Shown piece by piece: positions 1 through 64,000 of a stretch of DNA of 64,000 nucleotides. The stretch lies in the sequence record MZ417521. The stretch is one strand, 5' to 3'. The position numbers were made by a program, and so were the translations under genes. The stretch is from Escherichia phage 132. Within the stretch, counting starts at the first letter, position 1. Each line of letters starts with the position of its first letter. Under the pieces are notes generated by a model. That model worked only from the letters and a program-made list of their open reading frames with translations, did not search any database and was not told where the DNA came from.

Positions 1-1
1 G

Positions 2-1783
2 TCTGCAATGAATTTCTTACAATATGGAAATGATTTGCGAGTTGTGCGTGCTGTCGATAGAGATACCGCTAAAAACTCATCTCCGATTGCTGGTAATATT
101 GAATACACTATTTCTACCCCAGGTAGTAACTACGCGGTTGGAGATAAAATCACAGTTAAGTATGTTTCAGAAGACATTGAAACGGAAGGTAAAATTACCG
201 AAGTAGATGCTGATGGAAAAATTAAGAAAATTAATATTCCTACCGCAAAAATTATCGCTAAAGCGAAAGAAGTCGGTGAATATCCAGCATTAGGTTCTAA
301 CTGGACCGCGGAAATTTCTTCGTCTTCCTCTGGTTTAGCTGCAGTAATAACTCTTGGAAAAATTATTACTGATTCTGGTATTTTATTAGCTGAAATTGAA
401 AATGCCGAAGCTGCTATGACAGCGGTTGAATTTCAAACAAATCTCGAAAAATATGGAATTCCAGGAGTAGTAGCTCTTTATCCAGGCGAGTTGGGCGATA
501 AAATCGAAATCGAAATCGTATCTAAAGCTGACTACGCAAAAGGAGCTTCTGCATTACTCCCAATTTATCCAGGTGGCGGAACACGCGCATCTACTGCCAA
601 AGCAGTGTTTGGATATGGACCACAAACTGATTCGCAATACGCTATTATAGTTCGTCGTAATGATGCTATTGTTCAAAGCGTTGTTCTTTCAACAAAGCGT
701 GGTGAAAAAGATATTTACGATAGTAACATCTACATTGATGACTTTTTCGCAAAAGGCGGTTCAGAATATATTTTCGCAACTGCACAAAACTGGCCAGAAG
801 GATTCTCTGGAATTTTAACTCTGTCTGGTGGATTATCATCAAATGCTGAAGTAACAGCAGGAGATTTAATGGAAGCCTGGGACTTCTTTGCTGACCGTGA
901 ATCTGTTGACGTTCAGTTGTTTATTGCGGGTTCTTGTGCCGGTGAATCTTTAGAAACAGCATCTACTGTCCAAAAACACGTCGTTTCAATTGGGGATGCT
1001 CGCCAGGATTGCTTAGTATTATGCTCACCACCGCGCGAAACTGTAGTTGGAATTCCTGTAACTCGCGCTGTTGATAACTTAGTCAATTGGAGAACTGCAG
1101 CAGGTTCATACACTGATAATAACTTTAATATCAGTTCAACCTACGCAGCAATTGATGGTAACTACAAATATCAATATGACAAATATAATGATGTCAATCG
1201 CTGGGTTCCATTAGCAGCTGATATTGCCGGTTTATGTGCAAGAACCGATAACGTTTCTCAGACTTGGATGTCTCCAGCTGGTTATAATCGCGGCCAGATT
1301 CTTAACGTTATTAAACTTGCTATTGAAACTCGCCAAGCTCAGCGCGACCGTTTATACCAAGAAGCTATCAACCCAGTAACTGGTACAGGTGGTGATGGTT
1401 ACGTATTATATGGTGATAAAACAGCTACTTCTGTTCCTTCTCCATTTGATCGTATTAACGTTCGTCGTCTGTTTAATATGTTGAAAACGAATATCGGACG
1501 TAGTTCAAAATATCGTTTGTTCGAATTAAACAACGCGTTTACTCGTTCATCATTCCGCACAGAAACTGCCCAATACTTACAGGGAATTAAAGCTCTCGGT
1601 GGAATTTATGAATATCGTGTAGTTTGCGATACAACAAATAACACTCCGTCAGTAATTGATAGAAATGAGTTTGTTGCAACATTCTACATTCAACCGGCGC
1701 GCAGTATAAATTATATTACTTTGAATTTCGTCGCAACTGCTACCGGTGCAGATTTCGATGAGTTAACTGGTCTTGCAGGTTAA
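2..1783 (+). CDS. 18: Tail sheath protein gp18 (5' partial; N-terminus lies upstream of window)
   Basis: Open frame runs from window edge; 591 aa shown match T4 gp18 C-terminal portion by recall; followed by gp19/gp20 in T4 order. Confidence 0.9.
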   Translation, partial: SAMNFLQYGNDLRVVRAVDRDTAKNSSPIAGNIEYTISTPGSNYAVGDKITVKYVSEDIETEGKITEVDADGKIKKINIPTAKIIAKAKEVGEYPALGSNWTAEISSSSSGLAAVITLGKIITDSGILLAEIENAEAAMTAVEFQTNLEKYGIPGVVALYPGELGDKIEIEIVSKADYAKGASALLPIYPGGGTRASTAKAVFGYGPQTDSQYAIIVRRNDAIVQSVVLSTKRGEKDIYDSNIYIDDFFAKGGSEYIFATAQNWPEGFSGILTLSGGLSSNAEVTAGDLMEAWDFFADRESVDVQLFIAGSCAGESLETASTVQKHVVSIGDARQDCLVLCSPPRETVVGIPVTRAVDNLVNWRTAAGSYTDNNFNISSTYAAIDGNYKYQYDKYNDVNRWVPLAADIAGLCARTDNVSQTWMSPAGYNRGQILNVIKLAIETRQAQRDRLYQEAINPVTGTGGDGYVLYGDKTATSVPSPFDRINVRRLFNMLKTNIGRSSKYRLFELNNAFTRSSFRTETAQYLQGIKALGGIYEYRVVCDTTNNTPSVIDRNEFVATFYIQPARSINYITLNFVATATGADFDELTGLAG

Positions 1784-1790
1784 TTGATAA

Positions 1791-1804
1791 GGGGCTTCGG
1801 CCCC
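1791..1804 (+). terminator. GGGGC-UUCG-GCCCC stem-loop downstream of gene 18
   Basis: Perfect 5-bp GC stem with UUCG tetraloop directly after gp18 stop. Confidence 0.5.
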
Positions 1805-1821
1805 TATTCTCGAGGAATCAA

Positions 1822-2439
1822 GTGATTATTTCTAAATTTATTAAAGTGAAAATTGTACCATCAAATTTTAAACATTATCAATCAAAGGGTTATAAATTAA
1901 CACCTCTTGGAGCGGTTAAACATGGATTTAGGTATTATGAAATTGATGTTAAAGTTGAAGACATTAAAGGTAGTACCGCGTATGTAAAATGCCGTTGCGA
2001 TAAATGTGGAATTGAATATAACCAACGCATTGGAAGAAACACTGATATTTGTCGTGATTGCCGTCATAAAGATAAAATGCGAAATAATTCATATGGTTCC
2101 GCGAATAAAGGAAAAACAGTAGAATGTATGCATGGCGTAAATCATCCAAGATGGAACCCAAATAAATCTGAAATGCGTGAATATATTTCATTGGTATATA
2201 AAGAAACTCGTAAGCATAAGAAAATTTGGTCAAAATGGCCAAATGCTGATAAAATAGGAGTGTGTGGTACAAAAGGTGCTTACCAACTTGATCATAAGGT
2301 ATCTATCAAATACGGTTTTGATAATTTAATTCCTGCTAAAATAATTGGCGGTATTAATAATTTAGAAATAATCACTTGGGAATCTAACCGAGAAAAATCA
2401 AAAAGAAATAGTGTAGATCTTTGGGATTTACTAGAATGA
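1822..2439 (+). CDS. HNH-family endonuclease (putative free-standing homing endonuclease), GTG start
   Basis: 205-aa ORF with Cys-rich CxxC...CxxC segment and H-N-N-type motif (QLDHKVS...NNLEII...N..K); GAGGA Shine-Dalgarno 5 nt upstream of GTG at 1822; sits between genes 18 and 19. Confidence 0.7.
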   Translation: MIISKFIKVKIVPSNFKHYQSKGYKLTPLGAVKHGFRYYEIDVKVEDIKGSTAYVKCRCDKCGIEYNQRIGRNTDICRDCRHKDKMRNNSYGSANKGKTVECMHGVNHPRWNPNKSEMREYISLVYKETRKHKKIWSKWPNADKIGVCGTKGAYQLDHKVSIKYGFDNLIPAKIIGGINNLEIITWESNREKSKRNSVDLWDLLE

Positions 2440-2446
2440 TTCTAAA

Positions 2447-2464
2447 GGCCTGTTTCGGCAGGCC
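2447..2464 (+). terminator. Stem-loop GGCCUG-N6-CAGGCC after HNH ORF
   Basis: 6-bp inverted repeat immediately 3' of HNH stop. Confidence 0.4.
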
Positions 2465-2465
2465 A

Positions 2466-2473
2466 TATAAATA
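2466..2473 (+). promoter_or_regulatory. T4-type late promoter -10 element TATAAATA
   Basis: Exact TATAAATA; 74 nt upstream of gene 19 start. Confidence 0.4.
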
Positions 2474-2524
2474 CACTATATCCTTAATTCTTTAATTCTA
2501 TATGCCCTAGGTTAAACATAGGGA

Positions 2525-2532
2525 TATAAATA
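2525..2532 (+). promoter_or_regulatory. T4-type late promoter TATAAATA for gene 19
   Basis: Exact TATAAATA 15 nt upstream of ATG 2547. Confidence 0.6.
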
Positions 2533-2546
2533 CTACAGAGGCTAAT

Positions 2547-3038
2547 ATGTTTGTAGATGATGTAACACGAGCGTTTGAATCTGGTGATTTTGCTCGACCT
2601 AACTTATTCCAAGTAGAAATTTCTTATCTTGGACAAAATTTTACGTTTCAATGTAAAGCCACTGCTTTACCAGCTGGTATTGTAGAAAAAATTCCAGTCG
2701 GATTTATGAACCGTAAAATTAACGTAGCAGGCGATCGTACATTCGATGACTGGACTATTACAGTAATGAATGATGAGGCGCATGATGCACGCCAGAAGTT
2801 TGTTGACTGGCAAAGCATTGCTGCTGGGCAAGGAAACGAAATTACTGGTGGAAAACCAGCAGAGTATAAAAAGAGTGCTATTGTACGCCAATATGCTCGT
2901 GACGCTAAAACTGTAACAAAAGAAGTCGAAATTAAAGGCCTGTGGCCTACTAACGTGGGTGAACTTCAGTTAGATTGGGATTCAAACAATGAAATCCAAA
3001 CCTTTGAAGTAACTCTCGCTCTCGATTATTGGGAATAA
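2547..3038 (+). CDS. 19: Tail tube protein gp19
   Basis: 163 aa, same length and sequence character as T4 gp19; position after gp18. Confidence 0.93.
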   Translation: MFVDDVTRAFESGDFARPNLFQVEISYLGQNFTFQCKATALPAGIVEKIPVGFMNRKINVAGDRTFDDWTITVMNDEAHDARQKFVDWQSIAAGQGNEITGGKPAEYKKSAIVRQYARDAKTVTKEVEIKGLWPTNVGELQLDWDSNNEIQTFEVTLALDYWE

Positions 3039-3044
3039 AATGAA

Positions 3045-3060
3045 TGGGGAGAAATCCCCA
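3045..3060 (+). terminator. Stem-loop UGGGGA-GAAA-UCCCCA after gene 19
   Basis: 6-bp inverted repeat with GAAA loop. Confidence 0.4.
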
Positions 3061-3070
3061 TCCTGCTTAA

Positions 3071-4695
<1,625 letters not shown>

Positions 4696-4696
<1 letters not shown>

Positions 4697-4944
4697 TGGA
4701 AGGTTTAATTGAAGCTATTAAATCAAACGACCTCGTAGCCGCTCGTAAATTCTTTGCTGAAGCCATGGCTGCAAGAACGATTGATTTAATTAAAGAAGAA
4801 AAAATCGCTATCGCTCGTAATTTCTTAATCGAAGGTGAAGAACCTGATGATGAGGATGACGAAGACGAGGATGATGACGAAGATAGCGATGATAAAGACG
4901 ACAAAAAAGACAAAGACTCTGACGAAGACGAGGATGATGAATAA
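4696..4944 (+). CDS. 67: Prohead core protein gp67 (acidic C-terminal tail)
   Basis: 82 aa ending in poly-D/E run; overlaps gp20 stop; T4 order 20-67-68-21. Confidence 0.9.
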
Positions 4945-5369
4945 TGCTTCTGATCCCTGAAACTCATGAATTAGTTCTCGAGAATGTCGAAGCACTTATT
5001 CCTGAAGCACAGGGTCGCTTTGACGAATTGTCTTCTGCTTTAAATAAAGACGATATAAATACAATTGTCGAGAATATGCTTGATGATGAAACCGATTTAG
5101 CAGTTGCATTAGCTTCTATTAATGAAAATATGCCGTTAAATGAATTCATTGTTAAGCACGTTTCAGCTCGTGGTGAAATTACACGTACTAAAGACCGCAA
5201 AACACGCGAACGTAATGCATTTCAAACCACTGGGCTGTCTAAAGCAAAACGTAGACAAATTGCTCGCAAAGCTACCAAAACGAAGATTGCCAATCCAGCA
5301 GGTCAATCTCGTGCTCAGCGTAAGCGTAAAAAAGCTCTTAAACGCCGTAAAGCATTAGGATTAAGCTAA
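4944..5369 (+). CDS. 68: Prohead core protein gp68
   Basis: 141 aa, basic C-terminus; synteny. Confidence 0.88.
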
Positions 5370-6007
5370 TGAATGAACCCCAATTACTAATTGAAACTTG
5401 GGGTCAACCTGGCGAAATTATTGATGGTGTGCCAATGCTTGAATCCCACGATGGAAAAGACTTAGGTTTAAAACCTGGTTTATACATCGAAGGAATATTC
5501 ATGCAAGCGGAAGTCGTCAATAGAAATAAACGTCTTTATCCAAAACGCATATTAGAAAAAGCGGTAAAAGACTATATTAATGAGCAAGTTTTAACTAAAC
5601 AAGCTCTCGGAGAATTAAATCATCCTCCACGCGCTAATGTTGACCCGATGCAAGCCGCTATCATTATAGAAGATATGTGGTGGAAAGGAAATGACGTATA
5701 CGGACGAGCTCGTGTTATTGAAGGTGACCACGGTCCTGGAGATAAATTAGCAGCTAATATTCGTGCCGGATGGATTCCAGGAGTTTCTTCTCGTGGATTA
5801 GGTTCATTGACTGACACAAATAAAGGTTATCGTATCGTAAACGAAGGATTCAAATTAACTGTAGGTGTTGATGCAGTATGGGGTCCAAGTGCTCCAGATG
5901 CATGGGTAACTCCTAAGGAAATTACCGAATCACAGACGGCGGAAGCCGATACAAGTGCCGATGACGCCTATATGGCTCTCGCAGAGGCCATGAAAAAAGC
6001 GTTATAA
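5369..6007 (+). CDS. 21: Prohead core protein and maturation protease gp21
   Basis: 212 aa; T4 gp21 length and sequence. Confidence 0.93.
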   Translation: MNEPQLLIETWGQPGEIIDGVPMLESHDGKDLGLKPGLYIEGIFMQAEVVNRNKRLYPKRILEKAVKDYINEQVLTKQALGELNHPPRANVDPMQAAIIIEDMWWKGNDVYGRARVIEGDHGPGDKLAANIRAGWIPGVSSRGLGSLTDTNKGYRIVNEGFKLTVGVDAVWGPSAPDAWVTPKEITESQTAEADTSADDAYMALAEAMKKAL

Positions 6008-6010
6008 ATA
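6003..6010 (+). promoter_or_regulatory. Late promoter TATAAATA for gene 22
   Basis: Exact TATAAATA 28 nt upstream of ATG 6038. Confidence 0.55.
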
Positions 6011-6037
6011 TTATTATCTAAACAACAGGACTACAAA

Positions 6038-6847
6038 ATGCTTAAAGAACAACTGATTGCTGAAGCGCAAAAAATTGATGCTTCCGTTGCTCTTGATAGT
6101 ATTTTCGAATCAGTTAATATTTCTCCGGAAGCAAAAGAAACTTTCGGCACTGTATTCGAAGCTACCGTCAAGCAGCACGCCGTTAAATTAGCTGAATCTC
6201 ATATCGCTAAAATTGCTGAAAAAGCAGAAGAAGAAGTAGAAAAAAATAAAGAAGAAGCCGAAGAAAAAGCTGAGAAGAAAATCGCTGAGCAAGCTTCTAA
6301 ATTCATCGACCATCTTGCGAAAGAATGGCTCGCTGAAAATAAATTAGCAGTTGATAAAGGCATCAAAGCCGAACTGTTTGAATCCATGCTTGGTGGATTA
6401 AAAGAGCTCTTTGTTGAACACAACGTTGTTGTTCCAGAAGAATCAGTTGATGTTGTGGCTGAAATGGAAGAAGAGCTGCAAGAACATAAAGAAGAATCAG
6501 CTCGTCTGTTCGAAGAACTCAATATGCGCGACGCATATATCAATTATGTGCAGCGTGAAGTGGCATTGAGCGAAAGTACTAAAGATCTGACTGAGTCTCA
6601 AAAAGAAAAAGTCTCTGCTCTGGTCGAAGGTATGGATTATTCAGATGAATTCTCAAATAAATTGAGTGCCATCGTAGAAATGGTGAAGAAGTCTAATAAA
6701 GATGAAAGCACTATTACTGAGGGTATAAATACTCCTGATACTGAAGCAGCCGGACTGAATTTCGTCACTGAAGCTGTAGAAGATAAAGCTGCACCTGGTG
6801 CAGAAGATATTGTAAGTGTATATGCGAAAGTCGCATCTCGTTTCTAA
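6038..6847 (+). CDS. 22: Prohead core scaffold protein gp22
   Basis: 269 aa, Glu/Lys-rich coiled-coil scaffold; synteny. Confidence 0.92.
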   Translation: MLKEQLIAEAQKIDASVALDSIFESVNISPEAKETFGTVFEATVKQHAVKLAESHIAKIAEKAEEEVEKNKEEAEEKAEKKIAEQASKFIDHLAKEWLAENKLAVDKGIKAELFESMLGGLKELFVEHNVVVPEESVDVVAEMEEELQEHKEESARLFEELNMRDAYINYVQREVALSESTKDLTESQKEKVSALVEGMDYSDEFSNKLSAIVEMVKKSNKDESTITEGINTPDTEAAGLNFVTEAVEDKAAPGAEDIVSVYAKVASRF

Positions 6848-6865
6848 TTTTAAAGGTTAACACAA

Positions 6866-8431
6866 ATGACTATCAAAACTAAAGCTGAACTTTTGAACAA
6901 ATGGAAGCCATTACTGGAAGGTGAAGGTTTACCGGAAATTGCTAATAGCAAACAAGCGATTATCGCTAAAATCTTTGAAAACCAGGAAAAAGATTTCCAG
7001 ACAGCTCCAGAGTACAAAGACGAAAAAATTGCTCAGGCATTCGGTTCTTTCTTAACAGAAGCTGAAATCGGTGGTGACCACGGTTACAACGCTACTAACA
7101 TCGCTGCTGGTCAGACTTCTGGCGCAGTAACTCAGATTGGCCCAGCTGTTATGGGTATGGTACGTCGTGCTATTCCTAACCTGATTGCTTTCGATATTTG
7201 CGGTGTTCAGCCGATGAACAGCCCAACTGGTCAGGTATTCGCACTGCGCGCAGTATATGGTAAAGACCCAATCGCTGCCGGCGCTAAAGAAGCATTCCAC
7301 CCAATGTATGGTCCAGATGCAATGTTCTCTGGTCAGGGTGCTGCTAAGAAATTCACAGCTCTGGCTGCTAGCACACAAACCACAGTAGGTGATATCTATA
7401 CTCACTTCTTCCAGGACACTGGTACTGTGTATCTGCAGGCTTCTGCTGTAGTAACAATCGATGCTGGCGCAACTGATGCAGCTAAATTAGATGCTGAAAT
7501 TAAGAAACAAATGGAAGCTGGTGCACTGGTAGAAATCGCTGAAGGTATGGCTACTTCTATCGCTGAACTTCAGGAAAGTTTCAACGGTTCCACCGATAAC
7601 CCATGGAATGAAATGGGCTTCCGTATCGATAAACAAGTTATCGAAGCTAAATCTCGTCAGCTGAAAGCTGCTTACTCTATCGAATTAGCACAAGACCTCC
7701 GCGCTGTTCACGGTATGGATGCTGATGCTGAACTGTCTGGTATTCTGGCTACCGAAATCATGCTGGAAATCAACCGTGAAGTTGTTGATTGGATTAACTA
7801 CTCAGCTCAGGTTGGTAAATCTGGTATGACCCTGACTCCAGGTTCTAAAGCTGGTGTATTTGACTTCCAGGATCCGATTGATATTCGTGGTGCTCGCTGG
7901 GCGGGTGAATCCTTTAAAGCTCTGTTGTTCCAGATTGACAAAGAAGCAGTTGAAATTGCTCGTCAGACCGGTCGTGGTGAAGGTAACTTCATTATCGCTT
8001 CCCGTAACGTAGTTAACGTTCTGGCTTCAGTTGATACCGGCATTTCTTATGCTGCACAGGGTCTGGCTACCGGCTTTAACACTGATACTACCAAGTCAGT
8101 ATTTGCTGGTGTTCTGGGTGGTAAATACCGTGTATATATCGACCAGTATGCTAAACAGGATTATTTCACTGTAGGTTATAAAGGTCCGAACGAAATGGAT
8201 GCTGGTATTTACTATGCTCCATATGTAGCTCTGACTCCGCTGCGTGGTTCCGATCCGAAGAACTTCCAACCAGTAATGGGATTCAAAACTCGTTACGGTA
8301 TCGGTATCAACCCATTTGCAGAATCCGCTGCTCAGGCTCCGGCTTCTCGCATCCAGAGCGGTATGCCTTCTATTCTGAATAGCCTTGGTAAAAACGCTTA
8401 CTTCCGCCGTGTATATGTTAAAGGTATCTAA
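6866..8431 (+). CDS. 23: Major capsid protein gp23
   Basis: 521 aa; N-terminus MTIKTKAELLNKWKPLLEGEGLPEIANSKQAIIAKIFENQEKDF matches T4 gp23 by recall. Confidence 0.97.
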   Translation: MTIKTKAELLNKWKPLLEGEGLPEIANSKQAIIAKIFENQEKDFQTAPEYKDEKIAQAFGSFLTEAEIGGDHGYNATNIAAGQTSGAVTQIGPAVMGMVRRAIPNLIAFDICGVQPMNSPTGQVFALRAVYGKDPIAAGAKEAFHPMYGPDAMFSGQGAAKKFTALAASTQTTVGDIYTHFFQDTGTVYLQASAVVTIDAGATDAAKLDAEIKKQMEAGALVEIAEGMATSIAELQESFNGSTDNPWNEMGFRIDKQVIEAKSRQLKAAYSIELAQDLRAVHGMDADAELSGILATEIMLEINREVVDWINYSAQVGKSGMTLTPGSKAGVFDFQDPIDIRGARWAGESFKALLFQIDKEAVEIARQTGRGEGNFIIASRNVVNVLASVDTGISYAAQGLATGFNTDTTKSVFAGVLGGKYRVYIDQYAKQDYFTVGYKGPNEMDAGIYYAPYVALTPLRGSDPKNFQPVMGFKTRYGIGINPFAESAAQAPASRIQSGMPSILNSLGKNAYFRRVYVKGI

Positions 8432-8446
8432 TCTTTGACGATTTAA

Positions 8447-8462
8447 GGGACCTTCGGGTCCC
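8447..8462 (+). terminator. GGGACC-UUCG-GGUCCC hairpin plus T-run after gene 23
   Basis: 6-bp GC-rich stem, UUCG loop, followed by TTTAGTTGTTTTTA. Confidence 0.65.
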
Positions 8463-8479
8463 TTTAGTTGTTTTTATGG

Positions 8480-8487
8480 TATAAATA
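8480..8487 (+). promoter_or_regulatory. Late promoter TATAAATA for gene 24
   Basis: Exact TATAAATA 27 nt upstream of ATG 8515. Confidence 0.55.
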
Positions 8488-8514
8488 AATCATATAAACC
8501 AAAAGGAAAGCGCA

Positions 8515-9798
8515 ATGGCTAAAATCAACGAACTTCTGCGCGAATCAACCACAACGAATAGCAACTCAATCGGTCGCCCAAATCTCGTTGCTTTGACTCG
8601 CGCTACCACTAAATTAATATATTCTGACATTGTAGCAACGCAAAGAACTAATCAACCTGTTGCTGCTTTTTATGGTATTAAATACCTTAACCCAGACAAC
8701 GAATTTACGTTTAAAACTGGTGCTACTTACGCTGGCGAAGCTGGGTATGTAGACCGAGAACAAATCACAGAATTAACAGAAGAGTCTAAATTAACTCTCA
8801 ATAAAGGCGATTTATTCAAATATAATAATATCGTTTATAAAGTATTAGAAGATACACCATTTGCTACCATTGAAGAAAGCGATTTAGAATTAGCTCTTCA
8901 GATTGCAATTGTTCTTTTAAAGGTTCGTCTATTTTCTGACGCAGCGTCAACGAGCAAATTTGAAAACTCTGATAGTGAAATTGCGGATGCTAGATTCCAG
9001 ATTAATAAATGGCAAACTGCAGTTAAATCTCGTAAACTTAAAACTGGCATCACAGTTGAATTAGCACAAGATTTAGAAGCAAATGGATTCGATGCTCCTA
9101 ATTTCCTGGAAGATTTGCTTGCAACTGAAATGGCGGATGAAATCAATAAAGATATTCTACAGTCTTTGATTACAGTATCAAAACGCTATAAAGTTACAGG
9201 AATTACTGATACTGGATTCATTGATTTGAGCTATGCATCTGCACCTGAAGCTGGTCGTTCATTATACCGAATGGTATGTGAAATGGTTTCACATATCCAA
9301 AAAGAATCAACTTATACAGCAACGTTCTGTGTTGCTTCAGCTCGTGCCGCTGCGATTCTTGCTGCATCAGGTTGGTTAAAACATAAACCAGAAGATGATA
9401 AATATCTTTCACAAAATGCCTACGGGTTCTTAGCTAATGGTTTACCGCTTTATTGCGATACTAACAGCCCATTAGATTATGTAATCGTTGGTGTAGTAGA
9501 AAATATCGGCGAAAAAGAAATTGTTGGATCAATTTTCTATGCTCCGTATACAGAAGGTCTTGACTTAGATGACCCTGAACATGTAGGTGCATTTAAAGTT
9601 GTAGTTGATCCAGAAAGTTTGCAGCCATCTATCGGTTTATTAGTTAGATATGCTTTATCTGCAAATCCTTACACTGTAGCAAAAGATGAAAAAGAAGCAA
9701 GAATAATTGATGGTGGAGACATGGATAAAATGGCGGGTCGTTCAGATTTGTCTGTTTTATTAGGTGTTAAGCTACCAAAAATTATCGTTGATGAATAA
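8515..9798 (+). CDS. 24: Head vertex protein gp24 (gp23 paralog)
   Basis: 427 aa; T4 gp24 length; directly follows gene 23 with no segD-like ORF between. Confidence 0.93.
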   Translation: MAKINELLRESTTTNSNSIGRPNLVALTRATTKLIYSDIVATQRTNQPVAAFYGIKYLNPDNEFTFKTGATYAGEAGYVDREQITELTEESKLTLNKGDLFKYNNIVYKVLEDTPFATIEESDLELALQIAIVLLKVRLFSDAASTSKFENSDSEIADARFQINKWQTAVKSRKLKTGITVELAQDLEANGFDAPNFLEDLLATEMADEINKDILQSLITVSKRYKVTGITDTGFIDLSYASAPEAGRSLYRMVCEMVSHIQKESTYTATFCVASARAAAILAASGWLKHKPEDDKYLSQNAYGFLANGLPLYCDTNSPLDYVIVGVVENIGEKEIVGSIFYAPYTEGLDLDDPEHVGAFKVVVDPESLQPSIGLLVRYALSANPYTVAKDEKEARIIDGGDMDKMAGRSDLSVLLGVKLPKIIVDE

Positions 9799-9801
9799 AA
9801 C

Positions 9802-9823
9802 AAAGGGACCTTTCGGTCCCTTT
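9802..9823. terminator. Bidirectional hairpin AAAGGGACC-UUUC-GGUCCCUUU between convergent gene 24 and rnlB
   Basis: Stem flanked by A-run on one side and T-run on the other; convergent gene ends. Confidence 0.65.
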
Positions 9824-9827
9824 TTAT

Positions 9828-10832
9828 TTAACTTACCAATTCAATCCAAGCCGGACGAAGTACATCTTGTACCATTTTAACCAATTCCTTTTTAATCAAA
9901 GAAGGATTATCCGCTTGAGTTAGAGTAATACCTTCACGAGAAGTTTCTTCCAAAATATCTTGAACAGTTAGCCCCATCACCTTTCCAAAATCCTTCGGAC
10001 CAATTTCGCCAATTTTAGAAATAACGTTATTTACTCGGTTCAGTGTAACGTAGCAAGCTAAAATTCCCAGCAATTTATTATCAGCTTCTGACAACTCAAC
10101 TTTAGCTTTAATAGGCTTATCAGACTTTTTCTTTTCACTAAATTTAGAGTTCTTGCATTTAATCGCTACGCGATTGCCATTAGGCATCCAAGAAGGATAA
10201 CAAGGTTTCAATACATATCCTTCAGCGGTAAATACTTCGCCTTTTGCTTCGGCATTCCAAACACATTTATTTGCATCAACTAATCCAGCATGGCCTACTG
10301 TAAAATTATAATCTTGGACGACAGAATCTAAATCATTTGGCAATTTAATAAGCTCTTCAAATTTACCGCGACCCAAAAGTGGAGCCATTTTAAATTTAAA
10401 TGTATTACAGAATGATTCCATCATATAATCATCGACATAAGTTACATCACCACTTTCTGTAGTAACAATAATGTCAAATACATAAAAATCTTTATCACCA
10501 TAATCGACATTCTTCTGAATGCCAGGTCCAGCGAATTCACCAAAGACTTGATAAGATACAACTGCTGAAGTTTCCATAATATCTTGTACTGCTTTAATGG
10601 AATCAGCGTAATTCTTTAGAATAATTTCATACCCAAAGAAATCTTCAGCAGGAAGAATCGGTCCAGTACGTTTAGCACAAGTTGCTTTATCGCGTTCAAT
10701 AATCAGTGAGAAATTTGTGCCATGAATCTTTTCACGAGCTACCCATTCGCCGCCAGTCAATCCTAAACTATAAAGTTTTTCAATGAATTTAGAATTGTAA
10801 TGATTTTCAAGACTGCTATACTTTTTAAACAT
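9828..10832 (-). CDS. rnlB: RNA ligase 2 (Rnl2)
   Basis: 334 aa; KIHGTN nucleotidyltransferase lysine motif; T4 Rnl2 length. Confidence 0.9.
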
Positions 10833-10841
10833 AATTAATCC

Positions 10842-11120
10842 TCAAAATGTAATTTCTAACCAATCACCATCACGTTGGTCACTATTGACTTTAAAGCTAA
10901 ATCCTTCTTTTCTCAGCCAATCACCAATTTCTTCAGTAATCAATTTATCGCGAGCAGTGCAATAATAACTAAAATATGTTTTACCTTGTTCAGCTGCTTT
11001 ATTAGCAAGTTCCGAAAAATCTTTAATAAAACACTCTAGCTTAAACTGTTTGCTTTTAAGTGCTTTTTCACGTAATTGATTAGCAAAAGATTCATTTTCA
11101 TAAAGATCATACTGTTCCAT
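10842..11120 (-). CDS. Hypothetical protein (T4 24.2-like position)
   Basis: 92-aa ORF, co-oriented and tightly packed. Confidence 0.6.
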   Translation of the reverse strand: MEQYDLYENESFANQLREKALKSKQFKLECFIKDFSELANKAAEQGKTYFSYYCTARDKLITEEIGDWLRKEGFSFKVNSDQRDGDWLEITF

Positions 11121-11322
11121 TTTTCACCTTCTTATTAATATGTCTTTTTCTATAGACAACTTTTTCTCGAGTCTCAAATTTATTCTTAGCAGTCATAGCT
11201 CGAGCCCATAATACAGCCACTTCCTTTGCCTGTAAGTTCAATTCACGAGCAATTTCAATGAATGACTTTCCAGACTCATGGAGTGTAAACACCACAACCT
11301 CAGTTCTCATAATCAATCTCAT
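11107..11322 (-). CDS. Hypothetical small protein, possible HTH (T4 24.3-like position)
   Basis: 71-aa ORF; segment SGKSFIEIARELNLQAKEV resembles a helix-turn-helix. Confidence 0.5.
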   Translation of the reverse strand: MRLIMRTEVVVFTLHESGKSFIEIARELNLQAKEVAVLWARAMTAKNKFETREKVVYRKRHINKKVKNGTV

Positions 11323-11391
11323 GTTATCGAGTTGGTGCCATTATATACATCGTTTTCTGATTGCGTTTTGTGTGCTTTCAAAATGAAGAAA

Positions 11392-11405
11392 GGGGCCGAA
11401 GCCCC
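11392..11405 (-). terminator. GGGGC-CGAA-GCCCC hairpin downstream of hoc
   Basis: 5-bp GC stem with 4-nt loop directly after hoc stop on minus strand. Confidence 0.5.
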
Positions 11406-11410
11406 TGAGA

Positions 11411-12835
11411 TTATGGATAGGTATAGATGATACCAGTTTCTAAAGCAGTTTTATGAATGATGTATCCATTACGCGATTCTTGAACATCAACTTCTGGATA
11501 GTCTTTCATCATCTTCTGAAGAGTGTAACGATGCAAGTAGTATTTACTATCTGGATCTTCAGTTTTCCAATCTTTACCTTCTTCAGTCATTTTTTGGATT
11601 TCATCCATAACCCACCAACCGCACCAGATATAAGCTGAGCTACGATGTGGAAGAGGATGAACATAAGGTAATTCACCTTCTGGTTCCGGAGCAACTTTAT
11701 CAGTCACTTGAACTTGACCTGTGGCTTTAACTGTTTTACTATCATAGTCAGTTGCTGTAACGACAGCAGTAACTTCAATAGTTTGACTTCCAATAGATGA
11801 GGTATCAACAGTATATACGTTAGTTGACCCTTCCACAGGAGAAGAATCTTTCTTCCATGAGTAAGTAATTTGTGCTGCTTCAGGTGCGCCAGTAACATTA
11901 GCAGTAAATGTAGCCGAAGCATCTTGCTGAACATTAATAGAAGGAGGAGTCAATGTAACCTGTGGATTCATTGTCTTCTTATTAACTGTCAATGATACTT
12001 CATTGGAAGTAACTTCCTTTTCATTATAATTTTCTGCAGTTACTTGGGCTACGCATTTAATTCTTTTTACTCCACTTGTAGTTGGAGTATAGTTAAATGT
12101 AGAGTTAGTTTCTCCACCAACTTGTGAATCATCTACATACCACTGATACGTGGCAGACGCTCCATCAGGTTGAGAAGCTAAGGCAGCAGTAAATTGAACC
12201 GGGGTTCCAATTACTCCAGCAGCAGGACTATCAGGAGTTACTGCCAAGGTAGTTGTCTGCGTCTTTTTATTAACCGTCAATGATACTTCATTAGAAGTAA
12301 CGCTCAGTGCATCATAATCTGTCGCAGTTACTTGAGCTACACACTTAATTTTTTTAACTCCGCTTGTAGTAGGAGTATAATTGAATGTAGCAGAAGTTGC
12401 TTCGCTCACAGGAGAACCGTCAACGTACCATTGATACGTAGCAGATGCGCCCGATGGCTGTGAAGCTAAGGCAGCAGTAAATTCAACGGCTGTTCCGATT
12501 ACTCCTTCTGGAGGACTATTAGGAGTTACAGCTAAGGTAGTTGTCTGTGTCTTATTTTGAACTGTGATAGTTGTACTAATTTCAGCTGTTTCAGCTTCAG
12601 CTTCAGCTTCTGGAACTGTATTTGTTGCAACCACTTTAATAGTCTTTTGACCAGCAGGTCCTTTTAATACATAATTAAAGGTTGCTTCAGCTCCATCCTG
12701 TGGAACATTATCTACACTCCAAGCATATGTAATAGGTCCATCTCCAGTTTGACCACTGGGTGTAGCAGTAAACTGCTTGGTTTCATCAATAACCCCTGTT
12801 GGTGTTTTAGGAGTTATATCAACTGTAAAAGCCAT
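11411..12835 (-). CDS. hoc: Highly immunogenic outer capsid protein Hoc, with an extra internal Ig-like domain
   Basis: 474 aa; N- and C-terminal regions match T4 Hoc by recall; contains two near-identical tandem ~98-aa Ig-like modules. Confidence 0.9.
   Translation of the reverse strand: MAFTVDITPKTPTGVIDETKQFTATPSGQTGDGPITYAWSVDNVPQDGAEATFNYVLKGPAGQKTIKVVATNTVPEAEAEAETAEISTTITVQNKTQTTTLAVTPNSPPEGVIGTAVEFTAALASQPSGASATYQWYVDGSPVSEATSATFNYTPTTSGVKKIKCVAQVTATDYDALSVTSNEVSLTVNKKTQTTTLAVTPDSPAAGVIGTPVQFTAALASQPDGASATYQWYVDDSQVGGETNSTFNYTPTTSGVKRIKCVAQVTAENYNEKEVTSNEVSLTVNKKTMNPQVTLTPPSINVQQDASATFTANVTGAPEAAQITYSWKKDSSPVEGSTNVYTVDTSSIGSQTIEVTAVVTATDYDSKTVKATGQVQVTDKVAPEPEGELPYVHPLPHRSSAYIWCGWWVMDEIQKMTEEGKDWKTEDPDSKYYLHRYTLQKMMKDYPEVDVQESRNGYIIHKTALETGIIYTYP
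11969..12556 (-). repeat. Tandem in-frame duplication (2 x ~294 bp) encoding adjacent Ig-like domains of Hoc
   Basis: Two consecutive ~294-bp units with high nucleotide identity; protein copies both begin KTQTTTLAVTP and end VTSNEVSLTVNKK. Confidence 0.8.
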
Positions 12836-12844
12836 AAGTTATCC

Positions 12845-13525
12845 TTATTTTAATGTTACGAAAGAAGAGTTACGCGTTTCACGAATTAGAACTGATCCGT
12901 CACGGTTAATGTAGTAAATTAAGCTAAATAAAGTTTGGTGTGCCGACGCATGTTCAAAACTAGTTGGGTGAGATTTCCAATCCGGAGTTTCAGCAATCCA
13001 CTGGTAAATCCACCAAGGAACAGTGCAGAATCCTGGATTTTTTCCAATCAGCTGAAGATTCGGACTAAAGTTTTCCGGAAGAGTAAATACAGACGGCTTT
13101 TCAGATTCAATAATCTCAGCTACAGCCTGTTCGAATTTTTCTTCAACAAAAGGAGTATCTTCAATCAAAACATCGGTATTTTCAGGAATTTTATCCGTTT
13201 CTACTACTTCAATTTTAATGTCAGATTTAACCGGAGAATCAATCAGAAGTGCTGCTTCTGGATTGACTTCTTCATCGTCATATTTTAATCCCTCTGCGGC
13301 ATCAGCAGCATCAATTAAGTCTTTAATAGATAACCCATCAGTCTCTGGCATAGGTTCACTAGCGAGCTTCTGGAGGGCTTCTTCAATATCAATAACGATA
13401 TTATCAAAAGATTTATTCTTTTTGACCTTTATACCAAACTGTTCAGCATATTCAGCTAATTTAGCTTTAGCTTCTTTATTATCATCAAGAGCCTTCAGCT
13501 CTGCAATATAATCTTTATCTATCAT
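12845..13525 (-). CDS. inh: Inhibitor of prohead protease (Inh)
   Basis: 226 aa; T4 Inh length; position between hoc and uvsW. Confidence 0.85.
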   Translation of the reverse strand: MIDKDYIAELKALDDNKEAKAKLAEYAEQFGIKVKKNKSFDNIVIDIEEALQKLASEPMPETDGLSIKDLIDAADAAEGLKYDDEEVNPEAALLIDSPVKSDIKIEVVETDKIPENTDVLIEDTPFVEEKFEQAVAEIIESEKPSVFTLPENFSPNLQLIGKNPGFCTVPWWIYQWIAETPDWKSHPTSFEHASAHQTLFSLIYYINRDGSVLIRETRNSSFVTLK

Positions 13526-13538
13526 AATATTTCCTCAG

Positions 13539-13546
13539 TATAAATA
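13539..13546 (+). promoter_or_regulatory. Late promoter TATAAATA for uvsW
   Basis: Exact TATAAATA 30 nt upstream of ATG 13576. Confidence 0.55.
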
Positions 13547-13575
13547 TAGATATATTTATTACATGGTATTTAGAC

Positions 13576-15087
13576 ATGACTGACATTAAAGTACATTTTT
13601 ATGATTTTAGTCACGTGAGAATTGATTGTGAAGAAAGTACATTTCATGAACTCCGTGATTTCTTTAGCTTTGAAGCTGACGGGTATCGTTTTAATCCGAA
13701 ATACAAATATGGTCACTGGGATGGACGAATCCGTCTTTTAGATTATAATCGCCTTCTTCCATTCGGCTTAGTCGGGCAAATTAAAAAGTTCTGTGATAAT
13801 TTTGGCTATAAAGCCTGGATTGACCCACAAATTAATGAAAAAGAAGAATTATCAAGAAAAGATTTTGATGAATGGCTTTCTAAATTAGAAATCTATTCAG
13901 GAAATAAAAGAATTGAACCACACTGGTATCAAAAAGATGCAGTGTTCGAAGGATTAGTTAATCGTCGTAGAATTCTTAATCTTCCAACATCCGCAGGTAA
14001 ATCTTTAATTCAAGCTTTGCTTGCACGTTATTATTTGGAAAATTATGAAGGTAAAATTCTTATCATTGTTCCAACAACTGCTCTGACAACTCAGATGGCT
14101 GATGACTTTGTTGACTATCGTTTATTCAGTCATGCAATGATAAAGAAAATCGGTGGTGGAGCATCAAAAGATGATAAATATAAAAATGATGCACCGGTAA
14201 TTGTTGGTACATGGCAAACTGTAGTAAAACAACCAAAAGAATGGTTCTCACAGTTTGGAATGATGATGAATGATGAATGCCATCTTGCCACAGGAAAAAG
14301 TATTTCATCTATCATATCAGGTTTAAATAACTGCATGTTCAAATTCGGTCTATCAGGTTCATTACGTGATGGCAAAGCCAATATAATGCAGTATGTTGGA
14401 ATGTTTGGTGAAATATTTAAGCCAGTAACGACTTCTAAATTAATGGAAGATGGGCAAGTAACTGAGCTAAAAATTAATAGTATTTTTCTTCGCTATCCCG
14501 ATGAGTTCACTACTAAATTAAAGGGAAAAACTTACCAAGAAGAAATAAAAATTATTACTGGGCTCAGTAAAAGAAATAAATGGATCGCTAAATTAGCTAT
14601 TAAGCTTGCGCAAAAAGATGAAAACGCTTTTGTCATGTTTAAGCATGTATCACATGGTAAAGCTATTTTCGATTTAATTAAAAATGAATACGATAAAGTT
14701 TATTACGTATCAGGGGAAGTTGATACTGAAACACGCAATGTAATGAAAACCTTAGCTGAAAACGGTAAAGGAATAATTATAGTAGCTAGTTATGGTGTAT
14801 TTTCTACTGGTATTTCAGTTAAAAATCTGCATCACGTTGTTTTAGCGCACGGTGTTAAATCTAAAATTATTGTATTGCAAACAATAGGTCGCGTATTACG
14901 TAAGCATGGTTCTAAAACAATCGCAACGGTCTGGGACCTCATTGATGATTGCGGTGTTAAGCCAAAATCTGCTAATACGAAAAAGAAATATGTTCATTTG
15001 AACTATCTTTTAAAACACGGCATTGATCGTATTCAGCGCTACGCAGATGAAAAATTTAATTACGTAATGAAAACAGTTAATTTATAA
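13576..15087 (+). CDS. uvsW: UvsW SF2 DNA helicase
   Basis: 503 aa; Walker A-like PTSAGKS and DECH box; T4 UvsW sequence by recall. Confidence 0.95.
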   Translation: MTDIKVHFYDFSHVRIDCEESTFHELRDFFSFEADGYRFNPKYKYGHWDGRIRLLDYNRLLPFGLVGQIKKFCDNFGYKAWIDPQINEKEELSRKDFDEWLSKLEIYSGNKRIEPHWYQKDAVFEGLVNRRRILNLPTSAGKSLIQALLARYYLENYEGKILIIVPTTALTTQMADDFVDYRLFSHAMIKKIGGGASKDDKYKNDAPVIVGTWQTVVKQPKEWFSQFGMMMNDECHLATGKSISSIISGLNNCMFKFGLSGSLRDGKANIMQYVGMFGEIFKPVTTSKLMEDGQVTELKINSIFLRYPDEFTTKLKGKTYQEEIKIITGLSKRNKWIAKLAIKLAQKDENAFVMFKHVSHGKAIFDLIKNEYDKVYYVSGEVDTETRNVMKTLAENGKGIIIVASYGVFSTGISVKNLHHVVLAHGVKSKIIVLQTIGRVLRKHGSKTIATVWDLIDDCGVKPKSANTKKKYVHLNYLLKHGIDRIQRYADEKFNYVMKTVNL

Positions 15088-15099
15088 GGGCTTCGGCCC
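15088..15099 (+). terminator. GGGC-UUCG-GCCC hairpin after uvsW
   Basis: Short GC stem with UUCG loop; may be an RNA stability element since uvsW.1 follows. Confidence 0.35.
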
Positions 15100-15100
15100 T

Positions 15101-15343
15101 TTGGAGAAAAAGATGTTACTAGAATTTAAACAATTTCTTTATGAAGCTTCTATTGATGAATTTATGGGTAAAATTGCCTCTTGCCAAACATTAGAAGGTC
15201 TAGAAGAACTTGAAGCTTATTATAAGAAAAGAGTTAAAGAAACTGAATTAAAAGATACTGATGACATCTCCGTGAGAGATGCTTTGGCAGGAAAAAGAGC
15301 TGAATTAGAAGATTCAGACGATGAAGTAGAAGAAAGCTTTTAA
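15101..15343 (+). CDS. uvsW.1: UvsW.1 small acidic protein
   Basis: 80-aa ORF immediately downstream of uvsW. Confidence 0.75.
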   Translation: MEKKMLLEFKQFLYEASIDEFMGKIASCQTLEGLEELEAYYKKRVKETELKDTDDISVRDALAGKRAELEDSDDEVEESF

Positions 15344-15398
15344 ATTAAAAAAGGCCCAACCAAAAAGGAAGGGCCAAAACTATAGACTAAAGGTCACA

Positions 15399-15566
15399 CT
15401 ATAGCAAAAGTTGTGTTTCATTTAATTGTTCTTCCGAACTTTCTGAAACTGGTAGTTCTTTAATGTAATTATAGCAAGGCCCAGGATGTACAGGACCTTT
15501 GTCTGTTTCAACAACCAATGCAGAATCGATTGGAGTTTTACAGACAACACAAATCTTATCTGACAT
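15399..15566 (-). CDS. Small Cys-containing protein (T4 uvsY.-2-like position), not in supplied ORF track
   Basis: Hand-translated 55 codons MSDKICVVCKTPIDSALVVETDKGPVHPGPCYNY..., stop TAG at 15399-15401; below the 60-aa track cutoff. Confidence 0.5.
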   Translation of the reverse strand: MSDKICVVCKTPIDSALVVETDKGPVHPGPCYNYIKELPVSESSEEQLNETQLLL

Positions 15567-15591
15567 GATTGTCTCCTCTAAATTATATATC

Positions 15592-15599
15592 TATTTATA
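15592..15599 (-). promoter_or_regulatory. Late-promoter-like TATAAATA on minus strand upstream of the small ORF at 15566
   Basis: Plus-strand TATTTATA equals TATAAATA on minus strand, 26 nt upstream of ATG. Confidence 0.35.
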
Positions 15600-15819
15600 T
15601 AACTCTCATATGCATATCAATGCCCATATCTTTAGAATAAAAATATTCATCAAGATATCCGGCAAATTTTCCTTTAATATAAAGTACATCTTCACCGCAT
15701 GGGTGGTCAGCCAGGATACGAATATCCTGACGCTTGAGATTATACTTTTTCATTAAGAATTGAATTTCCGTTTCGAATTCTTCTTCATAATTAAAAGCAT
15801 CATCAATGCTATATTTCAT
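15595..15819 (-). CDS. Hypothetical protein (T4 uvsY.-1-like position)
   Basis: 74-aa ORF immediately downstream of uvsY, overlapping its stop. Confidence 0.65.
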   Translation of the reverse strand: MKYSIDDAFNYEEEFETEIQFLMKKYNLKRQDIRILADHPCGEDVLYIKGKFAGYLDEYFYSKDMGIDMHMRVI

Positions 15820-16232
15820 TATTTTCCAGCCTCAAATGCTCGCATGTCTTGAATATGCTTAATAGCAAATCCACGTGATTTAATAGCATCAAGAGCTCCG
15901 CTACAGAAATCCAATAAAATTCCCCAATATTGTAATGAAGTATCAACTTTTAAAACATCCTTATCAGCTGATAGAACTGTCTTCATTTCTGATTTTTCAT
16001 AACGATCCATACTAAATTCATCACCATCTCCTCGTCCCGAGTAGTAGTCTAATTTAGCTTTAAGAGCAACTTTTTTCTGTGCGTCAATTCTAAGCATTTC
16101 CTTTTTAATACTTGAATGCTTATTAAGCCATTTACTATATAACATCACATTATTAGCTGCTTCATACTGTAATTTAGTCGAATCTATAAACACATCTTTC
16201 TTCAATTCTTCTTGAAGATCTTCTAATTTCAT
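15819..16232 (-). CDS. uvsY: UvsY recombination mediator protein
   Basis: 137 aa; matches T4 UvsY by recall. Confidence 0.93.
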   Translation of the reverse strand: MKLEDLQEELKKDVFIDSTKLQYEAANNVMLYSKWLNKHSSIKKEMLRIDAQKKVALKAKLDYYSGRGDGDEFSMDRYEKSEMKTVLSADKDVLKVDTSLQYWGILLDFCSGALDAIKSRGFAIKHIQDMRAFEAGK

Positions 16233-16298
16233 ATTGTTCTCTATTCAATTGTTATTGGATGGACTTAGATTCATTATACCACGTTTATACGTGAAGCA

Positions 16299-16697
16299 TT
16301 ATACTCTATTACTGGAAGCCAGTTGCAGTTTTATCTGCTCAATATCATCAGGGTTATCGATGACCGAAAAGCGTATTTCTACTATCAGAGTATAATCATC
16401 ATAAACTGGTATTACATTAACTGCTAATTTATCAATACGCGGCTCGTAGTTTCTTACTGCGCTTTCGATGTTACGCTCAACTGTATCAGCAGTAAGAGGA
16501 GTCATATTCTCAAAAAGTTGATCAGATAAATCGCATCCAAATTCTGGGTCAAACGGTCTCGACCCTTTTCTGGTTGTGATAATTCCCAAAAGGCTATTTT
16601 TAATTGACCTTAATCCAAGAGATCTAGAAACATCTTTGTCCCAATCCATTTTCATTTCTGGGTCAATGTCAGAATAAAGCTTATTAATATTTGCCAT
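16299..16697 (-). CDS. 25: Baseplate wedge protein gp25
   Basis: 132 aa; T4 gp25 length and synteny. Confidence 0.9.
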   Translation of the reverse strand: MANINKLYSDIDPEMKMDWDKDVSRSLGLRSIKNSLLGIITTRKGSRPFDPEFGCDLSDQLFENMTPLTADTVERNIESAVRNYEPRIDKLAVNVIPVYDDYTLIVEIRFSVIDNPDDIEQIKLQLASSNRV

Positions 16698-17323
16698 TAC
16701 AATAGCTCAAAGAATTCTTTGAGTCCTCTTATTACATGAGCGTGAGTTTTTCCACACTCTGGACACTTAATTGGAACAGCCAAATAAACAGTAGGCTTTA
16801 AAAGCATATCTTTTATAGCTACAATATCTGACTCTGTGATGATAGAATATAAATCTTCCAGTTCCTTTTCATTTAAATCTTCAACTGGAATGCTTTCCCC
16901 GTTAGCATGAATCGTTTCTATGCATGATACTATCATGTGGGCTATATTTTTATCATCAAAAATTTTAGGGTAATGGAACTTAATTTTAATGTCACCCAGT
17001 GTATACCAGAGGTCTTCTGGTGCATCTATTTGTGTATGTAATAGATTTATATGGGTTGGTATTTCAGTTCCACAGGTGCATTTCCAGGAGTTTTCGTGAT
17101 TAACTTCTCCAAGAGAATGCGCCCATAAATGAATCAGCAGTAGTTCTGATTCTTGGCGGTTTAAATCTTTTGCATTTGTGCAGTCTTTGATTAGCTTTTT
17201 AACAATTTCTTCGACTGAACCGTTCTTTTTAGCAGTAATAAGTTCTAGATATTCTTTAAGAGTAAATGCGCGACAGTTGATTATTTTAGAACCAACTCTC
17301 ACGTCAAATTTGTATTCATACAT
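16697..17323 (-). CDS. 26: Baseplate hub protein gp26
   Basis: 208 aa; synteny with divergent gene 51. Confidence 0.88.
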
Positions 17324-17344
17324 ATTTAGCTCCTTTATTTATCA

Positions 17345-17356
17345 TATTTATAAATA
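17345..17356. promoter_or_regulatory. Overlapping divergent late promoters (palindromic TATTTATAAATA) for gene 26 (minus) and gene 51 (plus)
   Basis: TATAAATA at 17349-17356 on plus strand and at 17345-17352 on minus strand, within the 50-bp divergent intergenic region. Confidence 0.55.
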
Positions 17357-17373
17357 GAATAAAAGGAGCATCT

Positions 17374-18123
17374 ATGGCAAACATTATTCGTTGTAAATTA
17401 CCAGATGGTGTTCATCGTTTTAAACCATTTACGGTAGAAGATTATCGAGATTTTTTGTTAGTTCGAAACGATATAGAACATCGGTCACCACAAGAACAAA
17501 AAGAAATAATTGCTGATTTAATTGCCGATTATTTTGGAGACTATCCGAAGACTTGGCAACCATTTATATTTTTGCAGGTATTTGTAGGGTCAATAGGTAA
17601 AACTAAAGTACCGGTCACATTTGTATGTCCAAAATGTAAAAAAGAAAAGACAGTTCCATTTGAAATATATCAAAAAGAATTAAAGGAACCTGTTTTTGAT
17701 GTAGCTAATGTTAAAATTAAATTAAAGTTTCCTTCTGAGTTTTATGAAAATAAAGCAAAGATGATTACTGAAAATATTCATTCTGTTCAAGTAGATGAAA
17801 CATGGTATGATTGGAAGGAAATTAGTGAATCAAGTCAAATAGAACTTGTTGATGCCATCGAGATAGAAACATTAGAAAAAATTCTCGATGCAATGAATCC
17901 TATTAATTTAACGCTACATATGTCCTGCTGTGATAAGTATGTAAAAAAATACACTGATATAGTAGATGTGTTTAAGCTATTAGTTAACCCAGATGAGATA
18001 TTTACTTTTTATCAAATTAATCACACACTTGTAAAAAGTAATTATAGCTTAAATTCAATAATGAAAATGATTCCTGCCGAGCGCGGATTCGTATTAAAAC
18101 TGATTGAGAAGGATAAACAATAA
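17374..18123 (+). CDS. 51: Baseplate hub assembly catalyst gp51
   Basis: 249 aa; T4 gp51 length and synteny. Confidence 0.88.
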
Positions 18124-19298
18124 TGAGTATGTTGCAACGCCCTGGATATCCAAATCTCAGCGTTAAATTATTTGATAGCTACGACGCTTGGAGTAATAAT
18201 AGATTTGTTGAATTAGCTGCTACTATTACCACATTAACTATGCGGGATTCTCTTTATGGCCGAAATGAAGGAATGCTGCAGTTTTATGATTCTAAAAACA
18301 TCCATACAAAAATGGATGGAAATGAAATAATTCAGATTTCTGTAGCTAATGCAAACGATATTAATAATGTTAAAACAAGAATTTATGGATGTAAGCATTT
18401 TTCTGTGTCAGTAGATTCAAAGGGTGATAACATCATTGCTATTGAATTGGGAACTATTCATTCTATAGAAAATCTTAAATTTGGCAGACCGTTTTTCCCT
18501 GATGCAGGTGAATCTATAAAGGAAATGCTTGGCGTCATTTATCAAGACCGCACATTATTAACTCCAGCAATAAATGCTATAAATGCTTATGTTCCTGATA
18601 TTCCGTGGACTAGTACATTTGAAAACTATTTGTCATATGTCAGAGAAGTTGCTCTAGCTGTAGGAAGTGACAAATTTGTATTTGTATGGCAAGACATCAT
18701 GGGAGTTAACATGATGGACTATGATATGATGATAAATCAAGAACCATACCCAATGATTGTCGGTGAGCCATCTTTAATAGGTCAATTCATCCAAGAATTA
18801 AAATATCCATTAGCATATGATTTTGTTTGGTTGACTAAATCGAATCCTCACAAACGTGACCCAATGAAAAACGCTACTATCTATGCTCATTCATTTTTAG
18901 ATTCTTCATTGCCAATGATTACTACAGGAAAGGGCGAAAACTCTATTGTAGTGTCAAGGTCAGGTGCTTATTCTGAAATGACTTATAGGAATGGATATGA
19001 AGAAGCTATTCGTCTTCAAACTATGGCGCAATACGATGGCTATGCTAAATGTTCTACTGTCGGTAATTTTAACTTGACACCTGGCGTTAAAATTATTTTT
19101 AATGATAGTAAAAACCAATTTAAAACAGAATTTTACGTTGATGAAGTTATCCACGAATTATCCAATAATAATTCAGTAACTCATCTATATATGTTCACTA
19201 ATGCAACGAAACTGGAAACAATAGACCCAGTTAAGGTTAAAAATGAATTTAAATCTGATACTACCACTGAAGAAAGTAGTTCTTCCAATAAGCAATAA
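18123..19298 (+). CDS. 27: Baseplate hub protein gp27
   Basis: 391 aa; synteny. Confidence 0.92.
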
Positions 19299-19776
19299 AG
19301 AAGTTTCTATTCCTAAAATGGGTCTTAAACATTATAACATTTTAAAAGATGTTAAAGGTCCTGATGAAAATTTAAAACTTTTGATCGATTCTATTTGTCC
19401 GAATTTATCACCGGCAGAAGTTGATTTCGTTTCTATTCATTTATTGGAATTTAATGGAAAGATTAAATCTCGCAAAGAAATAGATGGTTATACTTATGAC
19501 ATTAATGATGTTTATGTATGCCAAAGATTGGAATTTCAATACCAAGGAAATACATTTTATTTTAGACCTCCTGGAAAATTTGAACAATTTTTAACGGTGA
19601 GCGATATGTTATCCAAGTGCTTACTTAAGGTCAATGATGAAGTTAAAGAAATTAATTTTCTTGAGATGCCAGCATTCGTTTTAAAATGGGCAAATGACAT
19701 TTTTACAACTTTAGCAATTCCTGGCCCTAATGGTCCAATAACCGGAATTGGCAATATTATTGGATTATTTGAATGA
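19243..19776 (+). CDS. 28: Baseplate hub distal subunit gp28
   Basis: 177 aa; overlaps 3' end of gene 27. Confidence 0.85.
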
Positions 19777-21545
19777 AAAAGCCACAAGAAATGCAAACGA
19801 TGCGCAGAAAAGTTATTTCAGATAATAAACCAACACAGGAAGCGGCTAAATCCGCTTCTAACACTTTATCTGGACTTAACGATATATCTACGAAATTGGA
19901 TGATGCTCAAGCTGCTTCTGAATTAATTGCTCAAACTGTTGAAGAAAAATCGAATGAAATAATTGGAGCAATTGACAACGTAGAAAGCGCAGTAAGTGAT
20001 ACTACTGCTGGTTCTGAGTTAATTGCTGAAACTGTCGAAATTGGCAATAATATTAATAAAGAAATCGGTGAATCACTCGGGAGCAAATTAGATAAATTAA
20101 CGAGTTTACTAGAGCAAAAAATTCAGACAGCTGGAATTCAACAAACAGGAACCAGTTTAGCCACGGTTGAAAGTGCTATTCCTGTTAAAGTTGTTGAGGA
20201 CGATACAGCTGAATCTGTGGGTCCTTTATTACCGGCTCCTGAAGCAGTTAATAATAATCCTGATGCTGATTTTTTCCCTACCCCTCAGCCAGTTGAACCT
20301 AAACAAGAATCGCCAGAAGAAAAACAGAAAAAAGACGCATTTAACTTAAAATTATCTCAAGCTTTAGATAAATTAACAAAGACTGTTGATTTTGGATTTA
20401 AGAAATCCATTTCAATTACTGATAAAATATCAAGCATGTTATTTAAGTATACCGTCAGTGCTGCTATTGAAGCCGCTAAAATGACTGCAATGATATTGGC
20501 TGTTGTTGTTGGAATAGACCTGTTGATGGTTCATTTCAAATATTGGTCAGATAAATTTTCGCAGGCTTGGGATTTGTTTAGTACGGACTTTACTAAATTC
20601 TCTAGCGAAACCGGAACATGGGGTCCTTTATTACAGAGCATCTTTGGTTCTATTGATAAAATTAAACAGCTTTGGGAAGCTGGAGATTGGGGCGGATTGA
20701 CAGTAGCTATTGTAGAAGGGCTTGGAAAGGTTCTTTTTAATTTAGGAGAGCTTATTCAATTAGGTATGGCTAAATTATCTGCTGCAATTCTTCGAGTCAT
20801 TCCTGGCATGAAGGATACCGCTGATGAAGTAGAAGGAAGAGCACTAGAAAATTTCCAAAATACTACAAATGCTTCTCTTAACAAAGAAGACCAAGAAAAA
20901 GTTGCAAACTATCAATATAAAAGAATGAATGGAGAACTTGGTCCGATAGCAAAAGGACTAGACAAAATTGCGAACTGGAAAACTCGTGCATCTAACTGGA
21001 TTCGCGGTGTTGATAATAAAGAAGCACTAACGACTGATGAAGAGAGAGCAGATGAAGAAGAAAAATTAAAGCAACTTTCTCCGGAGGAAGCTAAAATTGC
21101 TTTAATGAAAGCTAATGAAGCTCGTGCTGCTATGAATCGTTTTGATGAATATGCTGATTCAGCTGATATGAGTAAAGACTCAACAGTTAAATCAGTTGAA
21201 GCTGCCTATGAAGACCTTAAAAAACGGATGGATGACCCGGATTTAAATAATTCGCCGGCAGTTAAAAAAGAACTTGCTGCTAGATTTTCTAAAATTGATG
21301 CTACTTATCAAGAGCTCAAGAAAAATCAGCCTAATGCCAAACCTGAAACTTCTGCTAAATCGCCAGAAGCAAAACAAGTCCAGGTAATAGAAAAGAACAA
21401 AGCACAGCAAGCTCCTGTTCAACAAGCATCTCCTTCGATCAATAATACTAATAATGTTATTAAGAAAAATACTGTCGTTCATAATATGACACCTGTTACG
21501 AGTACAACTGCTCCCGGTGTATTTGACGCGACTGGAGTTAATTAA
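19773..21545 (+). CDS. 29: Baseplate hub / tail length determinator gp29
   Basis: 590 aa; T4 gp29 length; synteny. Confidence 0.9.
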   Translation: MKKPQEMQTMRRKVISDNKPTQEAAKSASNTLSGLNDISTKLDDAQAASELIAQTVEEKSNEIIGAIDNVESAVSDTTAGSELIAETVEIGNNINKEIGESLGSKLDKLTSLLEQKIQTAGIQQTGTSLATVESAIPVKVVEDDTAESVGPLLPAPEAVNNNPDADFFPTPQPVEPKQESPEEKQKKDAFNLKLSQALDKLTKTVDFGFKKSISITDKISSMLFKYTVSAAIEAAKMTAMILAVVVGIDLLMVHFKYWSDKFSQAWDLFSTDFTKFSSETGTWGPLLQSIFGSIDKIKQLWEAGDWGGLTVAIVEGLGKVLFNLGELIQLGMAKLSAAILRVIPGMKDTADEVEGRALENFQNTTNASLNKEDQEKVANYQYKRMNGELGPIAKGLDKIANWKTRASNWIRGVDNKEALTTDEERADEEEKLKQLSPEEAKIALMKANEARAAMNRFDEYADSADMSKDSTVKSVEAAYEDLKKRMDDPDLNNSPAVKKELAARFSKIDATYQELKKNQPNAKPETSAKSPEAKQVQVIEKNKAQQAPVQQASPSINNTNNVIKKNTVVHNMTPVTSTTAPGVFDATGVN

Positions 21546-21553
21546 GGAATAAT

Positions 21554-22648
21554 ATGGCAATTGTTAAAGAAATAACTGCTGATTTAATTAAAAAGTCCGG
21601 TGAGAAAATTTCAGCCGGACAGAGTACTAAATCAGAAGTAGGAACTAAAACATACACTGCCCAGTTTCCAACTGGGCGTGCTAGTGGTAATGACACTACA
21701 GGGGACTTCCAGGTAACAGATCTATATAAGAATGGATTATTATTTACTGCATACAATATGTCATCTAGGGATTCTGGAAGTCTTAGATCGATGAGATCTA
21801 ACTACTCTTCTTCATCTTCGAGTATTTTACGTACAGCCAGAAACACTATCAGTAATACAGTATCAAAACTGTCAAATGGATTAATATCAGATAATAATTC
21901 AGGAACAATAAGTAAAGCTCCTGTGGCAAACATTCTTTTACCGAGATCTAAATCTGACGTTGATACATCATCACATAGATTTAATGATGTTCAAGAAAGT
22001 CTTATCAGTAGAGGCGGAGGAACTGCTACTGGTGTGCTAAGTAATATTGCTTCAACTGCAGTATTTGGGGCACTGGAAAGTATAACACAAGGTATAATGG
22101 CTGATAATAATGAACAGATTTATACTACAGCCAGAAGTATGTATGGTGGTGCTGAGAATAGAACTAAAGTGTTTACATGGGATTTGACTCCACGTTCAAC
22201 AGAAGATTTAATGGCTATTATTAATATCTATCAGTATTTTAACTATTTTTCTTATGGTGAAACGGGCAAATCTCAATATGCTGCTGAAATAAAAGGGTAT
22301 TTAGATGATTGGTATCGTTCTACATTAATTGAACCTTTATCTCCGGAAGACGCAGCTAAAAATAAAACACTATTTGAGAAAATGACATCGAGTTTAACTA
22401 ACGTTCTAGTAGTTTCAAACCCGACAATTTGGATGGTGAAAAACTTTGGTGCAACATCTAAGTTTGATGGAAAAACGGAAATATTTGGTCCATGTCAAAT
22501 ACAGAGTATCAGATTTGATAAAACACCTAATGGTAACTTTAACGGATTAGCTATTGCTCCAAACCTCCCTAGTACATTTACTCTTGAGATTACTATGAGA
22601 GAAATTATCACGTTAAACCGTGCTTCTTTATATGCGGGGACTTTTTAA
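21554..22648 (+). CDS. 48: Baseplate tail tube cap gp48
   Basis: 364 aa; synteny. Confidence 0.9.
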   Translation: MAIVKEITADLIKKSGEKISAGQSTKSEVGTKTYTAQFPTGRASGNDTTGDFQVTDLYKNGLLFTAYNMSSRDSGSLRSMRSNYSSSSSSILRTARNTISNTVSKLSNGLISDNNSGTISKAPVANILLPRSKSDVDTSSHRFNDVQESLISRGGGTATGVLSNIASTAVFGALESITQGIMADNNEQIYTTARSMYGGAENRTKVFTWDLTPRSTEDLMAIINIYQYFNYFSYGETGKSQYAAEIKGYLDDWYRSTLIEPLSPEDAAKNKTLFEKMTSSLTNVLVVSNPTIWMVKNFGATSKFDGKTEIFGPCQIQSIRFDKTPNGNFNGLAIAPNLPSTFTLEITMREIITLNRASLYAGTF

Positions 22649-23613
22649 TGTATTCTTTAGAGGAATTTAATAATCAAGCAATAAACGCAGATTTCCAACG
22701 TAATAATATGTTTAGCTGCGTTTTTGCGACAACTCCATCAACTAAAAGCTCTTCGTTGATAAGTTCAATTAGCAACTTTTCTTATAATAACTTGGGTCTA
22801 AATTCAGATTGGTTAGGATTGACTCAAGGCGATATTAATCAGGGAATTACCACGCTAATTACAGCTGGCACACAAAAACTGATAAGAAAATCAGGAGTTA
22901 GTAAATATCTTATTGGTGCCATGAGTCAACGTACAGTTCAAAGTTTATTAGGCTCATTTACAGTTGGTACATATTTAATTGACTTCTTTAACATGGCATA
23001 TAACTCATCTGGATTGATGATATATTCCGTAAAAATGCCAGAGAATAGATTATCCTATGAAACTGACTGGAACTATAATTCTCCTAATATTCGTATAACT
23101 GGGAGAGAATTAGACCCTTTGGTTATTTCATTTAGAATGGATTCAGAATCATGTAATTATCGTGCAATGCAAGACTGGGTTAACGCTGTTCAAGACCCAG
23201 TAACTGGACTGCGTGCTTTGCCACAAGATGTCGAGGCAGACATTCAGGTTAATCTTCATGCTCGTAATGGATTACCTCATACTGCTGTGATGTTCACCGG
23301 ATGCATTCCGGTGTCAGTGAGCGCTCCTGAGTTATCATACGATGGAGATAACCAAATAACTACATTTGATGTTACTTTTGCGTATAGAGTCATGCAGGCT
23401 GGAGCAGTTGATAGACAAGCTGCGCTTGAATGGCTTGAATCTGCTGCTATAAACGGTATTCAAAGCGTTCTCGGAAATAGCGGAGGCGTTACTGGACTAT
23501 CTAATTCGCTTTCACGACTTAGTAGATTAGGAGGAACTGCTGGAAGCATTTCAAACATTAATACTATGACGGGAATTGTCAACTCGCAAAGTAAAATATT
23601 AGGAGCAATATAA
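22648..23613 (+). CDS. 54: Baseplate tail tube initiator gp54
   Basis: 321 aa; synteny. Confidence 0.9.
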   Translation: MYSLEEFNNQAINADFQRNNMFSCVFATTPSTKSSSLISSISNFSYNNLGLNSDWLGLTQGDINQGITTLITAGTQKLIRKSGVSKYLIGAMSQRTVQSLLGSFTVGTYLIDFFNMAYNSSGLMIYSVKMPENRLSYETDWNYNSPNIRITGRELDPLVISFRMDSESCNYRAMQDWVNAVQDPVTGLRALPQDVEADIQVNLHARNGLPHTAVMFTGCIPVSVSAPELSYDGDNQITTFDVTFAYRVMQAGAVDRQAALEWLESAAINGIQSVLGNSGGVTGLSNSLSRLSRLGGTAGSISNINTMTGIVNSQSKILGAI

Positions 23614-23615
23614 CA

Positions 23616-23637
23616 ATGGGGACCGAAAGGTCCCCAT
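23616..23637. terminator. Bidirectional hairpin AUGGGGACC-GAAA-GGUCCCCAU between convergent gene 54 and minus-strand alt block
   Basis: 9-bp stem, GAAA loop, T-run following. Confidence 0.65.
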
Positions 23638-23641
23638 ATTT

Positions 23642-23932
23642 TTATTTACGGAATGAAATAAAAGCAGCAACTGAAGCAACTAAACTGTCTTCAATATAAA
23701 CTTCAATTTTTACCGGAGCTTCTGACTCAAATTTACCTGTTACTACACCTTGGAAAATGCTTTCAGTCTGTTCTGGCTTTGAAAAATTTTCAGAAGGAAA
23801 AATTCCGAACTTTTTATCTGTTCCAAAAATTTTGATAAATTCGTCGTAAACCGCTTCATTAAAAGCGTTATCAGCAGGAATAACGCCTTCAACTGTGAGT
23901 TCTTGACCTAAAAAGCGTAAAGAAGATTTCAT
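23642..23932 (-). CDS. Hypothetical protein downstream of alt block (alt.-x-like position)
   Basis: 96-aa ORF co-oriented with alt genes. Confidence 0.6.
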   Translation of the reverse strand: MKSSLRFLGQELTVEGVIPADNAFNEAVYDEFIKIFGTDKKFGIFPSENFSKPEQTESIFQGVVTGKFESEAPVKIEVYIEDSLVASVAAFISFRK

Positions 23933-23992
23933 TTTGTGTTCCTCATGTTATGTCAGTAAAATTATTATAACACAACACGAGGGACTTGTAAA

Positions 23993-26050
23993 CTACATTT
24001 TGAACTTTTTAGACATTCCGTTGATGTTAACCAAAGAAGCCAAGATTTGAGAAACTTCGTTTTCCTCTTCTTTTGATTCTTCTACAAGGAATTGATTAAA
24101 TCCAGCCATTGGACGAACTTCACCAGTTTCCATTAGATGGTCGCCATCATATACCGATTCTTCTAATTGTTCAGAAGGAGGAACGATTGTGCCTTCGATT
24201 AGATACTTGTTATAAGCAGTTTCTTTCATCATGTACGTACTCACTTTATTAATCTTCAGCAAAATTCCACGCGGTAAAATAACTTCAGCTTCTGATGGAA
24301 ATCCTGATAAATGTCCTGGAACGATAACTTTGATTCGCTCAGCTCCTTTAATTACCATACCCACGCTAGTTTCAGCATCTTCATTCGCATAAGCAGAGTG
24401 ACTGCCCATATGCATCAAATCTTCAGCATCAACTGAACCTTCTCCTTCACCAGAAAATACTGTGCCGGAATCATCTAGGGCCATATAGTTTTTACCATAC
24501 TCACCGAAGATATTTGGTTTAAGCGATGTGGATACGAAGTTCTTGAAGTAGAACATTTTATTTTCAATGTTATGACGCAAAGTTTTAAAGGTAACTTCTT
24601 GCCCACGATAAAGAGTAGTTCCTGGAGGAAGAACAGAACCTTTAGCAAATGCAGAATCCAACGTCTCGATGTGTTTAATAGCTCGTTCCATATATTCTTC
24701 ACGGGTAGAATCAGGTTTACCTAAAAGGAACGAGTTCATTTCAACATATGAATCTGCACAATAATCTTCAATTACATCAGATTCAGCTTGAGTTAATCCT
24801 TTTGGAGTTACTTCGGTGCTTGCGTATTCATATGCCTGAGCGGCAGATTCATTAATCAATTTATAAATGCCATTCATGACAAATTGAATAATAGCTGTCT
24901 TTTCATCTGGTGTAGCTTTAGAACCTTTAACTAAATCATTGATAATTTTCTTAATAACATCAAAGCTATTAGAAATATTAATGTCAGCAAGATCGCTTAA
25001 AATTTTATCAGTTTTATAATCAAAGAATTCTTTATTCTTTAAATATTCTTGAGAACCTTGATATGTTATATCGCTCTGCAACTTGATAGATGGATCACGT
25101 AAACGTGCATGGGCTAATGCAATATGATTTCGGAAACTTTCTAGTTCATAATCGTTAGATTTAAAACGAGAAGCACTTCTCATACCACCGATAGCTCCTT
25201 TGCTAAAGTTTGAACCAATCTGAATAACGCCAGAGTTCATCGGACCTTCTGCTTTATATACCGGAACTTTAGATTCAAACTCTTGATATTTCTTAGCAGC
25301 GAAGCTATCACCCTGAAGTGAAGCATCAACAGTAGAATATTGAGCTTGTGCTGCTAATCGACGACTAATTTTAGTTTTCTGAATAACAGCTTGATCCGTG
25401 CGCTTATCATTTTCTAAAGCAATAGAAGCAGCAACAGCGACAGCTTTAGGAACAGCATTACCTGTTTTAACGTCTACATAAACATCACCAACCTTTGATT
25501 CAACTTTTGTGAATAACTCAGTTGAAATAGGAGGTACACCTGGAATGTCTTCTAAATTGGCATTTTTACGGTAAACCATAATATATGCATATTTCTTATC
25601 ATAGTCCCAGATTTCCTTTAAAAGAACATATCGACCTGCTCCTTTAGTACGTACTAAACGGTCGGCAATAACTTGCATTTGACGAGCTGCACCATTTGTT
25701 TTACTCTTTAGTACGCGGAATAAGCATGCGTCAATTTTATATTGTTTCATTGTTTGAAGAGCAGTATCAAAAACGGCATTAATGACACCAATTGGATTTC
25801 CACCCAAGTTTCTAAGTTTAACTAATGATAGTTTCTCATTAACACCTATCATTACGATATGCATCATTTTATCGCCTGGCTTAACGTTTTTATTTGTATC
25901 ACCACCAGAGGTGTATGTACAAAATCTAAATCCAGGAAGCACACTTTCTTCACCGGCTTGAATAGCAAAAATTTGAGGTATTTTATGCTTAGGATTTAAG
26001 TTAACAACCGGCGCCGAAGCGCCGTCAAATAATTCTGTAATAAGTTCCAT
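23993..26050 (-). CDS. Alt-like ADP-ribosyltransferase, tandem paralog
   Basis: 685 aa; N-terminal MELITELFD... and first ~230 aa closely parallel the adjacent alt ORF; C-terminal R (LYRG), STS and EAE triad motifs of R-S-E ADP-ribosyltransferases. Confidence 0.85.
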   Translation of the reverse strand: MELITELFDGASAPVVNLNPKHKIPQIFAIQAGEESVLPGFRFCTYTSGGDTNKNVKPGDKMMHIVMIGVNEKLSLVKLRNLGGNPIGVINAVFDTALQTMKQYKIDACLFRVLKSKTNGAARQMQVIADRLVRTKGAGRYVLLKEIWDYDKKYAYIMVYRKNANLEDIPGVPPISTELFTKVESKVGDVYVDVKTGNAVPKAVAVAASIALENDKRTDQAVIQKTKISRRLAAQAQYSTVDASLQGDSFAAKKYQEFESKVPVYKAEGPMNSGVIQIGSNFSKGAIGGMRSASRFKSNDYELESFRNHIALAHARLRDPSIKLQSDITYQGSQEYLKNKEFFDYKTDKILSDLADINISNSFDVIKKIINDLVKGSKATPDEKTAIIQFVMNGIYKLINESAAQAYEYASTEVTPKGLTQAESDVIEDYCADSYVEMNSFLLGKPDSTREEYMERAIKHIETLDSAFAKGSVLPPGTTLYRGQEVTFKTLRHNIENKMFYFKNFVSTSLKPNIFGEYGKNYMALDDSGTVFSGEGEGSVDAEDLMHMGSHSAYANEDAETSVGMVIKGAERIKVIVPGHLSGFPSEAEVILPRGILLKINKVSTYMMKETAYNKYLIEGTIVPPSEQLEESVYDGDHLMETGEVRPMAGFNQFLVEESKEEENEVSQILASLVNINGMSKKFKM

Positions 26051-26053
26051 GAT

Positions 26054-28150
26054 TTATCCTTGAACGAACTTGTAAGGCATGTTTGTAATATCTATGCAAG
26101 ACGCAATAATTCCGAGAGATGATTCTGCTTTCTGTTTAACATTTGATGAAACAAATGATGCAAAGTCAACTCTGTCTTCTATTTCAATATCACCTGTCAT
26201 TGCAACCAATTCACCAGTTTCCATTAAATGGTCTCCATCATAGATTACCGATTCGGTGAGCTCTTCCGTGGTCATAACTTCAGCTTGAATGAGTTTTGTA
26301 TTATTAGATGTTGTTCCGTCATTATTAGAAGCATCAGTTATTTTATTAACCTTGACCATCAATCCGCGTGGTAGAATAACTTCAGCTTCTGTTGCTATTC
26401 CGAGACTTCCTGGATATACAACATTAACTTTATGAGCTCCATCAATTGCCCATCCTATTTGAACTTTAACGTATTCAGGATTTTCTTTATACGCTCTTAT
26501 TTCGTTTGGATTAATAGTTATTCCTTCTTCATTTTTATCAACTGTTAATTCATTGCGAGCTTCTGGTTCTAAAAGACCAATACCAGCATGTGTGATTCCA
26601 AAACGTCCAAAAATGATAGGAGTTAAAGAAGTAGATACAAAATTTCTGAAGTAGAACACTTTATTTTTAACTAAAGCTTCGTATATAGGAGCAGTCATAC
26701 TCTGAGCACGATAAACTGTAATGCCTTCTGGTATACGATCACCATTTTCAAAAGCAGAATCTAAATTAGTTATAGCAGCTTCAATTTCTTTTTCACTCAT
26801 TACTTCATAACGTTCTGGATCATAACGACCCAAAAGAAGATTATTGATGTCAGTATACCCTGATCCACAGTATTCTCTAATACCTCTCTTTTGTGATGGA
26901 GTATATTTAGAACCATCACGAGCGATTGTAATATCAATCATAGGACCAGCTCCTACGCCAGAGAAACTGTATATCATTCGTTTAAGAAATTTAGTTTTTG
27001 CTGCGTTCCAGGAATTTTTAGTTATTTCTTCCCAGACTTCATCTGGTTGTCCTTTACGATTTTTATTGTGTTTAGCAAGCCAACTATCTTTGTATTCATC
27101 AAAAAGTGAATTAACTGCTGCTGCGTATTTTTCTAAACATTTTATTGAGGTAGTTGGCTCATTTTTAATAGCATGTAGAATTGTATCTTTAATTTTTTCA
27201 GAAACTTCACCAACCCGACTCAGCGGAAAGAATTTATAATCATAATGAAGTTCATCTGCCGTTCCTTCAGCAATAATTTTTGCTGCCTTTGTTTTAGAAG
27301 CTAATGAATTAATTCCAATTTTCATTTCTTCTGCTTCGGGAATTAAAGGTGCAGTAGCTGGTTTATTAAAATTAGCTGCTGTAGATTCATACTTCTGGAA
27401 TAATTCACTTTCAAATCTAGAAGATTCCAATGACTGACTTTGTGCAATTGCTCTACGGGAAATTTTAACTTTAGTAATAACAGCTTGGTCAGAACGCTTA
27501 TCATTTTCTTGTGCAATTGATGCTGCAATTGCCTCATTTTTAGTTACTTGGGCTCCAGTATCTTTATTGATATAAACATCGCCGACCTTCGATTCAACTT
27601 TAGTAAAGAGCTCGGTACTAATTTCCGGAACTCCTGGAATGTCTTCTAGTGATACGTTTTTGCGATGTATAAGAATATATGCATACTTTTTATCATAATC
27701 CCAGAGTTCCTTAAGAAGGACGTATCTGCCACCTGAACGACTACGGATAAGTCTATCAGCAATAACTTGAATTTGTCGAGCTTGACCAGCGGTTTTAGAC
27801 TTAAGAATACGGAGCATACAAGCATCAATTTTATATTGACGCATTGTTTGCATTGCAACAGTAAAAACTGAATTGATATAATTAATTGGGCTTGGACCGA
27901 GACCTTTTAATTTAGCAATTGAACCTTTAGCAGTTAATGTAAAAGGAACAATGTGCATCATTTTATCGCCCATCTTTAAATCACGGTTAGTATCACCTCC
28001 AGATGTATAGGTACATAAACGAAAGCCTGGTTGCTCAATTGCGTCATCAACATGAACTGAAAAAATTTGCGGTATTTTCTTCTTTGGATTTAAGTTTGTA
28101 ATCGGAAGAGTAGTATCTTCGTCAAATAATTCTGTAATAAGTTCCATCAT
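26054..28150 (-). CDS. alt: Alt ADP-ribosyltransferase (capsid-packaged)
   Basis: 698 aa; MMELITELFDEDTTLPITNL... resembles T4 Alt by recall; R (VYRAQ), STS and EAE motifs near C-terminus. Confidence 0.85.
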   Translation of the reverse strand: MMELITELFDEDTTLPITNLNPKKKIPQIFSVHVDDAIEQPGFRLCTYTSGGDTNRDLKMGDKMMHIVPFTLTAKGSIAKLKGLGPSPINYINSVFTVAMQTMRQYKIDACMLRILKSKTAGQARQIQVIADRLIRSRSGGRYVLLKELWDYDKKYAYILIHRKNVSLEDIPGVPEISTELFTKVESKVGDVYINKDTGAQVTKNEAIAASIAQENDKRSDQAVITKVKISRRAIAQSQSLESSRFESELFQKYESTAANFNKPATAPLIPEAEEMKIGINSLASKTKAAKIIAEGTADELHYDYKFFPLSRVGEVSEKIKDTILHAIKNEPTTSIKCLEKYAAAVNSLFDEYKDSWLAKHNKNRKGQPDEVWEEITKNSWNAAKTKFLKRMIYSFSGVGAGPMIDITIARDGSKYTPSQKRGIREYCGSGYTDINNLLLGRYDPERYEVMSEKEIEAAITNLDSAFENGDRIPEGITVYRAQSMTAPIYEALVKNKVFYFRNFVSTSLTPIIFGRFGITHAGIGLLEPEARNELTVDKNEEGITINPNEIRAYKENPEYVKVQIGWAIDGAHKVNVVYPGSLGIATEAEVILPRGLMVKVNKITDASNNDGTTSNNTKLIQAEVMTTEELTESVIYDGDHLMETGELVAMTGDIEIEDRVDFASFVSSNVKQKAESSLGIIASCIDITNMPYKFVQG

Positions 28151-28170
28151 ATCCTCTCTAGTGTTTATTC

Positions 28171-28178
28171 TATTTATA
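28171..28178 (-). promoter_or_regulatory. Late promoter TATAAATA (minus strand) for alt
   Basis: Plus-strand TATTTATA equals TATAAATA on minus strand, ~20 nt upstream of alt ATG. Confidence 0.5.
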
Positions 28179-28183
28179 AAATT

Positions 28184-28201
28184 AAAGGCCCGAAGGCCTT
28201 T
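28184..28201 (-). terminator. AAAGGCC-CGAA-GGCCUUU hairpin upstream of alt
   Basis: 7-bp inverted repeat between the 62-aa ORF and alt. Confidence 0.45.
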
Positions 28202-28388
28202 AATAATCTAGTGGTAAGAGAGTACGATATATTTCAAACTTCGGACCTTTTTCATAGGCATCAAATGTTTCTGTGAATTTATTATAAGCATATGCATCTA
28301 CAAATTCGAGAATGACTTGTGATACAGAAGTAGAAACATCTCCACCTTCTTTTTGAGCAATGACAATTGTTTCTAAGTAAGCTTTCAT
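28200..28388 (-). CDS. Hypothetical small protein
   Basis: 62-aa ORF overlapping gene 30 stop by 4 nt. Confidence 0.55.
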   Translation of the reverse strand: MKAYLETIVIAQKEGGDVSTSVSQVILEFVDAYAYNKFTETFDAYEKGPKFEIYRTLLPLDY

Positions 28389-29848
28389 AGACCAGTTACC
28401 TCATGAAAATCACCAAATACATCCTCGAATGTATTAGCTTTAGTTTTATCTTCACGTAAACGAATCGCAATCGGAAGAAATAATTTAACGTAATCAGTGC
28501 GGCCATCAGATTTTAACCAACCGTTGCATTCGCACTCTAGAATTTTTCCAATATAATAATTTTGGTTTTCCATAATGCGAGTACGGTCAAGTTCATGCGA
28601 TTTTACACCGGCTTTATCTTTTAAGCCTGAACCAGCATTTACTTTAATTTTTCCACACTCTGACTCAAGAATAAATCCACCTGCTTTAGTAGGGTCTTTA
28701 CGGTGAGGATAAATTCCTACAATTTTTAAATCAACATCAATTACTTCTTTAAATTTATAGAGATTTTTTGAACGAGCATTTTCCCATAATCCATCGATAT
28801 TTTTGAGAATAATACCTTCAAGACCTTGGTCAATATACTTTTTATAAATTACCTTAGCTTCATCTAGGTTATTTACTACCTGGTTTTCAATTAAAATTAC
28901 TTTATCATATCCCGATGTCATTTGTTCTAGTTTAGAAAAACGTACATCATATTTTAAACGAAACGCTGGAAGACCGTATATTTCTACCAACGGGACATAA
29001 TCCCAGACCTGAAACTTCATACATTGAGCTTCTTTTTCAGAAATGGTTCCTTTTAAGGATTTATTGGCGATTCCATTAGAAGTAGTACGAGATTCCGCTA
29101 CTTCGGCGAATTCTTTGGCTTTACTAATTTCAGGATAAGCATCAAAAAGAAAATCTAGGCCTTCTGGTTCCTTTTTAACTTGCTCATGGTATACCAATTC
29201 GCCATCAATTAACACACCTTCTGGATGAATCTGGCGGGCTTCAGCAGTCATTTTGATTAACTCTTCCTTAAGAAGATCTAATCCTAGATATTCATTACCA
29301 GCTCGTGATAAAAGACGAACATCATCTAATTCATCGCCTCGGACTTCAGCAAAACACCGAGCTCCATCTGCTTTTAACTGCGCAAAGGCTGGAAACTTGA
29401 TATTCTTATTAATGCCTTTTTCATCATAAGAACTTGCAAGCATTTGAGGTTGTTCAGGAATTAAACCTGGCCAAACTTTATTTGCAATAGATACTGAAGC
29501 ACCGCATTCAAGGTCTCGCATCATAACTCGACGCAAAACTTCAACATCATCCTTTTTACCATCAGTGATATATCCAGTTAATTCCTCAATTGCAGCATTT
29601 CCAGTCAATTTCCGAGTAGCTAACGTGAATTCAATGAAGTCAAGCATATCGGTAATAGTCAGCATTCCAAAACTCTGGGTAGCAATACCCGGTTTAGGCC
29701 ATTTCTTGATATAATACTGTAACCCACGAGAATAAGTCAGACGATATACTCGTTTAAGCAATTCATTATCTTTATTCTTTTCAAGAATTGCTTGCTTCTG
29801 CTTAGTTGAACCAATAGATGCTATTTCGTTCAGAATTTTAAGAATCAT
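28385..29848 (-). CDS. 30: ATP-dependent DNA ligase gp30
   Basis: 487 aa; T4 DNA ligase length and N-terminus MILKILNEIASIGSTKQKQAILEKNKDNELLKRVYRLTYS by recall. Confidence 0.95.
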   Translation of the reverse strand: MILKILNEIASIGSTKQKQAILEKNKDNELLKRVYRLTYSRGLQYYIKKWPKPGIATQSFGMLTITDMLDFIEFTLATRKLTGNAAIEELTGYITDGKKDDVEVLRRVMMRDLECGASVSIANKVWPGLIPEQPQMLASSYDEKGINKNIKFPAFAQLKADGARCFAEVRGDELDDVRLLSRAGNEYLGLDLLKEELIKMTAEARQIHPEGVLIDGELVYHEQVKKEPEGLDFLFDAYPEISKAKEFAEVAESRTTSNGIANKSLKGTISEKEAQCMKFQVWDYVPLVEIYGLPAFRLKYDVRFSKLEQMTSGYDKVILIENQVVNNLDEAKVIYKKYIDQGLEGIILKNIDGLWENARSKNLYKFKEVIDVDLKIVGIYPHRKDPTKAGGFILESECGKIKVNAGSGLKDKAGVKSHELDRTRIMENQNYYIGKILECECNGWLKSDGRTDYVKLFLPIAIRLREDKTKANTFEDVFGDFHEVTGL

Positions 29849-30114
29849 TGTTCATCCTTTAGAGTTTGGTTTACAGCTCTATTATAAATCAATTCATCAT
29901 TAAGCTCAGTCAAAGACCTGTGGTACGTGGTTCTAACTTTATTTCCTTGCATCCAGTGCTTGACGTAAATGAAACCTTGCTCTACACATTTTTTAAAAAT
30001 TCGTTCGTCTTTTTGAGCTCGGAATTCTGGATTGCATCTAAAAAATTGATTTACGTGACCGTAATCACGTGTAGTATTACCTTCATTTTCATAAATAGTG
30101 TGAACAACAAACAT
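29845..30114 (-). CDS. Hypothetical protein (30.1-like position)
   Basis: 89-aa ORF overlapping neighbours. Confidence 0.6.
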   Translation of the reverse strand: MFVVHTIYENEGNTTRDYGHVNQFFRCNPEFRAQKDERIFKKCVEQGFIYVKHWMQGNKVRTTYHRSLTELNDELIYNRAVNQTLKDEQ

Positions 30115-30977
30115 TAGAATGCTCCTTGGAAAATATTATCACCACTAGTAAATCTATTAAAATATCCTGCATCACCAGGCTTAGTATAACTCCACGTATG
30201 GAATGGATTCATATGATACGGGTGTGTATAATATGGATTATATGGATGTGTATAATATGGATTATACGGATTAAATCCAGGAGTTCTCCAGGTAGTGTTC
30301 CAACGAAAAGAATCGTTTTTAACCATCTTCTCAATTACATCTTTTATAGCTTTTTCACTATCAAAACTTTCTTTATTTTCCTTCGGTGAAAAAAGCTTAT
30401 TTTCTACATCATTCCATGTATAAACTCGCTGCGCAGTTTTTGGAATATTGTCACGCTCTCCTCGAGCCATCCAATAAACAGGAACATTTAATATTTCACT
30501 CGCATGATCGCAGTGGTGGGCGAGATCGTCAATATAACAAATTACATTATATTTCTCTTTTGCCTTTTTGAATAACTCTTCTTTTGAAGAATCATGACCA
30601 CACATCATTACTTCTGAGAAGGCACCAGGAAAAAGAGCATTCAAATTAAATTGACGATTCAGCAGAGCGTCAATAGAATCACCCAATGCTGTAACAGCTA
30701 CAAAATTATAATCTTCTTTTAGTTTGTTAATTACGCACAGGGCATCTTTATATGGAGACAGGTAACGAATAAAATCTGATCGATTGTATTTTTCAATTAG
30801 CTTGACACCAAGTTCTTCATCACAATTAAAGAGTTTACCCGGAGAAATAAATTTCTCATCTTGGATCATTTTTAAAATATGTTCTAACGGAAGATTATAT
30901 TTCTGAGCAAAATAAGGAAGACCTGATTGCCAGCTTAAACATACTCCATCAATATCAGTTAAAATAGTAGGCTTCAT
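30114..30977 (-). CDS. HAD-like hydrolase with C-terminal Pro/Tyr-rich tandem repeat (30.2-like position)
   Basis: 287 aa; N-terminal TDIDGV matches HAD motif I (DxDG); C-terminal NPYNPYYTHPYNPYYTHPY. Confidence 0.65.
   Translation of the reverse strand: MKPTILTDIDGVCLSWQSGLPYFAQKYNLPLEHILKMIQDEKFISPGKLFNCDEELGVKLIEKYNRSDFIRYLSPYKDALCVINKLKEDYNFVAVTALGDSIDALLNRQFNLNALFPGAFSEVMMCGHDSSKEELFKKAKEKYNVICYIDDLAHHCDHASEILNVPVYWMARGERDNIPKTAQRVYTWNDVENKLFSPKENKESFDSEKAIKDVIEKMVKNDSFRWNTTWRTPGFNPYNPYYTHPYNPYYTHPYHMNPFHTWSYTKPGDAGYFNRFTSGDNIFQGAF
30224..30271 (-). repeat. Direct 24-bp tandem repeat (2 copies) encoding the repeated octapeptide in the 30.2-like protein
   Basis: GTGTATAATATGGATTATA recurs at 30224-30242 and 30248-30266, period 24 nt. 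Confidence 0.8.
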
Positions 30978-31438
30978 AGAGAGTCTCTTAATAGGTTTAA
31001 CACATCAATAAATTCAGCTTCGGTTAGTATTGTATCATCTTTTGTTAGACCACTAGCCATGCTGTGCTTCAAAACTTTTCCTTTCGAGGCTTGTAATGCA
31101 TCGCGAAAGCCCCTGTTTTGGAACGCTGCTTCAAAATATGCATTTGTGTATAATTCTTTCCACGCTGGAGAGTATCTTGAAAACGGAACTCCAAGCCAGA
31201 AGAGGGTCCCACGGTCCTGAGCTCTAGCATAAGACCTTCCAGCTTGTTGGGCGGCAAGCCCGGATAACCCAAATATACGACGTTGCTGTTCAATATTTTT
31301 CACCTTACACCCTTGGAGGAATCCTTCGAGACCTCCAAATTGGATACCATCCATAACAAAAGGCCATTGGGCGAAATTACTTAATGCGCATGATGGCCAT
31401 CTAAAATTGCTTCTAATCTCTAACTCAGACATTTTCAA
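30974..31438 (-). CDS. NADAR/YbiA-like (DUF1768) protein, putative ADP-ribose-processing enzyme (30.3-like position)
   Basis: 154 aa; segment ALSNFAQWPFVMDGIQF...FLQGCK parallels the YbiA/NADAR N-terminal signature as recalled; not confirmed by search. Confidence 0.5.
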   Translation of the reverse strand: MKMSELEIRSNFRWPSCALSNFAQWPFVMDGIQFGGLEGFLQGCKVKNIEQQRRIFGLSGLAAQQAGRSYARAQDRGTLFWLGVPFSRYSPAWKELYTNAYFEAAFQNRGFRDALQASKGKVLKHSMASGLTKDDTILTEAEFIDVLNLLRDSL

Positions 31439-31631
31439 TACTTATAATTTCAACATCAGCCCAATGACCATAGCAAGGAAGACGAAATTCAACTGGCCAG
31501 TTAGGGTCCTTTTCTAATATAATAGACTTAACTTGTGGTTCTTCGTGTTCATCAGTATATGGATTTTTATCTGTTACTTTATATGTGACCTTAATGTACT
31601 GAATTCCAAAAATCTTATTAATTATATTCAT
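31425..31631 (-). CDS. Hypothetical protein
   Basis: 68-aa ORF in co-oriented operon. Confidence 0.55.
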   Translation of the reverse strand: MNIINKIFGIQYIKVTYKVTDKNPYTDEHEEPQVKSIILEKDPNWPVEFRLPCYGHWADVEIISIENV

Positions 31632-31825
31632 ACTAATTCCTTTAATCCGTAGATAGGAGATAATTCATCACCCATACGAAGGTCTTCATTTCCATCTACC
31701 CAGGAAACAATATAAGCCTCTTTTATTTGAATACCACTCCATTTAAATGGAGGTAGAACCTTAGAAATTAATCCAGGTATACCAACTCCCTTTAATTCAA
31801 CAGTTTGACCTAAAAAGAATTTCAT
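31628..31825 (-). CDS. Hypothetical protein
   Basis: 65-aa ORF, overlapping start/stop. Confidence 0.55.
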   Translation of the reverse strand: MKFFLGQTVELKGVGIPGLISKVLPPFKWSGIQIKEAYIVSWVDGNEDLRMGDELSPIYGLKELV

Positions 31826-32112
31826 TAAAACCTCATCTGAAAACCGTGCGATTTAACATTACCGCCATTAATATCAGAACTATTAATTTCACGTGCAATT
31901 GAGGGATCAATGTCAATTTCGCGATTGAGTTTAGTGATAGCTAAAGTATCGCGCCCATTTACAGTACGGAACTCTAAAGGGCAGACTACATTAACGTAGT
32001 TTTTAATCGATTCACTGGTAGGTTGCAAATGTGCAGGAAGGTCTTTAGGCGCCTTTGAGAAAACTACTTCGCAGAAGTTTTTACGGGTATCAAAATAAGT
32101 AGTCATAAACAT
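31825..32112 (-). CDS. Hypothetical protein
   Basis: 95-aa ORF. Confidence 0.55.
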   Translation of the reverse strand: MFMTTYFDTRKNFCEVVFSKAPKDLPAHLQPTSESIKNYVNVVCPLEFRTVNGRDTLAITKLNREIDIDPSIAREINSSDINGGNVKSHGFQMRF

Positions 32113-32127
32113 AACATTTCCTCAGTA

Positions 32128-32143
32128 AGGGGCCAAAGCCCCT
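32128..32143 (-). terminator. AGGGGC-CAAA-GCCCCU hairpin
   Basis: 6-bp GC stem between two minus-strand ORFs. Confidence 0.4.
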
Positions 32144-32151
32144 CATTTATT

Positions 32152-32529
32152 TTAAATATCAAATTCGTTAAGAACTACATCAAAGATTGCTTCAAGATGC
32201 TCAGGTTTAGCTCTGTTACTCAGAATATGACGAATCCAAGTTTTAACCAAAAGCTTGCGATTAACGCCATTCCAGCAAGGATGAGTCCCTAAATCGCGTT
32301 CACGGAAATCATCATCCAGAGCGATTTTAAAGTTGGAACCTTCCATCGTGATTGAAACCGTGATACCGTTTTCAAATCGCATATAAACGTAATTAGGAGT
32401 CATATACTGCTCAATTTCGCATACTGATCCATTTTGATGTTTCCAAAGGCAAATAGTATCAATAGAACCTGCAATACCATTAGAAACATATTTACGTTCA
32501 AAGTTGATGTAGTTCATTTTATTCTCCAA
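32152..32529 (-). CDS. Hypothetical protein
   Basis: 125-aa ORF. Confidence 0.6.
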   Translation of the reverse strand: MENKMNYINFERKYVSNGIAGSIDTICLWKHQNGSVCEIEQYMTPNYVYMRFENGITVSITMEGSNFKIALDDDFRERDLGTHPCWNGVNRKLLVKTWIRHILSNRAKPEHLEAIFDVVLNEFDI

Positions 32530-32584
32530 GATGTTTAATTGCGGTACAGGTATATAATATCATATCCTGTACCAAAGTAAACAA

Positions 32585-32917
32585 TTATTTTACTACTTTC
32601 CAATGCTGCATGTCAAGTTTACCAACTTTTTTCATCTTCTCAATTAAGCGTTCGGCACGTTGGCGAGCTGTAACATAATACCATTCACCTAATTCATTTT
32701 GTTCAATTTTTCCAACGATTACTGTATTCAATTCATAAATCCAACCAGTAAAGAAATTATGAACTTGAATTGTAAAGGTGAAATCTGTTCCCATACCTTC
32801 TGTTGTTTCTACTTCAATAATATCACCTTCAACTGCCATTAAGAACCACATAGTTTCATCATATTTACCATTGAAGCATTTAGTTTTAACTGCAGCGTTC
32901 AGATTAATCGTTTTCAT
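32585..32917 (-). CDS. Hypothetical protein
   Basis: 110-aa ORF. Confidence 0.6.
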   Translation of the reverse strand: MKTINLNAAVKTKCFNGKYDETMWFLMAVEGDIIEVETTEGMGTDFTFTIQVHNFFTGWIYELNTVIVGKIEQNELGEWYYVTARQRAERLIEKMKKVGKLDMQHWKVVK

Positions 32918-33003
32918 TTTATTCTCCTTTGTTTGTGTAAGATAATACTATCACAAAGGAACCATACTGTAAACAACTTTATGCAATCTTTGGAAAATAA
33001 AAA

Positions 33004-33023
33004 AGGACTCCCGAAGGAGTCCT
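33004..33023 (-). terminator. AGGACUC-N6-GAGUCCU hairpin downstream of the 30.9-like ORF
   Basis: 7-bp inverted repeat flanked by A-run. Confidence 0.45.
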
Positions 33024-33027
33024 CAAC

Positions 33028-33246
33028 TTATGCTTTCTGCTTACCAAAACGAGAAGCATCATCTCGAAGAACCGCACGTGCTCGGCGCATGATCTTCTCA
33101 ACAGTTTGATTGATACGAGAGTTCGACCCACGCTTGTAGCCAGCGCGTTTAGAATCACCAACTTTCTTTTCAACTGCTTTCTTTGCTTTAGCTTGTTTTG
33201 CCATTATAAATTCTCTTTTAAATGAAAATGCAGGACTTATTGGCAT
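33028..33246 (-). CDS. Small basic protein (30.9-like position); true start may be the internal Met giving MAKQAKAKKA...
   Basis: 72-aa ORF, Lys/Arg-rich; internal ATG preceded by AAAAGAGAA. Confidence 0.55.
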   Translation of the reverse strand: MPISPAFSFKREFIMAKQAKAKKAVEKKVGDSKRAGYKRGSNSRINQTVEKIMRRARAVLRDDASRFGKQKA

Positions 33247-33448
33247 TGCCTGCGCAAGCCCTCAAGGGGAACATAGGTTTTTGGATATTTAACGACCAGG
33301 ATAACCATAAACCCGTCATCATTCACATTCAAGAGGTACACCGTAAAACTGCCGGGGTCTTAAAACTATAATGATTCGCAAATCATTAATCAGACAGTTC
33401 GACGGCTCCTCGATTTAGCTCACACTAAGGCAGTGAATCTCCAATAAA

Positions 33449-33697
33449 TTACTTCAATGTTACCACAAAGTGACGAACTGCTTTTCGCGCAGCAGAAGCC
33501 AAAGGCTTAGCATATTTAAGTTCATCTTTTTCCTGAAGCTCAGCAGCTAATGCAGTTTGAGCAGGATTCAGATGTTTGAAATAACGCAGGATTTCAAGAG
33601 CTTCGGCTTCAACATCAATAGATGCGCCATAGTTTTCGTGACCATTATTCCATGCGTTTCGTTGCAGTTCAAGAGCGTGTTGTAATTGTTTAATCAT
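33449..33697 (-). CDS. rIII: rIII lysis-inhibition accessory protein
   Basis: 82 aa; matches T4 RIII by recall. Confidence 0.9.
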   Translation of the reverse strand: MIKQLQHALELQRNAWNNGHENYGASIDVEAEALEILRYFKHLNPAQTALAAELQEKDELKYAKPLASAARKAVRHFVVTLK

Positions 33698-33836
33698 TTA
33701 AAAATTCTCGTTAGAGATTAAAACTCGGTAGTCACGTTCTTCTGAATTTCATCTTCTTTCGACAGATCTCTCAGTTGTAGACTACCACATAGAATTGTTC
33801 GGTTAACTTATTATTCCGACACCCAATTCATATTAT

Positions 33837-33844
33837 TATTTATA
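33837..33844 (-). promoter_or_regulatory. TATAAATA late-promoter-like element on minus strand, ~140 nt upstream of rIII
   Basis: Plus-strand TATTTATA; unusually distant from the next ATG. Confidence 0.3.
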
Positions 33845-34180
33845 TCACTTATAAAGACACGGAATAGCTTTATAGTGACAAGTAACGAATTTTTGTTTAA
33901 TTTCTTTTGGCTGCTTAAGACCCAGAGCTACAAAAGGATGCGGAACATTTCGAATTTGACCAACTGGAAGAGAAGTCAAATCACCAACTTCGCAGAAACC
34001 TTCAGGAACATCAGGACCGACAGAGTGAACTACACACAGTTCAGGAACTTCACCTTGAACACGTTTACCGATAATAAGTCCTGATTCTGTAACTTCTTCA
34101 TCACCGGCTTGTGCAGGTTCAGAAACTAAAATAACATATTCACCGACAGCACGAATTGGTAGCTGTTGTACTTCAGACAT
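33845..34180 (-). CDS. 31: Co-chaperonin gp31 (GroES functional analog)
   Basis: 111 aa; matches T4 gp31 by recall. Confidence 0.93.
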
Positions 34181-34236
34181 CGTTTTTCCTTTTTGTTAAC
34201 AGATGAATTAATAATAACAAATAATTCTTAAAGCAT

Positions 34237-34434
34237 TTATTTACCAATAAATTGGAGCAAATGCTCAACTTTCATACCATTAACGGAAATCAATTTGTCA
34301 ATAGAAAAACCTCGCCATGCACCAAGTTCAACATCAAATACTGGAATCATATCAGTAGATTCTTTCCGAGTAGATTCAGTCAATTTACCAGTTTGCATGG
34401 TTGGCATAAAGTCAGCATCGCGAGTACCTTTCAT
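34237..34434 (-). CDS. Hypothetical protein, C-terminal part of a possibly split 31.1-like gene
   Basis: 65-aa ORF whose frame is open for 17 more codons upstream with no ATG. Confidence 0.5.
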   Translation of the reverse strand: MKGTRDADFMPTMQTGKLTESTRKESTDMIPVFDVELGAWRGFSIDKLISVNGMKVEHLLQFIGK

Positions 34435-34466
34435 AACACGAATAGTACCATCAGACTTTTCAAAAA

Positions 34467-34544
34467 CTACGTTTGAAACACCATGGACAATTTAGTTTTC
34501 AAAATTTCACGAATTGCTACTTTTTGTTCAGTCGTCAGTTTCAT
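34467..34544 (-). CDS. 25-codon ORF (MKLTTEQKVAIREILKTKLSMVFQT), possible N-terminal fragment of the same 31.1-like gene
   Basis: Hand-translated; starts directly after upstream ORF stop; differs from downstream ORF frame by one nucleotide near a GG run. Confidence 0.35.
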   Translation of the reverse strand: MKLTTEQKVAIREILKTKLSMVFQT

Positions 34545-34781
34545 TTATTTACCTATTACAGTTTTAATATGAGTTGTTCCACGTTCTTTAAGAGTGGAAA
34601 GTAATTTTTGGCATTTTTCTAAATCAGATTTCCAACTATGTGGTCTATCAATACAAACCCAGTTTGACTTATAATACTGCTTCCATTTAGAGAAAAAATA
34701 CTTCTTATACTCTACAGCAAATGAAATGTTCTCGTTGGAATAAGAACTAATTGCTGTGAGCTGTACCAAACGAAATTTCAT
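34545..34781 (-). CDS. Hypothetical protein
   Basis: 78-aa ORF downstream of cd. Confidence 0.55.
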   Translation of the reverse strand: MKFRLVQLTAISSYSNENISFAVEYKKYFFSKWKQYYKSNWVCIDRPHSWKSDLEKCQKLLSTLKERGTTHIKTVIGK

Positions 34782-35362
34782 TATTCACCACAGAATTCGT
34801 TGATATTTTCCCAGTTTAACTTATTTAAGTTTTTCTTAGGAACATTAAACACTTCAATACCTGCATTTCGCAGAATATCATCCCAGCCAGGTTTATTTTT
34901 ATCGTATGTTTCACAATAAACCAGCTTTTTAATTCCAGATTGAGCTATTGCTTTTGCACAATCTGGGCAAGGAGAAAGTGTTACATACATAGTAGCACCT
35001 TCAATTGAAGAACCGTTTCGTGCAGCAAACAAAATCGCATTTAGTTCAGCATGAATTTCATTTTTAGACGACCATTCAGAGTGCGCGCTACGATGTTCTT
35101 TCGCCAATACAAAACGATCAGTTGAACCAAACGATACACATTCAGGCTTATGACCTTGAATGATAGTATGTTTAGGCTTATTCAGCAACCAACCTTGCTC
35201 AGCAGCATAATCACAGCAATTCACACCACCTGCAGGCGAACCATTATATCCAGTAGAAATAATACGTCCATTCTTTTCAATTACTGCTCCTACCTTCCAG
35301 GAGCAACATTTTGATTCTTGTGATACTAAATATGCAATTTGAAGTACTGTACTCGCTTTCAT
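34781..35362 (-). CDS. cd: dCMP deaminase
   Basis: 193 aa; zinc-binding HAE and PCxxC motifs (HAELNAI...SPCPDCAKAI). Confidence 0.93.
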   Translation of the reverse strand: MKASTVLQIAYLVSQESKCCSWKVGAVIEKNGRIISTGYNGSPAGGVNCCDYAAEQGWLLNKPKHTIIQGHKPECVSFGSTDRFVLAKEHRSAHSEWSSKNEIHAELNAILFAARNGSSIEGATMYVTLSPCPDCAKAIAQSGIKKLVYCETYDKNKPGWDDILRNAGIEVFNVPKKNLNKLNWENINEFCGE

Positions 35363-35697
35363 TTCATAATCACCAGATAAGCAGATTTAGCAGTTTCAAC
35401 ACGATAAATTTCGTGACGAAGTTTAGTTATACTTTTAATAACAGAACTAATTATATTCTGCCCATCTTTAAAGCGGTTTTTCTTATCAATAAAAATTGCG
35501 CCAACCATCTTTTTGTGAAGCTCAACCGGATACTTCGTCACAATAATAGCATCATACACAGAAGGATGAATACTATTCACCAGAGTATCATTCATTAAAG
35601 TTATTCTAATGAACTTTGCTGTTTCAGAGTCAAGCGCTCTATGATCGCCAGTATCATTTTCAAGACAATTATCAATTATATCAGTTAAATTCATCAT
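35359..35697 (-). CDS. Hypothetical protein (cd.1-like position)
   Basis: 112-aa ORF. Confidence 0.6.
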   Translation of the reverse strand: MMNLTDIIDNCLENDTGDHRALDSETAKFIRITLMNDTLVNSIHPSVYDAIIVTKYPVELHKKMVGAIFIDKKNRFKDGQNIISSVIKSITKLRHEIYRVETAKSAYLVIMK

Positions 35698-35930
35698 AGT
35701 ACGCCATACACCCTTTGTGCTTCAACTAATCCATCAAAATCCAATTTGAGATGTGTTATTTGGTCACCATCACCTGGATTCACAATTACTAATACCGAAC
35801 GAGGAGTTTCGGTAATAACACGAACCGACGTTTCAGGAAATCGTTCAGAAACCTTATTTACCAATTCTTGAGCAAATAGTTTAACTTTTTCTTGGAATTC
35901 TTTAACAGTAATTGGTTTTTCGCTTAGCAT
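35694..35930 (-). CDS. Hypothetical protein
   Basis: 78-aa ORF. Confidence 0.55.
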   Translation of the reverse strand: MLSEKPITVKEFQEKVKLFAQELVNKVSERFPETSVRVITETPRSVLVIVNPGDGDQITHLKLDFDGLVEAQRVYGVL

Positions 35931-36451
35931 GTTGATCCTAGCTCCTTACTTTCAACATTTTTAACTAATTTGACAGAAACTAATTCAGCATCTTGGGTAA
36001 TCATTACCGGACCTTCTTCATGCTCTTCAAGATATTCTAGAGCTTTCTTTTTAGCTTCTTCCTTCGTATCAGTTTGAGCATAGATATAGAACATACAACC
36101 AGTAATACCTACTACTTTCCACTTAATTTCTTTATCAGTTTTAATTTCAAATTTACTTACAGAATCATCTTTTTGAACTTCTTCGAAAAAAGAATATTCT
36201 AACATATAAGCAATTGAAAATAACGGGCTAACTTTATAGGATTCACCCATTACATCAACAGCTTTATACCAACAATCATCAATTTCACGTTTAATGCTAA
36301 TAACATTTTTCGCAGGATCTATTTTTACTTTAAATGAATTTTCCCCAATAAACTGGGCAATTCGTTTATTAGCCCCGCAAGTTTCATTAAAAATATCTTT
36401 ATACCCAGTTTTAAAGCGATAAACCTTATCTTCTTCAAACCATTCGCTCAT
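35924..36451 (-). CDS. Hypothetical protein
   Basis: 175-aa ORF. Confidence 0.6.
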   Translation of the reverse strand: MSEWFEEDKVYRFKTGYKDIFNETCGANKRIAQFIGENSFKVKIDPAKNVISIKREIDDCWYKAVDVMGESYKVSPLFSIAYMLEYSFFEEVQKDDSVSKFEIKTDKEIKWKVVGITGCMFYIYAQTDTKEEAKKKALEYLEEHEEGPVMITQDAELVSVKLVKNVESKELGSTC

Positions 36452-36512
36452 TTCAATTTCCTCGTTTGTTTTGGTAGAGCTATAATATCACAACTCTACC
36501 GTAAAGTAAACT

Positions 36513-36788
36513 TTAAATTGCTTTGAATTCTGATGTCTGTGATTCAAAGCGAATATCGCCTTTGATGACTAGCTCAGCATCAAGACCGAATACGACAATG
36601 ATATGCGCGGAACCTGGATACAACGTGATGGCAACAGAATCCACCTGGTCTGGAAGCAAAGTGTTCAATACATGAGTCACTTGAGCATGGATTCGAAGCT
36701 CAGCTGCGTTATCAAGTTTTTCAAACATATTATTAGCGATAATTTGGCTAAACACTACTTCTACGATTTTAGAGTAAGTCGGAAACAT
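36513..36788 (-). CDS. Hypothetical protein
   Basis: 91-aa ORF. Confidence 0.55.
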   Translation of the reverse strand: MFPTYSKIVEVVFSQIIANNMFEKLDNAAELRIHAQVTHVLNTLLPDQVDSVAITLYPGSAHIIVVFGLDAELVIKGDIRFESQTSEFKAI

Positions 36789-36790
36789 AT

Positions 36791-36991
36791 TTACCTCACA
36801 TAATTTTCTTCAAGCCAATCAATAACATCCAAAGCGTTATCAAAAGTTGCGCCATCTACTTTGTCTTCTGTTTCATAATCAAGAACATCTAAGCCTACTC
36901 TTCCGTCAACAATAGGCCATAGACAAAATAGATATTTCTTTTCTTTTTCAATTTTATCACAAAGACGATAAATCTTTTCTAGATTATTCAT
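36791..36991 (-). CDS. Hypothetical protein
   Basis: 66-aa ORF. Confidence 0.5.
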   Translation of the reverse strand: MNNLEKIYRLCDKIEKEKKYLFCLWPIVDGRVGLDVLDYETEDKVDGATFDNALDVIDWLEENYVR

Positions 36992-37180
36992 AAGTTTTCC
37001 ACGGTAAAGGCAGTTTAGTTTTCTTTACTGTTAGTTCAACATCAGGATTCTTTTCTCTTAATTTAAGACATTCCTCCCAAGCCCTAATTTCACTAGCGAA
37101 TATGCAAAATTGCCCATTACTAGTACCAACTAAACCGCTATTTACAATAACAATAGCCCAAGTTTCATGATGCCAAGCCA

Positions 37181-37181
<1 letters not shown>
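36984..37181 (-). CDS. Hypothetical protein
   Basis: 65-aa ORF immediately upstream of pseT. Confidence 0.5.
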
Positions 37182-38384
<1,203 letters not shown>

Positions 38385-38388
<4 letters not shown>

Positions 38389-38615
38389 TTATTTTTCTCA
38401 ACCAATGATTGAATATAATCATGCAGGTCTTTAGATGCTTTACCCCACTTATTTTGGTATTCATTTTTGAGATTAGCACGTGATTGAGCTAATAAAACAT
38501 CATTAGTTGGAGGTAAAGATTCTAATCGTTGAATCTGGCGTCCATAAATCATTGCAGCCATCTCAGATTCATAAATCAATCCTTTGAGATGTTCAAATTG
38601 ATGCCATGAAATCAT
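38385..38615 (-). CDS. Hypothetical protein
   Basis: 76-aa ORF. Confidence 0.55.
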
Positions 38616-38911
38616 TTACATTTATCCTCTTTTAGCTCTTGACGATAATAACATATCATAGTTTTTTGATCATGTACATATCGTTTTACATCATTAAGCC
38701 AAATGCGAAATTCCTGGGAATCTTCAAATGGCATACCGACCCAAGCTTTGCCATCAATAACTTTAACTTGCCAAGATAGTTTAGCTTCATCATATGACTT
38801 TATCTGCAAAGGCCAATTAGGATGAACTGTTTCTTTCTTTACTTCTAGAGGCTTTGTCGAACAACCAACTAGAAGACCAATAGATAATATTACTGCCGAT
38901 AGTTTAATCAT
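38612..38911 (-). CDS. Outer-membrane spanin (o-spanin) lipoprotein
   Basis: 99 aa; signal peptide with lipobox LVGC (MIKLSAVILSIGLLVGCSTKP); adjacent to i-spanin candidate. Confidence 0.7.
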   Translation of the reverse strand: MIKLSAVILSIGLLVGCSTKPLEVKKETVHPNWPLQIKSYDEAKLSWQVKVIDGKAWVGMPFEDSQEFRIWLNDVKRYVHDQKTMICYYRQELKEDKCK

Positions 38912-39261
38912 TTAGAAAGGTCCTGGATGTCTTCTGCGAACTTGTTGAAGGAGTTGTTGATTTGTTTTTCAACCAATCCTGGCTTATGAGCCACCACATC
39001 CGCCTTCTTTGCGTCTTTGCGCAGTTTTTCATTTTCACGCTCAATAGCAGCAATTGCCTCACGATTTTTATTATTCATCGCATCAATATAATTATACTGA
39101 ATTCGCAAATTATCTAATGCTAAAGCGTTTTCATTGGCCGTTTTTGTAATTTCAGTAATCGATGTTTCTAATCTTTCTACCTTATTTTTTAAAATAATAG
39201 ATGTTCCGCCAAATGCTATTACAAGTAATAGCAATCCAGCTGTAAAATTACTTACATGCAT
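38908..39261 (-). CDS. Inner-membrane spanin (i-spanin)
   Basis: 117 aa; N-terminal transmembrane helix (FTAGLLLLVIAFGGTSIIL) then charged coiled-coil region. Confidence 0.7.
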   Translation of the reverse strand: MHVSNFTAGLLLLVIAFGGTSIILKNKVERLETSITEITKTANENALALDNLRIQYNYIDAMNNKNREAIAAIERENEKLRKDAKKADVVAHKPGLVEKQINNSFNKFAEDIQDLSK

Positions 39262-39758
39262 AAAGTTTTAATAACCTCTACAATATCGTCTTGAGAAAGA
39301 CCGTTAATTAAAATATGATGTTCAGCTGGAGATTTAGAAATTTTAAAGCATGCCTCAACATCTTCTGCCATATCTGATGCACTACGATTTGGATTACTAA
39401 TTCCAAGACGATGTTTTCCCGTCAAAGGATTAACGATGATGTAGCATTTACAGCTATTAATGTGAACATTAGGTTGAGTCTGATTAATGAATACTTCGCA
39501 GTCGTATTTCGCAAGCTGATTTTCTAAAAAGACTTTCATCTCCTCAACCGCATCAGGAAGCATATCACGGGCTTGCTCAAGACGACGATTTCGATATTCT
39601 TTAATGGTCGTTTTCCGCTTTGCTTGCTTAGCTAAATCTTTCTTAAGATCGGTGATATATCCAACTCGACGATTTCCTTTAAATACAGAAATCCCATCCG
39701 TGGTATCACCGTATGCTTCAACGACCATTTCAGTAGTAATAAGCTGTAAATCCATCAT
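39252..39758 (-). CDS. alc: Alc, inhibitor of host transcription
   Basis: 168 aa; T4 Alc length; position between spanins and rnlA. Confidence 0.8.
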   Translation of the reverse strand: MMDLQLITTEMVVEAYGDTTDGISVFKGNRRVGYITDLKKDLAKQAKRKTTIKEYRNRRLEQARDMLPDAVEEMKVFLENQLAKYDCEVFINQTQPNVHINSCKCYIIVNPLTGKHRLGISNPNRSASDMAEDVEACFKISKSPAEHHILINGLSQDDIVEVIKTLCM

Positions 39759-39819
39759 AAAGTCCTCATGTTATGTCAGTAAGTCTACTATAACACAACA
39801 TGAGGAACTTGTAAACAGC

Positions 39820-41407
<1,588 letters not shown>

Positions 41408-41414
41408 AATAAAA

Positions 41415-41430
41415 TGGGCCTTGCGGCCCA
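41415..41430 (-). terminator. UGGGCC-UUGC-GGCCCA hairpin between nrdB and denA
   Basis: 6-bp GC stem directly after nrdB stop. Confidence 0.45.
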
Positions 41431-41434
41431 CTCC

Positions 41435-42613
41435 TTAAAAATATTTTTTAAAACTCATCATAACTTTATCATCAACATCATTATCAATCTGTGCTACAAG
41501 GTAAGATGACAGTTCTACTTCTTGTGGCGCGGATTGAACATTATCAGAATTAAGGTATTCACGAATCCAAGGATATGGATGTTTAACCGGAGCATCGATA
41601 ATTGGGCATGGAAGACCACACTGTTTCATACGAGATACAGTTAAGTAATCAATAAAGCTCCACATGCTATTTGTATTTAATCCAGGAACATCACCATCTT
41701 TAAATAAATGAACTGCCCAGTCTTTTTCTTGGCGGTTAACTTCCATGAAAATATCAACTGCTTCTTGTTCACACTCTTGAGCAATTTTAACCCATTCATC
41801 ACCGTCAGTGCCAAGTTGAAGTTGACGAATAATATATTGAGTGCCTTTAAGATGAAGTTGTTCATCACGCGCAATGAACTTCATAATCTTGGCATTACCT
41901 TCCATGATTTCCATGTTCTTATGGAAGTTAAAGGTACATGCGAAAGATACATAAAAACGAATAGCTTCCAATGCATTGATTACATGGAGGCAAAGATAAA
42001 GAGATTTCATTAGTGCTCGTTTAGCTTCGGCTTCTTGTTTAATAGCTCGATTTAAACGAAAATCAGCATCAGGAGATTCTTTAGCTAGTTCTACAAATTC
42101 TTTAGCATTTTCCCATTCACGGGTCTTCTTAAGAACATCATCGTAATAGCGGCCAATGGACTCAGCGCGTTTCATAATATCTTCATCTAATACAATCTCA
42201 TCAAATACCTTTGATGGGTCAGTATAAAGATTTCGCATGATATGAGTATATGAACGGCTGTGAATAGTTTCACTAAAAGTCCATGTAGCAACCCATGTAT
42301 CAAGGCTTGGGTCTGAAATTAACGACATAAGTACAGCAGACGGTGCACGACCCTGAATGCTATCCAAAAGTGATTGATACTTCAGGTTATTAGTAAAAAT
42401 ATCTTGCTGATACTGAGGAAGCTTGTTAAATTGTGCAGCATCCATCATTAAGTTTACTTCTTCAGGACGCCAGAAAAATGACAACTGCTTTTCGGTTAAA
42501 TCTTCAAAAACTTTATGACGTTGAATATCATAACGCGCAATACCAAGACCTGATCCGAAGAACATAGGTTCTTTTAAAACATCAACTGGATTTGTATTAA
42601 AAACTGTGCTCAT
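41435..42613 (-). CDS. nrdB: Ribonucleotide reductase small subunit, uninterrupted (no intron)
   Basis: 392-aa continuous ORF with R2-type sequence. Confidence 0.93.
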   Translation of the reverse strand: MSTVFNTNPVDVLKEPMFFGSGLGIARYDIQRHKVFEDLTEKQLSFFWRPEEVNLMMDAAQFNKLPQYQQDIFTNNLKYQSLLDSIQGRAPSAVLMSLISDPSLDTWVATWTFSETIHSRSYTHIMRNLYTDPSKVFDEIVLDEDIMKRAESIGRYYDDVLKKTREWENAKEFVELAKESPDADFRLNRAIKQEAEAKRALMKSLYLCLHVINALEAIRFYVSFACTFNFHKNMEIMEGNAKIMKFIARDEQLHLKGTQYIIRQLQLGTDGDEWVKIAQECEQEAVDIFMEVNRQEKDWAVHLFKDGDVPGLNTNSMWSFIDYLTVSRMKQCGLPCPIIDAPVKHPYPWIREYLNSDNVQSAPQEVELSSYLVAQIDNDVDDKVMMSFKKYF

Positions 42614-42664
42614 AAATTTTCCGCTTAGTTAGTAGATAGTGACTCGTCCGTGAGTCAAATTATA

Positions 42665-44929
42665 TCATAATTTACAGGATGAACAATCTTCAGCTTTTGG
42701 AGTTTCTATTTCATAATCATCAGTACCAGAACCGTCGCGGGTATTATGATAATAGAAATTTTTTCCGCCAAAATACCAAAAGTACAAAAGGTCATCAATC
42801 ATTACAGACATTGGAACCTTTCCTTTTGGAAAAATCTGCGGGTCATAATATGTATTCGCTGAAGCTGATTGACATACCCATTTCAGCATAATAGCTACCT
42901 GCGTAAGATAAGGTTTATTACCTTTCTTAGCTAATTTCCATGTATAATCATAGAGGTCTATGTTATGTTCAATATTGGGCACGACTTGATTAAAGGAACC
43001 CTCTTTTGATTCTTTAACCGAGACTGGTCCACGTGGAGGCTCGATACCGTTTGTACTGTTAGAAACTTGGGAAGATGACTCACATGGCATAAGTGCTGAT
43101 AATGTGCTATTACGGATGCCAAAGAGCTTAAGGTCTTCCCGCAGCGACGACCAGTCACAAACGTATTTTGGAGCTGCGATTTGGTCAATCTTTTTATTGT
43201 ACCAGTCGATAGGTAATTCGCCTCGAGACCAACGAGTGTCTGAATAATATTCGCAAGGTCCTTTTTCTTTGGCGAGCTTAATGGATGCTTTAATGAGTCC
43301 ATACTGCAATCTCTCAAATAGTTCATGTGTTAAATCGTTAGCATCTTCATAAGAAGCAAAGTTACTTGCCAGCCAAGCTGCATAGTTGGTAACACCTACG
43401 CCAAGATTACGACGCTTTTTAGCTTTTTCTGCTTCAGGAACTGGATATCCTTGGTAATCCAAAAGATTATCAAGAGCGCGAACTTGAACTTCTGCTAATT
43501 CATTAATTTTATCTTGGTCTTGCCAATCGAAGTTATCCAACACAAATGCAGATAACGTACACAATCCAATTTCAGCATCAGGACTATTTACATCATTTGT
43601 TGGAATAGCAATTTCACAACACAAGTTACTCTGGCGAATAGGTGCCTTTTCACGAATAAACGGAGTATAGTTATTCGTATTATCAATGAACTGCACATAA
43701 ATCCTTGCTGTTCCTGAGCGTTCAGTCATGAGCAATTCAAATAGTTCACGGGCTTTAATACGCTTTTTACGAATATTAGGGTCTTTTTCTGCGGCTTCAT
43801 ATAATTCACGGAAACGGTCTTGGTCTTTAAAATAAGAATAATAAAGCTCGCCACCCATTTCGTGTGGACTGAACAAAGTAATGTAGTCGTTCTTTCCGAA
43901 TCGTTCCATCATTAGGTCATTCAGCTGGACACCATAATCCATATGGCGGATACGGTTTTCTTCTACGCCTTTGTTATTTTTCAAAACGAGAAGATTTTCA
44001 ACTTCCAAATGCCAAATAGGATAATAAGCAGTAGCAGCGCCGCCACGAATTCCGCCCTGTGAACATGATTTAACAGCAGTCTGAAAATGTTTCCAAAAAG
44101 GAATAACACCAGTATGACGCACTTCACCTGTGCCAATCTTAGAACCTTCGGCACGAATCATACCAACGTTAATACCAATTCCAGCGCGTTTGGAGATATA
44201 TTCAACAATTGAAGCGGAAGCCTTATTGATAGACTTCAGCGAATCACCTGCCTCAATAACAACGCATGAACTAAACTGTCGAGTCGGAGTACGACAGCCA
44301 GCCATAATAGGAGTTGGTAATGAAATCTGTCGAGTAGATACTGCTTCATAAAAACGAATAACATGTTTTAATCTATTAACAGGTTCATCTTGATGCAATG
44401 CCATTCCAATAGTCATAAATGCAAACTGTGGAGTTTCATAAATTTGACCAGTGGTTTTATCTTTAACGAGATATTTTTCTTTTAATTGCATCGCCCCGGA
44501 ATAAGTAAATTCCATATCCCGCTCGTGCTTAATTTTTGATTCTAAAAATGTAATTTCTTCTGCAGAATATTTTGACAACAATTCAGGGTCATATTTACCT
44601 TCATTTACACAGTAAGAAATATGGTCAATAAATGAACGTGGTTCATACTGACCGTAAACATGCTTACGAAGAGCAAACATTAAACAGCGTGCAGCTACAT
44701 ATTGATAATCAGGCTCTTCAACTGAAATAGAATTCGCAGCAGCCTTAATTACAATGGTTTGAATGTCATCAGTGGTCATTCCATCACGGAGATATGATTT
44801 AATATTTTCATATAATTCATAAGGATCTACAGATGTTCCTTCAGCTGCCCAAGATAAAACTTTAATAATTTTTTGCGGGTCAAAGCTTTGAGAAACACCA
44901 CTACTTTTGATAACATTAATTAATTGCAT
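42665..44929 (-). CDS. nrdA: Ribonucleotide reductase large subunit
   Basis: 754 aa; T4 NrdA length; C-terminal CxxC tail. Confidence 0.95.
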   Translation of the reverse strand: MQLINVIKSSGVSQSFDPQKIIKVLSWAAEGTSVDPYELYENIKSYLRDGMTTDDIQTIVIKAAANSISVEEPDYQYVAARCLMFALRKHVYGQYEPRSFIDHISYCVNEGKYDPELLSKYSAEEITFLESKIKHERDMEFTYSGAMQLKEKYLVKDKTTGQIYETPQFAFMTIGMALHQDEPVNRLKHVIRFYEAVSTRQISLPTPIMAGCRTPTRQFSSCVVIEAGDSLKSINKASASIVEYISKRAGIGINVGMIRAEGSKIGTGEVRHTGVIPFWKHFQTAVKSCSQGGIRGGAATAYYPIWHLEVENLLVLKNNKGVEENRIRHMDYGVQLNDLMMERFGKNDYITLFSPHEMGGELYYSYFKDQDRFRELYEAAEKDPNIRKKRIKARELFELLMTERSGTARIYVQFIDNTNNYTPFIREKAPIRQSNLCCEIAIPTNDVNSPDAEIGLCTLSAFVLDNFDWQDQDKINELAEVQVRALDNLLDYQGYPVPEAEKAKKRRNLGVGVTNYAAWLASNFASYEDANDLTHELFERLQYGLIKASIKLAKEKGPCEYYSDTRWSRGELPIDWYNKKIDQIAAPKYVCDWSSLREDLKLFGIRNSTLSALMPCESSSQVSNSTNGIEPPRGPVSVKESKEGSFNQVVPNIEHNIDLYDYTWKLAKKGNKPYLTQVAIMLKWVCQSASANTYYDPQIFPKGKVPMSVMIDDLLYFWYFGGKNFYYHNTRDGSGTDDYEIETPKAEDCSSCKL

Positions 44930-45246
44930 AAGTCCTCAACTTGAAAATCGTCTTTAAACAATCGGTTAACTATATGAGCTATTATATCACCATGACACGG
45001 CTTTGGTTTACATGTGCATCCTAGCCTCATTCCACGTAAAGGCTCTAAATGTGCTTTAGTTATTTCTCCGGATTTAATTCGACGTATAAAATCTTTTTTG
45101 AATAATTCAATGGCAGCCTCCCGGCTGCCAGCATCTTTACCGACGTAATTTCCCCAAAATGTACCACGGTGAATATTAACATCAAAGTCGGATTTATATT
45201 TATTCACTACCTGGCATAGACGGCCCGCGCGGTGATAATTCGTCAT
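44920..45246 (-). CDS. Hypothetical protein (nrdA.1-like position)
   Basis: 108-aa ORF with [11 protein letters not shown] Cys/His cluster. Confidence 0.6.
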
Positions 45247-45475
45247 ATTGTTTTTCCGTTAAAACAGTAATATCATAGTAACAATCTGAAGAAGTTTTAA
45301 CTGTAGAAATTTTATTATCAAAATACTCACGAGTCATTTTATGAGTATAATATTTTTTGCCATAAATGATAATAGGCTGATTTGGTCCTGGAACTTCTAA
45401 CTCACTTGGGTTAGGAAGTGTAAAAAGAACTACACCAGAAGTATCTTTAAATCGTAAAATCATATATCCTCGCAA
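45200..45475 (-). CDS. Hypothetical protein (nrdA.2-like position)
   Basis: 91-aa ORF. Confidence 0.55.
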
Positions 45476-45486
45476 TTAATAATTAA

Positions 45487-46347
45487 TTACACCGCCATTT
45501 TTCCTTTAATAGGAGGGTGTGATTCGTAACCTTTAAGAACGAAATCTTTAGGCCTGAGTTTAAGAACATATTTTAATTGTTCTTTAGTAGAAAGATGACG
45601 GAATTTATAAGGCAATCCGCCTATTACCAGTTCACAAAGCTCTTTAGGTTCACGACGTAAAATTTCTTTACATTGTTCAACGTGATTCATATAGATATGA
45701 GTATTACCGCCAGAAAATATCAAATCTCCAGGAATAAGATTACACATCTTAGCTACAATATGAACTAACGCAGCATATGATGCAATATTAAATGGAAGAC
45801 CGAGGAAAACATCTACTGATCGTTGATACCACTGTAAATCCAAATAGCCATTACGCACATTAAACTGATAGAACATGTGACAAGGCGGTAATGCCATTTG
45901 CTTGAGTTCAGCTGGATTCCATGCTGAAACAACTTGACGTCTATCATTTGGCAGTTTTTTAATACGATCAATAACTTCTACAATTTGGTCTACACCGCCA
46001 AAATCACGCCATTGTTTTCCATAAATTGGACCAAGTTCACCGCTATGGTATCCTAAATCTTTTGCTTGATTTTCGTAATTTTCATCCCAGACTGTTTTGC
46101 CTTGAATTAATGAATCATGCTGAATTAATCGTAAATCATTTACGTTAGTACTTCCTGACAAAAACCATATTAGCTCAGCAATACAAGCTTTCCAGGCGAG
46201 CTTCTTAGTCGTTACTGCAGGAAAACCTTTAGTTAAATCCCAGCGTAATTTAGTACCGAACAAAGCAATTGTTCCTGTGCCTGTTCGGTCATCGGTTTCA
46301 TAGCCATTTTCAAAAATGTCTTTAATTAAATCTTGGTATTGTTTCAT
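45487..46347 (-). CDS. td: Thymidylate synthase, uninterrupted (no group I intron)
   Basis: 286-aa continuous ORF; conserved TS motifs including active-site PPCH. Confidence 0.95.
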   Translation of the reverse strand: MKQYQDLIKDIFENGYETDDRTGTGTIALFGTKLRWDLTKGFPAVTTKKLAWKACIAELIWFLSGSTNVNDLRLIQHDSLIQGKTVWDENYENQAKDLGYHSGELGPIYGKQWRDFGGVDQIVEVIDRIKKLPNDRRQVVSAWNPAELKQMALPPCHMFYQFNVRNGYLDLQWYQRSVDVFLGLPFNIASYAALVHIVAKMCNLIPGDLIFSGGNTHIYMNHVEQCKEILRREPKELCELVIGGLPYKFRHLSTKEQLKYVLKLRPKDFVLKGYESHPPIKGKMAV

Positions 46348-46392
46348 TTAGTACCTTATATAAATTATAATACATTTTATGAAGCTAAATAA

Positions 46393-46755
46393 TCAATACG
46401 GTTTAGCATCAAATTTTCTTTCAATTTCAGGCGTGAAATACAATTCTTTACCGCGTTTGGAAAAGCGACCAATAATATGATAATTATTCTCATCAAACGT
46501 AATATTGCCAATATCCATAGCTTTCAACCAAATATCGATATTTCTATCCAGTTTTATATCAAAATTCCAATACGGAGAACTATTACCGAAAATACTGCAA
46601 GCGGATTCAGTGCAATAACTGCTGCTATAAATCTTGTCTTTGGGAACTACTAATTGATAGACGCCTTTGATAAACTGAGGACCCTGCCATTTTGGTTGTT
46701 TCGCGTCTTTTTCTAATAGAATAGGATAATAATTAAAGTTCATATTTTCCGCCAC
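46393..46755 (-). CDS. Hypothetical protein inserted between frd and td
   Basis: 120-aa ORF in a position where frd and td abut in T4 as recalled. Confidence 0.6.
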   Translation of the reverse strand: MAENMNFNYYPILLEKDAKQPKWQGPQFIKGVYQLVVPKDKIYSSSYCTESACSIFGNSSPYWNFDIKLDRNIDIWLKAMDIGNITFDENNYHIIGRFSKRGKELYFTPEIERKFDAKPY

Positions 46756-46763
46756 GCGTTATT

Positions 46764-47593
<830 letters not shown>

Positions 47594-47603
47594 ATTATTT
47601 TCC

Positions 47604-47846
47604 TTAAACAGACTTTTTCACAATTTTCCAATCAGCTTTAAACTGTTCAACGTCAGAGTGGTAAATCCAGAATCCTGCGCTTTCTCCATCCTCATAAAGA
47701 GGGCATCCATCGCATTCATCTTCCCATCCCATGTCACGTAAAAGATGTTCAGCTTTTTCAACAAGTTCAGAATCTTTACCTATGATATTAAAATACCATT
47801 TACCTCTAACTTCTGAATCTTTAATGCTCTGGCGTTGTAATCTCAT
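47604..47846 (-). CDS. Hypothetical protein (frd.2-like position)
   Basis: 80-aa ORF. Confidence 0.55.
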   Translation of the reverse strand: MRLQRQSIKDSEVRGKWYFNIIGKDSELVEKAEHLLRDMGWEDECDGCPLYEDGESAGFWIYHSDVEQFKADWKIVKKSV

Positions 47847-47900
47847 TTTATTCTCCTTAGTTGATAGGGTAATAGTATCACACTACTACCCTACTGTAAA

Positions 47901-48281
47901 CTACTTTTTGAAAGTTTTTCGCAAAAGTTCAATGATTTCATCTACATTGTTTTCGTCTACAATGCAGTGAATTTTTGTTACGCCAGAAATCTTGTCTTCG
48001 ACTTCATCTTCTTCAGAAGTCGGTTCTTTATACTCACGAAAACAATGAAATTCGTCTTCACAAATTTCTAAAAGTCTATCTTTGAGGTAAAAATGCTTTC
48101 CATTTGCGCATTCAATGTGTTTTACTGCTTTATATCCATTAGCGACAGAAACTTCTTTAACTTCAAACCATCCGCCATTATCTCGAATAGCTTTAACTAT
48201 TGATGAATTAGAACGTGGGCTATAATTAATAAATGTATCAATAAGTCTTGGAACAAGTTCATACTTTCTACCAGTATACAT
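47901..48281 (-). CDS. Hypothetical protein (frd.3-like position)
   Basis: 126-aa ORF. Confidence 0.6.
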   Translation of the reverse strand: MYTGRKYELVPRLIDTFINYSPRSNSSIVKAIRDNGGWFEVKEVSVANGYKAVKHIECANGKHFYLKDRLLEICEDEFHCFREYKEPTSEEDEVEDKISGVTKIHCIVDENNVDEIIELLRKTFKK

Positions 48282-48301
48282 TGTGTTTTCCTCATTTTAA
48301 C

Positions 48302-48318
48302 GGGGCTGTAATAGCCCC
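48302..48318 (-). terminator. GGGGCU-N5-AGCCCC hairpin
   Basis: 6-bp GC stem between two minus-strand ORFs. Confidence 0.4.
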
Positions 48319-48325
48319 TTGATAA

Positions 48326-48556
48326 TTATTGTTCAATCAGTCCCATATAAAATTCTGCATCTTCAGAATCCATGCCATCACAATATTCATTAGCCATAAA
48401 GCGGGTGAGGTCTTCAAGAGGACCTTCAATGACAATAGAAAAATTGCAATAATTGGGATCATCATGAATACTTGTGATACTAAGTTCAGGATAACGATTA
48501 CGAATAATTTCTTCAATATATTCAAAATCAACGATGTCAATATCAACTTTAGCCAT
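48326..48556 (-). CDS. Hypothetical acidic protein (32.1-like position)
   Basis: 76-aa ORF downstream of gene 32. Confidence 0.55.
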
Positions 48557-48661
48557 ATTATTTTCCTCTTTTAATCATCAGCAGTATTGCCGATAGTTGT
48601 ATAGTACCATGGAATGACAAGAATGTAAACTGTTTTGTGAAAAAATTTTAAAATAAAAAAA

Positions 48662-48680
48662 GGGGACCTCTAGGGTCCCC
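48662..48680 (-). terminator. Intrinsic terminator hairpin after gene 32
   Basis: GGGGACC-N5-GGUCCCC stem followed on the mRNA by a U-run. Confidence 0.65.
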
Positions 48681-48702
48681 AATTAATTAGTAATATAATC
48701 TA

Positions 48703-49611
48703 TTAAAGGTCATTCAAAAGGTCATCCAGGTCCGTGTCATCAGCACCAGATGAACTGCCAGAGCTTGAGCTCATAAAATCATCTTCAGTTTTTGTTTTGA
48801 AGTCATCAACATTGAATGCATCCAAATCATCAGCAACTTTATCAGCTTTCTTAGCGGCAGTTGCTGCGGCACCGCCCATAGCAGCAGTTCCCATAACTTG
48901 ACTGAACTTAGTGCTCAGTTCTTCAAACGATTTGAATTTATCTTTAGAAGTCATTTCAGAAAGGTCAACCATTTGTTCGAACAGTTCTTTCTGGAAAGAT
49001 TCATCATCAATGTTTGGAATCGCAGATTGATTCAGGAATTTAGATTCGTCGTAGTTACTAAAACCAGAAACTTGTTTAACTTTCAGTACAAAGTTAGCAC
49101 CTTCCCACGGACAAGTTACATCAACCGGAGTTTCACCCATTTCAACATCAACTGCAATCATTGCATTGATTTTATCCCAGATTTTCTTACCGAAACGGTA
49201 TTTAAATACTTTACCTTCATTTTCTGGAGCAGCTGGGTCTTTTACTACAAGAATGTTAGCCCAGTAAGAAGTTTTACGTTTAACAAGACCGTACTCTTTA
49301 TTGTCAGTGTTATACAAATCATTTTTACTGATGTACTGACATACTGGACAAGAATCGTAATCACCGTGGGTAGATGAACAGTTTTCAATATACCATTTAC
49401 CATTTTTCTTGAAACCGTGATTTACAAGAATTGCGAATGGTGCTTGTTCATCATTTTTAGACGGAAGAAAACGAATTACTGCTTGACCGTTACCCGCATT
49501 GTCGAGTTTCAGTTTCCACTCGCCTTTATCTTCAGAAGAAAAACCACCTTTATTTCCAGCCAGTTTAGCCATTTGTGCAGCGAGTTCAGCAGTAGATTTA
49601 CGTTTAAACAT
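48703..49611 (-). CDS. 32: Single-stranded DNA-binding protein gp32
   Basis: 302 aa; [17 protein letters not shown]... and acidic Ser/Asp-rich C-terminus match T4 gp32 by recall. Confidence 0.96.
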
Positions 49612-49677
49612 TTTTATTTCCTTTTTAATTTAATTAACAGTTGGTGCTATGACGATGTATGACCTCATAGCTGGTCA
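49612..49677 (-). promoter_or_regulatory. Gene 32 autoregulatory translational operator: H-type RNA pseudoknot (49646-49677) plus A/U-rich unstructured leader
   Basis: On the mRNA: UGACC-A-GCUAUGA-GGUCA-UACAUCG-UCAUAGC, two interleaved stems, then 34 nt of A/U-rich sequence to the AUG. Confidence 0.75.
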
Positions 49678-49710
49678 GTGAGATAATTATAATCTATTTA
49701 TAATAAGCAA

Positions 49711-50364
49711 TTAATACTTGCAGGATTTCACAGTTTCAATGAAAACACTTTTGGCTTTCTGTGAATCAATATTTAAAATTTTTCTATAAGCTTTTAACTT
49801 TATAGAATAATTATTCCAGATTAAATTATCAGTCTGTTCATCATGTTTATCAATTATATTTAAAAACGAATCAAGCAAGATAAACGTCTCAAACGAAATT
49901 ATATTCGATTGAAGTAGTTTAAAAATATAACTTGATTGAACTTTTGGATTATATTCAAAGATTTCTTTAAAAGCAGAAACTTCAACTTTTTTACTAAAAT
50001 AGTAAATATTGCGAATATCTTCTTCAAACTTAAATTTAATTTGCTTTAAGCGTCCGATATATTCACGATAAAACACAAGTGCATCAGCGTCAGAGATGTC
50101 ACCAATCCAAGCATCCTGGTTAGCAACAAGATTGCTTATAAAGATTAAAGCAAGTTCCTTTAATTTATATTTTTCTGATAACTTCTGGAAAAAATACTTA
50201 TCCCTTCGCTTTTGATAAGCGGCATCAGACACCCGCATGCACCAATTATACTTAATTACATCATACTTTCCATTCATATGTTGTTTTATCATTAAGTATA
50301 ATTTATAAACTGATTTACCATCAATATATCTTTCACCACCAGCAGGCATGCGGAGTTTAATCAT
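49711..50364 (-). CDS. 59: Helicase loader gp59
   Basis: 217 aa; matches T4 gp59 by recall. Confidence 0.93.
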   Translation of the reverse strand: MIKLRMPAGGERYIDGKSVYKLYLMIKQHMNGKYDVIKYNWCMRVSDAAYQKRRDKYFFQKLSEKYKLKELALIFISNLVANQDAWIGDISDADALVFYREYIGRLKQIKFKFEEDIRNIYYFSKKVEVSAFKEIFEYNPKVQSSYIFKLLQSNIISFETFILLDSFLNIIDKHDEQTDNLIWNNYSIKLKAYRKILNIDSQKAKSVFIETVKSCKY

Positions 50365-50699
50365 AGTAGAAAATCTAATGTATTAGTTTTTTCACAACGA
50401 ACAACAGAAGGACGTAAAAGATTTTCGTCAATAGCTTCTGACTGAATTTTTTCAATTATACCCGAAGGAATAAATTTAGCAAATTGAGTTTCAGGAATAG
50501 AATTTTCTTCCAAGAATGCTGTTGTAGCTTCAAGATAACTCATTCCAAACTCTTCTACCATTTTTTCAATAATAAATCCATTTTCTTGGCGGTCAAGAAG
50601 TTTTGCTATTTCATCCTTTTCTTTCTTAATTGAAAGTTCTTTTTCTGAAAGACCGGTCTCATCGACCGGACGAATATCATTTAGAGAAAACTGTGTCAT
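50361..50699 (-). CDS. 33: Late transcription co-activator gp33
   Basis: 112 aa from Met MTQFSLNDIRPV... (T4 gp33 by recall); track ORF has 3 extra codons. Confidence 0.88.
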   Translation of the reverse strand: MTQFSLNDIRPVDETGLSEKELSIKKEKDEIAKLLDRQENGFIIEKMVEEFGMSYLEATTAFLEENSIPETQFAKFIPSGIIEKIQSEAIDENLLRPSVVRCEKTNTLDFLL

Positions 50700-50946
50700 A
50701 AAGTTCAACTACCTCTTCGGTTTCAGCTTCAAACACATCACGGTTATCTTTATGATACAAAGCTAACAGACGATTAAACATCTTACCATCAACGCCAAGT
50801 TCATCTTTAGCACGAATTCGAATATCTTTAATCAATTCATTATAACCAGAAATTTTCAGTTTATGGTCAGATGCTTCTTTAATAAATTTAGCTAAGTCTT
50901 CGCCATGGATAGCTTCATCAAATTCAACCATTTCTTTTTTAGCCAT
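50677..50946 (-). CDS. dsbA: DsbA double-stranded DNA-binding protein
   Basis: 89 aa; position between rnh and gene 33. Confidence 0.8.
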   Translation of the reverse strand: MAKKEMVEFDEAIHGEDLAKFIKEASDHKLKISGYNELIKDIRIRAKDELGVDGKMFNRLLALYHKDNRDVFEAETEEVVELYDTVFSK

Positions 50947-50954
50947 TATTCACC

Positions 50955-51872
50955 TCAAAATTCATTAATGCTATTAGTTAATTTAGAAAGACCCGCTTTT
51001 ACAAAATATGAATAAATTTTGCCACGCGGTGGTAATTTATATGAATTATAGTAATTCACAATGTTTGAAGCAATATTATCAGGAATATAATCAAAATCAA
51101 TTAGAACTAAATTTTCTTTGTATCGATTATATTCAGATTCGGTGAGAAGCACCTTAGCTTGCTCACGGTCATTAGCAATAGCTTCAACAATAGATGTTTT
51201 CATTGAAGGAGTTCGTTCACCTTCAACTCTGGTAAACCAAAAGTCAGATCGTACTTTAACTGAAGCGACGTTATCCTTTTTGTCGCCTTTAAGGATTTTA
51301 GTCATACAGTCAATTTCAGCAGAACCGCTTTTAATTTTAACCCATTTCTTGTGCATCGGTGACCATTGCTTAACATTTGGGTATTTATGAAGTTGAGTAA
51401 AGTCACCATCCGATGAAATGATTAAAATCTTATGTCCTTCTAAAGAGAACTTTTTAACAAGAACAGCAATATGGTCATCTGCTTCATACTTATCAATATC
51501 CATAACAATGTATGGCATATAAGCTTTCAATTCATCTATAACTTTATGGCTGGATTCAAAATAACCTTCCCAGTCCCAAGTAGATTCTTCTCGTGCTTTT
51601 CCACGGTTTTTCTTATAGTAATAAGCAAAATCACGACGCCAGTATCCAGATTTCGCGTTATCGATACACAGTACAATTTTAGTGTATCCAAGAGTTTTTG
51701 CTTTTTTGACATTAAACTTAATTGAGTTCAATATCAAATGACGAACCATTGATAAATTAATTTTTTCTTTATCTGGAAAGTTTACTAAAGCAGTCGAAAG
51801 TGCAATTTGACTAAAGTCAATTAAGCAAATTCCTTCTTTGTAATCTTCATCCAGCATCATTTCTAAATCCAT
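50955..51872 (-). CDS. rnh: RNase H (5'-3' exonuclease / flap endonuclease)
   Basis: 305 aa from Met MDLEMMLDEDYKEG... (T4 RNase H by recall); track ORF has 5 extra codons. Confidence 0.93.
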   Translation of the reverse strand: MDLEMMLDEDYKEGICLIDFSQIALSTALVNFPDKEKINLSMVRHLILNSIKFNVKKAKTLGYTKIVLCIDNAKSGYWRRDFAYYYKKNRGKAREESTWDWEGYFESSHKVIDELKAYMPYIVMDIDKYEADDHIAVLVKKFSLEGHKILIISSDGDFTQLHKYPNVKQWSPMHKKWVKIKSGSAEIDCMTKILKGDKKDNVASVKVRSDFWFTRVEGERTPSMKTSIVEAIANDREQAKVLLTESEYNRYKENLVLIDFDYIPDNIASNIVNYYNSYKLPPRGKIYSYFVKAGLSKLTNSINEF

Positions 51873-51934
51873 ATGAACCTCGTTCAATTAGTGAGATTTC
51901 TATTATATACCATCCAAATCTTAAAGTAAACAAG

Positions 51935-51942
51935 TATAAATA
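51935..51942 (+). promoter_or_regulatory. Late promoter TATAAATA for gene 34
   Basis: Exact TATAAATA 35 nt upstream of ATG 51977. Confidence 0.55.
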
Positions 51943-51976
51943 CTTATTATTGAAAACACAATAGGAGCCCGGGAGA

Positions 51977-54900
51977 ATGGCCGAGATTAAAAGAAAGTTC
52001 AGAGCAGAAGACGGTCTGGACGCAGGTGGCGATAAAATAATCAACGTAGCTTTAGCTGATCGTACCGTAGGAACTGACGGTGTTAACGTTGATTACTTAA
52101 TTCAAGAAAACACAGTTCAACAATACGATCCAACTCGTGGATATTTAAAAGATTTTGTAATCATTTATGATAACCGCTTTTGGGCTGCTATAAATGATAT
52201 TCCAAAACCAGCAGGAGCTTTTAATAGTGTACGCTGGAGAGCATTACGTACTGATGCTAATTGGACAACTGTTTCATCAGGACCTTATCAATTAAAGTCA
52301 GGCGAATCAATTTCAGTTGATACTGCAGCTGGTAATGACATTACATTTACTTTACCATCTTCCCCAATTGATGGAGATACTATCGTTCTCCAAGACATTG
52401 GAGGAAAACCTGGAGTTAACCAAGTTTTAATTACCGCTCCGGTGCAAAGCATTGTAAATTTTAGAGGTCAGCAAGTACGATCAGTACTAATGACTCATCC
52501 AAAATCGCAGATAGTTTTAATTTTTAGTAATCGTCTGTGGCAAATGTATGTTGCTGATTATAGCAGAGAAGCTGTAGTCGTAACACCGGCAAGTCTTTAT
52601 CAGGCGCAATCTAACGATTTTATCGTGCGTAGATTTACTTCCGCTGCGCCGATTAATATTAAACTTCCGAGATTTGCTAATCATGGCGATATTATTAATT
52701 TCGTCGATTTAGACAAATTAAATCCACTTTATCATACAATTGTTACTACATACGATGAAACAACTTCAGTGCAAGAAGTTGGAACTCATTCCATTGAAGG
52801 CCGTACATCGATTGATGGTTTCTTGATGTATGATGATAATGAAAAATTGTGGAGATTGTTTGACGGGGATAGTAAAGCACGTTTACGTATTATAACAACT
52901 AATTCTAGTATTCGTCCAAATGAAGAAGTTATGGTATTTGGAGCGAATAACGGAACAACCCAAACAATTGAACTTCAGCTTCCAACCGATATTTCCATTG
53001 GTGATACTGTTAAAATTTCCATGAATTATATGAGAAAAGGACAAACAGTTAAAATCAAAGCTGCTGGTGAAGATAAAATTGCTTCTTCAGTTCAATTGCT
53101 GCAATTCCCAAAACGTTCAGAATATCCACCTGAAGCTGAATGGGTGACTGTTCAAGAATTAGTTTTTAACGGCGAAACCAATTATGTTCCAGTTTTACAG
53201 CTTGCTTATATAGAAGATTCTGATGGAAAATACTGGGTGGTGCAGCAAAACGTGCCAACAGTTGAAAGAGTTGATTCTTTAAATGATTCTACTAGAGCAA
53301 GATTAGGCGTAATTGCTTTAGCTACACAAGCTCAAGCAAATGCTGATTTAGAAAATTCTCCGCAAAAAGAATTAGCAATTACTCCAGAAACATTAGCTAA
53401 CCGTACTGCTACAGAAACTCGTAGAGGTATCGCAAGAATAGCAACTACTTCCCAAGTGAACCAGGATACTACATTCTCTTTTGCTGATGATATTATCATC
53501 ACTCCTAAAAAGCTGAATGAAAGAACTGCTACAGAAACTCGTAGAGGCGTTGCTGAAATTGCTACACAACAAGAAACTAATGCAGGTACTGATGATGCTA
53601 CAATCATCACTCCTAAAAAGCTTCAAGCTCGACAAGGTTCTGAGTCATTATCTGGTATTGTAACCTTTGTATCTACTGCAGGAGCTACTCCAGCTTCTAG
53701 TCGTGAATTAAATGGTACAAACGTTTATAATAAAAACACTAATAATTTAGTTGTTTCGCCTAAAGCTTTGGATCAGTATAAAGCTACTCCAACCCAACAA
53801 GGTGCAGTAATTTTAGCAGTTGAAAGTGAAGTAATTGCTGGACAAAGCCAAGAAGGATGGGCAAATGCGGTTGTAACGCCAGAAACGCTACATAAAAAGA
53901 CATCAACTGATGCAAGAATTGGTTTAATTGAAATTGCTACGCAAAGTGAAGTTAATACAGGAACTGATTATACTCGTGCAGTCACTCCTAAAACTTTAAA
54001 TGACCGTAAAGCAACTGAAAGTTTAAGTGGTATAGCTGAAATTGCTACACAAGTTGAATTCGACGCAGGCGTCGACGATACTCGTATCTCTACACCATTA
54101 AAAATTAAAACCAGATTTAATAGTACTGATCGTACTTCTGTTGTTGCTCTATCTGGATTAGTTGAATCAGGAACTCTCTGGGACCATTATACCCTTAATA
54201 TTCTTGAAGCAAATGAGACACAACGTGGTACACTTCGTGTAGCTACGCAAGTTGAAGCTGCTGCAGGAACATTAGATAATGTTCTAATAACTCCTAAAAA
54301 GCTTTTAGGTACTAAATCTACTGAAGCGCAAGAAGGTGTTATTAAAGTTGCAACTCAGTCTGAAACTGTGACTGGAACATCAGCAAATACTGCTGTATCT
54401 CCAAAAAATTTAAAATGGATTGTGCAGAGTGAACCTACTTGGGCAGCAACTACTGCGATAAGGGGCTTTGTTAAAACTTCATCTGGTTCAATTACATTCG
54501 TTGGTAATGATACAGTAGGTTCTACCCAAGATTTAGAACTGTATGAGAAAAATAGTTATGCAGTATCACCATATGAATTAAACCGTGTATTAGCAAATTA
54601 TTTGCCATTAAAAGCAAAAGCGGTAGATAGTAATTTATTGGATGGTCTAGATTCATCTCAGTTCATTCGTAGGGACATTGCGCAGACAGTTAATGGTTCA
54701 CTAACCTTAACCCAACAAACGAATCTGAGTGCCCCTCTTGTATCATCTAGTACTGCTACGTTTGGTGGATCAGTTACAGCAGATAGTGTACTAACTATTT
54801 CTAATACTGGAACAGAAACTCATCTGATTTTTGAGAAAGGACCTCAAACTGGAACTAACCAAGCACAGACGGTGACTATTAGAGTGTGGGGTAATCAATT

Positions 54901-55846
54901 TAGTGGGGAATCAGATGCAACACGTTCTACTGTATTTGAAGTTGCCGATGAAACATCTTATCACTTTTATTCTCAGCGCGAAAAAGCTGGAAATATAACG
55001 TTTAGCATTAATGGTACTGTAATGCCAATAAATGTGAATGCTTTAGGTTCTTTGAACGCGAACGGCGTTGCAACATTTGGTAGTTCAGTTACAGCCAATG
55101 GTGAATTCATTAGCAAGTCTGCAAATGCCTTTAGAGCAATAAATGGTGATTATGGATTCTTTATTCGCAATGATGGATCAGTAACGAATTTTATGCTTAC
55201 TGCATCGGGTGATCAGACTGGTGGATTTAATGGATTACGTCCTTTAGCTATTAATAATGCATCTGGCCAAGTAACGATTGGTGAAAGCTTAATCATTGCC
55301 AAAGGTGCTACTATAAATTCAGGTGGTTTGACTGTTAACTCGAGAATTCGTTCTCAGGGTACTAAAACATCTGATTTATACACCCGCGCACCAACATCTG
55401 ATACAGTAGGATTCTGGTCAATCGATATTAACGATTCAGCCACTTATAACCAGTTCCCTGGTTATTTTAAAATGGTTGAAAAAACTAATGAAGTGACTGG
55501 GCTTCCATACTTAGAACGCGGTGAAGAGGTTAAATCTCCTGGTACGCTGACTCAATTTGGTAACACACTCGATTCGCTTTACCAAGATTGGATTACTTAT
55601 CCAACGACCCCAGAAGCGCGCACCACTCGCTGGACGCGTACATGGCAGAAAACCAAAAATTCTTGGTCAAGCTTTGTTCAGGTATTTGATGGAGGTAACC
55701 CTCCTCAGCCATCTGATATCGGTGCTTTACCATCTGATAATGCTATAATGGGGAATCTTACTATTCGTGATTTCTTACGAATTGGTAATGTTCGCATTAT
55801 TCCTGACCCAGTGAATAAAACGGTTAAATTTGAATGGGTTGAATAA
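51977..55846 (+). CDS. 34: Long tail fibre proximal subunit gp34
   Basis: 1289 aa, same length as T4 gp34; internal repeated motifs. Confidence 0.93.
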   Translation: MAEIKRKFRAEDGLDAGGDKIINVALADRTVGTDGVNVDYLIQENTVQQYDPTRGYLKDFVIIYDNRFWAAINDIPKPAGAFNSVRWRALRTDANWTTVSSGPYQLKSGESISVDTAAGNDITFTLPSSPIDGDTIVLQDIGGKPGVNQVLITAPVQSIVNFRGQQVRSVLMTHPKSQIVLIFSNRLWQMYVADYSREAVVVTPASLYQAQSNDFIVRRFTSAAPINIKLPRFANHGDIINFVDLDKLNPLYHTIVTTYDETTSVQEVGTHSIEGRTSIDGFLMYDDNEKLWRLFDGDSKARLRIITTNSSIRPNEEVMVFGANNGTTQTIELQLPTDISIGDTVKISMNYMRKGQTVKIKAAGEDKIASSVQLLQFPKRSEYPPEAEWVTVQELVFNGETNYVPVLQLAYIEDSDGKYWVVQQNVPTVERVDSLNDSTRARLGVIALATQAQANADLENSPQKELAITPETLANRTATETRRGIARIATTSQVNQDTTFSFADDIIITPKKLNERTATETRRGVAEIATQQETNAGTDDATIITPKKLQARQGSESLSGIVTFVSTAGATPASSRELNGTNVYNKNTNNLVVSPKALDQYKATPTQQGAVILAVESEVIAGQSQEGWANAVVTPETLHKKTSTDARIGLIEIATQSEVNTGTDYTRAVTPKTLNDRKATESLSGIAEIATQVEFDAGVDDTRISTPLKIKTRFNSTDRTSVVALSGLVESGTLWDHYTLNILEANETQRGTLRVATQVEAAAGTLDNVLITPKKLLGTKSTEAQEGVIKVATQSETVTGTSANTAVSPKNLKWIVQSEPTWAATTAIRGFVKTSSGSITFVGNDTVGSTQDLELYEKNSYAVSPYELNRVLANYLPLKAKAVDSNLLDGLDSSQFIRRDIAQTVNGSLTLTQQTNLSAPLVSSSTATFGGSVTADSVLTISNTGTETHLIFEKGPQTGTNQAQTVTIRVWGNQFSGESDATRSTVFEVADETSYHFYSQREKAGNITFSINGTVMPINVNALGSLNANGVATFGSSVTANGEFISKSANAFRAINGDYGFFIRNDGSVTNFMLTASGDQTGGFNGLRPLAINNASGQVTIGESLIIAKGATINSGGLTVNSRIRSQGTKTSDLYTRAPTSDTVGFWSIDINDSATYNQFPGYFKMVEKTNEVTGLPYLERGEEVKSPGTLTQFGNTLDSLYQDWITYPTTPEARTTRWTRTWQKTKNSWSSFVQVFDGGNPPQPSDIGALPSDNAIMGNLTIRDFLRIGNVRIIPDPVNKTVKFEWVE
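53380..54420 (+). repeat. Degenerate in-frame repeats within gp34 (approximate bounds)
   Basis: Protein motif (I/V)TPxxL...T...G...IAT recurs at least 8 times; spurious antisense ORFs arise here. Confidence 0.5.
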
Positions 55847-55854
55847 GAGGTATT

Positions 55855-56973
55855 ATGGAAAAATTTATGGCAGAGTTTGGACAAGGATATGTCCAAACGC
55901 CATTTTTATCGGAAAGCAATTCAGTAAGATATAAAATAAGTATAGCGGGTTCTTGCCCGCTTTCTACTGCAGAAGGACCATACGTTAAATTTCAGGATAA
56001 TCCTGTTGGAAGTCAAACATTTAGCGCAGGACTTCATTTAAGAGTTTTTGACCCTTCTACAGGAGCATTAGTTGATAGTAAGTCATATGCTTTTTCGGCT
56101 TCAAATGATACTACATCAGCTGCTTTTGTTGGTTTCATGAACTCTTTGACGAATAATAGACTTGTTGCTATATTAACTAACGGAAAAGTTAATTTTCCTC
56201 CTGAGGTAGTATCTTGGATAAGAACCGCAGGAACGTCTGCTTTTCCATCTGATTCTGTATTGTCAAGATTTGACGTATCATATGCTGCCTTTTATACTTC
56301 TTCTAAAAGAGCTATTGCATTGGAACATGTTAAACTAAGTAATAGAAAAAGCACAGATGACTATCAAACTATTTTAGATGTTGTATTTGATAGTTTAGAA
56401 GACGTCGGAGCTACAGGATTTCCTAAAAGAACATATGAAAGTGTCGAGCAATTTATGTCAGCAGTTGGTGGAACTAATAACGAAATTGCGCGATTACCAA
56501 CTTCAGCTGCTATAAGTAAACTATCTGATTATAATTTAATTCCTGGTGATGTTCTTTATCTTAAAGCACAGTTATATGCTGATGCCGATTTACTTGCGCT
56601 TGGAACTACAAATATATCTATCCGTTTTTATGATGAATCGAATGGATATATTTCTTCAACACACGCTGAGTTTACTGGTCAAGCTGGGTCATGGGAATTA
56701 AAGGAAGACTATGTAGTTGTTCCTGAAAATGCAGTAGGATTTACGATATATGCACAAAGAACTGCCCAAGCAGGTCAAGGAGGCATGAGAAATTTAAGCT
56801 TTTCTGAAGTATCAAGAAATGGCGGAATTTCAAAACCTGCTGAATTTGGCGTCAATGGTATTCGAGTTAATTATGTCTGTGAATCTGCTTCACCTCCAGA
56901 TATAATGGTACTTCCTACACAAGCATCGTCTAAAACTGGTAAAGTGTTTGGACAAGAATTTAGAGAAGTTTAA
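55855..56973 (+). CDS. 35: Long tail fibre hinge connector gp35
   Basis: 372 aa; synteny. Confidence 0.9.
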   Translation: MEKFMAEFGQGYVQTPFLSESNSVRYKISIAGSCPLSTAEGPYVKFQDNPVGSQTFSAGLHLRVFDPSTGALVDSKSYAFSASNDTTSAAFVGFMNSLTNNRLVAILTNGKVNFPPEVVSWIRTAGTSAFPSDSVLSRFDVSYAAFYTSSKRAIALEHVKLSNRKSTDDYQTILDVVFDSLEDVGATGFPKRTYESVEQFMSAVGGTNNEIARLPTSAAISKLSDYNLIPGDVLYLKAQLYADADLLALGTTNISIRFYDESNGYISSTHAEFTGQAGSWELKEDYVVVPENAVGFTIYAQRTAQAGQGGMRNLSFSEVSRNGGISKPAEFGVNGIRVNYVCESASPPDIMVLPTQASSKTGKVFGQEFREV

Positions 56974-56978
56974 ATTGA

Positions 56979-56996
56979 GGGAGCCTTCGGGTTCCC
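56979..56996 (+). terminator. GGGAGCC-UUCG-GGUUCCC hairpin plus T-run after gene 35
   Basis: 7-bp stem (one G-U pair), UUCG loop, then TTTTTCTTTAT. Confidence 0.55.
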
Positions 56997-57004
56997 TTTT
57001 TCTT

Positions 57005-57012
57005 TATAAATA
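57005..57012 (+). promoter_or_regulatory. Late promoter TATAAATA for gene 36
   Basis: Exact TATAAATA 25 nt upstream of ATG 57037. Confidence 0.55.
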
Positions 57013-57036
57013 CTATTAAAATAAAGGGGCAATACA

Positions 57037-57726
57037 ATGGCTGATTTAAAAGTAGGTTCAACAACTGGAGGCTCTGTCATTTGGCATCAAGGAAATTTTC
57101 CATTGAATCCAGCCGGTGACGATGTACTCTATAAATCATTTAAAATATATTCAGAATACAATAAACCACAGGCAACTGATAACGATTTCGTTTCTAAAGC
57201 TAATGGTGGCACAAAGTCTCAAGGTTTCCAAAAAGAAGTAGAATTTAAAGAAGGCGTTAAGATTTCTGCAACGTTTTCTGGCGGTTCAGACCTGAATGGG
57301 TTATATTCTGGCAATGGAGATGGAGCTTCCAGAGAAAAAGCTAACATGGATTTACGTTCATGGTACGGCATTGGTATTTGGAACACATGCACAAGCGATG
57401 GGATCCAGGGACGCACAATCTGGTTTAATGCCAGGAGTGGTAAAGTTGAAACAGTTGGCAATATTGTTTCTGGCCAACAAGTTATTTCTAATGCTTCAGT
57501 ACCGACCGGCCCAGCACACTTAACTCGCAAAGATTATGTCGATGGAGCAATAAATATTGTTACAGCAAACGCAAACTCTAGAGTATTACGCTCTGGAGAT
57601 ACTATGACAGGAAATTTAACTGCGCCAAACCTTTTTTCACAGAATCCTGCATCTCAACCCTCGCATGTTCCACGATTTGATCAAATTGTTATTAAGGATT
57701 CTGTTCAAGATTTCGGCTATTATTAA
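57037..57726 (+). CDS. 36: Long tail fibre distal connector gp36
   Basis: 229 aa; synteny. Confidence 0.9.
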   Translation: MADLKVGSTTGGSVIWHQGNFPLNPAGDDVLYKSFKIYSEYNKPQATDNDFVSKANGGTKSQGFQKEVEFKEGVKISATFSGGSDLNGLYSGNGDGASREKANMDLRSWYGIGIWNTCTSDGIQGRTIWFNARSGKVETVGNIVSGQQVISNASVPTGPAHLTRKDYVDGAINIVTANANSRVLRSGDTMTGNLTAPNLFSQNPASQPSHVPRFDQIVIKDSVQDFGYY

Positions 57727-57734
57727 GAGGACTT

Positions 57735-60700
57735 ATGGCTACTTTAAAACAAATACAATTTAAAAGAAGCAAAACCGCAGGAGCACGTCCTGCCGCTTCA
57801 GTATTAGCCGAAGGTGAATTGGCTATAAACTTAAAAGACCGTGTACTTTTTACTAAAGACGATCAAGGGAATATCATTGATCTGGGTTTTGCTAAGGGTG
57901 GTAGTATTGACGGGAATGTTATTCATATAGGAAACTATAATCAAACCGGTGATTATGCCCTGAAAGGTACTTTTACCCAAACAGGTAGTTATGCGGCATC
58001 CGGAAGTATAACAGCAAATGGTGATATTACTGCAAAAACCCGTTTAATGACAGATAATGGTGAAGTTCTTGTACGAGGTACAGGAACCACTCATGTTCGA
58101 TTCCAGGATTTGGCTGATGCACGTGAAAGAGGCATAATTTATTCACAATCACGCCCAGGAAATACCAAGCAAATCTTGAACGTTCGCGTCCAGGATTACG
58201 CTAATTCAACATCTAATATTTTTGCATTCAACGGTGATGGTTTATTTTATGCCCCATCTATTTCCGGCGGAACATCAGTAAAATCTCCAGTAATTTATAC
58301 CAATACTGTTAATACAGACAGTAAGAATATTGGCGATTACGATATATCTTCATTAGCAAATAATAATTCTGACACAGATAAAAACTATTTGCGCATTGTA
58401 CGTACCGATCCAGCGGCCGCAATGCTCCATGAAATTTGCGAAAATAACGGCATAAGTTGGTATTCGGGTTCGACTCCAACTGAGTATATGTTGTCATTTT
58501 CTTATTCTGGTGGGCTTCAAGCAGGCCATTCAATTGCAGTAGGTATGGAATCAATGCCTATGACATATTCAGCCTTAGGTAAAGGTTCTATTGCTCTTGG
58601 CGATAATGATACCGGGCTAAAATGGCATCAGGATGGATATTTCTATACAGTAAACAACGGAACAAGAACTTTCATCTATGGTCCAGGAGAAACGCAAAGC
58701 CTTAGAAAAATGGTTATGGCTTATTCTCCAGATGGGCTTCTTATGACAACGCCACCGACAGAAAACTATGCTTTGGCTACTGTTGTTACTTACCATGATA
58801 ATAACGCGTTTGGAGATGGTCAGACTCTTTTAGGATATTACCAAGGTGGTAATTATCATCATTATTTCCGCGGTAAGGGTACTACAAACATTAATACTCA
58901 CGGCGGTTTATTAGTTACTCCAGGCAATATTGACGTTATTGGTGGTTCGGTTAATATTGATGGTCGTAATAATGCTTCTACTCTGATGTTTAGAGGTAAC
59001 ACAACTGGTAGCAGTTCAGTTGATAATATGACAATTTCTGTATGGGGTAATACGTTTACTAATCCTAGTGTAGGTAATCGTAAAAACGTCATGGAAATTT
59101 CTGATGCAACTAGTTGGATGAGCTATATTCAAAGACTTACAACAGGTGAAGTAGAAATGAACGTTAACGGTTCATTTGAATCATCTGGTGTTACTGCTGG
59201 ACATAGAGGAGTTCACACAACAGGTGAAATTTCATCTGGAGCAGTGAATGCGCTTCGCATTTGGAATGCAGATTATGGAGTCATTTTCCGTCGTTCAGAA
59301 AACAGTCTTCATATTATTCCGACTGCTTACGGTGAAGGTAAAAATGGAAATATCGGTCCACTTCGCCCGTTCCGTATGGACCTTGATACAGGTAAAGTAA
59401 GTATTCCTAATATGGATACTACTAATTTGACTATGAACTCAAATGGTTCTATTAAATTTACTGGTCATGGTAATGGTACCGAGCTGTATATTAATCAGTA
59501 TGGGCAAGCGGCACCGATTTATCAAGAAATTAATAATGATTCCGCTTCTGCTTATATTCCAATTATAAAACAGAAATACTTAAATGGCGGTATAATGTGG
59601 TCTATGGGAACAGAACTTAATTCCGGTGATTTTGTAATCCATAGAATTAATGCCGCCGGTGATGAAAACCAAATTATTAAATTTGATAGTAACTGCGTTC
59701 CGCATTTCCCGGATAACGTGCTGGTTGGCGGTGATATTAACATGAAAGGCGCGATGACTTTTGACGCCGGACGTTTAGGATCACGAGATTATTTTAAATT
59801 TAACCATTGGGGTGATAGTAATAATGCTCGTGATAACATCATCCAGTTAGAAGATAGTCAAGGCGCCCATTTTTCCACTGAACGTACTTTAGCGACTGGT
59901 GCAATTAAAACTCGTTTCTTTGGCGAAACATTCACTGATGGTACATTATACCTAAATCAGATGAATAATAGCTCTGAACGATTCCATATCAATAATTGGG
60001 GAAATTCAGAAGTTGGTCGCGCGGCAGTGATGGAAGTCGGTGATTCCAAAGGTTATCACTTCTATACGGAACGCAGGACAGATAACAGTTTGACGTTTGA
60101 TGTTGCTGGCGATTTTACTGTGCATGGATCTTCCGGGATTACTATCAAAACCTCTACTGGTGCTCGCCATGTTTGGTTTAGAGGTGATAGCGATATAGAA
60201 AAGGCTGTTATTTGGGCGACCAATGATGGTATTTTACATATACGAAATAATTTTGGGGGTTCATTTAGTCATCACTTCCAGGGCGCAATGATTAAAGCGG
60301 GAGAGCGTGTTCCTTATGCCGGAGATCAAGGGCTTATTCGCGGTGAAGTTTCTGGTGGTGCTTATGTGGATTGGAGAGGCCGCCCTGCTGGTTTGTTGCT
60401 TGACTGTCAACAAAGCGTTGATAGTGCTCATGCTATTTGGAAAGCGGTTGATTGGGGGCGTAACTACATCGCTGCTCTGGACGTTCATATGCCCGGTAAT
60501 AGTAATAATACTGCAGCAGCGGTTCTCCATGTTCAGTCTGCTGATTATCAATTCCATGCAAGTGGAGAATTTCATGCCACTGGTAACGGAAGCTTTAACG
60601 ATGTGTATATTCGTTCTGACCGTCGCCTTAAAGACAATATAGAAGATTATACAGGAAATGCAACTGATTTAATCGGTAAACTGAAAGTTAAAACCTACGA

Positions 60701-60968
60701 TAAAGTTAAATCATTATCCGACCGTGAAATTATCGGTCATGAGATCGGCATTATCGCACAGGATTTACAAGAAATATTACCAGAAGCGATTAATATTTCG
60801 AAAATTGGCAATCTTGATAAACCAGACGAAGTTCTGACAATTTCTAACTCTGCTGTGAATGCTCTTTTAATTAAGGCCATTCAGGAAATGAGTGAAGAAA
60901 TTAAAGAATTGAAAACGCCTTTCTTCACTAAAATTGCTCGCAAAATTGGTAAATACTTTAAATTCTAA
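57735..60968 (+). CDS. 37: Long tail fibre distal subunit gp37 with C-terminal intramolecular chaperone (peptidase S74-like) domain
   Basis: 1077 aa; C-terminal ~116 aa begin S-DRRLKDNI (Ser961/Asp962 at 60615-60620), the signature at the autocleavage site of tail-fibre chaperone domains. Confidence 0.9.
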   Translation: MATLKQIQFKRSKTAGARPAASVLAEGELAINLKDRVLFTKDDQGNIIDLGFAKGGSIDGNVIHIGNYNQTGDYALKGTFTQTGSYAASGSITANGDITAKTRLMTDNGEVLVRGTGTTHVRFQDLADARERGIIYSQSRPGNTKQILNVRVQDYANSTSNIFAFNGDGLFYAPSISGGTSVKSPVIYTNTVNTDSKNIGDYDISSLANNNSDTDKNYLRIVRTDPAAAMLHEICENNGISWYSGSTPTEYMLSFSYSGGLQAGHSIAVGMESMPMTYSALGKGSIALGDNDTGLKWHQDGYFYTVNNGTRTFIYGPGETQSLRKMVMAYSPDGLLMTTPPTENYALATVVTYHDNNAFGDGQTLLGYYQGGNYHHYFRGKGTTNINTHGGLLVTPGNIDVIGGSVNIDGRNNASTLMFRGNTTGSSSVDNMTISVWGNTFTNPSVGNRKNVMEISDATSWMSYIQRLTTGEVEMNVNGSFESSGVTAGHRGVHTTGEISSGAVNALRIWNADYGVIFRRSENSLHIIPTAYGEGKNGNIGPLRPFRMDLDTGKVSIPNMDTTNLTMNSNGSIKFTGHGNGTELYINQYGQAAPIYQEINNDSASAYIPIIKQKYLNGGIMWSMGTELNSGDFVIHRINAAGDENQIIKFDSNCVPHFPDNVLVGGDINMKGAMTFDAGRLGSRDYFKFNHWGDSNNARDNIIQLEDSQGAHFSTERTLATGAIKTRFFGETFTDGTLYLNQMNNSSERFHINNWGNSEVGRAAVMEVGDSKGYHFYTERRTDNSLTFDVAGDFTVHGSSGITIKTSTGARHVWFRGDSDIEKAVIWATNDGILHIRNNFGGSFSHHFQGAMIKAGERVPYAGDQGLIRGEVSGGAYVDWRGRPAGLLLDCQQSVDSAHAIWKAVDWGRNYIAALDVHMPGNSNNTAAAVLHVQSADYQFHASGEFHATGNGSFNDVYIRSDRRLKDNIEDYTGNATDLIGKLKVKTYDKVKSLSDREIIGHEIGIIAQDLQEILPEAINISKIGNLDKPDEVLTISNSAVNALLIKAIQEMSEEIKELKTPFFTKIARKIGKYFKF

Positions 60969-60974
60969 TAACAA

Positions 60975-60987
60975 GGGGCATTGCCCC
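60975..60987 (+). terminator. GGGGC-AUU-GCCCC hairpin after gene 37
   Basis: 5-bp GC stem followed by TTT; gene 38 SD follows, so possibly an RNA stability element. Confidence 0.35.
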
Positions 60988-61001
60988 TTTGGAGATAAAT
61001 T

Positions 61002-61781
61002 ATGGCAGTAGTTGGTGTTCCTGGTTGGATTGGAAGTTCATCCGTAAATGAAACAGGACAACGATGGATGAGTCAAGCGGCTGGTCAATTAAGATTGGGT
61101 GTTCCTTGCTGGATGAGTCAATTTGCAGGACGCTCAAGAGAAATTATTCACACACTTGGAGCAGACCATAACTTCAATGGTCAATGGTTCCGAGATAGAT
61201 GTTTTGAGGCAGGTAGTGCACCTATAGTGTTTAATATCACTGGAAATTTAGTATCATATAGTAAAGATGTTCCATTATTCTTTATGTATGGCGATACACC
61301 AAATGAATATGTTACTTTGAATATTCATGGTGGAGTTCATATGTGGGGACGAGGTGGTAACGGTACTGTAAATGGAAACCCAGGCACAAATGGCGGCGAT
61401 GTAATCCAAAATGATATCGGCGGAAGACTTCGTATTTGGAACTATGGCGTTATTGCATCAGGCGGCGGTGGTGGTGGTGCAGTGTCATTACAGAATAGCT
61501 GGGCGCCAAATGCTACAGCAGGTGGCGGTGGTGGTAGACCATTTGGCATCGGCGGAGGCGGCGTTAATTGGCCGGGTGGTAATGCTAGTTATGACGCCCC
61601 GGGCGGTGCCGGTTACACTTCCCAATTCGGCGGAGGCAATGGCGGTGATGCTGGAGGTCGGGGCGGAGATGGATGGGGTAATCACTTATCTAGATCTGGC
61701 GGTGGTGCTCCTGGCAGAGCAGTATTCGGTTCTTCACCATCATGGGGCGCTACAGGCACGATCTACGGCTCCTGGATTTAA
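61002..61781 (+). CDS. 38: Receptor-recognising adhesin gp38 (T2-type, glycine-rich motifs)
   Basis: 259 aa; several poly-Gly islands ([41 protein letters not shown]) separated by variable segments, as in T2-family gp38. Confidence 0.85.
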
Positions 61782-61799
61782 ACGATAATACCTCTCAGT

Positions 61800-61807
61800 T
61801 ATAAATA
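61800..61807 (+). promoter_or_regulatory. Late promoter TATAAATA for holin gene t
   Basis: Exact TATAAATA 20 nt upstream of ATG 61827. Confidence 0.55.
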
Positions 61808-61826
61808 TTGATAAATTGGAGGTAAT

Positions 61827-62483
61827 ATGGCAGCACCTAGAATATCATTTTCGCCCTCTGGTATTCTGTTTGGTGTTCTAGATCGCTTGTTCAAAGATAA
61901 CGCTACCGGGAAAGTTCTTGCTTCCCGAGTAGCTGTCGTAATTCTTTTATTTATGATGGCGATTGTTTGGTATAGGGGAGATAGTTTCTTTGAGTACTAT
62001 AAGCAATCAAAGTATGAAACATACAGTGAAATTATTGAAAAGGAAAGAAATGCACGCTTTGAATCTGTCGCCCTGGAACAACTCCAGATAGTTCATATAT
62101 CATCTGAGGCAGACTTTAGCGCGGTATATTCTTTCCGCCCTAAAAACTTAAACTATTTTGTTGATATTATAGCATATGAAGGAAAATTACCTTCAACAAT
62201 AAGCGAAAAATCACTTGGAGGATATCCTGTTGATAAAACTATGGATGAATATACAGTTCATTTAAATGGACGTCATTATTATTCTGATTCAAAATTTGCT
62301 TTTTTACCAACTAAAAAGCCTACTCCCGAAATAAACTACATGTACAGTTGTCCATATTTTAATTTGGATAATATCTATGCTGGAACGATAACCATGTACT
62401 GGTATAGAAATGATCATATAAGTAATGACCGCCTTGAATCAATATGTGCTCAGGCGGCCAGAATATTAGGAAGGGCTAAATAA
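61827..62483 (+). CDS. t: Holin T
   Basis: 218 aa; single N-terminal TM segment and large periplasmic domain; matches T4 T by recall. Confidence 0.95.
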   Translation: MAAPRISFSPSGILFGVLDRLFKDNATGKVLASRVAVVILLFMMAIVWYRGDSFFEYYKQSKYETYSEIIEKERNARFESVALEQLQIVHISSEADFSAVYSFRPKNLNYFVDIIAYEGKLPSTISEKSLGGYPVDKTMDEYTVHLNGRHYYSDSKFAFLPTKKPTPEINYMYSCPYFNLDNIYAGTITMYWYRNDHISNDRLESICAQAARILGRAK

Positions 62484-62756
62484 TTATTTGTTTGTATACA
62501 TCTCTAGATATCGATATACACCTTCAAAACCCTCGTTGAATTCGTCGATGAGGGTTTTCTTATCTTCTTGGGTTAATTCAGAAACAATTTTACGGAATGA
62601 ATTCTGATTTAACTTTCTACCTTCATGCGTTACTCCAATCTCATTCAGAAATGCAATAAAATTAGCACGATTCTCAACAATATCTTCTCTGGAAAATTTA
62701 ATCAAAATAGATGCAACAGTAATAATTTCACGAACTGTATCAATGTTTTTATTCAT
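62484..62756 (-). CDS. asiA: Anti-sigma70 factor AsiA
   Basis: 90 aa; MNKNIDTVREIITVASILIKFSREDIVENRANF... matches T4 AsiA by recall. Confidence 0.95.
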   Translation of the reverse strand: MNKNIDTVREIITVASILIKFSREDIVENRANFIAFLNEIGVTHEGRKLNQNSFRKIVSELTQEDKKTLIDEFNEGFEGVYRYLEMYTNK

Positions 62757-62767
62757 TAACTATACCA

Positions 62768-62921
62768 CTCAATTAGTTGACTTTATTATAATATCATCAG
62801 ACACTTGATTTGTAAACCGGTCTGTGCTATTTTCTTCAAAAATTTTTTCTACGAATTCCTTGAACGACTCACGTTCCTGAGCTACATTATGCTCGATTAC
62901 CTTTTCAAGATTATGACTCAT
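62768..62921 (-). CDS. Small hypothetical ORF (~50 codons) overlapping the upstream stop as ATGA
   Basis: Hand-translated MSHNLEKVIEHNVAQERESFKEF...; below track cutoff. Confidence 0.35.
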
Positions 62922-63196
62922 TCGAAATAATCTTCAATTTCGTAATCATGGACGTAAATCATTATAGTTTTTAATACATCATCAATACTTTTTCCTGGAG
63001 CTGGAATTACGTAAAAATATCCCGCCTTTGAGTTATCTTTATAAGTTCCAACCAAGAAATCATTATTCTCGAGATGTAGTTCTTCAACTAATTCATTAAC
63101 AATTGAGTGGTATAAATTTGGTAGAAACTTATATAGCTTTTCTAGAATATCAATTTTTATTGTATATTGAACTACAGATTGAGAATCAATAATCAT
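62918..63196 (-). CDS. arn: Putative Arn anti-restriction protein
   Basis: 92 aa, acidic; T4 Arn length and position after asiA; sequence identity not verified. Confidence 0.5.
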   Translation of the reverse strand: MIIDSQSVVQYTIKIDILEKLYKFLPNLYHSIVNELVEELHLENNDFLVGTYKDNSKAGYFYVIPAPGKSIDDVLKTIMIYVHDYEIEDYFE

Positions 63197-63279
63197 AGAC
63201 CTTCCCCTTATGTTTCTGTTTGCGATTAGATTCTTTAAACGCTTTCTTCTTATCTTTATGGACAGAAGCTCTATTAAAA

Positions 63280-63498
63280 TTATGTTTTGCGACTAAATTG
63301 TTCATAGTGCTGAATTACCTCTCTCAAACATTTGCACGTGAATGAAAACTTTTTAGCTACACCACATTCAAATATATGTTCTCTTAAATCACGTGTATCA
63401 GTATATCCCATCTCAACAATAAAATGCCGTATTAGATTTTTATCTTTATCATTGAGAGAGTTAAAATAATCGGATTTTGAATTAATTTCCCTGGCCAA
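63280..63498 (-). CDS. Hypothetical protein
   Basis: 72-aa ORF. Confidence 0.5.
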   Translation of the reverse strand: MAREINSKSDYFNSLNDKDKNLIRHFIVEMGYTDTRDLREHIFECGVAKKFSFTCKCLREVIQHYEQFSRKT

Positions 63499-63778
63499 AT
63501 TGAATCACCTTCAGTTGACGTTTTAGTTCTTTTATCATTTCTTCGTTCATCGCAATATAAAGATCGCGTAAAGCAGGTTTTAGCATTCCATTTATTGGAG
63601 AACTAAATGGACACACATAATCTTTTCCTACGAGCTTTTTGGTGAATTCCATATTACAGAACTGAAATGCCGGTTCATTGGCATAAATTCCCCAATTAGT
63701 TGACATCATTTTATTGGCATATTCTAATGCCTGGATTTGATTCATAATTCCATCAATTTGAAACTTTTTAATATTCAT
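63482..63778 (-). CDS. Hypothetical protein
   Basis: 98-aa ORF. Confidence 0.55.
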   Translation of the reverse strand: MNIKKFQIDGIMNQIQALEYANKMMSTNWGIYANEPAFQFCNMEFTKKLVGKDYVCPFSSPINGMLKPALRDLYIAMNEEMIKELKRQLKVIQFGQGN

Positions 63779-63972
63779 TAGTAAAGGTCCTCAGAGTAAA
63801 GTTCTTTTTCACTACCACCACGTTCAATACGTACTTGTCCAGCGTAAGTTGCAATAATCATTGCTTCTTCACGTGTCCAATAATTACTATATTGGTCAAT
63901 AAACCCTTGATCATCATCACAAACTTGCTGAGTAACTAATTGGGGTTTAACTACATCTAAAACTGCTGCCAT
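63778..63972 (-). CDS. Hypothetical protein
   Basis: 64-aa ORF near window edge. Confidence 0.45.
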
Positions 63973-64000
63973 ATCTTTAGAATAATGACGAGCACCTGGA

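Follow-up and report, generated by a model that had tools for sequence, protein, structure and literature searches.

The minus strand upstream of gene 32 in Escherichia phage 132 contains two pairs of complementary segments that interleave. This raises the question of whether the mRNA forms a pseudoknot there, and whether that pseudoknot is the operator through which gp32 represses its own translation. In what follows, the window is the whole 64,000-nucleotide stretch of DNA that was analysed, and positions are counted from its first letter.

The region is very probably the gene 32 translational operator of T-even phages in its T2-type form. As such, the element is already known: it is the classical gp32 autoregulatory operator, described between 1988 and 1999 and solved by NMR. 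Its recognition from raw sequence alone makes the site a positive control involving a real RNA pseudoknot. What may be new is the wider spread of the structure among the Straboviridae, and its co-occurrence with a segG-like gene in Dhakavirus. For this wider distribution, a literature search of incomplete coverage returned no describing paper.

Sequence elements at the site

The pseudoknot sits on the coding strand of gene 32 and runs from −66 to −35, counted from the AUG; T-even operators lie in the gene 32 leader and end about 35-40 nt before the AUG. Its parts, in mRNA order, are:

49673..49677, minus strand: 5' arm of stem 1, UGACC, pairing with 49664-49660
49672..49672, minus strand: loop 1, a single A, read from the sequence
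49665..49671, minus strand: 5' arm of stem 2, GCUAUGA, pairing with 49652-49646
49660..49664, minus strand: 3' arm of stem 1, GGUCA, partner of UGACC
49653..49659, minus strand: loop 2, UACAUCG, 7 nt, T2-type (the same loop appears in PMC5684407)
49646..49652, minus strand: 3' arm of stem 2, UCAUAGC, partner of GCUAUGA

All 12 pairs of this structure (49677..49646, minus strand) are Watson-Crick. The geometry is H-type, with a stem 1 of 5 bp, a loop 1 of 1 nt, a stem 2 of 7 bp and a loop 2 of 7 nt. Stem 2 directly abuts stem 1, as in T-even operators, in which stem 1 has 4-5 bp and loop 2 has 5-7 nt. An earlier sequence-only reading had proposed the interleaved stems UGACC/GGUCA and GCUAUGA/UCAUAGC, and every arm, coordinate and length it gave is correct.

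The surrounding features are:

49711..50364, minus strand: gene 59, the helicase loader (Pfam T4_Gp59_N 1.1e-53, T4_Gp59_C 8.8e-52)
49713-49711, minus strand: gene 59 stop codon TAA, 33 nt before the pseudoknot
49612..49645, minus strand: A/U-rich leader ACCAACUGUUAAUUAAAUUAAAAAGGAAAUAAAA, 34 nt with 6 G/C (82% A+U)
49645-49637, minus strand: conserved ACCAACUGU within the leader, read from the sequence
49637-49634, minus strand: leader repeat UUAA
49633-49629, minus strand: leader repeat UUAAA
49628-49622, minus strand: leader repeat UUAAAAA
49622-49619, minus strand: Shine-Dalgarno AGGA, within the leader
49611-49609, minus strand: gene 32 AUG, directly after the leader
48703..49611, minus strand: gene 32, an ORF of 302 aa (Pfam gp32 1.8e-66)
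48655..48680, minus strand: terminator-like hairpin GGGGACC-CUAGA-GGUCCCC (48680-48662) plus U-run, from a consensus scan only

The leader thus has what a T-even operator has at this place: an unpaired A/U-rich tract with three UUAA(A) units and AGGA. Its length had been put at about 34 nt up to the AUG, which proves exact. It had also been called unstructured, and in a nested minimum free energy (MFE) fold the whole leader is indeed unpaired. That fold contains the stem 2 hairpin alone, at −11.4 kcal/mol. The accompanying z-score of −1.67 is unremarkable and also uninformative, because a nested model cannot represent pseudoknots.

Occlusion of the leader by an upstream ORF had been named as something that would count against an operator. 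No ORF covers the structure, and in the ORF list of the window no minus-strand ORF crosses 49710-49612. A programmed −1 frameshift pseudoknot, which would be found 5-9 nt past a slippery heptamer within a translated ORF, was rejected for the same kind of reason: the structure is not inside a translated ORF, gene 59 ending 33 nt upstream. On the other side of gene 32, the predicted terminator begins 22 nt past the stop codon, and its hairpin would mark the end of the transcription unit.

Relation to characterised operators

The gene 32 mRNA pseudoknot of phages T2/T6 was reportedly the subject of work by Du, Giedroc and Hoffman in 1996. A 201-nt query around the site matches Escherichia phage BP32 at 100% identity and phage T2 at 98.5%, with 657 matching phage records in all. 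Where genes 59 and 32 are neighbours, the match extends over the entire query. In T4 it starts only at the pseudoknot, because segG lies between its genes 59 and 32. This match pattern around the 59-32 junction identifies the window as a T2-type Tequatrovirus.

By NMR, the T2 gene 32 pseudoknot has been solved as two coaxially stacked stems (Holland et al. 1999; PDB 2tpk). The construct is the 36-nt gcugaccagcuaugaggucauacaucgucauagcac, with an H1 of 5 bp, an H2 of 7 bp and loop 2 uacaucg (PMC5684407 Table 1). Window positions 49678-49644 equal nucleotides 2-36 of this construct (35/36 nt). The sole mismatch is the non-native 5' G of the construct; the RNA itself has no differences. The T2 leader is also identical, and in T2, as in the window, gene 59 lies directly upstream without segG.

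Comparison with the T4 gene 32 leader had been suggested as a check, and it comes out well: T4 and the window share stem 2, loop 1, the ACCAACUGUUAAUUAAAUUAAA... leader, the Shine-Dalgarno and the start codon. In both, a UUAA(A) tract comes after the pseudoknot, and the repressors are closely similar. Window gp32 aligns over its full length with T4 gp32 (structure 8gme, E 9e-195, ~97% identical). Its N-terminus, MFKRKST, keeps the cooperativity motif KRKST. The protein also has the zinc ligands His65, Cys78, Cys88 and Cys91, none of which varies across a 10-genus alignment (A1).

There are differences as well. Stem 1 of T4, UGCC/GGUA, has 4 bp including a G-U pair, against 5 bp in the window. 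Loop 2 is AAGUG (5 nt) in T4 and UACAUCG (7 nt) in the window, and the T4 leader has 39 nt rather than 34 through one extra AAUUA unit. The segG frame enters the 5' half of the T4 pseudoknot, whereas the structure in the window is fully intergenic. This overlap of segG with the 5' part of the T4 pseudoknot has already been published (PMC535899).

In T4, a pseudoknot of ~28 nt begins 67 nt before the AUG. Behind it comes a tract of more than 40 nt that carries UUAAA/UAAA repeats and takes in the ribosome-binding site (PMC535899; PMC3014915). Our own count places the T4 pseudoknot at −67 to −40, in agreement with this description. The repeats are described as essential operator elements (PMC535899). 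Autogenous repression needs both pseudoknot and tract, and the pseudoknot is regarded as the site where cooperative binding of gp32 is nucleated (PMC535899; PMC3014915). McPheeters 1988 and Shamoo 1993, as cited in PMC535899, report that gp32 recognises the pseudoknot and that it is needed for repression.

RB69-like Mosigvirus leaders have the same geometry and position as the window. Compensatory substitutions have altered two of the pairs in stem 1 and one in stem 2, and the leader is longer, at 43-63 nt, with AAUAAUCUA-type repeats. For RB69, probing has shown the RNA structure, and repression and footprinting by RB69 gp32 have been demonstrated (Borjac-Natour, Petrov & Karam 2004, PMC535899). 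T4 gp32 and RB69 gp32 leave different footprints on the two RNAs (PMC535899). The operator architecture that the sequence-only reading had recognised, a pseudoknot plus an A/U-rich UUAA(A) leader including the ribosome-binding site, is therefore the one published for T4 and RB69.

Another kind of translational pseudoknot was considered and rejected. In the mRNA bound by ribosomal protein S15, pseudoknot and ribosome-binding site overlap, and the 30S subunit becomes trapped. The pseudoknot in the window ends 35 nt upstream of the AUG without such overlap; its end at 49646 is 24 nt upstream of the Shine-Dalgarno. E. coli rpsO (S15) likewise encodes an autogenous repressor that recognises a pseudoknot in its own mRNA leader (PMC3014915). 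Repression of gene 32 differs in that the protein spreads cooperatively over a single-stranded tract, unlike S15-type entrapment.

A search of Rfam 15 over 49300-50000, with E up to 10, gave no family that matches the pseudoknot. The best overlapping match is DUF2815 RNA, at 19.1 bits against a gathering threshold of 41.2 (E 0.81), with an alignment confined to the Shine-Dalgarno/AUG stretch.

Pairing statistics and covariation

H-type pseudoknots were sought with our own scanner, which requires perfect pairing, a stem 1 of at least 4 bp, a loop 1 of 1-2 nt, a stem 2 of at least 6 bp, a junction of 0-1 nt and a loop 2 of 2-10 nt. The pseudoknot in the window scores 30. When the 150-nt upstream region was shuffled 3,000 times with its dinucleotides preserved, only one shuffle reached this score. 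Natural controls were 314 windows of 130 nt from gp32 coding sequences. With the strict scanner, 3 of these score at least 26, a background of ~1%, and none scores at least 28. A relaxed scanner has a high background, with 70/314 control windows at 26 or more and 0/314 at 34.

Two other sites in the 128 kb of the window (both strands) also score 30, at 3773..3742 and 40881..40848, both on the minus strand. These are probably chance. Because such unrelated sites exist, the pattern alone is not decisive, and the case for the pseudoknot rests on position and covariation.

The gp32 loci found number roughly 2,400 in all. The upstream regions of gene 32 were compared in 20 annotated phages and ~150 IMG/VR loci. 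The same geometry recurs among these leaders at 23-63 nt from the AUG, in most variants with A(A)CCAACUGU or a close variant of it directly 3' of the pseudoknot. Written as stem 1, loop 1, stem 2, stem 1, loop 2 and stem 2, the variants are:

T4: UGCC-A-GCUAUGA-GGUA-AAGUG-UCAUAGC
RB69-like Mosigvirus: AUACC-A-GCUACGA-GGUAU-AAGUG-UCGUAGC
Winklervirus CHI14: AUGCC-A-GGUGUGA-GGCAU-UAUG-UCACAUC
L032: as CHI14, except stem 2 5' arm GAUGUGA
Klebsiella K65-type: GUCC-A-GUUGCAA-GGAC-CCAUG-UUGCAAC
Klebsiella Marfa: GUCC-A-GGUGCAA-GGAC-CCACG-UUGCAUC
L049: as Marfa, except loop 2 UCAUG and stem 2 3' arm UUGCACC
VR5 / Bp7: ACCU-A-GUUAUCA-AGGU-AAAYG-UGAUAAC
L112: UACC-A-GAUGCAA-GGUA-AUG-UUGCAUC
Acinetobacter ZZ1: GAAGCUU-A-GGUACAC-AAGCUUU-(19 nt)-GUGUAUC
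L130: CCAU-A-GGCAUAC-AUGG-(21 nt)-GUAUGUC

L130, with a score of 26, was accepted only for its geometry, its position and the ACCAACUG anchor that it shares with ZZ1.

When 9 variants are aligned in true register, 95.4% of cells are paired; paired percentages here and below are partly circular, since the variants were picked by a scanner that demands pairing. Changes on both sides occur in 8 of the 12 pairs. The covariation score is 0.722, against 0.225 in shuffles (0/500 reach it) and at most 0.19 in slid registers. With 12 variants, drawn from T2, T4, RB69-like, Winklervirus, Klebsiella, Dhakavirus and Acinetobacter phages, both sides change in 11 of the 12 pairs (5/5 in stem 1, 6/7 in stem 2), and the score is 0.870, against 0.271 in shuffles (0/500) and at most 0.157 in slid registers.

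Stem 2 is paired in 100% of cells across the 12 variants, and the inner four pairs of stem 1 are unbroken in all of them. The outermost stem 1 pair is unpaired in 7/12, so that stem 1 has 4 bp in many lineages. The single A of loop 1 is invariant in 12/12 core variants (alignment column A6). G-U pairs are found at stem 2 position 2 in four variants, and also in stem 1 of T4. These would be C-A mismatches on the other strand, which points to selection on this RNA strand. The covariation that had been asked for thus upholds both stems. Evidence free of the circularity lies in the position of the pseudoknot and the motif beside it, which are conserved, in the unchanging loop 1, in the slid-register control and in the low background.

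How the element would act

By homology with T4 and RB69, we infer that gp32 binds and represses translation at the T2-type sequence as well. The leader mRNA would fold compactly, as an H-type pseudoknot whose stem 2 stacks on stem 1. When gp32 is in excess of the available single-stranded DNA, it would bind this pseudoknot and then polymerise cooperatively, 5' to 3', over the adjacent unstructured UUAA(A)-rich leader. The resulting gp32 coat would cover the Shine-Dalgarno and the AUG. With both coated, ribosomes would be excluded and gp32 synthesis would stop.

The sequence just before the pseudoknot deserves attention too. Between the gene 59 stop codon and the pseudoknot, three promoter-like elements are packed into 25 nt (49686-49710):

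49710-49704, minus strand: MotA-box-like TTGCTTA, read from the sequence
49702-49695, minus strand: late-promoter consensus TATAAATA, read from the sequence
49691-49686, minus strand: −10-like TATAAT, read from the sequence

By the T4 middle and late promoter consensus sequences, these are putative promoter elements. Transcripts from them would start a few to ~12 nt upstream of the pseudoknot. Only 4-5 nt separate TATAAATA from stem 1, which it precedes, in the leaders of RB69-like phages, Winklervirus and L112. At that short distance, late transcripts of these phages may begin at or inside stem 1.

Processing in T4 also occurs near this point. Every T4 gene 32 transcript is cut by RNase E at −71, and the gene 32 mRNA is the most stable T4 mRNA (PMC3014915). 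The T4 sequence at the RNase E site is GAAUUAUGCC, and upstream of the pseudoknot in the window there is GAUUAUAAUUAUCUCAC, which is A/U-rich. This stretch may hold an RNase E site comparable to the one at −71 in T4.

These data bear on a different reading, in which the pseudoknot mainly shapes the 5' end of the mRNA: as a stable structure beside the RNase E site and the promoter-proximal end, it would guard gene 32 mRNA against decay, with gp32 nucleation secondary or absent in the T2-type phage. In T4 the RNase E cut at −71 and the start of the pseudoknot at −67 are close together on that very stable mRNA (PMC3014915). Promoter-like elements lie 4-17 nt upstream in the window and in most variants, which would place the pseudoknot at the very 5' end of the RNA. 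Yet the footprints and mutants cited in PMC535899 show recognition of the pseudoknot by gp32 and a requirement for it in repression, and a main role in mRNA stability is improbable. The stability and operator roles are not mutually exclusive, and the evidence here is compatible with both.

The remaining explanations dispense with an operator pseudoknot altogether. If only the 7-bp hairpin GCUAUGA...UCAUAGC formed, UGACC/GGUCA would be incidental; the nested fold does return just this hairpin, and stem 1 is short at 4-5 bp. But all 5 stem 1 positions change on both sides while the four inner pairs stay unbroken, and the exact sequence has been solved by NMR as a two-stem pseudoknot (PDB 2tpk), which makes the hairpin alone very unlikely. 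Equally hard to credit is that the element acts as DNA, for instance in a promoter, as the target of a homing endonuclease or in recombination. It does adjoin promoter-like sequences, and the 59-32 junction is the insertion site of a segG-type endonuclease in T4 and Dhakavirus Bp7. Pairing is nevertheless kept through G-U, the interleaved two-stem layout has no DNA rationale, and the sequences of the arms are free to vary. Chance complementarity in an A/T-rich intergenic region might be suggested by the two unrelated sites of equal score, but the shuffles of the leader, the 12 covarying variants at the homologous position and the identity to a characterised RNA (T2, 2tpk) leave it with almost no probability. 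The T2-type gene 32 operator remains the preferred reading.

Occurrence in other phages

Is this part of a larger family? The chances appear evenly balanced that a much broader, uncatalogued Straboviridae RNA family exists beyond T4/T2/T6/RB69, absent where gene 59 abuts gene 32, and with segG-linked spread in Dhakavirus.

Covarying versions are found in Winklervirus (CHI14, Gravdalen), in Klebsiella phages (K65-type, Marfa), in segG-carrying Dhakavirus-type phages (Bp7, VR5) and in a 176-kb IMG/VR phage. Acinetobacter phages ZZ1 and L130 have a long loop 2 of 19-21 nt.

The pseudoknot was not found in the leaders of Gelderlandvirus STP4-a, Karamvirus KMB17, Kanagawavirus KLB31 and Pseudotevenvirus D6b, nor in those of Dhakavirus C6, Aeromonas phage L9-6, Acinetobacter phage Ac42 and the cyanophages. 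The leader of Krischvirus RB49 has no pseudoknot either, and the literature agrees (PMC535899; PMC3014915). In STP4-a, KMB17, KLB31 and D6b the gene 59 stop codon is just 3-27 nt before the gene 32 AUG. Given that several related genera lack the pseudoknot, it is not required for gp32 function as such.

With at least 12 covarying variants, the comparative set could seed an Rfam family, as none exists. It adds two things to the known operator: the absence where genes 59 and 32 are tightly packed, and the co-occurrence with segG. A 2010 review asked that gp32 autoregulation be studied more widely among T4-related phages, and the set goes part of the way towards this.

The segG connection is as follows. 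The Dhakavirus-type phages Bp7 (L174 336-1054) and VR5 (L040) have an ORF between genes 59 and 32 that matches T4 SegG over its C-terminal 136 residues at 63% identity (BLASTP, E 1e-60). Pfam found no domain in the inserted ORF of Bp7. Both phages have this segG-like ORF and the pseudoknot; C6 (L017), L035 and L038 have neither. In Dhakavirus the operator may thus travel with segG, via endonuclease-driven co-conversion. If true, this means that such co-conversion can spread a regulatory RNA.

There are also enlarged candidates, in DLP2 (Acinetobacter, L019) and in the Yersinia phages TG1 (Tegunavirus) and fHe-Yen9-01 (L042 and L128-L129). These have a stem 1 of 8 bp, a loop 1 of 5 nt ending in A, a junction of 4 nt, a stem 2 of 7 bp (GGUGUAC or GGUGUAG) and a loop 2 of 9-13 nt. 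DLP2 and TG1 score 34 in the relaxed scan, a value that none of the 314 control windows reaches. Since the stems of close relatives are identical, there is no within-group covariation for DLP2 and TG1.

Two sets of matches were discarded. In cyanophages, TAGT-A-TGCTAC-G-ATTA-CACA-GTAGCA (L088, L091, L096, L099, L100) was rejected as a distant homologue because it overlaps a TTGAC-N17-TAcGAT promoter-like site, which would put the 5' arm upstream of the transcript start. The inverted repeat TGCTAC...GTAGCA upstream of cyanophage gp32 (~330-375) co-varies to TGTTAC...GTAACA, and it resembles a promoter or DNA operator element rather than an mRNA pseudoknot. In Gelderlandvirus (L009, L028, L029), the match (AU)AAUUU-A-GUUUGGU-C-AAAUU(AU)-...-ACUAAGC, 99 nt upstream of gene 32, scores 24-28. 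It was treated as probable chance, being inside the gene 59 coding region and not conserved in Karamvirus.

Some genera without the pseudoknot (L009, L011, L015, L020; 280-300) carry repeated AAACUGU units at the 3' end of gene 59. These resemble the ACCAACUGUUAA that follows the T-even pseudoknot (window 49645-49630). In Yersinia phage MHG19, such a stretch is kept after an inserted endonuclease gene.

Finally, leader length varies by short tandem units (window 49637-49622; L001 430-455; L006; L007). Tequatrovirus leaders have 33, 34, 38, 39 or 43 nt through extra AAUUA/UUAAA units; the window has 34 nt, T4 39 nt and ES26 43 nt. Mosigvirus Shf125875 has three copies of AAUAAUCUA, which brings its leader to 63 nt, compared with 45 nt in relatives. 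The number of leader repeats could set how many gp32 monomers it takes for the coat to extend as far as the ribosome-binding site.

Follow-up and report, generated by a model that had tools for sequence, protein, structure and literature searches.

The tail fibre locus at positions 57735-61781 of the analysed sequence of Escherichia phage 132 (the window hereafter refers to this whole stretch of 64,000 nucleotides) very probably constitutes a T2-type receptor-recognition module of a Tequatrovirus, in which the chaperone of gp37 would be cut off, gp38 would cap the exposed tip and OmpF would be bound. No sequence feature contradicts this explanation. All features described here lie on the plus strand. 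According to the open reading frame list, gene 37 (57735..60968) encodes the long tail fibre distal subunit as a precursor of 1077 amino acids. It is followed by gene 38 (61002..61781, with 61781 being the final base of the stop codon), which encodes a T2-type tail-fibre tip adhesin of 259 amino acids, and by the holin gene t (61827-62483; Phage_holin_T, E = 1e-116). Hence, the gp38 gene sits between a gene 37 with an S74 C-terminus and holin t. Both gene products have exact matches in Escherichia phage 132 (QWY90617.1 for gp37 and QWY90618.1 for gp38) and were already annotated in the deposit; as such, the module is an ordinary and well-described T-even long tail fibre tip.

In the proposed mechanism, the last 117 residues of the gp37 precursor, a Peptidase_S74 chaperone, would drive the distal beta-helical tip to trimerise and fold. 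Upon completion of folding, a dyad of Ser961 and Lys966 would cut the Arg960-Ser961 bond, which would release the chaperone and bare a tip that is flat and hydrophobic and has NDVYIR as its last residues, so that mature gp37 is predicted to comprise residues 1-960. One gp38 monomer would then cap this tip via its N-terminal attachment domain (Trp9, Trp22, Trp37). The C-terminal half of gp38 would form a polyglycine-II sandwich, the five distal loops of which would attach reversibly to the outer-membrane porin OmpF as primary receptor. T2 and T6 share the gene order, a processed gp37 (here predicted) and a gp38 adhesin.

Two Pfam families jointly span the full 259 amino acids of gp38, namely Gp38_N (PF21721; residues 1-42, E = 1.5e-19) and GP38 (PF05268; residues 47-259, E = 3.8e-83). 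The best match among solved structures is PP01 gp38 (PDB 9V85, E = 3e-73), while S16 gp38 (6f45_D) was matched with an E-value of 6e-48, and the glycine-rich region aligns to both without large gaps. Glycine accounts for 65 of the 259 residues (25%), with 51 of them located in residues 116-259. Runs of six (154-159), five (174-178), four (184-187) and twice three glycines (210-212 and 233-235) are accompanied by nine GG pairs. In an alignment of 11 gp38 sequences, invariant glycine columns, including those at 154-159 and 174-178, are flanked by variable loops. Since Peptidase_S74, GP38 and Gp38_N all match, neither the glycine pattern of gp38 nor the tail of gp37 is a product of chance composition. 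The initial annotation had taken the 259-aa protein with poly-glycine islands encoded by the next gene for a T2-family gp38, which the two Pfam families and the PP01 and S16 structures corroborate. It had also considered the variable segments between the glycines to be likely receptor determinants and had proposed an alignment of gp38 to map them and to predict the receptor. These segments indeed map onto the distal loops that set the receptor in S16, PP01 and RB51, and the alignment yielded the positions of loops A-E and the prediction of OmpF.

The receptor-binding region (residues 116-259; 61347..61781), in which glycine-rich motifs of the polyglycine-II sandwich alternate with hypervariable loops, belongs to the RB51/Bas46 OmpF type. 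Its identity is 100% with the corresponding region of RB51, 99% with those of Bas46 (ChristianSchoenbein) and fPS-2 and 97% with that of FL33, whereas HMD-9, T6, T2, S16 and PP01 share only 49-55% identity with it. Loop A (residues 122-127, TVNGNP; 61365..61382), which was aligned from loop A of PP01, is identical across all OmpF-type gp38s. Loops B (residues 163-172; 61488..61517), C (residues 186-190, GGVNW; 61557..61571) and E (residues 223-231, DGWGNHLSR; 61668..61694) were likewise aligned from PP01, and loop D (residues 205-209, YTSQF; 61614..61628) contains Gln208 (codon CAA, 61623-61625), the equivalent of RB51 Gln206. All five loops are identical to those of RB51, Bas46, FL33 and fPS-2, for which OmpF dependence was determined experimentally: OmpF is the receptor of Bas46 according to the BASEL supplementary table and that of RB51 according to RB-TnSeq, ompF is needed by FL33, FL31 and FL34, and fPS-2 and fPS-90 use OmpF together with the LPS core in Yersinia. 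Because all receptor loops are identical to those of experimentally OmpF-dependent phages, OmpF is the predicted primary receptor of phage 132, and by homology gp38 would bind it. The binding domain is furthermore under purifying selection, with an omega of about 0.04 in comparison to both Bas46 and RB51. A literature search for the receptor of phage 132 returned none; the phage is named in one other paper only, where it is a BLAST hit. The significance of a receptor that may be called from sequence as OmpF is purely practical: it could be useful for the design of phage cocktails and for anticipating resistance via mutations in ompF, ompR or envZ. The call concerns the primary receptor; a secondary one may be inner-core LPS or Kdo.

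Near-identity to OmpF-type gp38s is strong but not absolute evidence, because one loop substitution can switch the receptor. In RB51, the exchange Q206L alone redirects the phage to OmpW. It is therefore conceivable, albeit improbable, that the T2-type module of phage 132 uses OmpW, OmpC, Tsx, OmpA or FadL as primary receptor. In addition to the RB51 substitution, this would be in line with the situation in HMD-9, the nearest backbone relative, whose gp38 has another binding domain that resembles that of T6; host-range cassettes have therefore been swapped in this lineage. However, the five loops and all of residues 116-259 are identical to those of the OmpF-dependent RB51, and Gln rather than Leu is retained at position 208. 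Moreover, OmpF dependence is known for four independent phages whose binding domains are 97-100% identical, and identity to T6 (Tsx), PP01 and S16 (both OmpC) and T2 is limited to 49-55%. RB68 was dropped as a natural OmpW reference; its record KM607004 has Gln at position 206, as RB51 does.

Comparison with the known gp38 proteins suggests how this allele was assembled. Its N-terminal attachment domain (residues 1-46; 61002..61139) is of the T6 subtype, with 100% identity to T6, 98% to HMD-9 and 57% to RB51, and contains Trp9, Trp22 and Trp37, which are invariant in the 11 aligned gp38s including that of S16. In the S16 structure, the three conserved tryptophans of gp38 plug into the gp37 tip, and attachment domains are known to pair with gp37 subtypes in a lock-and-key manner. 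By homology, gp38 would be present in the virion. The beta-helix (residues 47-115) is 90% identical to that of PP01, with which the glycine-motif scaffold is also shared; the loops differ, identity over residues 116-259 is 53%, and PP01 binds OmpC of O157 via loop E. In contrast to the identical attachment domain, the binding region shows only 50% identity to that of T6, and 55% to that of T2. Judging from the sequence, gp38 is chimeric and combines an attachment domain of the T6 type with a binding domain of the RB51 type; the junction falls at about nt 61235-61335, within the beta-helix domain. Phage 132 also differs from RB51, Bas46, FL33 and fPS-2 in its gp37, which is HMD-9-like; its distal part has about 40-70% DNA identity with the gp37 genes of RB51 and fPS-2. 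The OmpF cassette is nearly unchanged across the genera Tequatrovirus, Mosigvirus and Krischvirus, and dS in comparison to Bas46 is 0.17 for the cassette and 1.7 for the adjacent holin gene. It may be speculated that gp38 is a recent recombinant, in which a 'frozen' OmpF cassette became joined to an attachment domain of the T6 type and to a gp37 resembling that of HMD-9, but we regard this history as rather unlikely. Outside the loops, gp38 departs from other OmpF-type gp38s at Ser14, Asn82 and Ile183, the last of which differs from Bas46, fPS-2 and FL33 and is the same as in RB51. That these three non-loop residues alter receptor use seems less likely than the recombinant history. The allele represents a further example of a gp38 binding domain exchanged modularly between T-even genera. 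Should other phages turn out to share this junction, it would represent a favoured site of exchange, which could be exploited for the retargeting of T-even phages.

Turning to gp37, the protein shows 89% identity to HMD-9 gp37, and its C-terminus, which belongs to the T6 subtype among the T-even C-termini aligned, also aligns with that of T2 gp37 (E = 3e-19). The Peptidase_S74 intramolecular chaperone domain (PF13884) covers residues 961-1077 (117 amino acids; 60615..60965), i.e. the very end of a fibre protein. Residues 961-1018 correspond to positions 1-56 of the 58 in the model, with an E-value of 5.7e-14 and 52.6 bits at a curated threshold of 22 bits. The domain opens with Ser961 (60615-60617), the first residue of SDRRLKDNI, and Lys966 (60630-60632) follows five residues on within an S-D-x-R-x-K motif, of which Ser, Asp, Arg and Lys are invariant in all ten T-even gp37 C-termini aligned. 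The chaperone region matches S16 gp37 (6f45_A, E = 2.9e-7), whose structure aligns across the junction of fibre and chaperone, as well as the ICA domain of MYRF (7dc3, E = 0.0055). The initial annotation had recognised SDRRLKDNI at the start of the last ~116 residues and a Peptidase_S74-like chaperone in the gp37 tail. Both statements hold, as the motif starts at residue 961 (nt 60615) with 116 residues following the serine, and the PF13884 match is accompanied by the conserved Ser and Lys.

By homology, gp37 would be cleaved, and the cut proposed earlier after Ser961 is probably misplaced by a single residue. S16 gp37 is cleaved between DLNVS and SDRRIKK, T5 pb1 between Thr1263 and Ser1264, and in the latter the serine departs with the chaperone, likewise in the K1F endosialidase. 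Because the S16, T5 and K1F homologues cut before the serine, the scissile bond is most likely Arg960|Ser961, between nt 60614 and 60615, which would release 117 residues. The K1F endosialidase and T5 pb1 resemble gp37 in that a trimeric fibre ends in a Peptidase_S74 domain and in that the Ser...Lys dyad has equal spacing (Ser1264/Lys1269 in T5). In contrast to these two proteins, chaperone loss in phage 132 would bare a dock for a separate adhesin and not the receptor-binding site itself. The gp37-gp38 complex of S16 (PDB 6F45; Dunne et al. 2018) has the same two-gene architecture, a cleavable gp37 chaperone starting with SDRR(I/L)K and a gp38 that docks via three tryptophans and comprises a beta-helix as well as a polyglycine-II sandwich. 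It differs in the residues before the cut (DLNVS instead of NDVYIR), in the gp38 loops and in gp38 identity, which amounts to about 50% over the whole protein and to 48% within the binding region. Its receptor is Salmonella OmpC, compared to the predicted OmpF of phage 132.

The S74-like domain could in principle be a degenerate remnant, with gp37 remaining unprocessed and gp38 binding elsewhere than at a newly exposed tip. We consider this very improbable, since both catalytic residues (Ser and Lys) are conserved, as is the GxIAQ...LPE core, and since the domain has 96-100% DNA identity with that of HMD-9. Furthermore, processing is established for S16 gp37 and for T2 gp37. A T4-type tip, in which gp38 would only be an assembly chaperone that does not enter the virion, leaving receptor binding to the C-terminus of gp37 itself, has the syntenic gene order 37-38-t as its sole support and is hardly credible, as gp38 lacks similarity to T4 gp38 (best BLASTP E = 2.1) and matches adhesin Pfam families and solved adhesin structures instead, while gp37 ends in a cleavable-type S74 domain and aligns with T4 gp37 over residues 1-636 only, without the T4-type needle domain (T4 gp37 residues ~785-1026). 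A PDB search likewise gave no match of gp37 to the T4 gp37 tip structure. At the sequence level we therefore ruled out the T4-type tip, in agreement with the initial annotation, which had placed the phage in the T2-type group.

The T4-type late promoter motif has 17 matches in the window compared to 8.5 expected, including those at 51935 (before gene 34), 57005 (before gene 36) and 61800 (before t). The match upstream of gene 36 reads TATAAATA (57005..57012). A separate late promoter for gene 38 was considered and rejected, as the motif scan found no match between 57005 and this gene; genes 36, 37 and 38 therefore probably form one late transcription unit. In the gap separating gene 37 from gene 38, the scan for intrinsic terminators gave no match, and neither Rfam families nor tRNAs were detected in the entire window. 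Directly 3' of the gene 37 stop codon lies a stem-loop (AAGGGGC-ATT-GCCCCTT; 60973..60989), after which the Shine-Dalgarno sequence GGAG of gene 38 follows (60991-60994). Its fold energy is -11.9 kcal/mol with a z-score of only -0.89, which is not significant, and only three T's follow; it was thus rejected as a terminator. Nevertheless, the stem is conserved in Bas46, RB51, T2, S16 and T4, where compensatory changes affect both of its sides, and it may have a role in mRNA stability or translational coupling.

Genes 37 and 38 lie next to each other on the + strand. Gene 37 (57735-60968, 1077 amino acids) codes for gp37, the distal subunit of the long tail fibre, and gene 38 (61002-61781, 259 amino acids) codes for gp38, the tip adhesin. 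The two products, delimited using the ORF list and the raw sequence, exactly match the proteins deposited for Escherichia phage 132 (166,922-bp genome) as QWY90617.1 ('putative long tail fiber protein') and QWY90618.1 ('putative receptor-recognizing protein'), and the locus was also retrieved from a sequencing run. The following ORF (61827-62483, 218 amino acids) encodes the T holin (t; Pfam profile E 1e-116). Sequence counts showed that the initial annotation had described the locus accurately, both in its start coordinate 60615 and in calling gp38 glycine-rich. The motif SDRRLKDNI begins at residue 961 of gp37, the serine codon occupies nt 60615-60617, and 117 residues extend from Ser961 to the C-terminus. 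gp38 contains 65 glycines (25% of 259 residues), 51 of them within residues 116-259, including runs of six (154-159), five (174-178) and four (184-187), two runs of three and numerous GG pairs.

Two Pfam families cover gp38 from end to end, Gp38_N (1-42, E 1.5e-19) and GP38 'phage tail fibre adhesin' (47-259, E 3.8e-83). Among solved structures, it matched the receptor-binding domain of PP01 gp38 (9v85, E 3e-73) and S16 gp38 (6f45_D, E 6e-48). Furthermore, the C-terminus of T2 gp37 aligns with that of the window gp37 (E 3e-19). A T4-type tip was rejected, as the T4 gp38 chaperone shows no detectable similarity to the window gp38 (best BLASTP E 2.1) and the alignment with T4 gp37 is confined to residues 1-636 of gp37, which means that the T4 receptor-binding needle is missing. 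The module is thus T2-type, as initially proposed, and represents a textbook case of an already known host-range module. In the S16 crystal structure, three gp38 tryptophans plug three symmetry-related hydrophobic pockets at the base of the gp37 trimer; Trp9, Trp22 and Trp37 of gp38 are invariant in all 11 aligned adhesins, S16 included. S16 gp38 contains a polyglycine-II sandwich built from ten glycine-rich motifs, with five distal loops as the proposed receptor-binding site.

The proposed chaperone domain at the gp37 C-terminus was recovered as Peptidase_S74 'chaperone of endosialidase' (residues 961-1018, model positions 1-56 of 58, E 5.7e-14, 52.6 bits with a Pfam cut-off of 22 bits), and the domain therefore starts precisely at Ser961. 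The same region matched S16 gp37 (6f45_A) and had a weak match to the autocleavage domain of human MYRF (7dc3), a known S74 relative. In an alignment of ten T-even gp37 C-termini (window, HMD-9, Bas46, fPS-2, FL33, Skers, RB51, T2, T6 and S16), the four specified residues of the S-D-x-R-x-K motif (Ser961, Asp962, Arg964 and Lys966 in the window gp37) are invariant throughout, and a G-x-I-A-Q...L-P-E core is conserved too. Cleavage itself is a prediction, and the earlier placement of the cut after Ser961 is probably one residue too far downstream. In T5 pb1, Lys1269 activates Ser1264, cleavage falls between Thr1263 and Ser1264, and the serine departs with the chaperone, as it does in K1F; S16 gp37 is cut at DLNVS^SDRRIKK, and for the fPS phages the cut was predicted after DVYIR. 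Only in the phi29 appendage was the serine modelled as the last mature residue. Because the S16, T5 and K1F homologues and the fPS prediction place the cut before the serine, gp37 should be cleaved at Arg960|Ser961, so that mature gp37 would comprise residues 1-960 and a 117-residue fragment would be released. Further upstream, residues 415-572 (58977-59450) resemble the C-terminal trimerisation region of gp34 (Pfam Gp34_trimer, E 2e-8; PDB 4uxe, E 3e-12), and three similar 'WGN...D...(Y/H)F...ER' repeats occur at about 436-466, 690-716 and 752-781.

In a phage BLAST collection without the own record of Escherichia phage 132, HMD-9 was closest to the window over 24 kb (94.9% identity). In a sliding-window comparison, HMD-9 is 96-100% identical from about 59235 to 61235, a stretch that spans distal gp37 with its chaperone domain and then the first third of gene 38. 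Past about 61335 it falls to 49-60%, while RB51, Bas46, fPS-2 and FL33 rise to 97-99%. At the amino acid level, the first 46 residues of gp38 show 100% identity with T6 and 98% with HMD-9, as against only 57% with RB51. A T6/HMD-9-like 5' part followed by an RB51-like 3' part indicates that gene 38 is a chimera, in which a T6-type attachment domain is joined to an RB51-type OmpF-binding domain at a putative recombination junction within 61235-61335 (codons ~78-110). The T6-type attachment domain is paired here with a T6-subtype gp37 C-terminus, which conforms to the lock-and-key rule of Trojet et al. linking the two. Compared to the Mosigvirus Bas46, dS is 0.17 for gp38 (omega 0.04) and 1.7 for the adjoining holin gene, which argues that the binding cassette moved between genera recently and is under strong purifying selection. 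Both points are in line with earlier publications, according to which gp38 is exchanged as a module and its phylogeny predicts the receptor across genera. gp37 itself is a patchwork: over 100-nt segments, identity with any one of six relatives swings between >95% and <65% (57935-58735 and 59335-59735), and the best relative changes several times, from HMD-9 to Bas46 (~58335-58635) and then to FL33 and RB51 (~58935-59235).

Tblastn against annotated phages revealed gp38 identities of 99.2% with Bas46 (ChristianSchoenbein), phiC120, ESh27 and G2540, 98.5% with fPS-2, 97.3% with FL33 and 91.5% with RB51 and RB68. Residues 116-259 are identical to RB51 (100%) and nearly so to Bas46 and fPS-2 (99%) and FL33 (97%), whereas HMD-9, T6, T2, S16 and PP01 share only 49-55%. 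The distal loops, mapped from PP01, correspond to residues 122-127 (A, TVNGNP), 163-172 (B, 10 residues), 186-190 (C, GGVNW), 205-209 (D, YTSQF) and 223-231 (E, DGWGNHLSR), and all five are identical among the window, Bas46, RB51, FL33, fPS-2 and Skers. Receptors of these close relatives are known from experiments. OmpF is listed as the primary receptor of Bas46 in the BASEL supplementary table. Dependence on ompF was shown for FL31, FL33 and FL34, with a smaller effect of tolC, and in Yersinia pseudotuberculosis resistant mutants and complementation revealed that fPS-2 and fPS-90 use OmpF and the LPS core. RB51 was assigned to OmpF by RB-TnSeq, and Q206L alone, in loop D/HVS3, redirects it to OmpW. 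The equivalent glutamine is retained here as Gln208 (CAA, 61623-61625). Since the loops are identical to those of OmpF-dependent phages and Gln208 is kept, OmpF is the predicted primary receptor. The tolC effect on the FL phages may reflect the lower OmpF expression of tolC mutants. The initial observation was thus confirmed and its interpretation supported, with the cut moved to Arg960|Ser961 and OmpF added. Published work already covers the family, its structure, its mechanism and the OmpF specificity of precisely this binding domain, and only the combination of parts is particular to phage 132, on whose receptor no paper was found in the literature. In the RB68 record (KM607004), gp38 codon 206 is CAA (Gln), as in RB51, while a 2026 preprint describes RB68 as carrying Q206L (T at nt 617), giving OmpW specificity. 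The discrepancy reflects either different stocks or a record that is older than the mutation.

The T4-type late promoter motif (TATAAATA) occurs 17 times in the window (8.5 expected from shuffles), including just upstream of gene 34 (51935), gene 36 (57005) and t (61800). A motif scan of the window found none before gene 38, so genes 36, 37 and 38 are probably transcribed as one late transcript. Directly 3' of the gene 37 stop lies a stem-loop (AAGGGGC-ATT-GCCCCTT, 60973-60989), followed by a GGAG Shine-Dalgarno sequence and the gene 38 start. No T run follows it and its reading as a canonical terminator was rejected. Judged by fold energy alone, the stem-loop is not significant (z -0.89), but compensatory substitutions in both arms preserve the stem in Bas46, RB51, T2, S16 and T4, where the loop is often UUCG or UACG. 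Neither Rfam families nor tRNA genes were detected in the 64-kb window. The proximal hinge connector gp35 (gene 35, 55855-56973) matched Pfam ILEI, an interleukin-like EMT inducer/FAM3-type domain, at residues 59-127 (32.5 bits, cut-off 27; E 1.2e-7).
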